Assembly (NCBI GenBank): GCA_016930515.1
Contig: JAFGGO010000138.1
Coordinates: 1 to 50,086, forward strand
Source: Promethearchaeota archaeon
GTDB taxonomy: Archaea > Asgardarchaeota > Lokiarchaeia > Sigyniarchaeales > SOKP01
Reading direction: 5' to 3'
Length of the DNA stretch: 50,086 bases
Position numbers and translations under genes: made by a program. Numbering within the stretch: the stretch's first letter is position 1; every line of letters begins with the position of its first letter. This document shows positions 1-50,086 of the stretch, in pieces. The notes below the pieces were generated by a model that was not told where the DNA came from, ran no database searches, and saw only the letters and a list, made by a program, of their open reading frames with translations.

Positions 1-298
1 CTATACTTCCCAGTAATGATCTCTCGAGAACATGATAATATTACTGTAAAAATGTAGGAGAGCCTGAACACAAATAATATTAGCTCCCAGATATAGTCAT
101 ACGAGTTTGTTATTAAGGAAAATATGAATGGAATGATTATAAGGCTTGATAATGCCAGAGCATCAACAATAATAAGTAAAATAATACAATAAATATCAAT
201 TGATATATAAATTGCCATATTGAATATTGAGACAGAGCGATAATTCGCATGCTTGCATTGAATGAACTTTTTCTAGTTCTTTTCTGTCTCAATTTCAT
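1..298 (-). CDS. Partial multi-pass membrane protein running off the window start
   Basis: Manual translation MKLRQKRTRKSSFNASMRIIALSQYSIWQFIYQLIFIVLFLLIIVDALALSSLIIIPFIFSL... is open to position 1 with several hydrophobic segments. An upstream ATG at 338 is one base out of frame. Confidence 0.6.
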
Positions 299-693
299 GT
301 AATCAATGAATTTTTAGTGGAATTTTGTCGTTCGTCATTCTTATTCTACCTTTAAATAATAAAAAGGTAAGATAAAAGTCTCTAATTCTCTGAACTATTA
401 TTATTACTTTTTTAAAAACTCGAAAAGTGAAAATTGAGATCGAACTTATTTTGCTTCCTATGCTTTAAGAAAAAAATATTAAATACAATGTCTTTCGAAT
501 TTAGTTTCAATCTAATTTGTTGGGAGATCAGATCTTACGGCCTAAAAATTGCAAAATCTTTATATCGATAACTTGGTTTAAGATCAATAATAACTTAATT
601 TTCAAACAATTAGTTGCTGATAAACATTATAAAAGGACCGCTCAGGACCCTAAATTAATGGATTTAAATAGAATCGAATAATGGTGAAACAAG

Positions 694-984
694 TTGGTAG
701 ATGACGACACTAAAGTGTATATTGGGAGAAAAAAAACAATGAACTACGTGATGGCGGCGATGATGAATTTAGATGCTCAAAAACCTTGCGTGATCATGGC
801 GCGAGGGCGTTCCATCTCTCGAGCGGTGGATGTTGCCGAGATACTCATCAATAAATTCGCTCAAGGAGCCTCTTACGGAGAGATCAAGATCTACACCGAG
901 GAGCTGAACAACGAGGACGGCACGAAAAGCAACGTGTCATCGATGGAAATCGAAATCATACCCCCCAAAGGGAAAAAGAAATAA
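694..984 (+). CDS. albA: DNA/RNA-binding protein Alba
   Basis: Alba motifs VYIGRKKTMNYV, ARGRSISRAVDVAE and NVSSMEI; GGTGA RBS 6 nt before a TTG start. Confidence 0.95.
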   Translation: MVDDDTKVYIGRKKTMNYVMAAMMNLDAQKPCVIMARGRSISRAVDVAEILINKFAQGASYGEIKIYTEELNNEDGTKSNVSSMEIEIIPPKGKKK

Positions 985-1243
985 TATTATTGTTGATAGG
1001 AACTTTTTCTTATATTTCAATTTTTTGATATCCCTTATTTTCTTCTTTTCCATCCTAAAAAATTCGATCCTGTGGAATAAAACCATATTTAAGTATTAAA
1101 TATTAAAAATAAAATTATTTAAAAAAGAATGAATGAAATATACTAAATTTTTCAGAGATTTTAGTCTATAATTCTTAATTCTCGAAATAGAACTACAACA
1201 AAACTTGATGCGTCTCCATTGTAAGAATGAACTCGATTTTTTT

Positions 1244-1500
1244 TTATGTTTCGATGTATTCAATCGATAATTGTTGATATGACGGAGTTGCAATAGTGAA
1301 AGAATCGTAATTATCAGCCCAAGCAACGATGTTGTAATAATCCGTTCCATTACTATCCATATAAATTACGGAAGACTCGATATAATAATACTCTGTTGAA
1401 CTTGTATAACTGGTATGGTACAAAAATGTCTCCCAAAACATACCTGATTTATAAAAGGAAACTTCATATGAACGACCCGAGTCTTATAAAATTTTATATT
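1244..1500 (-). pseudogene. C-terminal remnant of the collagen/C1q-like family (paralogue of 7894..8529)
   Basis: Reads YKIL*DSGRSYEVSFYKSGMFWE...VIYMDSNGTDYYNIVA...SYQQLSIEYIET*, aligning with YKIT...YYVSLYKSG...VLYVNASSIDYFEIRA...NFNQLAIEYLLS. In-frame stops upstream; no N-terminal anchor. Confidence 0.7.
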
Positions 1501-1618
1501 ATTTTATTAATTGGAGATGGACATGATTTCTCATTAGAAATATACAAGAGTAGTTAAAAGAATTTCAAAAAATAGCCAACTAGCGATAGGCATGTAACAA
1601 TATAAAAAAAAGAACGAA

Positions 1619-2140
1619 TTAATCGCTTGTTTTAGCCCCGCAGTAGGCACAAAATTGTGTTTCTCCGCGCTTAATTGGAGTACCGCAGTTGTGACAATAG
1701 AATGTTACTTTTTCGCCGTCGACTTTTTCCTTTACTGGAGCTTGGTTCTTGCCCGTTGATGTCGAGAAGTTTCCTCGAAGTTCTCCCCGAACCTTGAGGT
1801 CTAAAACAATCGCTTGCACGTCCTTTTGGGTGATTCCCGTGGTTGCGCTGATATTCTCAATAGAGGTTTCTGGATTGGATTCAAACTCGAATTTGACGGC
1901 TTTTCGTAACCTACTACGATTTGCGAAAGCCGCAATTTGTCCAGATAATATCGCAATGCCTATTAACGACGCTATAACGCCCCATACCCAGGAACGATCG
2001 ATAAGGCTCGATATCCCCCAATAAAGAAACAAGCTTCCAAAAATGGATGCACATATCGAGACACCATCGGTATATTGATTTTTCTTGTATTTCATGGATA
2101 AAAAATAGAATTGTAAAAATATATACTTTGAGTAGTCCAT
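1619..2140 (-). CDS. Membrane protein with PCI-like winged helix and C-terminal zinc ribbon
   Basis: Two TM helices; SIENISATTGITQKDVQAIVLDLKVRGELRGNF winged-helix pattern; CHNCG...FCAYCG. The true start may be the Met of MKYKKN. Confidence 0.7.
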   Translation of the reverse strand: MDYSKYIFLQFYFLSMKYKKNQYTDGVSICASIFGSLFLYWGISSLIDRSWVWGVIASLIGIAILSGQIAAFANRSRLRKAVKFEFESNPETSIENISATTGITQKDVQAIVLDLKVRGELRGNFSTSTGKNQAPVKEKVDGEKVTFYCHNCGTPIKRGETQFCAYCGAKTSD

Positions 2141-2270
2141 TCTTCATTCGAATATTTTTTGGCTTAATTAATAAACGACAAGAAAAAACTAAAAAATTCA
2201 AGAGTAAAAAATAAAAAAATATTGAAAATTAAATTCCCTTGTATTGCAATCGTTGCAAATCTATAATTTT

Positions 2271-2501
2271 TTAGGCAATTGCGTATTCAATTGCTAATTG
2301 ATTGTAAAAGGCATTGCCAGCTATAAAAAAACATCATCTCTAACTGAACAGGCCGTTGATCATGTCAATCCTGTTGCTTCCATCTATTCCGCCTGTTCCT
2401 AATATTTCGTAGAAAACGAACATGTACCCACTCAAACCTATGCCAGCGGCAGCTATAATAATTGCTAATATACCTAAAACTAAACCTTTATTTCCAGCCA
2501 T
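2271..2501 (-). pseudogene. Internally deleted copy of the collagen/C1q-like family
   Basis: ATG at 2501 gives MAGNKGLVLGILAIIIAAAGIGLSGYMFVFYEILGTGGIDGSNRIDMINGLFS* (stop at 2340). The same frame continues R*CFFIAGNAFYNQLAIEYAIA*, and NQLAIEY is identical to the end of 7894..8529. Confidence 0.75.
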
Positions 2502-2715
2502 TTTCAATCAATCTTTCAAAATAATTAATTTCTTTATGTGTTTACAAAATCAAATTTCTTTGATTTATGATCTTTTTGTCAAATCATTAATATAAAATCA
2601 CATGAAATAAAAGTGTAAAAATCAATAAATTATACTATTTGAGCTTATAAAGTAGATTATTTAAAAATTATTTGAAAATAATTGAATCAATAATCGTGAA
2701 TTGCATCGTTAATGT

Positions 2716-3378
2716 TTAATTTTTATAAAAATTAGCTTTTTCGAGAGTTTGTGCAACGATCACGGGATAATGTTGCGAATATTCCAATATCCGTTCTTTT
2801 GAAGCGATACTCTTGTACTTCGATGCTTCTTTCATGATTTTTCCCACGCTCACATGGTTTGAACAATATAGATAGACATAATCCAATATGGTCTTTTCCA
2901 AGTCCGAATAACGATAATTTCCGCTAGTTTTTATGCCAAAGGTTAGGAGTTCGTTGTTAAACACGAAAAAGGAGAACTTATCTCCGTCGATCGTGATGGG
3001 TTTATCCATCGAAAATCGATCGTTTATGATGTAATCGATGCTCGTGTCGTTGTCAAAAAATAATTCGTTTTTCTCAGCCGGTTCAAAACTTAAAGCAGTG
3101 TTCAAGCCGAAATACCAATTTTTTACTTTCTTTAGTGCAAGCGCCTTGGCAACGAGCTCGTATTGAGAATATTTTAGCTCTTTTTTGTTGAACTCGTCAA
3201 TGTCTTTCACATAAAACAGGTCTTTAAAAACCTCCATAATGTATCCTTGAGAGGTAAGGTATTTTACGACGTCGCCGAGGTTGTAATGCAATTTCTTGCT
3301 ATAATCCTTGATAATATCAGAATTTATCAATTCTTCCTCTTTTTTCCTTAAATCTTTTACTATACTAATCATTGACAC
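2716..3378 (-). CDS. AbiEi-like antitoxin / predicted transcriptional regulator
   Basis: N-terminal winged helix (VVKYLTSQGYIMEVFKDLFYV), WYFGLNTAL, and C-terminal YSDLEKTILDYVYL typical of AbiEi-family proteins. Confidence 0.7.
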   Translation of the reverse strand: MSMISIVKDLRKKEEELINSDIIKDYSKKLHYNLGDVVKYLTSQGYIMEVFKDLFYVKDIDEFNKKELKYSQYELVAKALALKKVKNWYFGLNTALSFEPAEKNELFFDNDTSIDYIINDRFSMDKPITIDGDKFSFFVFNNELLTFGIKTSGNYRYSDLEKTILDYVYLYCSNHVSVGKIMKEASKYKSIASKERILEYSQHYPVIVAQTLEKANFYKN

Positions 3379-3930
3379 GATAATATCCTCAAAATTGGTT
3401 AAATTTGTATTTTTGATAATTTTACTGGAAAAAAATGTTTTTGTTTTTTTCGCATAAGTGTATTATTTTAGCAACTACATGCATATTACTATCGTTCTCG
3501 CATTAAATTCACGAACCTTATTAAATAAAGAAGGATCAAAACACATAGTACCCAATATAATAAAGGCGTCGAAAACATTTAACGCTTTGTAAATTAATAA
3601 ATCGTGAGGTTATCAAAAATAAAAAAATATCGTTCTTAGGATTCGTTGCCTATTCAATAACATAAAATAATAGATACGAATCGGTCATATTTTTATCCTT
3701 TTATTATGCATCAACAAGTAAATTTATCAAATCCACAAAGAGATAATGTAAGATAAAGGTTTTATAAACTTGAATAAAGCAAGATAGTTCTCGATTAAAA
3801 CTTACTAATTTATTATTAGAAGCAAGTTATATTATGGGAGGAATAAAAAAATTTTATAGGTAATACAATCTCTTATTTAATAACCAATTAATTATATAAG
3901 AAATTTCCAGTAATTAAAAAAACCTCATTA

Positions 3931-4103
3931 TTGAACACGCACAGACTTCGAAATAATCAGCGTTGTCATTCTCAAGATAGATAATTCAATCTAGCGAGTA
4001 GCGAGGCATAATCTGTAGGTTTTTTTAATGTCGCAAGATATTCTTTAATAAATCCTGATTCCTACAATGCGAAATAACATTCCTTGAATTTGGGGATAGT
4101 TCA
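3931..4103 (+). mobile_element. Possible decayed IS200/IS605 (tnpB) 3' end remnant
   Basis: Frame from 3931 reads ...QRCHSQDR*FNLA (TnpB consensus CGxxxDRDxNAA). About 100 nt later comes TCCTTGAATTTGGGGATAGTTCA, resembling the hairpin-plus-GTTCA right end. Confidence 0.35.
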
Positions 4104-4196
4104 TTAAAATTATTTCTAAATTAGTCAATTTTTTTAGAATTTCTATTGCTTTTAATAATTTTGAAAAAGATATTTTATCAATTTAATTATGAAAAT

Positions 4197-4496
4197 TTAT
4201 AATTCATCCATCAATTTCTGTAGCTTTAACTGAACATTTTCCACTTGATTTTTTGTTGCGTTGTTGTTCGCCAGACCTCTTACGAGCCCAATAAATTCAT
4301 TTATAATAGGATGCTCGACGATCTTGCATTCCTGCGATATGGTATTCACATTAAGGATCAGTGCCGAATTAAAAACGGCACCCGTTCCTAAGATATCCCT
4401 GACGACAAGTTCGTTAGTATCGGTGTACGATAACACTAATATGTCTTCCGCAACTTGATTCCCATCGTTTTCTTTTACGATCTTGAATTCGCACAT
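4197..4496 (-). CDS. cooT: CooT-family nickel-binding CODH accessory protein
   Basis: N-terminal MCE motif, VAEDIL...LVVRDILG pattern; divergent from cdhBC. Confidence 0.75.
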   Translation of the reverse strand: MCEFKIVKENDGNQVAEDILVLSYTDTNELVVRDILGTGAVFNSALILNVNTISQECKIVEHPIINEFIGLVRGLANNNATKNQVENVQLKLQKLMDEL

Positions 4497-4644
4497 TTTT
4501 CTTCCCTTTTATTCCATTTTTTTTCTTGGTTGGTATATAAACTTCCACGCGTGCTTAAATAAAAACAATTTTTTTAAATTACGCTTAATAAGACTAAGTA
4601 TAGCAATAATTTTAAATAAAACTAATAAAGAAAAGTGATAAAGT

Positions 4645-5175
4645 ATGGCAAGACCATATCAAAAAGCGAACATCCCCGGACCAGAAATGGGAATTTCCGT
4701 GCACGATCCTCAAGTTATGGCGAAGCTTTTAAAGGACCCGAAGAAGAAAGTCCTTGTGATTGGAGCAGAATCGCTCACGTGGGAATTAAACGGGAAGAAG
4801 CTCGTAGATTATCTCATCGAAATTGCTAACAAGATCGAATGCCACATTTGTGCCACGGGACACTCGTACGGCTACTTGAAGGACAAGGTCCCAAAGGAAA
4901 AGCTTTACGACATGTCTTTAGTAAACATCACTAATCGACTGAGCGACAAGGATTGGAAGGGCTTAGACGGCAAGGGACAATACGGAATGGCGATCTTCAG
5001 CGGACATTTGGTGTTTTATTCGAGCCAAGCTTTAAGCAGGTTGAAGAACTTTACGAATTGGGTTAAAACAATTGATTTGGATAAGTACGCACACCCAAAC
5101 GCAAGGTTCAGCTTACCAAACTTAAGCGACGACGACTGGAAAGCGTTTTTAGAACAATTAATTGAATTGTTATAA
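4645..5175 (+). CDS. cdhB: CO dehydrogenase/acetyl-CoA synthase epsilon subunit
   Basis: PYQKANIPGP, DKDWKGLDGKGQY and HPNARFSLPNL motifs; adjacent to cdhC. Confidence 0.92.
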   Translation: MARPYQKANIPGPEMGISVHDPQVMAKLLKDPKKKVLVIGAESLTWELNGKKLVDYLIEIANKIECHICATGHSYGYLKDKVPKEKLYDMSLVNITNRLSDKDWKGLDGKGQYGMAIFSGHLVFYSSQALSRLKNFTNWVKTIDLDKYAHPNARFSLPNLSDDDWKAFLEQLIELL

Positions 5176-5231
5176 ATAAGGTGTTTTATTAAAATTAAAA
5201 AACGGAAAAAAAAAGTGAGTGAGTTAATAAA

Positions 5232-6641
5232 ATGAGTTTTTCAGATATGCCTGTAGATGTAGGCCCGGTCTATGAAGGAGAAAGGATCAGGGGTAATCAG
5301 ATGTTGGTGGAATTAGGCGGCCCTAAGATTGATAAAAAGTTCGAATTAGTAAGAATTAATCAAAAAGCCGTTGATGGTAAGGTGGTAATTAACGGTCCTG
5401 ACCTGAAAGACATGGAAAAAGGTAAACAATATCCGATCGGAATATTTGTCGAAGTGGCTGGAAAAGTACTCGAAGAAGACTTGGAAGCCGTGTTCGAAAG
5501 AAGAATTCACGAATTTTTAAATTATATAAACGGCGTCATGCATCTCAACCAACGCTATACCACATGGATGAGAGTTAGCCAGCAAGCATTCGAAAAGGGA
5601 TTAAACACATTCGAATTGATCGGTACGATTTTAATCAGGTTGTTTAAAGCAGAATTACCTATCGTTGAGAAAGCCCAAGTCACATTTTACACCAATGATA
5701 AAGAGATCGCGAAGCCACATGCAATGGCAATGGATGTATACAACGCTCGAGACGAGCGAGCAAGAGGCCTTCACGACGACGATGTAGACATGTTCTATGG
5801 ATGCGTGCTCTGCCAATCCTTCGCACCTACCCACGCTTGTTGCATTACTCCGGATAGAACGAGCTTGTGTGGTTCTATTAATTGGTTCGACGCTCGAGCA
5901 GCTGCTAAAGTAGATCCAAAGGGACCCATTTACGAAGTACCCCCAGGAGAATGTTACGACAAATTAGCTGGACACTATTCGGGAATCGACGAGATGATGA
6001 AAAAGCGCTCTTTAGGAGAAATAGAAAAGGTGTATTTATACAGCGGCATGGAATATCCCCATACATCGTGCGGGTGTTTCGAGGCCATTGATTTCTTGAT
6101 TCCCGAAATTGGAGGTCACGGGATTATCGATAGAAACCACGATGGCGTAGCATTAAATGGACTTCCATTCAGTGCAATGGCGAATCAAACTGGTGGAGGT
6201 AAACAAATGCCTGGTTTTAACGGTATCAGCATTCAATACATCGCAAGCCCAAAATACCAACAATATGATGGTGGTATTGAAACCATAGTCTGGATGGGGA
6301 AGAACCTCAAGGATAGAGTAAATGAATTCCTTCCCGCCGACTTGCGAGACAAGATCGCCACTGAAGAAGACGTGAGCGACATCAATGCCTTGCAGAAATG
6401 GTTAGAAGATGTTAAGCACCCGATCATTAACACTGACGCTTACAAGAACGCCGTTGGTGGTGGTGAAGAAGAGGAAGAAGAAGAGTACGAGGCCGAAGGA
6501 GCGATGGTTCCCATGGGCACGCAGTCCTTCGTGGTTCCCGGAGCTGGTGGAGCAGGCGGTTTCAAGGTTATCCTAAAGAACTGCAAGATCCACGCAGAAA
6601 GCATCATCATCAAGCGAATAGACAACAAGAAGAAGAAATAG
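5232..6641 (+). CDS. cdhC: Acetyl-CoA synthase beta subunit (archaeal ACDS)
   Basis: PVDVGPVYEGERIR, YGCVLCQSFAPTHAC, SLCG and A-cluster HTSCGCFE motifs; acidic linker and KVILKNCKIHAE tail. Confidence 0.97.
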   Translation: MSFSDMPVDVGPVYEGERIRGNQMLVELGGPKIDKKFELVRINQKAVDGKVVINGPDLKDMEKGKQYPIGIFVEVAGKVLEEDLEAVFERRIHEFLNYINGVMHLNQRYTTWMRVSQQAFEKGLNTFELIGTILIRLFKAELPIVEKAQVTFYTNDKEIAKPHAMAMDVYNARDERARGLHDDDVDMFYGCVLCQSFAPTHACCITPDRTSLCGSINWFDARAAAKVDPKGPIYEVPPGECYDKLAGHYSGIDEMMKKRSLGEIEKVYLYSGMEYPHTSCGCFEAIDFLIPEIGGHGIIDRNHDGVALNGLPFSAMANQTGGGKQMPGFNGISIQYIASPKYQQYDGGIETIVWMGKNLKDRVNEFLPADLRDKIATEEDVSDINALQKWLEDVKHPIINTDAYKNAVGGGEEEEEEEYEAEGAMVPMGTQSFVVPGAGGAGGFKVILKNCKIHAESIIIKRIDNKKKK

Positions 6642-6643
6642 GC

Positions 6644-6692
6644 TTTAATCCTTTAATTTTTTTTATTTTTTACTCTTTTATAAATTACTTTA
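6644..6692 (+). terminator. Oligo-T terminator after cdhC
   Basis: Several T-runs directly after the stop codon, in a convergent intergenic gap. Confidence 0.55.
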
Positions 6693-6746
6693 ATTAATTA
6701 TTTTAATTTAAAATCGATTCAAAAGATCGATTTGTATGGTAATCTC

Positions 6747-7409
6747 TTAGATTTTCTTAATAAAGGACAGGATTTGAGCCTTAAATTCTTCAATTTCGAT
6801 TTCTATCATCGCAATATTCGGATCTTTTCTCGTTATTACAGAAAAAACGAAATCTTCTATAATTGTCATTAATAATAAGTGAGAACTTATATCGAGAGTT
6901 AATTTTTTGAAAGAACAATTAAATAAGTTTTTCGAGACTTGCTTCGAGAGACCTATGAACGCAATTGAAACCGCGTTAATTAGTCTTTCATCCAAAGTTT
7001 CAGGCAATACAGAAACAGAAATGTAATTATTCATCTTGATTAAATTGGCACCAATAATTTCGTGATCAGAATTAACTAAACCCGTAATTTTTGCTTCGAT
7101 TTCGGAAATTATTGATTGACGGGGAGATCCAATGTTTGAATCCTTGTCAACTTCTATATCGATCTTTTGGTAGCCCCTAATTTGAAAATTCTTGTCGATA
7201 AAGGCTTGAAACATGTGTTCGCACACCTGACCAGAACGAAAGGAAATCGAGGTGAGACCGTCGCTATTAGAAACGATTTTAATTGGAATCGAAACGATTT
7301 TTTTGGTCCTACAGATCGGACAGGTAAAGGCGACATTTTTTATTTTCGATTCTTCTTTGCCTGTTTCGATCTCGCGCCCCTCGTTCGTCACCAATTGTTT
7401 TAACCCCAA
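6747..7409 (-). CDS. Zn-binding module fused to a roadblock/LC7 domain
   Basis: CPIC...CEHMFQAFIDKNFQIRGYQKID, then IIGANLIKMNNYISVSVLP...LINAVSIAFIGLS...DPNIAMIEIEI roadblock pattern. Confidence 0.75.
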   Translation of the reverse strand: MGLKQLVTNEGREIETGKEESKIKNVAFTCPICRTKKIVSIPIKIVSNSDGLTSISFRSGQVCEHMFQAFIDKNFQIRGYQKIDIEVDKDSNIGSPRQSIISEIEAKITGLVNSDHEIIGANLIKMNNYISVSVLPETLDERLINAVSIAFIGLSKQVSKNLFNCSFKKLTLDISSHLLLMTIIEDFVFSVITRKDPNIAMIEIEIEEFKAQILSFIKKI

Positions 7410-7893
7410 CTCTCATTCACTTGTTTCCCTTAGATTCAAACATTCACAATTTTGAAATTAAAGAAGTACTTAATCTGAACGGTCTGGTAATTCTTTAATT
7501 TGTCCTTTAATATTAAGGTAAAATCAACATGATATTTATAGGTAACCCCGACATTATTTTGTAAATCGAATCTTCTTTGTAAATCTGATAATATCATTCT
7601 TTTATCTAGGAATATTTTTTTTATCCCTTCGCATTGATTAACTAATATTTATTTGAACACATCTAAATCCTGAGATTCTCTCCAAATTAATATGAAATTA
7701 TCAATCTTGAATGAATCATTTTCATTGAATTTTCTTGATCATTCAAATTCATCCAAGAGCTGTTTATATTCGCAAAAATGATTTTGTTTCATATAATTCA
7801 ATAGAAAAACTGAATTTAGTAATTTAAGTTATAATTTGAACAAGAAAAAATTAAAAGAATATAAAAAAAGTGAAATTAAATGGTGATTAGGTT

Positions 7894-8529
7894 TTGGAAA
7901 GAAGTAGTAAAGTATTAACTGCAGTTATTAGTGTTTTAGCAATAACGGCAATAGTAATGAGCGGAATCACGCTTGGATCGTTATCAAACTTAAACATAGT
8001 AGGGAATGGTGGAGAAGGCGGTGCCGATGGCGTTGACGGTATTGACGGCATTGACGGAGTTAACGGTGTTAATGGACAGGACGGAACGACGCTCGTGACC
8101 CTCTGGGACGATCTTGAGAAGAACACGACAAATGGTTGGTGCAACGACGAAGACGATTTCCTCTTGCAATTCGAAGACAACTTATGGTTAGATAATGAAT
8201 ATGTCAGGATCAACTCGGCTACGAACTTTTCTCTCACGAGAGATGGTATTTACAAGATTACGCTGAAACTTTTATTAATAGAAATAGACTATAACGAATA
8301 TTATTATGTGTCTCTCTACAAATCGGGTATTCTTGATGAATATTTCTATTGTTTTCGATATATCACCGCAACAATCGAAACTAAACAAATAATTTCCGTT
8401 TTGTACGTGAACGCTAGCAGCATCGATTATTTCGAAATTAGAGCGCACTGCAGTACAACGGATATTGACGGGTTTGATCTTTCGGGCCCAAATTTTAACC
8501 AATTAGCTATCGAATACCTTTTAAGTTAA
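7894..8529 (+). CDS. Membrane-anchored collagen-like protein with C1q/BclA-like beta-sandwich C-terminus
   Basis: N-terminal TM helix; about 9 G-X-Y triplets (GNGGEGGADGVDGIDGIDGVNGVNGQDG); FSLTRDGIYKITL strand motif. Confidence 0.75.
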   Translation: MERSSKVLTAVISVLAITAIVMSGITLGSLSNLNIVGNGGEGGADGVDGIDGIDGVNGVNGQDGTTLVTLWDDLEKNTTNGWCNDEDDFLLQFEDNLWLDNEYVRINSATNFSLTRDGIYKITLKLLLIEIDYNEYYYVSLYKSGILDEYFYCFRYITATIETKQIISVLYVNASSIDYFEIRAHCSTTDIDGFDLSGPNFNQLAIEYLLS

Positions 8530-8653
8530 AGCTTTTTATTAATTTAAATAATTTTTTTTATAATTTAGGTTCTTGAGATTACGATCCTTGGAAATATTAT
8601 ACTCTAAACAACTAGTGGAAACTGTCTGAATTAATCTTCATTGCACTTTCAAA

Positions 8654-9197
8654 TTAATGAGCAAATCGGAACAATTCGTGATACCTGCGCATTCTTCGCT
8701 CGAGTTTTTTACGAGTTTTTCTTCGATACCTCCGCAAGCTCAGGAGTTCGATGTCGAGAGGGGTTCTGTGGACAATTTTTTGGAGTTCTTCTGAAAAGGG
8801 GAAGAACACGTCGATATTTCCGTTCCATTTTCCCTTCTCAAACACCTCCCTAAATTTTTCGTCGAACGCGTCGTTAATTCTATTCATGCATGACATGAGC
8901 TTCGAAATCGGGATCTTGGGCTTTTTCTGCTCCCAGAGCTACGACGAACAATACATACGGGTTGTACTTCAAGACGATTCTACGGTTCGAAAACATGATA
9001 TATTCGAGCTTGTCTTTAAAGGCGTCTTGAATGAACGAGACGATGGCCGACAATAGCCCAGATACTAAATCCTTGGATATGCCTTCCTTCTTGAAATCTA
9101 CATAGATCTCTTCAAAAATGCAGACACCGCTGTGATTTTTGAGGATCCAAATTCCATCAATTACGAATTCCTCTAATTGAGCCATTTGTTCGGTCAT
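8654..9197 (-). pseudogene. Longin-like domain protein split by a single-base frameshift (or sequencing error)
   Basis: ORFs 8880..9197 and 8654..8896 join into one 180-aa protein if one base is removed from the A5 run at 8922-8926. Longin pattern GIWILKNHSGVCIF...LVSGLLSAIVSF...INDAFDEKF...F. Confidence 0.7.
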
Positions 9198-9368
9198 TAC
9201 ATTTCCTAGTATACTTTTTAGATGCTATATCATTGTGAAATAAACACGGATTTTAATAATTAAGCATTAAATCTTTATAAGAAAATAACAAAAATAGAAT
9301 TTTAATTATAAAATCAATTTTAAGTTAATTTTTCTAAACGAAATTTGGTTTTTTCATTCTGATTTTTT

Positions 9369-9662
9369 CTAACTTTGTTCGTGTATTATTAGCTTGTTAA
9401 TTTGGTAAATATATAGTTGGTAATTTTCCGTATTGTGTAATTTCTTTAATAGCCTGTCGATTTGTCTTTGAGCTAAAGGTCTAAGTTTATTATAATTGTA
9501 TTCAATAACTTTATCGATGGGTATTTTTCTTTTTTTCTGATCTTTTTTATTACAATTGGTTTTAGATTTCTTTACTATTTTCTCTTGATATTTCAAGTGA
9601 TCCTTGTAAATTTTCCCACGGATATGATTTTTTTTACATTTACTACAATAATATTTTGACAA
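9369..9662 (-). CDS. Small basic protein with N-terminal Cys/His zinc-binding motif
   Basis: YYCSKCKKNH...YKDH; GGTGA RBS before TTG. Confidence 0.65.
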   Translation of the reverse strand: MSKYYCSKCKKNHIRGKIYKDHLKYQEKIVKKSKTNCNKKDQKKRKIPIDKVIEYNYNKLRPLAQRQIDRLLKKLHNTENYQLYIYQINKLIIHEQS

Positions 9663-9751
9663 TTAATATCACCCTAAAAATTTATTTTTCATTGATTAAT
9701 TTGAATTTTCAATTTTTTTTTTAATAATTTCATCAATAAAATTGAAAATAA

Positions 9752-10015
9752 CTAGATGCTTTCTAATGTAAATAGCATCTCGTCGTGTGGAATGTAGAAT
9801 TTATCGTATTCTCTAATTACGATTGTTCTAAAATATTCTGAAAGTCCTAAGAAACCTTTAATAATTGATTCATCTTGTTCAAAAATGAAATTAATAGATA
9901 GATTTCCTTTTGACTTGATCTTTGACTTATGATAGATTCTATCATCAATGAGAGGAATCTTCATTTCCGCAATTAATTCGCACATTCTTTTAATGAAATA
10001 TTCTTTATTTCCCAC
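9752..10015 (-). CDS. Hypothetical protein
   Basis: 87-aa ORF with globular composition, co-oriented with neighbours. Confidence 0.6.
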   Translation of the reverse strand: MGNKEYFIKRMCELIAEMKIPLIDDRIYHKSKIKSKGNLSINFIFEQDESIIKGFLGLSEYFRTIVIREYDKFYIPHDEMLFTLESI

Positions 10016-10292
10016 TTGAACACATCTTTGTTTTTCTTTATCATTAAATGTTATTTACAATCCTCTTCCAATGTGAGCATGATCATTCAATAATATAAAT
10101 TGAAAAATAATAACAGTAAATCACATAATGGAAGTTTAAACCATACCTTCTTTTTGGTAGTAGTATAGAAACGATTTATGCAATATACGAAGATATGGGA
10201 ATGTCAAATCATGGTTAACTCTAAGTAACAAATAGTAATTTAACCTTTTAAGTCTTTACAGTAATGATTATAAAGGAAAAAAATAAAGATAT

Positions 10293-12335
10293 TCAAGTCT
10301 TTTTCTTTTCTTGAATAGCTTGCATTAACATTTCAATAATTTGGGTGATCCTTGGGACCATCAATGATGGATTGGGAAGATCCCCTTCTGAGAGAAGACA
10401 ATTTTCGAATAATTGCTCCACAACTACCTTGATATTCTCGTTTTCAGGTTCTTTGTCGTGAAGAGCGATGAGACCTTTCACAATGGGATGTTCTGGATTA
10501 AATTCAAAAATTTTCTGAGGTATTTGAAAATCTTTTCCTGCCTGCGTTGCTGTCCAGTATCTCATAGCTCGTTGCATGCTAGAAGTCATTCCTCCAGAAG
10601 GATTCGCTAGTCGACAAACATTATTGTATAGCCTATTGGAAGCTTTTGCATCAACAATCTTTTCGCCCAATATGGACTTCACTTTTTCAAGAAATTTCTT
10701 GAGGGGTTCGGGCAATTTAGCGTCCGATTCTTCCTTTTTTTCCTCCCCTTCCTTTGCGTCTTGAGCAGCTTTTTCGTCCTTAGAAGGTTCGGTAACATCA
10801 ATCGGAGTGAACTTGTATAGTATTGTTTTCTCCTCATCACCTTCAGCCACAGTTTTCTTGTAATCTCGAACATTCATCATGAGAAAATTGTCTATTGGCT
10901 CGTCAAAGAGTAAGACTTCGATGTTCTTTTCGTTGTAATATCCTAAATGAGGGGATAATTTCAAGGTATCCATATTTTCTCCGACCAAGTAAAATATTTC
11001 CTCTTGATCTTCTTGAAGAGCATCCACATACTGGTCGAGACTCTTATAATCGCCATCTTCGGTTTTTGAGGTTCTAAAACGAAGGTATTTCAGGAGCGTT
11101 TCCGACTTTACGGGATCCGTGACCACGCCTTCTTTTAGGTAAAAGCCGTATGTATGCCAGATTTTCTTATATTTTTCCGGGTCTTTTTCGATAATATTGT
11201 CGAATTCCCGGAGTACTTTCTTGACTAAAAGCTTCTCTATTTTCATCATGACTCTATTTACTTGAATCGTGTCCCTACTGATGTTTAGGGGGATATCATC
11301 GGAATCCACGATTCCCGTCACGAAGCGCAACCACTTGGGAATGACATCCTGGCAATTTTTCATGATCATCACATTTTTTGAGTAAAGCGTGAGACCATAC
11401 TCGTCTTCGGGTCTAATAAAGGAAAGCGAGCTCGCCTCGGGCACATAGAGAATGGAACGAAATTGAACCTTGCCATCCACCTTGTAGTTAATGACATGAA
11501 TGTAGTCGTCGTACCTATTTGAAATAAAGTGGTAAAATCCCTTATAATCCTCGTCAGTAACATCTTTTGGTGACCTTTTCCATAACGGTGCAAGCTCATT
11601 TACGGGTTTAGGCTCTTTTTCCTCTTCTTTCTCAGCCTTTTCCTCACCCTTGTCTTCTTTTTCCTCTTTTTTTTCTACCTCGGGTTCTATTTTTAGGACA
11701 TAGATCGGAAAGGAGACGTAATTAGAATATTTTTTCACGATGGACTCGATACGGAATTGGTCCAAATACTCGCTTTCGTCCTCTTTTAAGTATAATTTAA
11801 CTTCGGTTCCGCGAACTACTTTTTCGCTCGGTTCTATGGTAAAATCGCCCGTTCCCTCGGAAGCCCACATGTTCGCAGGTTCTTCCTTTACATGGCTTTT
11901 GGAAGTGACTTCGACCTTATCAGCCACCATAAATATGGAATAAAAACCAATTCCAAATTGTCCTATGATGTCGAGGTCAAGCTTTTCAAGTTCTGATTGC
12001 TGAGAAGCGTTTAATTGCTCTAAAAATTTTTGGGAACCGCTTCCAGCAATAATTCCCAAGTTATTAATAAGCTCGTCTTTTGTCATTCCTACTCCCGTAT
12101 CCCGCACTAAAAGCGTTTTATCTTCGGGATTGATGATTATCTCGATTTTAAGCTCCTCATCGGGACTTTGCAGATCTTTTTCGGTTAAAGAAATAAAATG
12201 AATTTTTTTCAGGGCATCGACCGAATTACTGACGAGTTCCCGCAAGAACACTTCCTTGTGCTGATATAAGGACTTGCTCAAGATGTCCAATAATTTCTTA
12301 ATTTCCGCTTTAAATTCGTATTTATTTCCTGTCAT
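10293..12335 (-). CDS. htpG: Molecular chaperone Hsp90/HtpG
   Basis: KEVFLRELVSNS, DTGVGM, IGQFGIGFYS and IPLNISRD motifs. Confidence 0.97.
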   Translation of the reverse strand: MTGNKYEFKAEIKKLLDILSKSLYQHKEVFLRELVSNSVDALKKIHFISLTEKDLQSPDEELKIEIIINPEDKTLLVRDTGVGMTKDELINNLGIIAGSGSQKFLEQLNASQQSELEKLDLDIIGQFGIGFYSIFMVADKVEVTSKSHVKEEPANMWASEGTGDFTIEPSEKVVRGTEVKLYLKEDESEYLDQFRIESIVKKYSNYVSFPIYVLKIEPEVEKKEEKEDKGEEKAEKEEEKEPKPVNELAPLWKRSPKDVTDEDYKGFYHFISNRYDDYIHVINYKVDGKVQFRSILYVPEASSLSFIRPEDEYGLTLYSKNVMIMKNCQDVIPKWLRFVTGIVDSDDIPLNISRDTIQVNRVMMKIEKLLVKKVLREFDNIIEKDPEKYKKIWHTYGFYLKEGVVTDPVKSETLLKYLRFRTSKTEDGDYKSLDQYVDALQEDQEEIFYLVGENMDTLKLSPHLGYYNEKNIEVLLFDEPIDNFLMMNVRDYKKTVAEGDEEKTILYKFTPIDVTEPSKDEKAAQDAKEGEEKKEESDAKLPEPLKKFLEKVKSILGEKIVDAKASNRLYNNVCRLANPSGGMTSSMQRAMRYWTATQAGKDFQIPQKIFEFNPEHPIVKGLIALHDKEPENENIKVVVEQLFENCLLSEGDLPNPSLMVPRITQIIEMLMQAIQEKKKT

Positions 12336-12600
12336 AATAACATCACTTTTGTTAATTTAATTAATTTCTATGACTTCAAAACCTGAACTGAATTTAAATT
12401 TAATGAAACTATCTGAGAATTAGAAGTTATTAAAAGCTATAATAGAGATTGCATAGAAATGTTTAAAATTCAGTATATGAATAATTATAGATTTTCCATC
12501 TCTGTATTAAACTTGGTTGTATTTTAAACGATGAAAAGTAGTGAAAAAACAAGTCCAAAATACCCAAAAAAAAAATTCACGGAAAAATTAAGGAGTGATA

Positions 12601-13512
12601 TTATCTTACTAACTGAATTGCCTTGTTAAAGATTGTCTTTTTATCAGTCTTTATCGTTCTAGCTTTGCCGCTTACATTGCTTTCGTATTGCGATAATTGA
12701 TTTTTGAGATCTTCTGCTAAATTTCCCAATCTTTTAGCTGTCGTTGACACTTCTTGCATCGAAGACGTCTGTTCTTCTGCAGAAGAGCTAATTTCTTCTA
12801 TTGCAGCGTATGTCGATTGGATCTTATCGACTATTTCGTTGATTTTTTGACCCGTTCCCAATACGGCGTTTCTTGATTCTTCTGCCAACTTTCTAACTTC
12901 TTCTGCAACAACGGAAAACCCTCTGCCGTGTTCTCCTGCGCGTCCAGCTTCGATGCTAGCGTTTAATGCTAATAAGTTAGTTTGTTCTGCGATTCTAGTT
13001 ATGATGGCCATAATTTTTTGTATCTCCTCTGAAGATGCCATGATCGCCGTAGAATCACTAGCTATATCTTGCATTGTGGATGTTATTTCTTCAGAGGCAG
13101 CGTTAACTTCAGCAGAACTTGCAGCTAATTCAGTTGCCATGTTAGCAACATTTACAGAATTATCCGAAGATTGATGAAGCACTTGAACAAGTGCTTCGCT
13201 TTTCTCAATTACTATTTTGACATTATAACGAATAGCAACCAATACTGTACCTCCAGCCAATGGAAATAAAACGATCACTGCAATCCACGAGTTATTGAAT
13301 GTTCCCACTAATGCGACGATTCCAAGGGCAGTAAAGGAAAGTGTAAAACCCATTGCCATTGCTAACTTAAAATAAAGCTTGTTTTTCATCCTACCATAAC
13401 ATCTATAAAAATAAACCAGTAAAATTCCCATCATAATTACAGAAAAGATCAAGTAATTGAGATTATTATTATATCCCTCAGCATTCCATAACTCTATCGC
13501 TTGAAATATGAT
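12601..13512 (-). CDS. Methyl-accepting chemotaxis-type receptor with three TM helices
   Basis: [40 protein letters not shown] signalling hairpin. The frame is open to ATC at 13512 behind a GGTGA RBS (ORF track start 13452). Confidence 0.9.
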
Positions 13513-13684
13513 TTATATCACCATGGATTTCTTATTGAGCATTACGATTTTTTTTACATATACATGCAATTAACAAAACTGTATAAAAACTGATATATAA
13601 ATCTTTCTACAAAACGACATAGCTTTCGACCGTTTTGCCTTGATAAATAAAAGAAAAAAATATAAAAAATACCTTCAAATGCTT

Positions 13685-14578
13685 TCAACTCTCGCTGCGA
13701 ACGATTTCAAAGATCTTTTTCGCAAATTCTGGTTGATAATCCATCAAGGCCTTGGCTTTTGTCGTCATAATCCTGAATTTCACGGTAATTTCGAAACCAA
13801 GATCCATTATGTGAAATCTCGGTTTGAATCCGAACTTGTTCTTATATTCAACGCATACCTTGTCGGTTTTATCGACGAGAATTCTAAATCGCTTGATTGG
13901 ATATTTAATTGAAAAATTGTACATGTGTACTATTTTATTTTCGTCTTGATTGATATTTTCGTGGAATAATTTGAGCTCTTTTTCTTCTTCATCGATGGAA
14001 TTGAACAAGTATCCCCCAAGATGTCCTCTTCCCTTGTATTGTGGGATGATAACCTGTTTTTTAAATCTAATGTAACTTTTCGTGTATTTAATCTTTTTCG
14101 TGTAATTCAAAATACTCGAATTCATTATGTCCTTGTTAGCGATATCAACCTTTACATTGTCAAACGTATCGAGAACCACTCTCGTCAATGTTATTGAGAG
14201 TACAACGCCTTTATATCCCTTGATTTTTACGATATCTCCAATGTCGAGCGGATCGATGACGAAAAGGAGAATGCCAGCCATAAAATTAGCAAAAATCTCG
14301 CTTGATACAAAGGCTAACGCAGTACTAATGGAACCTGTTAATATTGCTTGGTATTCTGCAGGTATATTGTTAAAAGAAGGAAAGCCTTCAATGATGAGGT
14401 AAGCAATGATAAAGATTGAAAGAATTCTAAGGATGAATTTTGTTAAATTTTTTTGTTTCATTGGTATTTTTTTGAATGCTTGAAGGAATAGACCGATTAC
14501 TTTATTTATCACATATAAGCCTATAACAATCAGTAGAATGAATAGAGCTGCAATGAGGTCGTTTTGAAAAAGCGCCAT
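13685..14578 (-). CDS. MscS-family mechanosensitive channel-like protein
   Basis: TM helices, then IFANFMAGILLFVIDPLDIGDIVKIKGYKGVV...IANKDI. Confidence 0.85.
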   Translation of the reverse strand: MALFQNDLIAALFILLIVIGLYVINKVIGLFLQAFKKIPMKQKNLTKFILRILSIFIIAYLIIEGFPSFNNIPAEYQAILTGSISTALAFVSSEIFANFMAGILLFVIDPLDIGDIVKIKGYKGVVLSITLTRVVLDTFDNVKVDIANKDIMNSSILNYTKKIKYTKSYIRFKKQVIIPQYKGRGHLGGYLFNSIDEEEKELKLFHENINQDENKIVHMYNFSIKYPIKRFRILVDKTDKVCVEYKNKFGFKPRFHIMDLGFEITVKFRIMTTKAKALMDYQPEFAKKIFEIVRSES

Positions 14579-15537
14579 TAGGAATGATTCACCTCGTAAT
14601 GTAATTCAATGGTTTCATTTGTTTTTTTATATTCATCCCATCCTTCGTAAATCTCTTCAGAATACAGTTCAAACGCAAAATCTCTCAAAAACGCATCCAA
14701 ATTATCCATAAGAACTTGTGGAATTGTGGTAGTAATATACAGGTTTAGTTTCACGCGGCCCCATGCCATCGTATCTATTGCGTAATCTGGACGGGAACCA
14801 AAGACCTTTTCGTATTTATCTGCAACTTTAGTCAACGCATTATCAAGCCTCCTTGAATCGACCGTACCAATTAATTCGATCGGTTTTATATATTTTGTGA
14901 TTTTTTTTTCAATGTTCATTATCTTTTTAAATCTTTTTAAATATCGCTTATAGGCTTTCTTATCTTGTTTAATATCCTCTAATTGGATGTTCTCTAAAGA
15001 TGTTAAGCGTTTATGAGTAAATTTAACCATAGTTGATCCAAAGATGCTGCTATTAGGAATGATGGTTCTTGTACCGTCAAATTCCTCTATTATCGAATGA
15101 TTTAGTGTTATTTCTCTTATTATTCCCTGAATGCCATTAGTTTCAATTAAATCACCAATGGTAAACTGCTCTACAGCGAGCATATAGGCTCCAGAAGCAA
15201 TGTTATTTATGATGGTCCTGAACGTGAACGAGATCGTGACGACCAAGAAGGAAACGAGAGCAACAAAGTAAGCGGCTGAGATTGCCAAGATTAACCACAA
15301 CAAAAACATTGTAAAGATTATATTTAATACAATTGAGATAAAAGTTCTATACATTTGCTTCCTGAAAAAATACGCTAAAAAGGCTTTTAGAGGCTTTCGA
15401 CCGATAAAGATTGCAATGTTCATATTGATAAGGTTGATAATTAATGGGTCCCACTCATCTACTGCAAAGAGCAAAATTGCAAATACCACTCCAATCAAGC
15501 AGGCATATAAAATGAGATTATAATATATTTTTTTCAT
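14578..15537 (-). CDS. MscS-family mechanosensitive channel-like protein
   Basis: IINNIASGAYML...FTIGDLIETNGIQGIIREITL...IIPNS; stop overlaps the start of the next gene by 1 nt. Confidence 0.85.
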   Translation of the reverse strand: MKKIYYNLILYACLIGVVFAILLFAVDEWDPLIINLINMNIAIFIGRKPLKAFLAYFFRKQMYRTFISIVLNIIFTMFLLWLILAISAAYFVALVSFLVVTISFTFRTIINNIASGAYMLAVEQFTIGDLIETNGIQGIIREITLNHSIIEEFDGTRTIIPNSSIFGSTMVKFTHKRLTSLENIQLEDIKQDKKAYKRYLKRFKKIMNIEKKITKYIKPIELIGTVDSRRLDNALTKVADKYEKVFGSRPDYAIDTMAWGRVKLNLYITTTIPQVLMDNLDAFLRDFAFELYSEEIYEGWDEYKKTNETIELHYEVNHS

Positions 15538-15618
15538 AAGTTACATTGAGGAAGGGTACTTTATAAAATTTTTAATAAAAATTCATAAGCTTCCACCTCG
15601 GTCTCTTTTGGATATAAC

Positions 15619-16848
15619 CTACTTAATTTTTGGGGGGATTTTTTTTACTTCGATGGCTAGCTCTTTTCCAAGGTTTTCGCCTCGTTCGCATTGTTCTTGG
15701 CTCGGATGTCCTTGAAAAACGAGCGGTTCGAATAAGTCCCAGTTCATATTTTCAGATATTTTTTCAAAATCTTTTAAAGCGCCACCACTCCATCCGTAGG
15801 AGCCAAAATATAATGCTTTTTTGAAACGAACGCTTTTTTTCTTCATTAGATCCATCGCATATTTCATTGGAGGAAACATTCCATATTCGTAGGTTGGGCA
15901 TCCAATCACGAGACCTGCAGATTTGAAAGCATCTGAAAGGATAAAGGAAGGATCTTCGTTCGGAACTCGATGAATATGAACTGAAACGCCCTCGCTAGCT
16001 ATACCTTTCAATATTGAGTTTAACATTACTTCGGTATTGCCATACATGCTACCCCAAACCACGCAAATTTCGGGTTCAGCAAAATCCTTGTTGTAATTGG
16101 AATATCTAATATATTTATTAATTATTTCGCGAGGGTTTCCTCTCCAAACTAATCCATGAGAAGGAGCAATCACCTCAGTCTTGAAACCTTCCAAGTCCTT
16201 GATCGCTTTAAGTACGCTGCTCGAAAACATGGCAATGATGTTTGCATAATAACGCAGGGTTTCTTCTTCCCAATAATCCTCGTAAGTGCCAGGCATTTCG
16301 TCGTCAAAAATGCTCCCTTGATGGACACCAAAGGCACCAAAAGCGTCTCCAGTAAATAAAACCTTCGAATCTGTTTCGTAGGTAGCCATGGTTTCAGGCC
16401 AATGAACATTAGGAATTTCGGTAAACACTAATTTTTTTCCCTTGCCCAAGTCCAGCTCATCTCCCGTCTTGACCTCTACAATATTTTTGTCAATACCGTA
16501 AAAACCATTCAGGAGTCTCGCACCTTTTTCTGTAGTGTAAAATTTAGCATTTGGCGCAATCGAATCTGATAAATAAGCCAACCCAGTATGGTCGGGTTCA
16601 AGATGGTTAAGGACAACATAATCAATGTCGCTTGGAGATATCTCAAGAGAACGCAGATTTTCAATTAAAATATGCGACGCACCCCCCCACTCTCTTACAA
16701 GTTCCACAACGGCCGTTTTCTCTCCCTTAACAAGGTAGGAATTTAATGCAACCCCGTGTGGTAATGGCCATATACCTTCGAACAGATCTTCCGTATGAAC
16801 ATTCGCACCTATCCAATATACATCTTTTGCTATTTTCATTGCTTTCAT
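15619..16848 (-). CDS. fprA: Flavodiiron protein (A-type flavoprotein; O2/NO reductase)
   Basis: NHLEPDH, VHWPET, FTGDAFG, APSHG, and flavodoxin SMYGNT and FGSYGWSGG motifs. Confidence 0.95.
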   Translation of the reverse strand: MKAMKIAKDVYWIGANVHTEDLFEGIWPLPHGVALNSYLVKGEKTAVVELVREWGGASHILIENLRSLEISPSDIDYVVLNHLEPDHTGLAYLSDSIAPNAKFYTTEKGARLLNGFYGIDKNIVEVKTGDELDLGKGKKLVFTEIPNVHWPETMATYETDSKVLFTGDAFGAFGVHQGSIFDDEMPGTYEDYWEEETLRYYANIIAMFSSSVLKAIKDLEGFKTEVIAPSHGLVWRGNPREIINKYIRYSNYNKDFAEPEICVVWGSMYGNTEVMLNSILKGIASEGVSVHIHRVPNEDPSFILSDAFKSAGLVIGCPTYEYGMFPPMKYAMDLMKKKSVRFKKALYFGSYGWSGGALKDFEKISENMNWDLFEPLVFQGHPSQEQCERGENLGKELAIEVKKIPPKIK

Positions 16849-16985
16849 TTCTATAATCAGGCTTTAAAATTTTTTTAACAATAAGAACCCATTCATTATA
16901 ATTTAAATGTGTTGAAACTCTAAATCTAAACTACTATTTTAATAACATTAAAAAAACTTCAAGTAAGAAAGAAAATCATTATAAA

Positions 16986-17642
16986 TTAATAGAGAGGTGA
17001 GCGGATTTTTTCCCTTTCAGTTATTGCTATAGCTAATTCTTTTTTAAAATCCGCAAGTTTATTTTGTAAGGTTGTAATTTCAGCATATTTTTTATGCAAT
17101 TCCTCGTCGAGTTGCTTTATTTTAGCTTGCCTATCTTCGTATTCATTTTTCACTCGGGAACATTTTATCTCAGGAGCGTCATTGTTAACGAGTTTCACGT
17201 ATTTATGTTGAAATTTACTTAGTTCAGTCCTTGCTTTCACTTTATTAAGCCTTATTCGATAAATTCCCAAGCGTTCGCCTGCAATTGCCATCTCTATCGA
17301 GGATATTTTTTTGTGAACTTCTGCAATTTTTTTTTGAGCTAATGATACTTTTTTATTGTAGATTGCTTGGTTTTCTTCGTATTTTAAATTATCCTCAGAA
17401 AGATTTAATAAAGATTTGAGTTTTTCTTTTTCCACGAGAAAATTCTTGGATTTTTGAGCGTAATTTTCTCGTATTTCGGCCAGTTCGAGTTCGTTTTTAA
17501 CTAAATTTTCTCTAGCTTTAGCTTTCTTGATTTCTTTTTGAGCAAAATTCTTGGAATCTTCTAAAAGCTTTTTTTCGTTTTCTGCGAGAATTAAGTTTTC
17601 ATTCGCAATTTTTTCTAAATTATCGGTATCTTCCATCATCAT
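16986..17642 (-). CDS. Coiled-coil hypothetical protein
   Basis: K/E-rich heptad pattern along nearly the whole length. Confidence 0.7.
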   Translation of the reverse strand: MMMEDTDNLEKIANENLILAENEKKLLEDSKNFAQKEIKKAKARENLVKNELELAEIRENYAQKSKNFLVEKEKLKSLLNLSEDNLKYEENQAIYNKKVSLAQKKIAEVHKKISSIEMAIAGERLGIYRIRLNKVKARTELSKFQHKYVKLVNNDAPEIKCSRVKNEYEDRQAKIKQLDEELHKKYAEITTLQNKLADFKKELAIAITEREKIRSPLY

Positions 17643-17768
17643 TGTTGCATCATTTTTTTATTAAGTATTACGAATATTAAAATCTGTGGTGATTTGAAAA
17701 AAAAAAAATAGAAAAATATTATCCGAATTATTTCAGAATCGATATTTTAAAACATCAGTTTTTTAAAC

Positions 17769-19394
17769 TTGAAGCTCCATTATTGTACTAGACATCTATT
17801 AGATATACATTTTCGTTCGGGTAAGACGCAATTGAATCATAAACGAGAAATCTTAGATAAGCAAAAAAGCTCTAAATGGACGAAATCCTCGTCTATCAAG
17901 CGGCACGACCTGTACAATTTTGAATCGAAAATCGATTATCGATACTCATTAGAAAGACCACACGACAAGAGAAAAACCTCTTATTTGATGGATATGTATT
18001 TTTTCGTTCCGCAGGCGCTTCAAATCAATAAAGAAAAATACAGTAAAACCCAATTTTACTCGGATTTGAACAACAAAATCAGATTTAAAACTCCACAGAT
18101 GTCGATCAAGGGAATTTTAGACCAAAAAAATGATTTATCGCCTCTTAATGTAATAAAAGAAAACTTGGAAAAAATAGAATTTGGAGATAATCGAATATTT
18201 CTTGTAAAAACAATAACCAGGGAATTGAAACTCTTGGCGAGCATAGTAAAAACAACATTGAGAGATGAATACGATTTTTTAGTTGATTATTGCAAATATA
18301 ATTCAAAACCTGACGATATTTCGACCACTGTTCAACGAGATTTGGATAAACTCCAGCAATTTAAAGAAGAAATGAGATCAATAGGAAGGAGATTAGCAAA
18401 AATTCAAGTACCCGTAGAATTAAAAGATGCTTTTATGTATTCAAGCGAATATATAAGCTTACAATTAGAAAAATGGTCTAATCACATATTATTAGAATTA
18501 AATAAGCAATTAATTCCCAACATAAAGGGATTGATAATAAACTTCATAGAAGACGAGCAATCGTACCGAGCTTCGTTAAATAGCAAGCTAATCATCCTTG
18601 AAGGATCAAGTAACGAAGAATACTCTTATTTCGAGGGAATAACAAAAAAATATGTTCAGTCCGTATTATACTTGATAAAAAAGAAAAAAGATCCTCAATC
18701 TTCATCGATCCAACTTTTTTACTCTATTGCCGCTGGTTTAGCCATGTTCATGTCTTTATTTTTAGGTTTCTTGCTTCTCGCTAATTTTGAGGAGAACTCC
18801 TTTCCATTTATTATTGGAGCGATCATCATTTATATGCTCAAGGATCGAATAAAAGACGCCATTAAAGGCATGGCACAAAAAGCAGCTAGCTTCTTGTTTC
18901 CGGACAGACGAGTTGATATCATAGATGGATTCTACGGTGAAAAAATAGGGGAAAGCAAGGAAAAAGTAGGTTTCACCGACCACGACAAGATTCCGCAGGA
19001 AATACTCATGATCCGCCAATCCAGCAACAAGGACTCCATCGAAACCGAAGGTAAGCCCGAAGAATGCATTCTTTTCAGAAAAAAGATCGATCTTTACAAA
19101 AAAACAATCGATAAATTACACACGAGAAGAAAGGATATTTCAGATATTACAAGGTTCAATATCTATAATTTTTTACGTTACGCAGATGATCCACAAGAAC
19201 AAGTTCTCTATTGGAATCGCTCGGAACAATTGTTAAAATCAATGAAAATTTCCAAGGAATATCATGTGAACATCGTAATAAAAATGACTACATTTCAAGA
19301 AAAAAGCAATATTAACGTGTATTATAAAAAATATAGGATTGTTCTCGATCAACAAGGTATCAAGCGAGTGAAAGAGCTTGATTTTACTTTATAG
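17769..19394 (+). CDS. Hypothetical membrane protein (two TM helices after a large soluble domain)
   Basis: 541-aa ORF with hydrophobic hairpin LFYSIAAGLAMFMSLF...FPFIIGAIIIYML; start uncertain. Confidence 0.75.
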   Translation: MKLHYCTRHLLDIHFRSGKTQLNHKREILDKQKSSKWTKSSSIKRHDLYNFESKIDYRYSLERPHDKRKTSYLMDMYFFVPQALQINKEKYSKTQFYSDLNNKIRFKTPQMSIKGILDQKNDLSPLNVIKENLEKIEFGDNRIFLVKTITRELKLLASIVKTTLRDEYDFLVDYCKYNSKPDDISTTVQRDLDKLQQFKEEMRSIGRRLAKIQVPVELKDAFMYSSEYISLQLEKWSNHILLELNKQLIPNIKGLIINFIEDEQSYRASLNSKLIILEGSSNEEYSYFEGITKKYVQSVLYLIKKKKDPQSSSIQLFYSIAAGLAMFMSLFLGFLLLANFEENSFPFIIGAIIIYMLKDRIKDAIKGMAQKAASFLFPDRRVDIIDGFYGEKIGESKEKVGFTDHDKIPQEILMIRQSSNKDSIETEGKPEECILFRKKIDLYKKTIDKLHTRRKDISDITRFNIYNFLRYADDPQEQVLYWNRSEQLLKSMKISKEYHVNIVIKMTTFQEKSNINVYYKKYRIVLDQQGIKRVKELDFTL

Positions 19395-19473
19395 CCTATT
19401 ATATTAATCTCATAGGTTTTCACTTGATTTAATTTCGGTCTTTATCTAAAATGCTTTTACTTAAAAAAGAATT

Positions 19474-19719
19474 CTATTCTTCTGAGCCAGAAAAATAATC
19501 TTCGTAAGCCTTTCTATATTCAGAAGAATAGTTGTTTTTCCGAGGGTTAGTTTTTAAAACATAAGGAGTTAAATCGGATTCTTCTGGCTTCATAACTTTT
19601 ATCATCATATAATCTTCTTTTTGATCTAATTTAACTTCAAAAAACATATTACAGGTTTTGCAATAAAGTTTCTTATTTTTCGACATTATCATATTTTCAC
19701 ATTCGGGACAAAATTTCAT
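19474..19719 (-). CDS. TFS/RpoM-like N-terminal zinc ribbon protein lacking the C-terminal ribbon
   Basis: MKFCPECENMIM...LYCKTC; no second CxxC pair and no RSADE motif. Confidence 0.7.
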   Translation of the reverse strand: MKFCPECENMIMSKNKKLYCKTCNMFFEVKLDQKEDYMMIKVMKPEESDLTPYVLKTNPRKNNYSSEYRKAYEDYFSGSEE

Positions 19720-20045
19720 AATTTTTTAACCTCGTATATCTATAATTGGTTTGATCCATTCTGCACTTTAATTGTTTTACGAGATCGTATTAATATGAGT
19801 CAACATCTTTATTTAAGCCCTATTCAAGATTGTTTTTTAATATCTGCATTTTTTTTACGAAAAGAATGAATCTACCATGATTTAATTATTCTCGCGAATA
19901 TTTAAGCTTTATTACATCTTAATAGGAGGTAGGAAAAATGATTAAATAACTTATTTAAAGGTCTAAAACAAAGCAAAATTATAATATTGTAAATGTCAAT
20001 TAATTTATTTCGCCATAATATTACTAATAAATATATTAATTAAAT

Positions 20046-20498
20046 TTGATTCAAGTGAAAGAAAATTCTATTAAATTAGAGAAACGGATAGAAATGTACG
20101 TGGACGGTGCATCTAGAGGCAACCCTGGACCGTCTGCTTATGCTTTTATACTCATTAAAGAAAAAGTTGGAGAAATTCACCAAGGATATGGCTATATAGG
20201 AAATCAAACAAACAATATTGCGGAATACACAGCTATTATTAATGGTCTCAAGGTAGCAGTTAAATTCACTACCGAGGTGCTCAAAGTTTATTCCGATAGC
20301 GCTTTAGTAGTGAAACAACTTAACAAGCAATACCAAGTAAAGGCAAGACATATATCCGTCCTTTACGCAGAAGTTATAAAACTCATAAAGAACTTCAAGA
20401 GCGTAGAAATCATGCACGTGAAAAGAAACCATCAATACATTAAGAAATGCGATTATTTGTGTAATAAGTGCTTGGACGAACAAAATATAAAATCCTAA
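20046..20498 (+). CDS. rnhA: Ribonuclease HI
   Basis: YVDGASRGNPG, TNNIAEY, YSDSALVVKQ and HVKR...CDYLCN motifs. Confidence 0.93.
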   Translation: MIQVKENSIKLEKRIEMYVDGASRGNPGPSAYAFILIKEKVGEIHQGYGYIGNQTNNIAEYTAIINGLKVAVKFTTEVLKVYSDSALVVKQLNKQYQVKARHISVLYAEVIKLIKNFKSVEIMHVKRNHQYIKKCDYLCNKCLDEQNIKS

Positions 20499-20513
20499 AC
20501 TCACCTGATTATG

Positions 20514-21902
20514 CTATTTAAATTCGCTTGTTCTTCCCCTTAATATAGACAGGATCAAGCTTAATATTATAATTACGAGAAATAACGCGCAAATTAACCG
20601 AGTACAGAGTAAGAAAAGATTATAATAAGCAGGTGTTATATCAACTTTCCCCAAAATAAGAGTGAACACAAAAGTAACAGCTCCGAAACTAAGAGATTGA
20701 CCTATCGTTCTCATCGTTCCCTCAAGACCGGCCGCAATCCCAAGGGCATCTCTGGGAACAGAATCCATTATCGCTCGAATGTTAGGGGATGCAAAAAAAG
20801 CAGTTCCCACCCCTATTATTCCAAAAGCGATTGCAATGGAGAATATAGGAAAATTAATATCTATAAATAATAGCAAAACAATTCCAATGGAGCTTATCCC
20901 TATGCCAATTGAAACAAGTCTTTTAGCCTCCATTCTACTAGAAAACTTGCCAGCAAGGGGAGAAAACAAGGCCATCATCAAGGGTTGTACCACGAGGACG
21001 AAACCTGCTTCCTGAGGGGACAACCTTTTCAAATATTGCATGAATAAACTCAAGAGCAGGTTAAGAGCGATTGTAGATGCATAAAACGCCAATTCAGAAG
21101 CACTGGAAAGAGTTAAAAATCTATTACCTTTGAATAGATTCAAGTTGAGTAATGGATTAGAATTGTTTTTTTCCCAAACGAAAAAAATTATGATTGCAAC
21201 GATAAAAACAGTTAAAAACAAAAATCCAAGAGGATCAGGAAATATGGAAAGGGAAAAAATTAATGAAAATAAAAATACCATAAACATTACCGTTCCAAAA
21301 GGATCTAACTTTTCCTCCTTTTCACTCTTCCAGTCACCTCTGACTTTAAAAATAACCAAACCAGCTATTAATAGCCCAAACGGTACATTAAACCAAGATT
21401 GACAACGCCAACCAATGTTATCAGTCATAATACCTCCCAATATGGGCGAAAGTGTTAAACCAATATAAACACCCGTTACACTAATGCCCAAAACCTTACC
21501 TCGATCCTTTGGAGGGAACGATGCGGTTAAAATCGCGTTTCCCGTTGCAAAAATTAAAGCAGCACCCGAACCTTGTAGAAATCTAAAAAAAATGAATGAA
21601 AGCGAAGAGTAAGAAAATGCTAAAAGAATTGAAGCTAGTGTAAATAATATCGTTCCAGCTAAAAAGACTTTCTTTCGACCGTATATGTCTCCAATCTTGC
21701 CAAAAGGAATTTGAAACAACGCTGCGGCCAAGATGAAGATCGTGGAAACCCACGAAAGCGTTGCGGCATCCATTTGCAACTCCAATGCAATGTTCTTGGC
21801 AGAAATAACGGTTGTATAGGTAGAAAATGCTGTAACAAAGAACGCCAAAAAAATAGTAACAAGAACACAAGTTTGTCCTTTATTGCATCTATTACCTTCC
21901 AT
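20514..21902 (-). CDS. MFS transporter (DHA2/EmrB-QacA-like)
   Basis: GKIGDIYGRKK motif A, FRFLQGSG, about 14 hydrophobic segments. Confidence 0.92.
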   Translation of the reverse strand: MEGNRCNKGQTCVLVTIFLAFFVTAFSTYTTVISAKNIALELQMDAATLSWVSTIFILAAALFQIPFGKIGDIYGRKKVFLAGTILFTLASILLAFSYSSLSFIFFRFLQGSGAALIFATGNAILTASFPPKDRGKVLGISVTGVYIGLTLSPILGGIMTDNIGWRCQSWFNVPFGLLIAGLVIFKVRGDWKSEKEEKLDPFGTVMFMVFLFSLIFSLSIFPDPLGFLFLTVFIVAIIIFFVWEKNNSNPLLNLNLFKGNRFLTLSSASELAFYASTIALNLLLSLFMQYLKRLSPQEAGFVLVVQPLMMALFSPLAGKFSSRMEAKRLVSIGIGISSIGIVLLLFIDINFPIFSIAIAFGIIGVGTAFFASPNIRAIMDSVPRDALGIAAGLEGTMRTIGQSLSFGAVTFVFTLILGKVDITPAYYNLFLLCTRLICALFLVIIILSLILSILRGRTSEFK

Positions 21903-22023
21903 AGTAAGATGTATTCATATTTAATTATAAAAATATCTAGAACCAATTAAAAAAAAAAGAGATATTATAACGCAATTTTTATATCTATAGATTGTAAAAA
22001 CACGAAAGCTTTTAAAGAAACTG

Positions 22024-24360
22024 TTGATTCTAAATTATATTTTCAAGATAGTTGAAGAATATATATCACGACGAACCGAATTGATAGTTCAAGCAAATAA
22101 AAAGGACGAGGATTTTGGACGAATAACCACAAATCCCTTGATTAATATTGTGAAGGGAAACGAACTTAACACCAGGGATTTAGCTTTTTCGTCAAACGAA
22201 ACCTATTTCGTTTCTTGTGCCGAAATGTACCATTCAGAACGCCCTCACGTCCTGGTATGGAGGATGAAACAAGTTGCAAAAAAGGGAAAGCACTATGTGG
22301 CCAAGTTAGAGATAGAAGGTGAATTTCAAGACAACGAATGGTTGCTCTGCGTTGATGTACACTCTACAAGGATCAATGGCATGCGATGCTGGATGATATG
22401 TGCGGGTAGCATTTTAGGTAACTTGTATGTTTGGAAGGGGCCCATAGAACCAAAATCTAAAAAATGGATTTTTGAAGAGTGTGAGTTCAAAAAGATTACT
22501 CTAGAAGATGAGTCAATTGACGCTCGGAGGGCAATTTCTAAGGTAAAAATATTGAAAAAGCGTCCCGAAAAGTGTGAATTAATTTTAGCTTTAAACGATG
22601 TCAATACAATATCAAACGATAAAAAGAAACCAAGCGAAATTTTCTATATTTCGCTTTTGTTGAAGGCTCAAGAGATTTCAATACAACAAACAAGATCAAT
22701 AGGAGTCCACGATGATTGGATCCTTTCTTTAGATACGCGTGTGAATGAGGAAAAGACATTAATCTTTTCGGGTTCTAAGGACAAAACCGTGAGGATGTGG
22801 GATCTTGATAACGGAACGAATATATTAATAGGAACGCTCGACGACGATGCCAGTTGCGTAAAAGTTTTTGAGATGAATTCAAAACTCATGGTTGCTGCGA
22901 GTTGCATTGATAATAGTATTGTCCTTTGGGATATATCGAGCGGAATAAGTGGAAATTTTAAAATGGTTCATGTGGGAAACCACGAGGACGAGGTGGTATG
23001 GATCGATTACCAACAAAAAAACGGCCTGTTAGTTTCAGCTTCTAAGGACAATTTAATTCGGTTTTGGGACATCCAACATAAAATGTGGATACGGGAAATC
23101 GATACTGACGAAATTCTCAAACAAGAAGAAATCGCTCTAAACCAGAGAGAATTTGGTTTAAACTATTTAAGAATGGTGATTGTCTCTCCGAGCAATAAGT
23201 ATGTTCTCGCTATTAAAAAGAACAAGATAGTAATCCTTAGGAACTTTGGAAGAGTTTGGCATTTTTATCAACAACTTAAATTCGTAGAAAAAAATAACAA
23301 GGAATTGTTTAACAAGATATATGGAAAAAATCTAAAGCAGATAGTTAAACATAAAAGCGAAAGCGAAGAATCCCTTCGTGAGATTTACGCCATAATAAAA
23401 GAACGCCTTTTAAGTAGTTCCGGGACCTGGAATCCTCGAAAATTGGGACCTCTATTTGTTCCATCCTTCGTCACATTCGACGAGAGCGAGATAAACCAAA
23501 AAGAATACCTGACAAGCGTTCAATCGACATACGAGAGCTACTGGTATAGCGTGAAAAACATGTTTTTTAAGGAACCAGAGATGTCTTGGAATTTTAAATT
23601 GTATTTATCCACAGACCTAGAAGAAGATGTTTCTAATTTCATTGAAATAACTAATAATAACCATCCACACATCATTTTAGACGATCGCAAGCAGTCCCAA
23701 TTGAGATTTGTATTAATCTTAGACAATGTGCCAACTACCTTCATTCCCTTATTAAATGCCATAGAAGTCGAGGTCGAAAGCGATAGGGGAGACAAGGATA
23801 GCCTTGATTTTTCAGATTTTGCGTACTTCACCAAACCCAAGGCAATACAAGTGGATCGGAAAAAATTAATAAGTAAAAACGACTTGTTTGAATCACAGGC
23901 AAGCGATTTCTATTATTCCGAATGTATATTCAAGATAGACGGAGGTTACGCAACAGAAAAGTTCGCAGCAATTACGATCAAGAAAATTTCCTTGGAATTT
24001 GCAGAGACATTAAATCCCATGGAAACTAAGAAGAAAAACATTAGGAGAGATTTGGAAATCTTTGAGGCGTTCCGAAAAAACTTCAAATATCCACTCATTC
24101 AAAAAATAACGGTACAGATTGGCAAGGGTTTTAAGGCTAATCTGGGAAAAATTGGAGAGGAATATTTGTCGAGCTTGATTGCACTCGAATTTATTTTTAC
24201 GCTCATCGATGTGATATCGATGGTTGGATATCCTGGAGACATCTTAACGGATCCTTTGGGGATCTTTCTTTACGCCTTGGGAATTATTGGATTCGGGTTG
24301 TTCACGATAATGATGTTTATCATATTTTTTAGATACAAATCAAAAAGTAGAGGATATTAA
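22024..24360 (+). CDS. WD40-repeat protein with C-terminal two-TM anchor
   Basis: GVHDDWILSL...FSGSKDKTVRMWD, SCIDNSIVLWD, NHEDEV...VSASKDNLIRFWD; C-terminal hydrophobic hairpin. Confidence 0.85.
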   Translation: MILNYIFKIVEEYISRRTELIVQANKKDEDFGRITTNPLINIVKGNELNTRDLAFSSNETYFVSCAEMYHSERPHVLVWRMKQVAKKGKHYVAKLEIEGEFQDNEWLLCVDVHSTRINGMRCWMICAGSILGNLYVWKGPIEPKSKKWIFEECEFKKITLEDESIDARRAISKVKILKKRPEKCELILALNDVNTISNDKKKPSEIFYISLLLKAQEISIQQTRSIGVHDDWILSLDTRVNEEKTLIFSGSKDKTVRMWDLDNGTNILIGTLDDDASCVKVFEMNSKLMVAASCIDNSIVLWDISSGISGNFKMVHVGNHEDEVVWIDYQQKNGLLVSASKDNLIRFWDIQHKMWIREIDTDEILKQEEIALNQREFGLNYLRMVIVSPSNKYVLAIKKNKIVILRNFGRVWHFYQQLKFVEKNNKELFNKIYGKNLKQIVKHKSESEESLREIYAIIKERLLSSSGTWNPRKLGPLFVPSFVTFDESEINQKEYLTSVQSTYESYWYSVKNMFFKEPEMSWNFKLYLSTDLEEDVSNFIEITNNNHPHIILDDRKQSQLRFVLILDNVPTTFIPLLNAIEVEVESDRGDKDSLDFSDFAYFTKPKAIQVDRKKLISKNDLFESQASDFYYSECIFKIDGGYATEKFAAITIKKISLEFAETLNPMETKKKNIRRDLEIFEAFRKNFKYPLIQKITVQIGKGFKANLGKIGEEYLSSLIALEFIFTLIDVISMVGYPGDILTDPLGIFLYALGIIGFGLFTIMMFIIFFRYKSKSRGY

Positions 24361-24362
24361 AA

Positions 24363-25253
24363 ATGACGATTGAGAAAAACGAAAAAGTAGTAAATATAAT
24401 CATTACATGCTCACTTCAGAACGATTTTATCGAGAAATTAGACGACATTAAAATAAAGTACCCTGATGGTGACATAAAAGCAAATTTTGGTGATTGTCAG
24501 GACCTTTGGATCGATTTTTTTGTCAAAGGACAAGGGATAGTGGGAGAGGGCGCAAGTTTTAACAGTTTTATCCAGTGGTGCAACGAAATTATACCATCTC
24601 GCATTAAGGAACCAAGAGATGTGAGTTATTGTTACTGTAAGATCATGGAAAAATACAAGCATAGAGTTCATGTCGAAGAAGACGAGTGTAATAGGCTCTG
24701 GAACGAGGAGGACTTGGAACAATCGCTTAGAGACCTCATTAGTAAGGCAACAACAGCGAACGAAAACGAAAAATATTATTACATCCACCTCAGGGACTGG
24801 CACGATCAAACCGATCCTTCAGAAAGGGGAGAATTGGACTTTTTTGGGTTCCATTGTATTAAAGGAACTCACGGTGCTGAATTTGTGTACCCGTTGAACC
24901 AGCTGTTAAAAAACAGGGCAACTGAAGAGTACAACATCGTGCTTAACTCGAACAGCCTTAGCTCATTTAGCGATTCGAATCTCGAAGATGTTTTAGATAA
25001 CATCTTGAAAAACACGGGAAGCTCAAAAACGGAAGTTCGAATAGGTACTTTTGGCGTGATCACGGATGTGAAATTACTTTTCCTCATGTTCGAGCTCATG
25101 GTGGTGCATAAATACAAAAATGTGTTCTTGTGCGAGGACTTTTCTGCAGGATTCAACAAGGCAGGACATCAAACGGGATTAAACTACATGAGAAATGTTC
25201 TCAACGCTCAAATCGTTAATAAGGAACAGTTTAGAGAAATATTCAAATTTTAA
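24363..25253 (+). CDS. Isochorismatase/nicotinamidase-fold protein with non-canonical active site
   Basis: SLQNDF, RDWH, HCIKGTHGAEF and GVITDVK motifs; starts 2 nt after the WD40 gene. Confidence 0.75.
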   Translation: MTIEKNEKVVNIIITCSLQNDFIEKLDDIKIKYPDGDIKANFGDCQDLWIDFFVKGQGIVGEGASFNSFIQWCNEIIPSRIKEPRDVSYCYCKIMEKYKHRVHVEEDECNRLWNEEDLEQSLRDLISKATTANENEKYYYIHLRDWHDQTDPSERGELDFFGFHCIKGTHGAEFVYPLNQLLKNRATEEYNIVLNSNSLSSFSDSNLEDVLDNILKNTGSSKTEVRIGTFGVITDVKLLFLMFELMVVHKYKNVFLCEDFSAGFNKAGHQTGLNYMRNVLNAQIVNKEQFREIFKF

Positions 25254-27004
25254 ATCTCTATCTTATTTATTGATTTATACCTTGGAAAAATCCTTTGAAA
25301 TACAAATAAAAGAGTAATTATCCCCCCGAAAGCAATAAATATCACAACTATATTAGTCCAAGCTAAACCCATAGTTTCATAAATAATAATATCAAGACCA
25401 AGCACGAGAAGATACAATGCCACTTCTATTAATACTATCAATGCCCACTTTAATAGTTTAAATTTCTTTTGTATTTCTTCTACCACATATTTCTTTCCTA
25501 CTCTTCCAAACAACAATATTTTTGTCTCGAATACCAAAAATAGGAATAAAATCGCCATAGGTAAGGTACAAAAGAAATTTATTAAAATTTCTTTAGACTT
25601 AACTATACTTAGGAATAAAATACTTAAGATTATTAAAGAGATGCATTCAAAAGCCGTCATGAGAGTTAATTTCGATCTTGCTTGATCTCGAGAAACGATC
25701 GGAAGTGAAGCGAGAATTGATGATCCCGATTCTTCTGCATTTAATAAACCGTTCACAAGAAAAAACGGAATCGCTATAAAGAAAATCAGAATAATCGCAC
25801 GCATATATAGAGCACCGTCCACTAACATTGCAAATAAGTCAAAGAGACCAATCATTGAGATCATCACAATAAAGGGAAGAGCAATAGGAGAAATCATAAA
25901 AATAAGGGTTTGAATATCGCGACTTACTAAGCTAAGATCCTTATGGATAAATGCCTTAAAAGGTGATGTGGAAGTAACTTCAATAGGTTTATTTTTCTTG
26001 TAAATTCCTTTTTCAATTTTTTTCATTTTTACCTTACCTTCGGGTTCCGTTAGACTATGCAAAGAGCTTATAGCCCTCTTGTATAGAATAAATGCGATTA
26101 AAATACTCAAGATTAATCCTATTGAAGAAGATAACACTAATTCGGGAACTAATAACTCTGGATATAAAGAAATCGATACAAAATATCCAAAAGCAAACGG
26201 AAATGGAATCAAGCTTAAAATTATATTTATTACGACTGGTGGTGCTTCAAATAAGTATGTTTTTATGATAGTTGAAACCAAATTAAAGGTTAGGGAAATC
26301 ATTAATGATGTGAACTGAAATATCACGATTGTAAAAACAATAGTAATGACTTTAATGACAGTTGCTTTTTTGGAAATCTTTGAAGATGGTCTAAATATAT
26401 TGTTTATTTTTTGTCCGATAATAACAAGAACATTGAAACTAAAAAACATATTTATAAAGGATGTTATTAGACAAAAAAAAAATACAAATAAACTCTGCAC
26501 TACAATTCCCATTACGATTGGATATAAAATTGTCATGATGAGGAGCGGTCCGTTTAAACCACGAAATAGGGTGATAAATCCTAACTTCTTAATGACTTTT
26601 TTTGAAATAGGAAGCGTTTGCAGCCATTTAAAGACATTGCCCGTCATCAACGCTCCAGCCATGTATAATCCGCCAAATATGATGTAAAGGGACGACATTG
26701 AGAAATATACGAAATTGATGATTGAAGAAACGAGAAATATAGTCCCTTTCGGAATGGGATAAAGGGCAAGGTTTTCCAAAACAACGAAGAAAGTGATAAG
26801 AGGAATGATAGGTGCCACCGCTAAACCAGCTCCGTAGCCGATTTTGAGCCCAAGGGCTTGATTTTTGATTGTTTTACTGTTTTTTTTGTACTTTTCGAGG
26901 ATTTTATTTTGATGTGCTCCAGAAGATTGAAGTTGCGATTCCATCAAAATTTCAAAATGAGTATATTGCGACATTCTATATGGCGTTATTTTTTTTTCTG
27001 ACAT
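25250..27004 (-). CDS. ABC exporter permease
   Basis: Many TM helices with repeated LQTLPIS / LASLPIV motifs; follows the ABC ATPase; ATG at 27004 preferred over GTG at 27013. Confidence 0.85.
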   Translation of the reverse strand: MSEKKITPYRMSQYTHFEILMESQLQSSGAHQNKILEKYKKNSKTIKNQALGLKIGYGAGLAVAPIIPLITFFVVLENLALYPIPKGTIFLVSSIINFVYFSMSSLYIIFGGLYMAGALMTGNVFKWLQTLPISKKVIKKLGFITLFRGLNGPLLIMTILYPIVMGIVVQSLFVFFFCLITSFINMFFSFNVLVIIGQKINNIFRPSSKISKKATVIKVITIVFTIVIFQFTSLMISLTFNLVSTIIKTYLFEAPPVVINIILSLIPFPFAFGYFVSISLYPELLVPELVLSSSIGLILSILIAFILYKRAISSLHSLTEPEGKVKMKKIEKGIYKKNKPIEVTSTSPFKAFIHKDLSLVSRDIQTLIFMISPIALPFIVMISMIGLFDLFAMLVDGALYMRAIILIFFIAIPFFLVNGLLNAEESGSSILASLPIVSRDQARSKLTLMTAFECISLIILSILFLSIVKSKEILINFFCTLPMAILFLFLVFETKILLFGRVGKKYVVEEIQKKFKLLKWALIVLIEVALYLLVLGLDIIIYETMGLAWTNIVVIFIAFGGIITLLFVFQRIFPRYKSINKIEI

Positions 27005-27026
27005 GACTTTCACTTCAATTTAATAT

Positions 27027-27827
27027 TCAGATATAATTTTTTTTCGTATAACTTGCCCTCAATTTATTCACGATTTCATTCACGGATGTATCTTGCTCTG
27101 TCAAACGTAAGAAAACGTCTTCTAATTTAGCACCAAGTTTATCAGCTTTTAATCTTAGTTCTTCCATTGTACCGATTCCAACTATTTTACCCTTGTTGAT
27201 GATTGCAATTCTATCGCATAAATCTTGAGCAACCTCCATAATATGCGTGGAAAATAAAATAGAGCCTCCATTATTTGTGTGTAATTCCAAAATCTCTTTG
27301 AATACTCTTACGGATTTCGCATCGAGTCCTGCCAAGGGTTCGTCAAGCACGAGTAAATCTGGATCGTGTAAGATGGCGGCGATAATTTGAATTTTCTGCT
27401 TGTTTCCGTGGGATAATGTAGCGATTAGATTATCGTAATATTCAAGCGCTCCAAAACTATCCATGTATTCACTCACCCTCTCGCTTGTCGTTGTTGCGTT
27501 CAAATGTCGAATGGAAGCGATAAAGTTAAATAAGTCTCGGGGCGTTAGAGATTTAAAGATTAATGGTTCTTCTGAAACATATCCAATCCGCTTTTTAATC
27601 TCAATATCTTCTATTACAGGATCCATTCCTAAAACACTCACATCTCCCTCGTCAGGGGCGAGTAATCCTAACAATAATTTAATTGTCGTAGTTTTTCCGG
27701 CCCCGTTTGGGCCCAAAAGCCCAAATACTTCTCCCGAGTTAACTTCAAACGATATATCATCGACTGCTTTCACATCTTCAAAATATTTTTTGAGATTTTT
27801 AACAACAACTATCTTATTATTTTTCAT
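27027..27827 (-). CDS. ABC transporter ATP-binding protein
   Basis: GPNGAGKTT, LSHGNKQK, LLVLDEP and STH motifs. Confidence 0.95.
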   Translation of the reverse strand: MKNNKIVVVKNLKKYFEDVKAVDDISFEVNSGEVFGLLGPNGAGKTTTIKLLLGLLAPDEGDVSVLGMDPVIEDIEIKKRIGYVSEEPLIFKSLTPRDLFNFIASIRHLNATTTSERVSEYMDSFGALEYYDNLIATLSHGNKQKIQIIAAILHDPDLLVLDEPLAGLDAKSVRVFKEILELHTNNGGSILFSTHIMEVAQDLCDRIAIINKGKIVGIGTMEELRLKADKLGAKLEDVFLRLTEQDTSVNEIVNKLRASYTKKNYI

Positions 27828-28070
27828 ATAATATCATTCTCGATTTAATCTTCAAATGAAAAATTTTATTCTGAGGATTTTTTTTAGAATAAAATTGTAT
27901 TTTAATATCATAATCGCGTATTTAAAACCATCTGGTAAAAAAACATGATCCATCATACACAAGTTTAGGTCTGTAAAAGTGCCATCTATCCAGGTATTAC
28001 ACCTATTTATTATATAAAATGTGTAAAGTTAGTCAAAAAATAAATTCAACTATCGATATAACCAAAGTTT

Positions 28071-29876
28071 ATGCTTAACAAGCCCCCTCCAAACGCGACA
28101 CAAGGCGAGAATTTAGTGTTTAATCGGCTCGATTTTTTTACTAATTCTCACCCAGAAGCGTTGGGTTATGTTGAACCAGATATAGGGGGATTTCGACCGG
28201 ATTTCTTGCTTCTTTCACCTAAATTTGGGGTAATCATTATAGAAGTGAAAGATTATCTCCCGGAAAATTTATTGTTCTTGAATAAATCTGGAGGCTGGGA
28301 AATTTTACAGGAAGATAAAAAAATCTTCGTGAAGAACCCTTTCGATCAAGTTTATAATTATTGGCGATCCGTGCAAGACAGGGTGAGTCATTGCAAATTT
28401 TCAAATAATTTAGAAGTTCCCATCGTGAGAATAGTTGTTTTTAGTAATATATCTAAAAAAGAAGCGATTGCAGAAAGCATTAAAAATCTTGCACCGTTGA
28501 AAATTCATATTTGTTTCAAAGAAACTCTATTGAGAAATGATTCCTTTGAAAGTTATCTCGCTGACGTCCTTCCTGCTAAATGTATGCTTTCTAAGCAACA
28601 ATTTGAAATTTTAAGGGCGAATATAATCCCTTCTTGTCGTCTCCCAACGACAAACCAAGCGAGATTATCAATGTTTTATTCCGAAATGGATAAAATAATA
28701 CTATTAGATCAAGAACAAGAACGATTGGCCCGCAAGTTGGGAGACGGCCATAGGCTTATTTGTGGAGTCGCGGGAAGCGGAAAAACAGTATTACTAATTG
28801 CTCGAGCGAGGATCTTGGCATTACGACACCCAGATTGGAAAATTCTCATCCTTTGTTATAATAAAAACCTTAAGAAGCAACTTTTTCGATTACTAAATCC
28901 GCAAGATTACAATTCTGATATTACTATTAGCACTTTTCACGGATGGGCTAGGCAATACATCCAGAGCACGAATTCCGAATATTCAAGATTATACGAAGAG
29001 GCAAATCAAAAAGCAGAGCGCGAGCATAAAATTGACGATTTTTTTGACATTGTTGTTCCCAAGATATTAATGGAGACAATTCAAAGCCTTGGAGAAAATA
29101 GAACGAAATATAACGCCATATTAATCGACGAAGCCCAAGATTTTAAAAAGGAATGGCTTCAAACCGTTGTTAGCGTGTTAAACGAAGAAACGAATTCTCT
29201 CCTGATAGCGTGTGATGGGATTCAAGGCATATACGCTCGAAAACCCTTCCATTGGTCGGATGCAGGCATTCAAGCGCGTGGACGTACGAAAAGATTTGAA
29301 AATTCTTATAGAACGCCAATAGAAGTAGGAGAATTGGCTCAAAAAGCATTACCAGACTTCATTGCTAAATTATTAGGAAAATTCGACGAGTTCATTCCTA
29401 CGAAAAGATTTTTGGGCATTCGCGGCACGGTCAAGATCGAAATTTTTAACAGTCGAGAAGAAGAATGTCAAGCATTAGCAGAACATGTCTGTAGGATATC
29501 AAAAGAAAGCCGAGAAATATTAATCCTTTTTAAAAAAAACTTAGAAAAAAATGGTTTCAACCACCCGGTATTTCGATATTTAAAAGACCTAGGAGTTAAA
29601 TGGAATTTTATGGGCGGAAAAGATATGGTACCAACAGCGATTCAAATTGGAACCATTTATGGTACAAAAGGATTGGAATCTAACACGATAATAGTTCCTG
29701 AAGTCGACACATATGTTTCAGATAAAGATAGACAATTATTGTACGTTGCCATGACCCGCTCGAAAAGTAGGTTGATATTAACTGCCAAGAAATCTACGGG
29801 CATCGTAAATACGCTTCGTTCATTTCAAAAATTAAGACAGAATCCTACAAACGGGATAGATGCGGGAGCCAATTAA
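28071..29876 (+). CDS. NERD (PD-(D/E)xK) nuclease fused to UvrD-like SF1 helicase
   Basis: RPDFLLLSP...IIEVKD...NPFDQV; GVAGSGKT, IDEAQD, SYRT, TKGLE and LYVAMTRS motifs. Confidence 0.9.
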   Translation: MLNKPPPNATQGENLVFNRLDFFTNSHPEALGYVEPDIGGFRPDFLLLSPKFGVIIIEVKDYLPENLLFLNKSGGWEILQEDKKIFVKNPFDQVYNYWRSVQDRVSHCKFSNNLEVPIVRIVVFSNISKKEAIAESIKNLAPLKIHICFKETLLRNDSFESYLADVLPAKCMLSKQQFEILRANIIPSCRLPTTNQARLSMFYSEMDKIILLDQEQERLARKLGDGHRLICGVAGSGKTVLLIARARILALRHPDWKILILCYNKNLKKQLFRLLNPQDYNSDITISTFHGWARQYIQSTNSEYSRLYEEANQKAEREHKIDDFFDIVVPKILMETIQSLGENRTKYNAILIDEAQDFKKEWLQTVVSVLNEETNSLLIACDGIQGIYARKPFHWSDAGIQARGRTKRFENSYRTPIEVGELAQKALPDFIAKLLGKFDEFIPTKRFLGIRGTVKIEIFNSREEECQALAEHVCRISKESREILILFKKNLEKNGFNHPVFRYLKDLGVKWNFMGGKDMVPTAIQIGTIYGTKGLESNTIIVPEVDTYVSDKDRQLLYVAMTRSKSRLILTAKKSTGIVNTLRSFQKLRQNPTNGIDAGAN

Positions 29877-30119
29877 AACGAATTTATCAGTTAAACAGAA
29901 CTCCCCTTCTTCGATTAATAGTTCAATTGCATGTGCATTCTCTGGAACGTCCTTGAGAACGAATTCGCCTTCTTCAAGATAGATCTCGTCGCAAGAAATC
30001 GATAGTTCTGCTAGAGCTTCTCCAGCATCAGTCCTTAAGAAGATTGCAAGTTGGCCGTTTGGATAATAGCGTTTTCTTAAAATAGTTCGGACTTTTTTTT
30101 GCATGAGTATCATAAGCAT
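29832..30119 (-). CDS. Small DUF4313-like protein
   Basis: YYPNGQLAIFL...GE...LSI...LIEEG...IG...YPVC pattern recalled from that family. Confidence 0.5.
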   Translation of the reverse strand: MLMILMQKKVRTILRKRYYPNGQLAIFLRTDAGEALAELSISCDEIYLEEGEFVLKDVPENAHAIELLIEEGEFCLTDKFVLIGSRIYPVCRILS

Positions 30120-30194
30120 ATTTCAGATTGAAAGTATTTAAAAAAAAACAGGTTCAAAAACTTGTGAAATTTTAAAAAATGAGTCATATATCAA

Positions 30195-30611
30195 TTACTT
30201 CAATTTCGATAATTTATTGATCTCGTCTAGATTTTTCTTTTTGGAAAAAAAAGCTTTTTGAAAAGTATCGTATTCTGCTGAAGAGAGGATTGTTTTAAAT
30301 TTTTCTACATATGTAGCAGTAATGTCGAATGCTTTATTTATCAATACGCAGGGATATTCATTACAAGCGCCACAGTTAGCTACTCCGCGTACAATGCAGC
30401 AATCTTTAACGCCATATTCACATTCATTGATATCTTCACACCCATAACATTTCATTTTATCAAGATTGTCAAGATCGTGATGCCATCCAACTTTTTCCAT
30501 TAATATAGCGGATTCCCGAAGCATGTCTAAGCTCCCATTTATTGTTGCTAAATATCTGGGACATTCAGAACAATCATCTCCACAATATGCTATTTTTTTA
30601 ATAAAAATCAC
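30195..30611 (-). CDS. DUF3795-family Cys-rich protein
   Basis: IAYCGDDCSECP...CYGC...C...CC...NCGACNEYPC. Confidence 0.85.
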   Translation of the reverse strand: MIFIKKIAYCGDDCSECPRYLATINGSLDMLRESAILMEKVGWHHDLDNLDKMKCYGCEDINECEYGVKDCCIVRGVANCGACNEYPCVLINKAFDITATYVEKFKTILSSAEYDTFQKAFFSKKKNLDEINKLSKLK

Positions 30612-30804
30612 CTTCTCATCAAGTATAATTCCATTATAAGATATTTGTTTAAATAAGATATTTTATATAAATAGATATGGGTAAGGAAATGCATTAAACG
30701 CATGAAATATGCAATTAAAAAATATAAAGCGACTTTAAGACTAAACTTTCTTAGATTATCAAAGTGCTAAGATATAAATTCATGAAATTAACTATTTATT
30801 TGTA

Positions 30805-31437
30805 ATGTCGCAAAACGGTTACGAACAAAAAAACATCCATATCATTTGTCCTCACTGCAAGGTAAGTTTTACGAGACCAATTGAATTTAAAAAAAGCGAT
30901 GGTCTTTATTCAACCCTTATCAATAATCACCCAAACAACAAGGGATGCCCTCCATTTTTAATTTTTATTGATAAGCATGGAAAACATAGAGGCTCCCAAA
31001 AGATAGATGTTATCGAAACCACTAGCGAAGAAAGTCAGAAATTCGTTGAAAGCGCTCAGAATAAGATTAGTGAATTGGAAAACGCGGTGCGTTTCTACCA
31101 CATCAAGGTTCCTAGTCATAAAGGCGGGGGATTTGAATGCAAGGTAACAGACGATGCGGATTGGGAAATTTTAAACACGAAATCCTATAGCATATTAATA
31201 GAAATGCTGATTGATACTAACGAAGAGAACCTACTTGGAATAATAACATTGGAAAGATACAGAGAATTTGAAGGTGGAATGCTCATTTATGGAAAATATC
31301 AAGGAATGATCTATACTATATTTTGGAAGGACCAAAAAAGCCTTCAGCGACAATCAATGGACGAAATTAAGTTAAGTGCTAATCTAACGGTTGAAAAACT
31401 ATTTACATTATATGATTTAGCAGACTTATTGTTTTAA
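30805..31437 (+). CDS. Zn-binding module fused to an uncharacterised alpha/beta domain
   Basis: CPHC...HPNNKGCPPFLIFIDKHGKHRGSQKID, the same module as in 6747..7409. Confidence 0.75.
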   Translation: MSQNGYEQKNIHIICPHCKVSFTRPIEFKKSDGLYSTLINNHPNNKGCPPFLIFIDKHGKHRGSQKIDVIETTSEESQKFVESAQNKISELENAVRFYHIKVPSHKGGGFECKVTDDADWEILNTKSYSILIEMLIDTNEENLLGIITLERYREFEGGMLIYGKYQGMIYTIFWKDQKSLQRQSMDEIKLSANLTVEKLFTLYDLADLLF

Positions 31438-31538
31438 GTGTTAATACAGTAAATTACCTATTATTTATTTTTATAAAAATATATAAGAATGGACTTTCTT
31501 GTATATTATGGATAAGAATTATTTCTTACTTAATCCCC

Positions 31539-32357
31539 ATGCAGTTATCGATTGAACAACTTGCAGAGAACATCGTAAATCAGAATGTCACAAACATCAA
31601 TTTAATCAGTTATTTTAAGAGATCCACCTCCAGAACTCCCGTTTTTTTAAGTCAGATTAAGAGAAACTACGCCGAAATTCGACCTCTTCTCAATAATGGT
31701 TTGATTAAAGCTTATGATCCAGTAAAAAGCTACGAGTTTTTTATCGACAAGTTAGAAAATTGTTTCTACGAGTCTTATCAAGAAAAAATCGATTTTCTCA
31801 AAGAAGAGATTTGGCGCAGAAAACGAGCTAAAGAAAATCTAATTAAAAAGGCAGAGGATTTAGAACCTAAAGTGGGAGATAAAGAGTACGATAGCAAGCT
31901 ACACGATTGCTTGGAGTTTGCTAAAAAGACGATAAACATGCTCGATAAGATGGAACTCGAAAAGGAGGATTTTAACAATGTGATTGCTAAATACCAAGAA
32001 AAAATGAAAGAAGATCCCGTCTACAAACTATTGTTGTATGTCCGAAATGATAATGAAATTATTTTTAATAAGAGAACCGCCGATAACGAGCAACTCGTGC
32101 GTAAAAAGTTGCTTACATATGCCGAAGCGTGCGTTCCAGGAGAGGCAAAGGATTTGGTTATGGAGATGAAGAATCGAGGGTTTTATAAGGAGTATTCTCC
32201 AGCTAAAAACTATTATATTACCGATCTGGGATTAATTGTAGATAAAAAATTGAAAGAACATTCTTGGGACGAGCAAAAAAAAATTGAAGATAAGCTTCCT
32301 GAAGAGCAATTACAAGAAGAAGAATTTGAGCAATTAAGAGCAAAATTCAACCTTTAA
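31539..32357 (+). CDS. Hypothetical protein, putative winged helix-coiled coil-winged helix (paralogue 1)
   Basis: LLNNGLIKAYDPVKSY and MKNRGFYKEYSPAKNYYITDLG flank a coiled coil. Confidence 0.75.
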   Translation: MQLSIEQLAENIVNQNVTNINLISYFKRSTSRTPVFLSQIKRNYAEIRPLLNNGLIKAYDPVKSYEFFIDKLENCFYESYQEKIDFLKEEIWRRKRAKENLIKKAEDLEPKVGDKEYDSKLHDCLEFAKKTINMLDKMELEKEDFNNVIAKYQEKMKEDPVYKLLLYVRNDNEIIFNKRTADNEQLVRKKLLTYAEACVPGEAKDLVMEMKNRGFYKEYSPAKNYYITDLGLIVDKKLKEHSWDEQKKIEDKLPEEQLQEEEFEQLRAKFNL

Positions 32358-32497
32358 AGAAAAAAAAATGAATTTATTATTTTAAAGAAATAATTTTTAT
32401 TATAGATAACATAACATGCCTCTTTTTATTAGTGAGTTAATTTCTAAATTCGGACAAACCGATCGATTTTTATATGATGAGAACGTAAATAAGTGTA

Positions 32498-33319
32498 ATG
32501 CAAGTCGAGCTACTATCGTCGATTGAGGAAAATGCGCTCTTAAATATTAAAAATATAGAATTAATTTCGTACTTTAATAAATCAACGATAAAGACGCCCG
32601 TTTTCTTAAGTACGATTCAAAAAAGATATTCCGAGATAAAAGCACTCCTTGAAAATGGGTTTATAAAGGCTTCCAAACCAGTTAAAAGCTATTTTTTTAA
32701 TATAAACAAGCTCGAAGACTTTTTTTACGAGACTTATCAAGAAAAAATCGATTTGTTAAAAGAATATATTACTCTTAACAAGCAAGAACAAGAAAGAATC
32801 GTCCAAAGCGTGGAAGAGATGGAGCCCAATAGCGGAAGCGAGGATTACGATACTCGTTTGAAAGAATGCGTATTGTATGCCAAAAATTGCTTGGAAGACA
32901 TTAAACAACTAAAAATTCAAAAAAAAGAGTTTAAAAAGGTAATTTATGACTTGCGAGATGGAATGGTACGCGATCCTTTCTATAAATTCATTCTTTTCGT
33001 GCGAAACGACAAGGAATTCGTTTTTAACAAGAGAACAGAAGATCACGATGGTCGCATTAAGAAAATATTATTGCATTACGCAAATTCTTGCACGAACGGA
33101 AATGGACAAAAATTATTATCCTTGCTAAAGAATCAGAATTTTTATAAGGAATATTCTCCTGCAATGAACTATTACATAACGGAATTGGGAAAACAAGTAG
33201 ATTTAGAACTGAAGAAATTCCGGTGGGAAGAAAGCGAATATGAACAATACGAAAAAACTGCCGAAGAACTCCTTCAAGAAGAAGAGCTTGAAAAATTAAG
33301 AGAATTCATTGGGTTCTGA
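32498..33319 (+). CDS. Hypothetical protein, tandem paralogue 2
   Basis: Collinear with 31539..32357 (LISYF, TPVFLS, YQEKID, FNKRT, FYKEYSPA.NYYIT.LG). Confidence 0.75.
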   Translation: MQVELLSSIEENALLNIKNIELISYFNKSTIKTPVFLSTIQKRYSEIKALLENGFIKASKPVKSYFFNINKLEDFFYETYQEKIDLLKEYITLNKQEQERIVQSVEEMEPNSGSEDYDTRLKECVLYAKNCLEDIKQLKIQKKEFKKVIYDLRDGMVRDPFYKFILFVRNDKEFVFNKRTEDHDGRIKKILLHYANSCTNGNGQKLLSLLKNQNFYKEYSPAMNYYITELGKQVDLELKKFRWEESEYEQYEKTAEELLQEEELEKLREFIGF

Positions 33320-33404
33320 TAAAGATTGATCTTTAAGAAAAGAACCTTTTTTATAACAAGTTTTAAATGAAAACAAAAGTATTGTATTATAGCTTATAGA
33401 AGAG

Positions 33405-34202
33405 TTGATAAGAAAAATGATTACCTGGATTATTCTGATTTTACTGTTCGTGTGGTGTGTTTACAAGCGAACCAGAGAGAACGGGGAAGTTAAGGGCTTT
33501 CCCCTTGGCTTGCCTCGTGGTACGATTAGAGCCATAGTGACGCTTCTGATTGTTTCTCTCCCGCTCCAATTTTTAATAATGGATCAACCCATACCAGGCA
33601 TTGTAGTTAACGCACTTTTTATAGTCGTAGCGTTTTATTTTGAAGCAAGAAAACCAGGAGAAGACCGATTAAAAAGGATCATAAAAGAACTAAAAAACCC
33701 TGAAAAACACTATTTGGAAGAAAAGCGAATTAAAAAACCATTATATTGGCCAAAATATACCGTTAGAATCACCCTGATCCTCCTGCTTACCTTGATAGTC
33801 GCTATATCAATGATCAGCGGCAAGATCAGCACATTTGAAGCAACTAGCACCATTATCGATGTCGTCTTGATCATAGGACTTTACATGATAGGGTCCATAT
33901 TTAGAGGGATAGGAGTTTATAAAGAACGGAAGAAACTCAAGGCACAAATTTCTGATATGAAAGAAGTGCAAAATATGACACGTTTTCAAATCATGGAAAA
34001 TTTGATGGTAGAAAAATTAGGCTGGTGGGCGCGCAAGGGTAAGTTCATCTTGTCAATGTTCGTGCTAATATCAATGATAGTATCACTGTTCTTTTACACA
34101 TTTAACATCCCCGGTCAGATTATATCCACTCCAGACTATACATTATCGCTTGAAGGATTCCTATTACTAATAATAAGCTTATATTATGGTATAAGAGATT
34201 AA
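33405..34202 (+). CDS. Membrane protein with internal duplication
   Basis: PLGLPRGTIRA and PLYWPKYTVRI each precede a TM hairpin. Confidence 0.75.
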   Translation: MIRKMITWIILILLFVWCVYKRTRENGEVKGFPLGLPRGTIRAIVTLLIVSLPLQFLIMDQPIPGIVVNALFIVVAFYFEARKPGEDRLKRIIKELKNPEKHYLEEKRIKKPLYWPKYTVRITLILLLTLIVAISMISGKISTFEATSTIIDVVLIIGLYMIGSIFRGIGVYKERKKLKAQISDMKEVQNMTRFQIMENLMVEKLGWWARKGKFILSMFVLISMIVSLFFYTFNIPGQIISTPDYTLSLEGFLLLIISLYYGIRD

Positions 34203-34563
34203 AATCAGCATGTTATATCTTTCTAATTTATTTTATTCTCTAAACTTATCTATTTATCAATTGTGTCTTTAATAATTTATTTAAAATCGACATGAGAAAT
34301 TAAAAATGATGGATTTAATTTTTAAGTCCTTGAGCTTTACTTTAAAAGGTAATGACTTTAAAGAATTTTATTTCTAATTTTTATTCCTTTATTTAATAAA
34401 TTTGTAATTTGAAATATGATGATTTTTCTTTAGATTTGGATGGGATGTTGTTTACTTTTCTTTATTTTAAAAATTAAATTAACTAACAAACCATTTTATT
34501 AGATACTTTTAAAATAAAAAAAGTAATATCTTGGAAAATTTCCTATTAATCAAAAACATCAAA

Positions 34564-34737
34564 TTATTTTTTTGTTTTTGATTCTTGTTTTTCAATCTTG
34601 CGGTATTCTTTTGTAATTAGAAAGCGAATGATTTCCGTGTTATTTTTTATGCCGTGATATTCCTTTACGACTTCGAGCTTGTCAAATATTTCTATCTCGA
34701 GGGGAATGTGCATGTCCTTGCTTTTTTCGTTTGCCAT
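34564..34737 (-). CDS. Ribbon-helix-helix (CopG-like) small protein, absent from the ORF track
   Basis: MANEKSKDMHIPLEIEIFDKLEVVKEYHGIKNNTEIIRFLITKEYRKIEKQESKTKK (57 aa); TATA-like TTTATAAG upstream on the minus strand. Confidence 0.75.
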   Translation of the reverse strand: MANEKSKDMHIPLEIEIFDKLEVVKEYHGIKNNTEIIRFLITKEYRKIEKQESKTKK

Positions 34738-34966
34738 TAGGTATATGTTATTTATTGTTCTTATAAAGGTTTTTGGAAGTATAATTTATTATTAATTTTT
34801 TTTTTTATTATAAAAGAATCAGAAATGTAGCAATTATGGAGAAAAAATGGATCATACATGGATAAACAAGGATAAATTTAAATATGAAAACATAATCTAT
34901 ATGTATGTTTCCTCTCAATGTTTTTGCATAAGGTATATTAAATAAAACGATAATCGATAAGCAAAT

Positions 34967-35096
34967 AAACTTTCCACTTCAGGAGTGGGCGCGGAAGCCG
35001 AGAATCCTAGGTGCGAATAGTGTAGTGGCTTGAAACAATGATCTTTTTGTTAATTCACTGATACCCTCATTTCACGCAAGAGAGTCTTGGCATCGT
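34967..35096 (+). ncRNA. Candidate structured non-coding RNA (short 5' hairpin plus long irregular hairpin)
   Basis: GC-richer island with CCACTT/GAGTGG, GCCGAGA/TCTTGGC, TAGTGG/TCACTG and ACAA/TTGT pairings; TATA-like element near 34934-34944. Confidence 0.45.
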
Positions 35097-35172
35097 AAAT
35101 CGTAAAAAAACGGAGATAAGGTAAGAACTCCTTAAATTATTTTAAAATAGGTAGATAAAGGTAGTTTGAATC

Positions 35173-36135
35173 ATGTTATTAGTCATATTAATGATTGTAT
35201 TACTGGTTGGTGGTATAGCTCTAATAATTGTTTCAAGTGGTCAAGCAGTGAAACATTGCTCCTATCTTGCTAAAGCTCTTGGAATATCACCTTTTATTAT
35301 AGGACTTACAATAGTATCTCTAGGAACCGACCTATCCGAAATATTTAACTCTATTATCTCAAGTTCTCTAGGACACGCAGATGTTAATATTGGAGATGCG
35401 ATTGGATCCTGCCTTGTCCAATCAACCCTCATTTTTGGACTATTACCAATTTTAGGAGGGAAATTCGAAGTAAAAAGAAAAGAAATAATTGTCATGGGAA
35501 TTTGTGAGATAATTGCGCTCATCATCTTGTACTCCACTATTGAAAAAGGATACATAACCAGAATGAATGCGTTATTCATGATGGGTAGCTTGATACTATA
35601 TTTTTTGATAACTTATACATACACTAAAGAAAACACTAAAGAAAAAGTTGCAACACTCGAAATAGTGGAAGTACATAGAAAAAAATCCTTTCATGCAATA
35701 ATAGCGCTCGTCGCTTTCGTTGGTGTTGCAATTAGCGCGCTTATTATCGTAGAATCGATTATTTTTCTTTCAACTTTACTTTTGGTCGATGAATTTATCA
35801 TAAGTTTTTTCGTGTTAAGTATTGGCACTTCGCTTCCAGAATTAACGGTTGATATCAACGCTTTAAGAAGAAAAGAAAGCAAGTTGGCTGTTGGAGACAT
35901 CATTGGAAGTTGCATAGTCGATGCAACACTTGCAATTGGGATAGGTCAAATTTTCTTTCCACAAGAAATCAACGCTTCTCTTGCGCTTCCAACCATTCTT
36001 TACACCATATTTGCATCTTTAATAGTTTTTATCTTTATCGGAATAAGGCAAAAAGTTGATAAAAAAGCAGGTGTCGTCTTAATATCTTTATATATCTTGT
36101 CTTTTGGTTTGATTTTTCTTTTTTCAAACCTCTAA
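35173..36135 (+). CDS. Na+/Ca2+ antiporter (CaCA/YrbG family)
   Basis: Alpha repeats VSLGTDLSE...GDAIGS and SIGTSLPE...GDIIGS. Confidence 0.92.
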   Translation: MLLVILMIVLLVGGIALIIVSSGQAVKHCSYLAKALGISPFIIGLTIVSLGTDLSEIFNSIISSSLGHADVNIGDAIGSCLVQSTLIFGLLPILGGKFEVKRKEIIVMGICEIIALIILYSTIEKGYITRMNALFMMGSLILYFLITYTYTKENTKEKVATLEIVEVHRKKSFHAIIALVAFVGVAISALIIVESIIFLSTLLLVDEFIISFFVLSIGTSLPELTVDINALRRKESKLAVGDIIGSCIVDATLAIGIGQIFFPQEINASLALPTILYTIFASLIVFIFIGIRQKVDKKAGVVLISLYILSFGLIFLFSNL

Positions 36136-36310
36136 TTTTTGAATTAATTATTATATTTGTTATATGGGAACGAAATTTTCCCCTCAACCTTGATTTTTAA
36201 ATATCACTTTACGGATGTATTAATTAAGAAGTAAAAAATTATTATTCGAATTTTTTAAGTATGATTTTTAATTTTATATATTAGAATTACACAGAAACAA
36301 ACTGATCTAA

Positions 36311-36496
36311 ATGATTGATGTAGAAATATACAAGAATTTTGCTAACAACTGCGTGTGCCTTCATTGCCAGAAACATGGTAAAATTGTTGAAAAAGAGGGT
36401 AAGATACAAAAAATAATTAGTTGCAGCAAGTTCAGGAACAAACCAAAAGCCTATATTGGAAGTTGCAAGGAATACGTTAAGTCTCCATTTTTTTAA
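36311..36496 (+). CDS. Small Cys-rich hypothetical protein
   Basis: CVCLHC...CSKF...CKEY; TATA-like TTTTATAT upstream. Confidence 0.55.
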   Translation: MIDVEIYKNFANNCVCLHCQKHGKIVEKEGKIQKIISCSKFRNKPKAYIGSCKEYVKSPFF

Positions 36497-36686
36497 ACGA
36501 TTTGATTTATTTGATTTGACCTTGTTCTTTTTTTAAACTGATTTTTAAGGTAAAATCTGAAATTTTAAAAACATGTTCACTATGTGATCGATTAGATATC
36601 TTAATTATAAAATCATAAAAGCGGATTGAACCAATAGTATTTTCAAAATGTTATATAACCTCGATAAAAAAGAATTAGTGTAGACG

Positions 36687-38300
36687 ATGCTTGATAAAGA
36701 TCTTCCTCTCCAGAGAGAAAAATTTGCAGATTTAATTGAAAAAGGGGAAGAATGGATTTTAGAACGGCTTTTTTCGTACGCCACAAAGCTTAACTTCGTA
36801 AAATACACATCAACCTTGAAGGAAGCTTGGCGAATTTCCATTGAAGGCCTTTCTAAGCCTTTAATACACGCAGTAAGAGGAATAGAGGGGATTCCGGATT
36901 TTGGACCAGACGAAGATTATGTAAACGATCCTATTGCTTCTTTTGGAATATTAGAAGCTCAATTACATAGAAATCGAGGTGTGACTTTAGAAATGTTTTT
37001 GGGGCTCTTGAAATATTATAGGCAATCGTATATCGATCTTGTTATTCAAGCTAGTTATGAAAAGAAGTTTGAAAATTTCTGCAGGAATTTTCTCGATCGA
37101 TTCTTCGATCGCGTAGAGTTAGGATTTTGTACTGAGTGGACAAGAACGCCCCATAAAGATATTATTGCAGATTTACAGGATACAAACCGTCGAATGACTA
37201 ATGAAAAGAATAAATACCTAACTTTCTTCGAAAGCCTTCCTAATCCAGCAATTTTTATCAATTTAGAAAATAAAATTGAAAATCTGAATCATTCTGCTTC
37301 TGTTCTTTTTGGACTTTCTCGCGTTCCTGGCGCTACTTATTACAGCAAGGTTAAAGACGATACAATACCCAATTGGATAAAAAATGAGATGGAACAATTT
37401 ATTCAAGAAAATATTGAGGAGTACAGCTTTGAAAATCACATTCCCACTCTCAAGGGGAAGCGATATTTTAGCGTCAAGATGAAAAAAATGCTCGATGTGA
37501 GCTCGAAATTTAATGGCGTTATCGTTATACTTAACGATCTCACCGAACGAATCAATGCTGAAGAGAATCTCAGGAAGTCAGAAGAGAACTACAAGCAAGC
37601 TTTCGATAGAGCAAATTTATTTAAAGATATTGTCATTCACGATGTTAATAATGTTTTACAACTAATGCAATCTTCAGAAGATTTGTATAAATATTATCGA
37701 GCAGAAGGTTGTGAATTATCAGAGATTGACGAAATCCTAGTAAACATGGATAAATCAATTGAAAGAGGCATTCAGATCGTTCAAAACGCTCGAAAGCTAT
37801 CTCAGGTTGAGGAAACAGATTTGTTAAATCAATCCCTAAATTTATACAAGTACTTGGAGGATTCTGTTAATGCTTTGAAAAATAAGCACGAAAATCGAGA
37901 TATAAACGTTCACATCGATGCCTTTAGCGAAAAAATAATCATCAAGGCTAATGAGTTACTATTCGATGTATTCGACAATATATTCGCGAATTCTATAAAA
38001 TACAATCAAAATCCAAAAATTGAAATAATTGTAAAAATTTCCGAATTCTTATTGAATCAAGAAAAATATATAAAATTGGAATTTATAGACAATGGAATTG
38101 ACGTTCCTGACGAGCAGAAGGCACTTATTTTTGAAGAAGGGAGAAAAGCAGTAAAAAGCGGAAAGGGCTTGGGTTTCGGCCTGACCCTGGTAAAGAAGAT
38201 AGTAGAAAGCTACCGGGGAAGGGTTTGGGTGGAAGATCGCGTCAAAGGAGATCCGTCTCAAGGCACCAATTTCGTACTCTTGGTTCCCTCACACATGTAA
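36687..38300 (+). CDS. PAS histidine kinase with N-terminal helical (globin/RsbRD-like) sensor
   Basis: PAS FFESLPNPAIFIN; H-box HDVNN; N-box DNIFANSIKY; DNG and GKGLGFGL. Confidence 0.9.
   Translation: MLDKDLPLQREKFADLIEKGEEWILERLFSYATKLNFVKYTSTLKEAWRISIEGLSKPLIHAVRGIEGIPDFGPDEDYVNDPIASFGILEAQLHRNRGVTLEMFLGLLKYYRQSYIDLVIQASYEKKFENFCRNFLDRFFDRVELGFCTEWTRTPHKDIIADLQDTNRRMTNEKNKYLTFFESLPNPAIFINLENKIENLNHSASVLFGLSRVPGATYYSKVKDDTIPNWIKNEMEQFIQENIEEYSFENHIPTLKGKRYFSVKMKKMLDVSSKFNGVIVILNDLTERINAEENLRKSEENYKQAFDRANLFKDIVIHDVNNVLQLMQSSEDLYKYYRAEGCELSEIDEILVNMDKSIERGIQIVQNARKLSQVEETDLLNQSLNLYKYLEDSVNALKNKHENRDINVHIDAFSEKIIIKANELLFDVFDNIFANSIKYNQNPKIEIIVKISEFLLNQEKYIKLEFIDNGIDVPDEQKALIFEEGRKAVKSGKGLGFGLTLVKKIVESYRGRVWVEDRVKGDPSQGTNFVLLVPSHM
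38182..38254 (+). repeat. 73-bp perfect inverted repeat, copy 1
   Basis: Identical to the reverse complement of 39990..40062. Confidence 0.95.
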
Positions 38301-38414
38301 TAGTACCTATTAAATTTTAATATTAAAATTTTACCACATGGATTTAAATAGTGCTTATAATAAATGTCTCATAAGGATATGATAATTTAATAAAAAATAT
38401 CCTAGAGGTGAAAA

Positions 38415-39206
38415 ATCGTTTTTGAAATAGGAGAGATTATATTTATCATTATCATTGCTGTCATCATAATTGCTTGTGCTATTTTCTTTCCCATCCTATT
38501 AGCCTCCTTAAAGGTAGTAAGCGAATTTGAGAGATTGGTAGTATTTCGATTCGGAAGATATCACTCGATTAAAGGTCCTGGAATCGTTTCAATCATACCA
38601 GGAATCGATAAAACGAGAAAAGTTGATATGAGGACGATCACTTACGACGCCAGAATGATCAAGATAATCACCAAGGACAATGTCCGTTGCGATGTTGATA
38701 CTGTCGTGTATTATAAAGTCATAGATCCCAAAAAGGCCGTTGTTTCAGTTGCAAATTATACCTTTGCAACGCAAAACTTGGCAAACACAGTATTAAGAGA
38801 AGTACTGGGTCGTGCCGAACTCGACGATTTGCTAACTAAAACACACGATTACACATTGGAAATACAAAAACAGATCGACGAAAAAACAGACCCATGGGGA
38901 ATTAAAGTGAGTGACGTGGCAATCAGCGACATCGTTCTTCCGGTTGAGATGCAAAGAGTCATTGCAAAACAAGCCGAGGCAGAAAGGGAAAAACGAGCTA
39001 GGATCATCGTTGCCGATGGCGAGTCAATTGCCGCTCAAAAAATGCTCGAAGCGGCTCAGATTTACGCCCAAAGCCCCATCACGATCAAGTTACGAGAGTT
39101 ACAAACCATGACGGATATAGCTCGAGAAAAAAACCTAGTGGTTATTACAACTACAAGCGATGTGGGAGAATTAGGTAAATTAATAGCCATGAGCAAGAAC
39201 AAGTGA
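38415..39206 (+). CDS. Stomatin/SPFH (band 7) protein
   Basis: FERLVVFRFGR...GPG...ITKDNV...TDPWGIKV...AKQAEAEREKRA...LRELQT. The frame opens at ATC 38415 and includes the TM anchor missed by the ORF track (38535). Confidence 0.93.
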   Translation: MVFEIGEIIFIIIIAVIIIACAIFFPILLASLKVVSEFERLVVFRFGRYHSIKGPGIVSIIPGIDKTRKVDMRTITYDARMIKIITKDNVRCDVDTVVYYKVIDPKKAVVSVANYTFATQNLANTVLREVLGRAELDDLLTKTHDYTLEIQKQIDEKTDPWGIKVSDVAISDIVLPVEMQRVIAKQAEAEREKRARIIVADGESIAAQKMLEAAQIYAQSPITIKLRELQTMTDIAREKNLVVITTTSDVGELGKLIAMSKNK

Positions 39207-39272
39207 TTGTCAAATTAAATAATAATTTTTTTTCATTACAATATAGAAAGGATCAAATTCGAGAAAATTAAT

Positions 39273-39833
39273 ATGATTTTGTTTATATTATCAATAGTAT
39301 TAATCGTAGTAGGAGTTTTACTTGTAATCGGAGAAATTGAATCAGAAGAAGTTGACTTCTTCGGACCAGTTGCGCTATTTTGCATGATTATGGGTATTTT
39401 AATGTGGTTTTTTTCAAATCCAATAGTGATCATGAGGTCGTGGGAATTATTCGTGGTGGTTTCGGCCATATTTTTATCGATCGTAATCATTTTCTCCGGC
39501 TTTTCAATATTTGTTACGATTAAGATGATAAAAATAAGGAATGCTCCAACAACCGATCAAGAATTTATTGGAGGATTAGGGAAAGTTGTCAAGTTGATCA
39601 CTAAGACCAAGGATGGATATATTAAATACAAAGGAGAATTATGGAAAGCGGGTTCAGATCACGAAATCTCCCCAAAACAAAAAGTTAAAGTCATAAAAAA
39701 AGATGGTATTAGAGTACAAGTCGAACCGTTAATACTTTCGAGCTTGATGTATTGTCCAAATTGTGGTGATAAAATAAGAGAAGAAGCAATAGTATGTAGC
39801 AAGTGCGGAGAAGATTTATCTAAAATAGAATAA
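39273..39833 (+). CDS. nfeD: Short NfeD-family protein with C-terminal zinc ribbon
   Basis: TM helices, OB-fold GYIKYKGELWKA...KVKVIKKDGIRVQVEP, then CPNCG...CSKCG; next to stomatin. Confidence 0.85.
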   Translation: MILFILSIVLIVVGVLLVIGEIESEEVDFFGPVALFCMIMGILMWFFSNPIVIMRSWELFVVVSAIFLSIVIIFSGFSIFVTIKMIKIRNAPTTDQEFIGGLGKVVKLITKTKDGYIKYKGELWKAGSDHEISPKQKVKVIKKDGIRVQVEPLILSSLMYCPNCGDKIREEAIVCSKCGEDLSKIE

Positions 39834-39922
39834 AATCAATCCATTCTCCTAAAAAATCTATATTTAAACAACAAGAAGGTTTTAAGCGAAAATTATTTTA
39901 TAATCTCTTGATATAAGGCATG

Positions 39923-41431
39923 TCATTTTTTATTATAATTGCACGAAATTTGCTTCGGTATGATAACGATAAAGTTTGACCCGCTAGAAGGATCTCCTTT
40001 GACGCGATCTTCCACCCAAACCCTTCCCCGGTAGCTTTCTACTATCTTCTTTACCAGGGTCAATCCGAAACCCATTCCTTTACCACCCTTTAAAGACGCG
40101 TTCCCTTCTTGGAAGATTTGCTCTTTTTTTTCGTCTGGAACGCCTATTCCGTTGTCAAGGAATTCGATTTTAACATAATCCACATCTTCCAATGATTCCG
40201 TTGATATTTTAATGGAAATTTCAACAAGGGGATTATCGTTGTATTTAACAGCGTTCATGATGATGTTTTCAAAAACATTGGCGAGCAACTCGTTTGCTTG
40301 GGCAAAAAATAGATTTCCATCGAATTTGACATTTATATCGATCTTGGTGTTTTGGAATCCTTCTTTTACAAATTTAATTGCGCTCCTTAAAGCGTCACAT
40401 ACATCAACTGATTCGGGGGTAAAATATTGGTTTTCTATTTCCGATAATCTCCTAACATTCGAAACGAGTAAAGTTCCCCGGACAATTTGTTCTTTCATCA
40501 TTTTCACCAAATGGGTCAATTCATGAGCTTTTTCAGAGTCGTTTTGAAACAAGGTGAAAAGAGAAAGGGAAGTTTGAATGATGTGAAGAATGTTATTGAT
40601 ATCGTGTGTAAAGAGTTTTTTATAAAAAGATTCCTTTTCAAAGGCTTTTTTCAACCTTTCTTCGGCTTTCTTTTTTTCGGTTACATCTCTCGCGATTATA
40701 AGGTCCCTTTTTTTGCCTTGTCTATCGGTAAATCTCTTTCCTCTTACTTCCAGCCATATTTTTGATTGATTTCTAATGTGAACCGTTTCGTAGTCAAACT
40801 CGATTTCGTCAACCGGTTGACTGGGATGCAATAATTTTTTAACATCATCGATATTAGAGGAAGCAAACGCGGTCCATTTCTTTCCAAGGAAAAACTCAGG
40901 TTTTTCTCCAGTAACATCGTACACTTGAGGCGTGACATATTTGATGATACCTTTCATGTCTATCTCAGCAATGATATCAGATGTGTATTGAACAAGATTT
41001 TCGTATTTCTCCACATATTCTTTGAGTTCTACTTCAAATCTTCTTTGATCTACATTTTCACTTAATACAGCCATCGGGACAATTTTTTCGTTTAATCTTA
41101 CAAGAGCACACTTGAAAGAAGTCGGGACATAATTTCCATTTTTGTGTTTTAGACGAAAATCTAACGAAATGTTTTTTTCGGTCTTGATCACTTCCCTCAA
41201 TGATTTTTTTAATTTTTGATGGTCTTCGGGGTGCACATAATCTAAAATTGAATTTCCAAGAATTTCAGTTGATCGATATCCCGACACATCATAAATTTTA
41301 GGACTGATAAATACCACGGCGAGTTCTGAATCAAGTTCCATGATCACATCAGCTATGTTCTTGATAATGAATTCAATACCGTCCATATAACTTTGTTTTA
41401 GTTGGTTTTTATTGATTGCTACGATTATCAC
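39923..41431 (-). CDS. PAS-PAS histidine kinase
   Basis: Two PAS domains (YVHPED; IARDVTE), HDINN, ENIIMNAVKY, DNGIG and GKGMGFGL; start uncertain. Confidence 0.92.
   Translation of the reverse strand: MIIVAINKNQLKQSYMDGIEFIIKNIADVIMELDSELAVVFISPKIYDVSGYRSTEILGNSILDYVHPEDHQKLKKSLREVIKTEKNISLDFRLKHKNGNYVPTSFKCALVRLNEKIVPMAVLSENVDQRRFEVELKEYVEKYENLVQYTSDIIAEIDMKGIIKYVTPQVYDVTGEKPEFFLGKKWTAFASSNIDDVKKLLHPSQPVDEIEFDYETVHIRNQSKIWLEVRGKRFTDRQGKKRDLIIARDVTEKKKAEERLKKAFEKESFYKKLFTHDINNILHIIQTSLSLFTLFQNDSEKAHELTHLVKMMKEQIVRGTLLVSNVRRLSEIENQYFTPESVDVCDALRSAIKFVKEGFQNTKIDINVKFDGNLFFAQANELLANVFENIIMNAVKYNDNPLVEISIKISTESLEDVDYVKIEFLDNGIGVPDEKKEQIFQEGNASLKGGKGMGFGLTLVKKIVESYRGRVWVEDRVKGDPSSGSNFIVIIPKQISCNYNKK
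39990..40062 (-). repeat. 73-bp perfect inverted repeat, copy 2
   Basis: Identical to 38182..38254 on the opposite strand. Confidence 0.95.
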
Positions 41432-41811
41432 CCATTATTTATCAAGAGATTTTAACGATCGAACTTGATTCCAATGTTTATTGATAGTGCAAACCTTTAT
41501 TTAAAAAGTAGGTATTTTTTTTTTATTTCTTCCTTTTAACACGAACAAGTAATCCGATTTCAAGCAAGATCTACTGGAGTATTCTCCATAATTTCTCCGT
41601 ATAATCGCAAATTGATTCTATTATAAGAAGATCGAAAAACTTAGTAAGAATAAAAAGTACAATTTCGTAGAAATAAATTATAATGATTATTTTTCCGTTA
41701 TCGTAATTGTTTAAATAGTTATTAAAATAAAATTAATTGGGTCCCGTTGTTTAAGTAAAACTAAGAATAATTGTTATTAATTGCATAATTTACATGTAAA
41801 ATAATATCATC

Positions 41812-44067
41812 GTGAGCGAAAAGGAACAATTCGACGAAGAGCACATTTTTGAGTTTTTCGAAGACGATATTGAAAATAATTTAGAAAGCGAGATATTTAT
41901 CGTCAAAGATCATTACAAACCTGTGAATTTCCAAACCGATCTCAACGAAGAGCAACTTGAGATCGTGAATAATCTCAAGGGCCCCATGCTCGTCTTTGCA
42001 GGAGCGGGTTCGGGAAAAACTAGAACGATCGTTTATTCAGTTGCTAAATTATTGCTTTCAGGAGTAATGCCTCATGAAATCATGTTAGTCACTTTCACAA
42101 ATAAGGCAGCAAACGAGATGATTAGCCGTGTTGAATTACTTCTTGGAAAGCGCCCCAAGGGCATTTGGGCAGGGACCTTTCATTCGATTGCGAATAGATT
42201 CTTGAGAACTTATTCGGAAACGGCAGGTTTGAAACCAAATTACACGATAATGGACGATAGTGACTCAAAAGCACTCATGAAACTTTCGATTGCGGCTTCT
42301 AATGTGAAAGAAGTAAAGAAACGCTTTCCAACGGCCTCAATGGCAAAGGATATCCTTTCGTATTCTATTAATTGTAATAAAACGATTAAGGAGGTCATTT
42401 TATGGAAATACAGTCAATTCGAGGGAGACTTGATCGAAAAAAAGCTCAAGGAGGTGTATCAAACTTACGCTCGGAAAAAAGCGGTAGACGGCTTGCTCGA
42501 TTTTGACGATCTCCTCGTTTTTTGGAACAAGCTATTAGACGAAAAATTTATAGCAAGACTGGTTGCTAACAAGATCAAGCACGTGTTAGTTGACGAGTAT
42601 CAAGACACGAATTACATCCAGGACGAAATTATTCGAAAAATTGTTGCTCAGAATCCCGATTGCAACATGGTAGCTGTTGGGGACGACGCACAAAGCATCT
42701 ATGCGTTTAGAGGTGCCAATTTTCAAAATATATTAACATTTCAAGACAAGTACCCAGAATGCAAGGTATATAAGATCACATATAATTATCGCTCAACGCC
42801 TGCTATTTTAACCCTCGCGAATGATTCCATAAGCAACAACAAGCACCAATTCGAAAAACGGATGAAAGCCGTAAGGCAACCAGCAGTGAAACCGTTTCAA
42901 GTAAGTGTTGGAACTGAGGAGGACCAAGCACGATTCATATCAAACCAAGTCTTAAAATTACGGCAGGAAAACATTGATTTACAGGATATGGCGGTTTTGT
43001 ATCGAGCAGGGCATCATTCCATGAAAATTGAATTAGAACTTCAAGCAAAAAACATCCCTTACGAAGTGAGATCGGGATTGGCATTTTTTGAGCGAGCACA
43101 TGTGAAAGATTTGCTCGCACACTTGCGCGTTATTGACAATCCGTACGACGAGTTATCTTGGGCGCGTATATTTAACATCGTTCCTGGGATCGGCTCCACA
43201 TCGGGAGCGAAGATATTTGAAAGAATTTCAAAAACGCCACATCCTGCGATAACAATCGTTAGCTCGGATTTTTTTTCTAAAACAATGAAAGGATGTAGAA
43301 TTCAATCAATTGGTAGGAAAAATTTGATAAATCATGTGAAATATTTCGTCGATTATGGTCCTGAAGATGATCCACATGAAGTCGTGCTTGACTTGGTTAA
43401 ATTACTTGAAAAAAACGTTAAATCGAGCTATAACGATTGGGAAAATAGGATAGAGGACTTGAACCAATTAGGAGCGTACGCCCAGAATTATTCGTCCATT
43501 CAGAAATTTTTAGAAACTCTTAGTCTCAATCTTTCGAATATCGAATCCAAAACCGTGAGATCTGGAGAAGATAAGAGAGAAAAAAAACCAATGGTTCTTT
43601 CAACAATTCATCGCGCAAAAGGACTAGAATGGAAGGTTGTGTTTATTCCCATGTTATGTGAAGATCTCTTCCCTTCAAGCAGGGTTTACGATTTAGAAGA
43701 GGAATTTGAAGAAGAAAGAAGAGTTTTTTATGTAGCCGTTACTCGTGCTAAAGATCAGCTTTATTTAATATCCCCTTCTGTTATCCAATCCTTTCGAGGA
43801 ATACAGGCGGCAGCGGTTTCCCAATTTGTTTCAGAATTACATCCAAGGTCATACAAAAAATCTCGAGTCGACTTTAAACCAAAATACAACCCGTCTCAAC
43901 CGAATAATGATTGCGACCTATCAGCTCACTTTAGCACGGGTTTTGAAGTAATGAATAAAAAATCGACGGAAACACAAGCAAATCAAACGAATATTGAAGG
44001 GACTGCAAGCCCGGAAAAAAAAAAGGAATTTAAATCAATATTAGATTTCACCTATAAAGACGAATAG
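41812..44067 (+). CDS. uvrD: UvrD/PcrA ATP-dependent DNA helicase
   Basis: AGAGSGKT, TFTNKAA, VDEYQDTN, VGDDAQSIYAFRGA, NYRS, STIHRAKGLE and EERRVFYVAVTRA motifs. Confidence 0.95.
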   Translation: MSEKEQFDEEHIFEFFEDDIENNLESEIFIVKDHYKPVNFQTDLNEEQLEIVNNLKGPMLVFAGAGSGKTRTIVYSVAKLLLSGVMPHEIMLVTFTNKAANEMISRVELLLGKRPKGIWAGTFHSIANRFLRTYSETAGLKPNYTIMDDSDSKALMKLSIAASNVKEVKKRFPTASMAKDILSYSINCNKTIKEVILWKYSQFEGDLIEKKLKEVYQTYARKKAVDGLLDFDDLLVFWNKLLDEKFIARLVANKIKHVLVDEYQDTNYIQDEIIRKIVAQNPDCNMVAVGDDAQSIYAFRGANFQNILTFQDKYPECKVYKITYNYRSTPAILTLANDSISNNKHQFEKRMKAVRQPAVKPFQVSVGTEEDQARFISNQVLKLRQENIDLQDMAVLYRAGHHSMKIELELQAKNIPYEVRSGLAFFERAHVKDLLAHLRVIDNPYDELSWARIFNIVPGIGSTSGAKIFERISKTPHPAITIVSSDFFSKTMKGCRIQSIGRKNLINHVKYFVDYGPEDDPHEVVLDLVKLLEKNVKSSYNDWENRIEDLNQLGAYAQNYSSIQKFLETLSLNLSNIESKTVRSGEDKREKKPMVLSTIHRAKGLEWKVVFIPMLCEDLFPSSRVYDLEEEFEEERRVFYVAVTRAKDQLYLISPSVIQSFRGIQAAAVSQFVSELHPRSYKKSRVDFKPKYNPSQPNNDCDLSAHFSTGFEVMNKKSTETQANQTNIEGTASPEKKKEFKSILDFTYKDE

Positions 44068-44176
44068 AGGAATTCTCATTTGCTTTAATTCAATCGTTTT
44101 TATAAGGACTATATCCATATTTCGTAGATTTTCAATATTTCATAAAACGACACGATCGTTGAATAAAAGCAATAAG

Positions 44177-44238
44177 TTTATTACAGTGATAGTACTTTAA
44201 ATCTTAGCACGCCTTTTTAAAGCAAACGACAGCGTGCT
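44177..44238 (+). promoter_or_regulatory. Putative promoter and 5'-leader hairpin of the cold-shock gene
   Basis: TTTATTAC at 44177; perfect stem AGCACGC (44206-44212) / GCGTGCT (44232-44238) beginning at the expected transcription start. Confidence 0.5.
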
Positions 44239-44257
44239 TATTCGCAAGGTTTTAAAC

Positions 44258-44518
44258 ATGGCAAGTGGAACAGTTAAATGGTTTAACAGCAAGAAAGGAT
44301 TTGGTTTTATCGCTTCTGAAGAAGGAGAAGATATTTTTGTTCATTTTACGGCAATAAAAGCCGAAGAAAACGAATATAGAACTTTACACGAAGGGGATAA
44401 AGTCAGTTTCGACGTAACTGAAGGGCAAAAGGGACCTCAAGCATCTAATGTTACGGTCACAGAACGTGCTCCAAGACAACCACGGGGCGGCGGTAGGAGG
44501 GGACCTTCTCGATATTAA
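44258..44518 (+). CDS. cspA: Cold-shock domain protein with Arg/Gly-rich tail
   Basis: GTVKWFN.KKGFGFI, DIFVHF and [10 protein letters not shown] motifs; tail [17 protein letters not shown]; ATG at 44258. Confidence 0.93.
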
Positions 44519-44637
44519 AAGTAAAAATTACGAGCAAGAACCTTTTATAAATTTTTAAATCGTAGGAATGATAAAAATGAACCCTTGGTGTAAGGGAACT
44601 AATTATTGATTCTTACTTTTTTTTTCTCGTTTGTTAT

Positions 44638-45459
44638 TCAACCAATAAGTTCCCAATAGGATGGTGAATAATGTCGATCGATATAATTTTTAATTAGAGA
44701 TAATATATCCTTGTCTATATGCAGTAGTTTCGTCTCATGTTGGAGTTCTGCGAGAAATTCTGATTTAGATATGAGCCTTCCATGTTCAAGGATTTTTCGA
44801 GCACCTTCTGCAAGACGCGTGAATTTCGATAATTCTTGTTGAAGAAGAATCAATTGTTCAGCGGGATTTATAATTTCGAGAGCAATATTTAAATTCGTTT
44901 TAATAAAATCTAAGCGGCCTTTCCAAGGACATTGAAGAATTTCGTTCTTAATACCAATTATTAAAACACCAGGTTCGTCGCGCAATACTTTTGAAAGCTC
45001 AATTTTATCAATAAAGAAAATTAGATTGTCGTGGTGGTGGTTTTCGCGGAAAAGAAATTTTAAAAATGAATCTAAATTCTTGATAAACTCCTTATTAAAA
45101 TTATTTTTTATAACATACGCTTTATACTTAAATATGAGTGCGTGTAATAAATGCATGATTACTTTTTTTCCAAATATAGAAATAAAATCTCCTAACTTGA
45201 TATCTATATAAGCACTTTCTTTTGGCACAATCGGTGACATTAAATATTCAATTTTTTCGTGCCCTCTTACGATGCCCTGAGAATCCAAGAGCACTATAAA
45301 GTGATGATCCTTACATATCGCCCCAGCGGGAACTTGTACCTTAATAGTACCCCATTTTTTATGCTTGAAAATAGCTACGGGAATTTTTATTTTTCCAATG
45401 GCTTTACAAAAAGGACAGGTTACTTCAATTTCATTAGTCTCGAAATCCATCGGTTTCAT
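44638..45459 (-). CDS. Zn-binding module plus DENN-like domain (paralogue 1)
   Basis: CPFC...CKDHHFIVLLDSQGIVRGHEKIE, then LGDFISIFGKKVIMHLLHALIF. Confidence 0.7.
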   Translation of the reverse strand: MKPMDFETNEIEVTCPFCKAIGKIKIPVAIFKHKKWGTIKVQVPAGAICKDHHFIVLLDSQGIVRGHEKIEYLMSPIVPKESAYIDIKLGDFISIFGKKVIMHLLHALIFKYKAYVIKNNFNKEFIKNLDSFLKFLFRENHHHDNLIFFIDKIELSKVLRDEPGVLIIGIKNEILQCPWKGRLDFIKTNLNIALEIINPAEQLILLQQELSKFTRLAEGARKILEHGRLISKSEFLAELQHETKLLHIDKDILSLIKNYIDRHYSPSYWELIG

Positions 45460-45550
45460 CGAGTTAAAAGAATTTTCTCAAGTAAAGTAATCACTTTACA
45501 CTAACACGAATAAAAATGAATAGTTATTAAAAATTTTGACTAGAATATTA

Positions 45551-46369
45551 TTATTTTTTTGTTATCTTTTTCCAGTATGATGGAGAGTAATGACGATTTA
45601 AGAACAAATTCACCAAAGAAAGCTTATTCTTATCAATTTTTGAGATTTTTGATTTTTGCTGAAGCTCAGTAATAAATTCAGACCGAGGGACGGTTTCGTG
45701 CGATTCGAGAATTTGTTTTGCTAAATCTCCCAACGCAAAGAATTTGGCGATTTCCTGCTGAAGAATCACTACCTGTTCAGCTGCGCGAATTATCTCTAAG
45801 GATTTAGTTAGGATGCTTTCGGCAAAGGCGATTGATTCTTTCCATGGCCGATGGATTATTTTATTCTTTGCATTGATTACTAAACCATCTTTTTTAAGAT
45901 CGCTCATATTGACTGACTCGGCCTCTTCAAGAATAACTAACTTATTTAAGTCCCGATATTCTTCAGGTAATAGAAAATAAAAAAATGAACAAATTTCTTG
46001 GTATTTAACAGCCAATAATTTATTGGATTGCATGAAAATCCTGAAATTAAACATCGTTGCGTGAATTAAACACGCCATCCCTTCAAAACTAAAGAAGGAT
46101 ATGAGCTCGTTAAGAGTTAAACTCGACCTTCTATCCCTATTTTCGTCTGAACGGGTGAAACTCTCAATCTTTTCGTGCCCTCTCACGATTCCCTGAGAAT
46201 CAATGAGTGCAATAAAGTGATGTTTACCGCAAATAGCTCCCGCAGGAACTTGTACTTTTATAGTGCCCCATTTTTTAGAAGACAATACTGAAGCGGGTAT
46301 TTTTATGTTTCCAACTGCTTTACAAAAGGGACATTCTACTTCTATGGAGTAAATATTTTCAGGATCCAT
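45551..46369 (-). CDS. Zn-binding module plus DENN-like domain (paralogue 2)
   Basis: CPFC...CGKHHFIALIDSQGIVRGHEKIE; shares RHYSPSYW ending; start at MDPEN chosen by alignment to paralogue 1. Confidence 0.7.
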   Translation of the reverse strand: MDPENIYSIEVECPFCKAVGNIKIPASVLSSKKWGTIKVQVPAGAICGKHHFIALIDSQGIVRGHEKIESFTRSDENRDRRSSLTLNELISFFSFEGMACLIHATMFNFRIFMQSNKLLAVKYQEICSFFYFLLPEEYRDLNKLVILEEAESVNMSDLKKDGLVINAKNKIIHRPWKESIAFAESILTKSLEIIRAAEQVVILQQEIAKFFALGDLAKQILESHETVPRSEFITELQQKSKISKIDKNKLSLVNLFLNRHYSPSYWKKITKK

Positions 46370-46628
46370 GATAAAATCGTTTGATGAGATTAATAACTGT
46401 CCAGATAAAAACTTGAACAACAAATTGATCAGATTTTATACTTTAACAACAAACTCATACAACTATAAAAAATTCCTAAATTTAAAAATTAGTAAAAAGA
46501 TAAGCAAAAAAATCATTTAGAAATTTTATTTTCGGGAGTCAGGATAATTCAAATTATTTGTGAAAGCTTCTTTTCAAGTTTAAATAAAGAGAAATATATT
46601 AAACAAATTAGCAACTATTATAAAGTGA

Positions 46629-47492
46629 ATGATTGAGCTTGACTCGTTGGGTTATATTTCGGAGATATTTTCTTCCCTCCAAGGAGAGGGAGGAACTGTA
46701 CGAGGGAGTTGCTTTGGAAAACGACAGATTTTCGTGCGATTTTCGGGATGCAACTTGATACAGGGAGATGATGAATCAACAGGATGTTTTTGGTGCGATT
46801 CTCCCCGTGCTCAGCGTTTAGAGGCCGGAGCATTCACATACGAGACAATGCCTGGCACCCAACACCTTGCTAGCGCCGAAAGTCCAATTAGAATTTCAAA
46901 AATCGTTGATATAATCGAAAATTTGTCAACACCCGATTTGCATTCGATAAGCTTTACTGGCGGAGAACCTCTTTTTCAATTCGAAGTAGTTGACAAGCTA
47001 TCAAGGACTTTAAGGGAGAAAGAGTGGTCAACTCCTTTATATTTAGAAACAAATGGAACCATTCGTCTTACAGACGCACAATTATCAACGATAGCAGAGA
47101 GTTTCACCTATTGTTGCTGCGATATTAAGGACAGAAGTGCTAAAGTGACATCAAAAGAAGATGATTGGAAGAAACTCGTGAAATCTGAACTCAAATTTAT
47201 AAAGCAAATGGCAAATCGAGGAGTGGAAGTCTTTGCAAAACTAGTAGTAACAGCTGACTCTAAGATAGAGGACATCCTATGGATAGCAGAGCAACTCTCT
47301 AAGATCCGTCTTGGTGATGGTCAAGTAGTCGGGCTTGCGATTCAGCCCGCCGTATTAACAGAAAAATATGCGAAAAAATATTCCATTAGTTCGAGACAAT
47401 TGCATCAAATATTCGAATCTGTGGTAAGATTCGTGCCCATCGAAAGCCTGAGCTTATCGGTCCAAGCCCATAAAATGATCGGCTTGTTTTGA
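46629..47492 (+). CDS. queE: 7-carboxy-7-deazaguanine synthase (radical SAM)
   Basis: ISEIFSSLQGEG, FVRFSGCNL...CFWCDS, SFTGGEP, LETNG and QAHK motifs. Confidence 0.92.
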   Translation: MIELDSLGYISEIFSSLQGEGGTVRGSCFGKRQIFVRFSGCNLIQGDDESTGCFWCDSPRAQRLEAGAFTYETMPGTQHLASAESPIRISKIVDIIENLSTPDLHSISFTGGEPLFQFEVVDKLSRTLREKEWSTPLYLETNGTIRLTDAQLSTIAESFTYCCCDIKDRSAKVTSKEDDWKKLVKSELKFIKQMANRGVEVFAKLVVTADSKIEDILWIAEQLSKIRLGDGQVVGLAIQPAVLTEKYAKKYSISSRQLHQIFESVVRFVPIESLSLSVQAHKMIGLF

Positions 47493-47602
47493 CTTGATTT
47501 ATGAAATGTACCGTAAAATATAACAAATACAAACAATTTACATATCTTAGAGCTAAACTAATTTCTTATTGCTATCAGATTATATCAGATGTGAAATAAT
47601 AG

Positions 47603-48058
47603 ATGGGATACAAGGTTATCGTTCACGAATCCAAGGTGAAATTTTCGGCCAGTCACTTTTTAAAAGAACATTTCAAGTGCTCGAGATTGCACGGGCATAA
47701 CTATTACGTATCGGTCGAAGTGAGCGATGATTTGGACGAGAACTACTTCGTGGTCGATTTCATGGAACTCACGCAAAAACTAAAAGCTATAGTGGAACCA
47801 TTGGATCATTATGTGCTCATACCAACGGAAGCAAAAGAGATCACGGTTAATCGGACGGAATATTCCGTGGAAGTGTTGACTCCTTCAAAAAGATATGTGT
47901 TTCCACTTTCGGATGTATGTTTCTTGCCTTTACCTGCCACTACAAGCGAACTTTTGGCAAAATACATTCACGACCAGTTAAAAATAATTTATAAAAATAA
48001 GAAATTACTCGTAAAAGTCGGCGAAAGCAAGAGCTCCCTTGCTTCCTACGAGGAATGA
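47603..48058 (+). CDS. queD: 6-carboxytetrahydropterin synthase
   Basis: FSASH...CSRLHGHNY, VVDF, LDH and TTSELLA motifs. Confidence 0.93.
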   Translation: MGYKVIVHESKVKFSASHFLKEHFKCSRLHGHNYYVSVEVSDDLDENYFVVDFMELTQKLKAIVEPLDHYVLIPTEAKEITVNRTEYSVEVLTPSKRYVFPLSDVCFLPLPATTSELLAKYIHDQLKIIYKNKKLLVKVGESKSSLASYEE

Positions 48059-48185
48059 TATTATCATTTTTCATATTCTTCAATAGATGTAAGTAAATTT
48101 TATGTGTTATACTATGTTTTATCAATTAAGTCTATTAATTTCATAATGTTTGAGTGCTTTTCATGTTCTTTTAAAAACACGATAG

Positions 48186-48887
48186 GTGAAAATAACGCAT
48201 AGAAAAAACGAAGCGGCCTTGGTCGTGCTGTCTGGTGGACAAGATTCTACAACTTGCCTCGTGTGGGCGTTAAAAAAATTCCAATTAGTATCCGCAATAA
48301 CATTTAACTATAAGCAGAGACACGGCGTTGAAATCGATTGCGCTAAAAAAATTGTTGATATTATAAATTTAACAAGTGAAAAAAAAGTTAATGACCATCA
48401 AATCGTCGACATTTCTTTTTTTTCCGATTTAGTTCAATCTGCAATGATTCAAGAAACTGAAATTACCTACAACACCGAAACATCGCTTCCAACAACGTTC
48501 GTTCCTGGCAGAAATATAATATTCCTCACGATTGCCGCCGCAGTTGCGTATCAAAAAAGGATAAAGCACTTAATTGCAGGGGTTTGCCAGGAGGATTATT
48601 CGGGATATCCCGATTGTAGGGACGCAACGATTAAGAGCCTTCAGGCAACGCTAAAACTTGGTCTGGATTACGATATTATAATTCACACGCCTTTAATGTG
48701 GAAAAACAAGTCCGAAACGATTAAACTCATGCAAAAATTAGGAAGAATCGATCTTTATAAGTACACGCATACATGTTACGAGGGAAAACGACCAGCTTGC
48801 GGAAAGTGTTTTGCTTGCGAGCTTCGCTTGAGAGGATTCAAGGAAGCAGGACTTATTGACCCATTAGAATACGAAAATACGAGATAA
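48186..48887 (+). CDS. queC: 7-cyano-7-deazaguanine synthase
   Basis: LSGGQDSTT, FVPGRN, SGYPDCR and TCYEG...CGKCFAC.LR motifs. Confidence 0.96.
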   Translation: MKITHRKNEAALVVLSGGQDSTTCLVWALKKFQLVSAITFNYKQRHGVEIDCAKKIVDIINLTSEKKVNDHQIVDISFFSDLVQSAMIQETEITYNTETSLPTTFVPGRNIIFLTIAAAVAYQKRIKHLIAGVCQEDYSGYPDCRDATIKSLQATLKLGLDYDIIIHTPLMWKNKSETIKLMQKLGRIDLYKYTHTCYEGKRPACGKCFACELRLRGFKEAGLIDPLEYENTR

Positions 48888-49181
48888 CATTGATATTGTG
48901 TAAAAATAATTCTTAAGGGAATGAAAAATAATAAATCTGGTTATTTAAATAAATGTTCGGAAGATCGTCCTCTATAATTATAAGCCATCTATTTGATGTA
49001 AACGAGGAGACATGATCAAGCGAGACAAAAGAAAAACTATCTAATGATAGAAAATTTTAGGATAGAGATGCCACGAAAATGCATTTTACGCGCTTTTTGA
49101 GAATTATTTTTGTTTGTAGCACTAACACGAACAAAGTGTATATAACCAAGCCTTTTAAAAATTAAAAGGTTCAGTTAATAT

Positions 49182-49311
49182 AGACGGAAGGAGTCCCTAA
49201 AATTCGGATAAACATTGGATTTCGCCCTCTATTAAACTCAAACAGGAGTTTAATTTTCTCCTTACCTTTATAATATCGTTCGGATTGGGGGACCTTTCGG
49301 ATCTCTTTTTT
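49182..49311 (+). ncRNA. Candidate stand-alone ncRNA: about 125-nt rod with central bubble
   Basis: TTTTAAAA at 49153-49160; stems GGAAGG/CCTTTC, TCCCT/GGGGA, AATTCGGAT/GTTCGGATT and ATTAAACTC/GAGTTTAAT; 3' T-run. Confidence 0.55.
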
Positions 49312-49896
49312 CTATAGCTATATATTTTTTTTATTTTAAAGGAAATTGCAATTAATTGTAGATAGCAGTAATATTTAAGAATATTGGCCATATTAATTGA
49401 CGGAGATAAGAAAGGAAAATATACCTAAGATTTAGAAGTTTTTTAAAGATATGGATTGTCTTGCTTTAAATAAATAATTAGAAAATCTTAGTAAATTCAA
49501 GTAAATTTACCATAAAATCTTAAAAAACCTCAAAAAAGATAGGTCTGGATGAATGTTATTATTACTATTAGAAAAGAACTTTTTATTGAAATTAAGGATT
49601 TAAAAACACGCTAACATCTAGAATTAAGAACATGCAAATAAGATATACTATTAAATAATAATTTTAACATTCTGAAAAAAAGAACCATTCGATATTTTAA
49701 GAAATTCTCTAATTTATATATACCTAAAGCAATATTTTGCAGATTAAAATACTTCAATATTTAATTTGGCTTCAAGTCCAAGCAATAAATGTAGATGCTA
49801 AAATACTTTATGCAGAAATCTTCCAGATCCCTTTTTAAGGGTTTCTGTGGGATATTAACATACACTATTGATAATATCAAATTTTATAAAAAAAGA

Positions 49897-50086
49897 ATGA
49901 ATAAAAAAATGACAAAAATAAAATTATCTGCACAAAAAGCAGTAAAAATAGGGTATTTTCTATTATTCCTCGGAATCATTGTTTCGGGATCAATCATTGC
50001 TACGGTTTTTCAAGCGATACATGACTCTTCAAATGATAAAAAACCACTTTATCTGAAAGAAAACGGATATTGGGTACTTCCCGATC
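49897..50086 (+). CDS. Partial secreted/membrane-anchored protein
   Basis: MNKKMTKIKLSAQKAVKIGYFLLFLGIIVSGSIIATVF...LKENGYWVLPD, open to the window end; TTTTATAA upstream. Confidence 0.7.
   Translation, partial: MNKKMTKIKLSAQKAVKIGYFLLFLGIIVSGSIIATVFQAIHDSSNDKKPLYLKENGYWVLPD

Follow-up and report, generated by a model that had tools for sequence, protein, structure and literature searches.

An uncatalogued, multi-copy RNA gene family of Loki-type Asgard archaea with an invariant loop that may pair with 16S rRNA

What kind of gene, if any, lies near the end of this Lokiarchaeial contig, and on what might its product act? The window, the whole stretch of 50,086 nucleotides analysed here (Promethearchaeota archaeon, GCA_016930515.1, contig JAFGGO010000138.1), had been predicted from its letters to hold a TATA-like box, a rod with paired ends, a central bubble, a cap and a T-run, together read as an undescribed archaeal RNA gene of 6S- or Y-RNA-like form. 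All of these parts are present at 49183-49311 on the + strand, with the box 5' of them. The features are as follows.

49153-49161, + strand: TATA-like box TTTTAAAAA, read from the sequence; presumed promoter
49183-49311, + strand: predicted transcript of about 125 nt, its start placed near G49183 from the distance to the TATA-like box
49182-49198, + strand: P1 5' strand, purine-rich, AGAC.GAAGG.AGTCCCT (MFE fold)
49201-49209, + strand: P2 5' strand AATTCGGAT (fold and covariation)
49210-49230, + strand: internal-loop 5' strand, AAAC followed by ATTGGATTTCGCCCTCT, opposite 49255-49277
49214-49230, + strand: invariant single-stranded 17-mer ATTGGATTTCGCCCTCT (near-identity among copies)
49231-49239 with 49246-49254, + strand: P3 capping hairpin, perfect 9-bp stem with a 6-nt loop (MFE fold)
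49255-49277, + strand: internal-loop 3' strand, pyrimidine-rich, beginning TTTCTCCTTACC
49278-49286, + strand: P2 3' strand GTTCGGATT (fold and covariation)
49288-49304, + strand: P1 3' strand GGGGACCTTTC.G.TCT (MFE fold and flank pairing)
49306-49311, + strand: oligo-T tract, T6, read from the sequence

As originally described, the ends pair over 24 bp, end to end along P1 (49182-49198 with 49288-49304) and P2 (49201-49209 with 49278-49286), with several G-U pairs possible on the + strand only, and the cap is a perfect 9-bp stem. The centre of the TATA-like box lies about 26-30 nt 5' of the first paired bases (49182-49187). We placed the 3' end of the predicted transcript inside the T-run; oligo-T tracts serve as archaeal terminators, and T6 is probably one of them. 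The expectation of no credible ORF was borne out, the sole frame at the locus being one of 64 aa on the minus strand, and ARAGORN detected no tRNA or tmRNA there. A scan for sigma-70 promoters and hairpin terminators was not informative, the host being an archaeon.

The lone sequence gives no significant fold: its MFE is -33.7 kcal/mol (z -1.15), and 28 of 200 shuffles do equally well. It is the relatives, through their pairing and covariation, that show the fold to exceed chance. The consensus obtained with MAFFT and RNAalifold from untrimmed copies was poor, and eight trimmed copies therefore served to seed a covariance model. Across relatives, 94.5% of cells were paired, and 17 of the 18 modelled pairs showed double (compensatory) changes; none of 500 shuffles matched the observed values, and slid controls were only 47-53% paired. 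In P2, compensatory double changes occur at all nine pairs (49 distinct copies). Across the family P3 is 97.9% paired; eight of its nine pairs show a double change in one copy or more, and its loop varies from 3 to 6 nt. In every rod-type copy, the GGAAGG-like 5' end of P1 pairs with a CCUUYC 3' end, and cognate flanks paired better than non-cognate ones (-13.8 vs -11.3 kcal/mol). The same plan of P1, P2, loop and P3 was recovered when the copies were folded one by one.

The homologue search proposed with the original prediction thus returned a family with covariation: the model detected 1-7 copies per genome in 92 of 102 genomes of the host's family and none in 18 sister-family genomes, and BLAST gave matches in 36 of 36 genomes of the host's family. 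The host genome has two copies, which share the loop and differ in their stems by compensatory changes. Elsewhere in the family some copies form tandem pairs, and the distal 3' strand is variable. A box reading TTTTTAAAG, TTTTTATA or TTTTAAA precedes the purine-rich P1 strand by about 25-30 nt (52 copies), its spacing to the first stem is fixed across the family, and T-rich tails follow P1. No copy overlaps an ORF of at least 80 aa, and the orientation of the neighbours is mixed. In one relative (G015), four contig ends mark where two near-identical copies break the assembly, and both copies sit within a larger duplicated flank. The RNA lies near queC in only one close relative, on the other side, and an RNase J-like gene stands beside one paralogue, at a single locus.

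The Rfam search, also proposed with the original prediction, is consistent with an uncatalogued RNA. Rfam 15 gave no match for the window at gathering score, none for the region 48880-49800 at E up to 10 and, at E up to 0.1, none for the loci of eight relatives, and we found no description of the RNA family in the literature searched. The locus is thus very probably a stand-alone gene with its own TATA box and oligo-T end, which would produce a structured RNA of about 125 nt. Its multi-copy family is uncatalogued and, within the genomes searched, confined to one Loki-type Asgard family. In this core, an undescribed archaeal ncRNA gene, the original prediction held up; the transcript itself is predicted, and gene status is argued from gene-like anatomy, conservation and covariation.

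The loop is the constant part of the family. The 17-mer AUUGGAUUUCGCCCUCU is identical in nearly all copies from 13 genera, and the first eight positions 3' of P3 are almost all pyrimidine, with the consensus UCUCUCCC (49 copies); UCUCUCCC and CCCUCU flank P3. The 17-mer and the pyrimidine tract look like a base-pairing or protein-recognition surface. Several motif-level readings were set aside on reading the sequence: a K-turn; a bulge-helix-bulge at the P1/P2 junction; a T-loop in P2, which covaries freely; a CsrA-type GGA sponge, there being one GGA only; and an ENE-like clamp of pyrimidines, or a triple helix, on AGAGGG. For the last of these, the mirror symmetry of the two loop strands holds at five of six positions in the consensus and fails in the studied copy.

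In ten copies from relatives, the 17-mer is interrupted exactly between C10 and G11 by differing inserts of 21-32 nt; neither the studied copy nor its host genome has such an insert. Each insert is laid out as 1 nt, a covarying helix, a GAUU-like stretch and then AA, the junction and G, and when the inserts were removed in silico the copies refolded to the family plan. Bulge-helix-bulge introns occur in archaeal tRNA, rRNA and a few other RNAs and are cut by the tRNA-splicing endonuclease. The inserts resemble them in their fixed site and in a geometry fit for that endonuclease, namely a helix and a 3-nt bulge, followed by a possible 4-bp helix and by another 3-nt stretch with the other junction. 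They differ in having no exon-exon helix and in that two of the four central pairs are G-U. The inserts are thus bulge-helix-bulge-like in a relaxed, tRNA-type form, and their splicing is putative; as they lie between two blocks complementary to rRNA, they might also be tolerated unspliced.

These blocks are the two halves of the 17-mer: GGAUUUC and GCCCUCU are perfectly complementary to GAAAUCC and AGAGGGC in helices 22/23 of 16S rRNA. The complementarity surfaced as a pattern match inside a 16S gene and was noticed post hoc. The stretch was assembled in 6 of 135 family genomes, and all six sequences read UAGAGGGC-GGGAGAGG-...-GGUGAAAUCC, giving a 7+7 perfect match in five and a 10+7 match in the sixth (G062); 16S was not assembled in the host genome, and two closed relatives also returned none. 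Adjacent 7+7 blocks in 16S plus 23S were matched by 992 of 200,000 composition-matched shuffles of the 17-mer, a chance of about 0.005 that is suggestive only. In a cofold scan the site was the best window of the available family 16S (-15 to -19 kcal/mol, vs a mean of -2), and none of 1,200 random genome windows fell below -11.3 kcal/mol. Among 41 family genomes, a full complement to the 17-mer, with G-U allowed, was found only in the gene itself, and host-genome matches with 15-16 pairs look like chance. The pyrimidine tract is complementary to 16S GGGAGAGG and also to SD-like GGAG(A/G) motifs. The sister family, which has no copy of the RNA, reads AGAGGGU...GAAAUGCGAU at this site, and no version of the 17-mer adapted to its own 16S was found there.

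Other observations weaken the match. In five of the six family 16S sequences a mismatch stands opposite the third base of the 17-mer, though AUU is invariant, and rRNA pairing therefore accounts for only part of the 17-mer. When the loop module was taken by itself, windows elsewhere in rRNA were nearly as good (-22.1 vs -23.4), and for the genus-8 copy the 16S site ranked second.

Taken as a whole, a stand-alone RNA gene acting through pairing of its loop with 16S is the best explanation of the sequence comparisons, and one that we hold tentatively. The rod of P1 and P2 keeps the large internal loop open, with P3 as its cap, and the loop displays the 17-mer with the pyrimidine tract facing it. 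The RNA would most likely act in trans, by base pairing of the exposed loop strands. GCCCUCU would pair with AGAGGGC in helix 22, and GGAUUUC, which reads AUUGGAUUUC in one genus, with the GAAAUCC(AAU) of the helix 23 690-loop hairpin, while the pyrimidine tract could pair with the adjoining GGGAGAGG. The central domain of 16S (pre-)rRNA is accordingly named as the preferred target, as a possibility somewhat short of a probability. Since helix 22 is paired in the mature small subunit, the contact would be transient and occur during small-subunit assembly. A fuller version, which we regard as doubtful in all its parts together, is a box-less snoRNA-like RNA that binds nascent 16S helices 22/23 by its 17-mer, as an assembly chaperone or as the guide of an ElaC-like nuclease, and whose genes have gained tRNA-type introns between the recognition blocks.

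A partial precedent is snR30/U17, a non-modifying H/ACA snoRNA needed for 18S rRNA processing (Fayet-Lebaron et al. 2009, PMC2664660). Shared with it would be conserved hairpin elements complementary to two short, separated stretches of small-subunit rRNA, and a pairing that must be transient if it occurs, the target being partly helical in the mature subunit. By comparison, the Asgard RNA has no H/ACA boxes, K-turn or Rfam match, carries both rRNA-complementary blocks on a single loop strand, and would target the universal helices 22/23 rather than a eukaryote-specific segment. That the resemblance is functional is speculation by analogy.

The RNA also recalls archaeal H/ACA sRNAs in its lower stem, two-stranded pocket, upper hairpin and rRNA-complementary loop strands. 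Its pocket strands are, however, 21 and about 23 nt long as against 5-9 nt, and the order of its rRNA blocks brackets no target uridine; the strand order of AGAGGGC and GGGAGAGG agrees poorly with a simple H/ACA-type pocket. Neither H/ACA nor C/D core boxes were seen, and the snoRNA and sRNA models of Rfam gave no match. An ANA/ACA box is absent 3' of the lower stem, where GGGGGACC follows P2 (49286) and GGATCTC-T6 follows P1, and family tails hold no conserved ACA. P3, a perfect 9-bp helix with a variable loop, has no K-turn or K-loop.

Could the loop strands act on mRNA instead? The C/U-rich strands (CCCUCU, UCUCUCC, CUCCUUA) would then pair with purine-rich ribosome-binding regions and block or modulate translation initiation. 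They are exposed pyrimidine tracts complementary to SD motifs, and in the host genome the SD-like GGAGG, GAGGT, AGGAG, AGAGG and GGAGA are enriched 4-9-fold 5' of start codons. The genus-8 copy reads GAUCUCCUCCUUA, which we take to be close to the usual 16S 3' end, and the multiple copies, tandem pairs and variable distal 3' strand are traits of sibling sRNAs. Against this, duplexes of the invariant strand with 2,194 start regions gave 70 sites at or below -14 kcal/mol vs 32-72 for shuffled strands, that is, no enrichment; 41 genomes held no conserved complement; and the start of the mRNA for the adjacent hydrolase showed pairing at background level. The seeds of mRNA-targeting sRNAs are usually 6-8 nt long, and seeds so short leave the invariance of the 17-mer, including AUUGGAUUU, over 13 genera unexplained.

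Such regulators are known from Firmicutes, where RsaE/RoxS (RF01820) and LhrC1-5 act on translation initiation with C/U-rich loops. Like the Asgard RNA they are small and stand-alone, sometimes exist as sibling copies and carry invariant C/U-rich strands for SD-like tracts. The Asgard RNA differs in showing no sequence or model similarity to them, in placing its motifs in the large internal loop of a rod rather than in hairpin loops, in an invariant element of 17 nt that is not purely C/U, in its archaeal host and in that no target enrichment was found for it. On balance, we consider regulation of mRNA by the loop strands unlikely.

Total invariance of the 17-mer would also fit a protein or RNP contact. 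Under such a reading the 17-mer is a protein recognition site, and the partner could be an ElaC/RNase Z-like hydrolase of the metallo-beta-lactamase fold, whose gene adjoins one copy of the RNA in most genera and in about 60 genomes. The copy lies downstream of the gene (about 270 aa), on its strand and at a distance of 0.1-0.7 kb, in about 48 genomes; in about 12 it is convergent with the gene, and in seven it is 2-5 kb away, with at least eight genera represented overall. The hydrolase has a match to PF12706 and a weak one to RNase Z, whose 42 bits fall far short of the cut-off. Its structural model, of moderate confidence only (pLDDT 71.6), comes closest to the ElaC homologue 1zkp, YhfI, PhnP and RNase Z. 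A canonical RNase Z is encoded elsewhere in the genome, and the neighbouring hydrolase is therefore a paralogue with another job. It would process the RNA, or the RNA would guide or regulate it; for instance, the 7-nt GCCCUCU and P3 could combine with a target into an acceptor/T-arm-like helix.

The linkage is nevertheless incomplete. The RNA and the hydrolase gene are unlinked in the host genome, where the latter (contig 183) is directly followed by another gene, as well as in genus 8 and genus 12. Sister families carry the hydrolase without the RNA, whether sought by the model or by search downstream of the gene, and the adjacency may be inherited synteny. We rate a protein partner of this kind as quite improbable.

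A locus of this form need not be an RNA gene. It might be a MITE (a mobile inverted repeat), the alternative named with the original prediction, or it might serve the downstream gene in cis, as a 5' leader or riboswitch. The termini are indeed an inverted repeat (P1), the copies are dispersed, one relative has its near-identical pair at four contig ends, and some copies are followed, after 150-350 nt, by a gene on the same strand. Against a MITE, copy number is low (1-7 per genome), the stems differ within a genome by compensatory changes while the loop is fixed, which is the opposite of a MITE, and the conserved promoter box lies outside the inverted repeat. As for a leader, the gene downstream varies in strand, distance (90-1250 nt) and family, at many loci being on the other strand or beyond 500 nt, and no Rfam riboswitch matches. 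Both are very improbable.

Weakest of all, and scarcely credible, is the likeness drawn in the original prediction to 6S RNA, whose bubble traps RNA polymerase, or to a Ro60-bound Y RNA, which is one of general shape only (paired ends, a central bubble with pyrimidine-rich strands, about 125 nt): 6S and Y RNA models had no match in the window, even locally at E up to 10, 6S had none anywhere in the host genome, and no TROVE/Ro60 gene (PF05731) was found in the 94%-complete host genome, in which positive controls were recovered. The RNA shares with 6S (RF00013) the rod, closed ends and large central bubble, but is about 125 rather than about 180 nt long; its bubble is invariant in sequence (the 17-mer) rather than conserved in shape, and is no sequence-free mimic of an open promoter; and to our knowledge archaea have no sigma-70 holoenzyme, whose promoter 6S mimics. 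With Y and bacterial Y-like RNAs, partners of Ro60/Rsr, it shares 5' and 3' ends in a long stem and a pyrimidine-rich internal loop, but there is no tRNA-like module in the Asgard case.

Small RNAs have hardly been explored in Asgard archaea, and neither Rfam 15 nor the literature searched contains this family. With its invariant 17-mer, covariation, promoter and presence in about 90% of more than 100 genomes, it is well defined and a ready experimental target in Loki-type cultures or metatranscriptomes. Its fixed-site, tRNA-type inserts suggest that non-tRNA small RNA genes can gain such putative introns. Should the RNA regulate mRNA, it would be among the first conserved families of trans-acting sRNAs in Asgard archaea. 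Its sequence suggests that it may act on the ribosome. A box-less RNA binding 16S, if true, would be a third kind of archaeal rRNA-pairing small RNA beside the C/D and H/ACA guides. If the 16S pairing is functional, the family would represent a non-modifying RNA in small-subunit assembly in the archaea nearest to eukaryotes, and such a role, if true, would bear on the origin of snoRNA-assisted ribosome biogenesis.

The RNA gene at 49153-49311 on the plus strand was re-read and folded, and the promoter-like box, rod, loop, P3 cap and T-run described in the original prediction were all recovered.

49153-49161 (+): TATA-like box TTTTAAAAA, read in the sequence
49182-49198 with 49288-49304 (+): P1 helix, predicted fold
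49201-49209 with 49278-49286 (+): P2 helix, predicted fold
49210-49230 (+): 5' strand of the internal loop, AAAC followed by ATTGGATTTCGCCCTCT, enclosed by the rod
49231-49254 (+): P3, perfect 9-bp hairpin capping the loop, predicted fold
49255-49277 (+): 3' strand of the internal loop, starting TTTCTCCTTACCTTT, enclosed by the rod
49306-49311 (+): T6 run, read in the sequence

P1 and P2 together form a rod of 24 bp with several G-U pairs, which begins ~26-30 nt 3' of the box. The minus strand folded much more poorly, and the sole ORF was an unsupported 64-aa frame on that strand, in agreement with the earlier statement that no credible ORF is present. The single-sequence fold was not significant (z -1.15; 28 of 200 shuffles equally good); the case for an RNA rests on comparison with relatives. 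A second TATA-like sequence, TATATAA, is located at 49139-49145 (+), 14 nt 5' of the main box, and might serve as an alternative promoter, from which the transcript would have a 15-nt leader. The entire stretch, TGTATATAAC..TTTT(T)AAA, also precedes the orthologue in another genome of the genus (L010).

Relatives of the RNA were detected by BLAST in all 36 genomes searched from the same family of Loki-type Asgard archaea. The 5' loop strand ATTGGATTTCGCCCTCT (hereafter, the 17-mer) was identical in 31 copies from 13 genera, with variable P1, P2 and P3 loop, and the P1-P2-loop-P3 plan was recovered from every copy folded singly. One genus has a 5' hairpin and a terminator hairpin instead of P1, and retains P2, the 17-mer, P3 and the pyrimidine tract. 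A covariance model spanning P2, the loop and P3 matched 56 of 61 and 92 of 102 family genomes, including all 13 genera, with 1-7 copies each, though near-identical copies collapse in the assembly graph and counts from draft genomes can therefore be too high or too low. For example, four contigs of one relative (G015 contigs 16, 42, 64 and 76; L108-L111) end within one 127-nt stretch of the RNA gene, and these matches represent two near-identical copies breaking the assembly. The model matched none of 18 genomes from five sister families of the same class.

Among 49 distinct copies, 94.5% of cells were paired and 17 of 18 pairs changed on both sides; fitting of the alignment to the model biases this towards the structure, and the independent single-sequence folds concur. 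None of 500 shuffles attained any of five covariation measures, and sliding the partner by one column reduced pairing to 47-53%. P1 varies less in sequence (GGAAGG... with ...CCUUYC); even so, pairing is stronger between cognate than between non-cognate flanks, and single compensatory switches were seen. The suggested homologue search in Asgard genomes and covariation test both came out in favour of the RNA. The second copy of the same genome (contig 36:11039-11122 (-), that is L002:1470-1590 (-)) is identical to the window copy in 17-mer and cap and differs from it in its stems, which compensate (UCACUCGGC/GUCGGGUGA); a 111-aa zinc-ribbon membrane-protein frame is found ~150 nt downstream of it.

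Among the copies examined, a TTTTTAAAG, TTTTTATA or TTTTAAA box was found ~25-30 nt 5' of the purine-rich 5' end of P1, and a T-rich tail 3' of P1. No ORF of at least 80 aa overlapped the RNA in any copy. The next gene is on either strand, 90-1250 nt away and of varied families, which argues against a leader. A mobile repeat (MITE), raised earlier as a possible refutation, was rejected given the low copy number and the paralogues, whose stems change compensatorily around a fixed loop, the opposite of what a MITE shows. An H/ACA RNA was also rejected, as neither an ACA box nor a K-turn is present. Neither the window nor the loci of eight relatives matched Rfam 15, as the prediction of an undescribed RNA implied, and nothing relevant on the motif or on Asgard small RNAs was found in the papers searched. 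The analogy to 6S and Y RNAs did not hold beyond shape, because no 6S model matched across the genome, no TROVE/Ro60 gene was found in it, and the bubble keeps an invariant sequence in addition to its shape. With the conserved box, T-rich tail and covarying stems, the predicted archaeal ncRNA gene is very probably a real one, belonging to an undescribed, lineage-restricted family of structured RNAs.

In this genome (G+C 35%), the RNA element follows a queE-queD-queC row (46629-48887 (+); 7-cyano-7-deazaguanine synthesis, named by reading the translations), 296 nt after the stop codon of its final gene, queC, and is located ~480-590 nt upstream of a small membrane-protein frame. The adjacency to queC is not conserved, since in a close relative (L078) the RNA gene flanks the other end of queC and is read from the opposite strand. 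Between queC and the RNA gene of the window there is a tiny frame (49004-49044 (+); ATG at 49012, 10 codons) preceded at the right distance by GAGGAG, which could be chance.

The pattern ATTGGATTTC-N10-40-GCCCTCT revealed 14 more copies of the family (genera 1, 2, 3 and 11), in each of which an insert of 21-32 nt splits the 17-mer exactly between C10 and G11; the window's copy has no insert.

L112:148-264 (+), also L119-L124 and L126-L129: insert-bearing copies, 29-32-nt hairpin inserts, bulge-helix-bulge (BHB)-like layout

Ten distinct inserts were examined; they have one unpaired A and then a helix of differing sequence (AGGCG/CGCCU, GGAGAUAUGG/CCAUAUCUUC, CGAA/UUCG, GAGGU/GCUUC), followed by GAUU, GGUU or AAUU, and end in AA or AC before G11. 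GAUU is able to form four pairs, two of them G-U, with exon G5-U8. In our reading, UC|A and AA|G would be 3-nt stretches on opposite strands, 4 bp apart, resembling a relaxed bulge-helix-bulge geometry. With the insert deleted in silico, all ten copies refolded to the family plan; two of the ten are the hydrolase-linked copy (see below). If the inserts are spliced, an intact 17-mer is important to the RNA; if they are not, this position can accommodate an additional hairpin. As sequences, the split 17-mers point to putative tRNA-type introns in a small-RNA gene.

The intron pattern unexpectedly gave a minus-strand match within an incomplete 16S gene. This 16S has the sequence 5'-AGAGGGC-(33 nt)-GAAAUCCAAU-3', the exact complement of GCCCUCU and AUUGGAUUUC. 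All six family genomes with this stretch assembled have UAGAGGGC-GGGAGAGG...GGUGAAAUCC in 16S. The three bases after GGUGAAAUCC differ (AAU, UAU in four genomes, or UGU), so the firm complementarity is limited to 7+7 and to the match of the pyrimidine consensus UCUCUCCC with the adjacent GGGAGAGG; the invariant AUU is opposite a mismatch in five of the six sequences. Based on the E. coli 16S alignment, we take these stretches to be helix 22 and the 690-loop hairpin of helix 23. Three sister-family 16S genes have AGAGGGU...GAAAUGCGAU, and no 16S-adapted counterpart of the RNA was found in the sister family. In the 16S genes compared (L097, L133, L130-L135), the 690-loop hairpin of the family reads GGGGUGAAAUCC(A/U)(A/G)U, a form resembling that of most archaea; the sister family with large closed genomes has GCGGUGAAAUGCGAU, closer in appearance to bacterial 16S.

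When the 17-mer was shuffled with its composition kept, 992 of 200,000 versions had a 7+7 match in adjacent blocks somewhere in 16S+23S. In a cofold scan, the site outscored every other window of the family 16S available (-15 to -19 kcal/mol, mean -2), and none of 1,200 random genome windows fell below -11.3; with the isolated loop module, other rRNA windows scored close, and the site ranked second for the genus-8 copy. The 16S lead is suggestive at the sequence level, and 16S (pre-)rRNA is a plausible, if tentative, candidate for the partner.

A partner in mRNA start regions is less likely. Apart from the gene itself, 41 family genomes contained no full complement to the 17-mer, even with G-U allowed, and shuffled strands formed duplexes with start regions that were as good as the real ones. 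Upstream of start codons SD-like motifs are enriched, and the loop strands resemble anti-SD sequences, making a role as an mRNA regulator possible.

A protein or RNP role tied to an ElaC/RNase Z-like hydrolase is unlikely, and the remaining probability falls to other readings. The hydrolase (~270 aa) matches PF12706 and only weakly the RNase Z model (42 bits vs a cut-off of 293), and its predicted fold (pLDDT 71.6) most resembles that of the ElaC homologue 1zkp, followed by YhfI, PhnP and RNase Z. Combined coordinates from the covariance-model hits and the hydrolase search placed an RNA copy within ~1 kb downstream of the gene in ~60 of the 84 family genomes possessing it (co-directional in ~48, convergent in ~12), and 2-5 kb off in seven more. 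Most genera do show this link, but it is absent from this genome, where neither RNA copy is near the hydrolase gene (contig 183:8013-8810 (-), that is L100:1501-2298 (-)); the next gene, directly after it, is an iron-type alcohol dehydrogenase-like one, no RNA is present there, and a canonical RNase Z is encoded elsewhere. Sister families that lack the RNA have the hydrolase gene too, and the link may be inherited synteny. A second neighbour of nuclease type was seen at one locus only (L014:1835-3096 (+)), where a genus-2 paralogue has an RNase J-family beta-CASP-like gene ~320 nt downstream. The RNA most likely acts by base pairing through its displayed loop.
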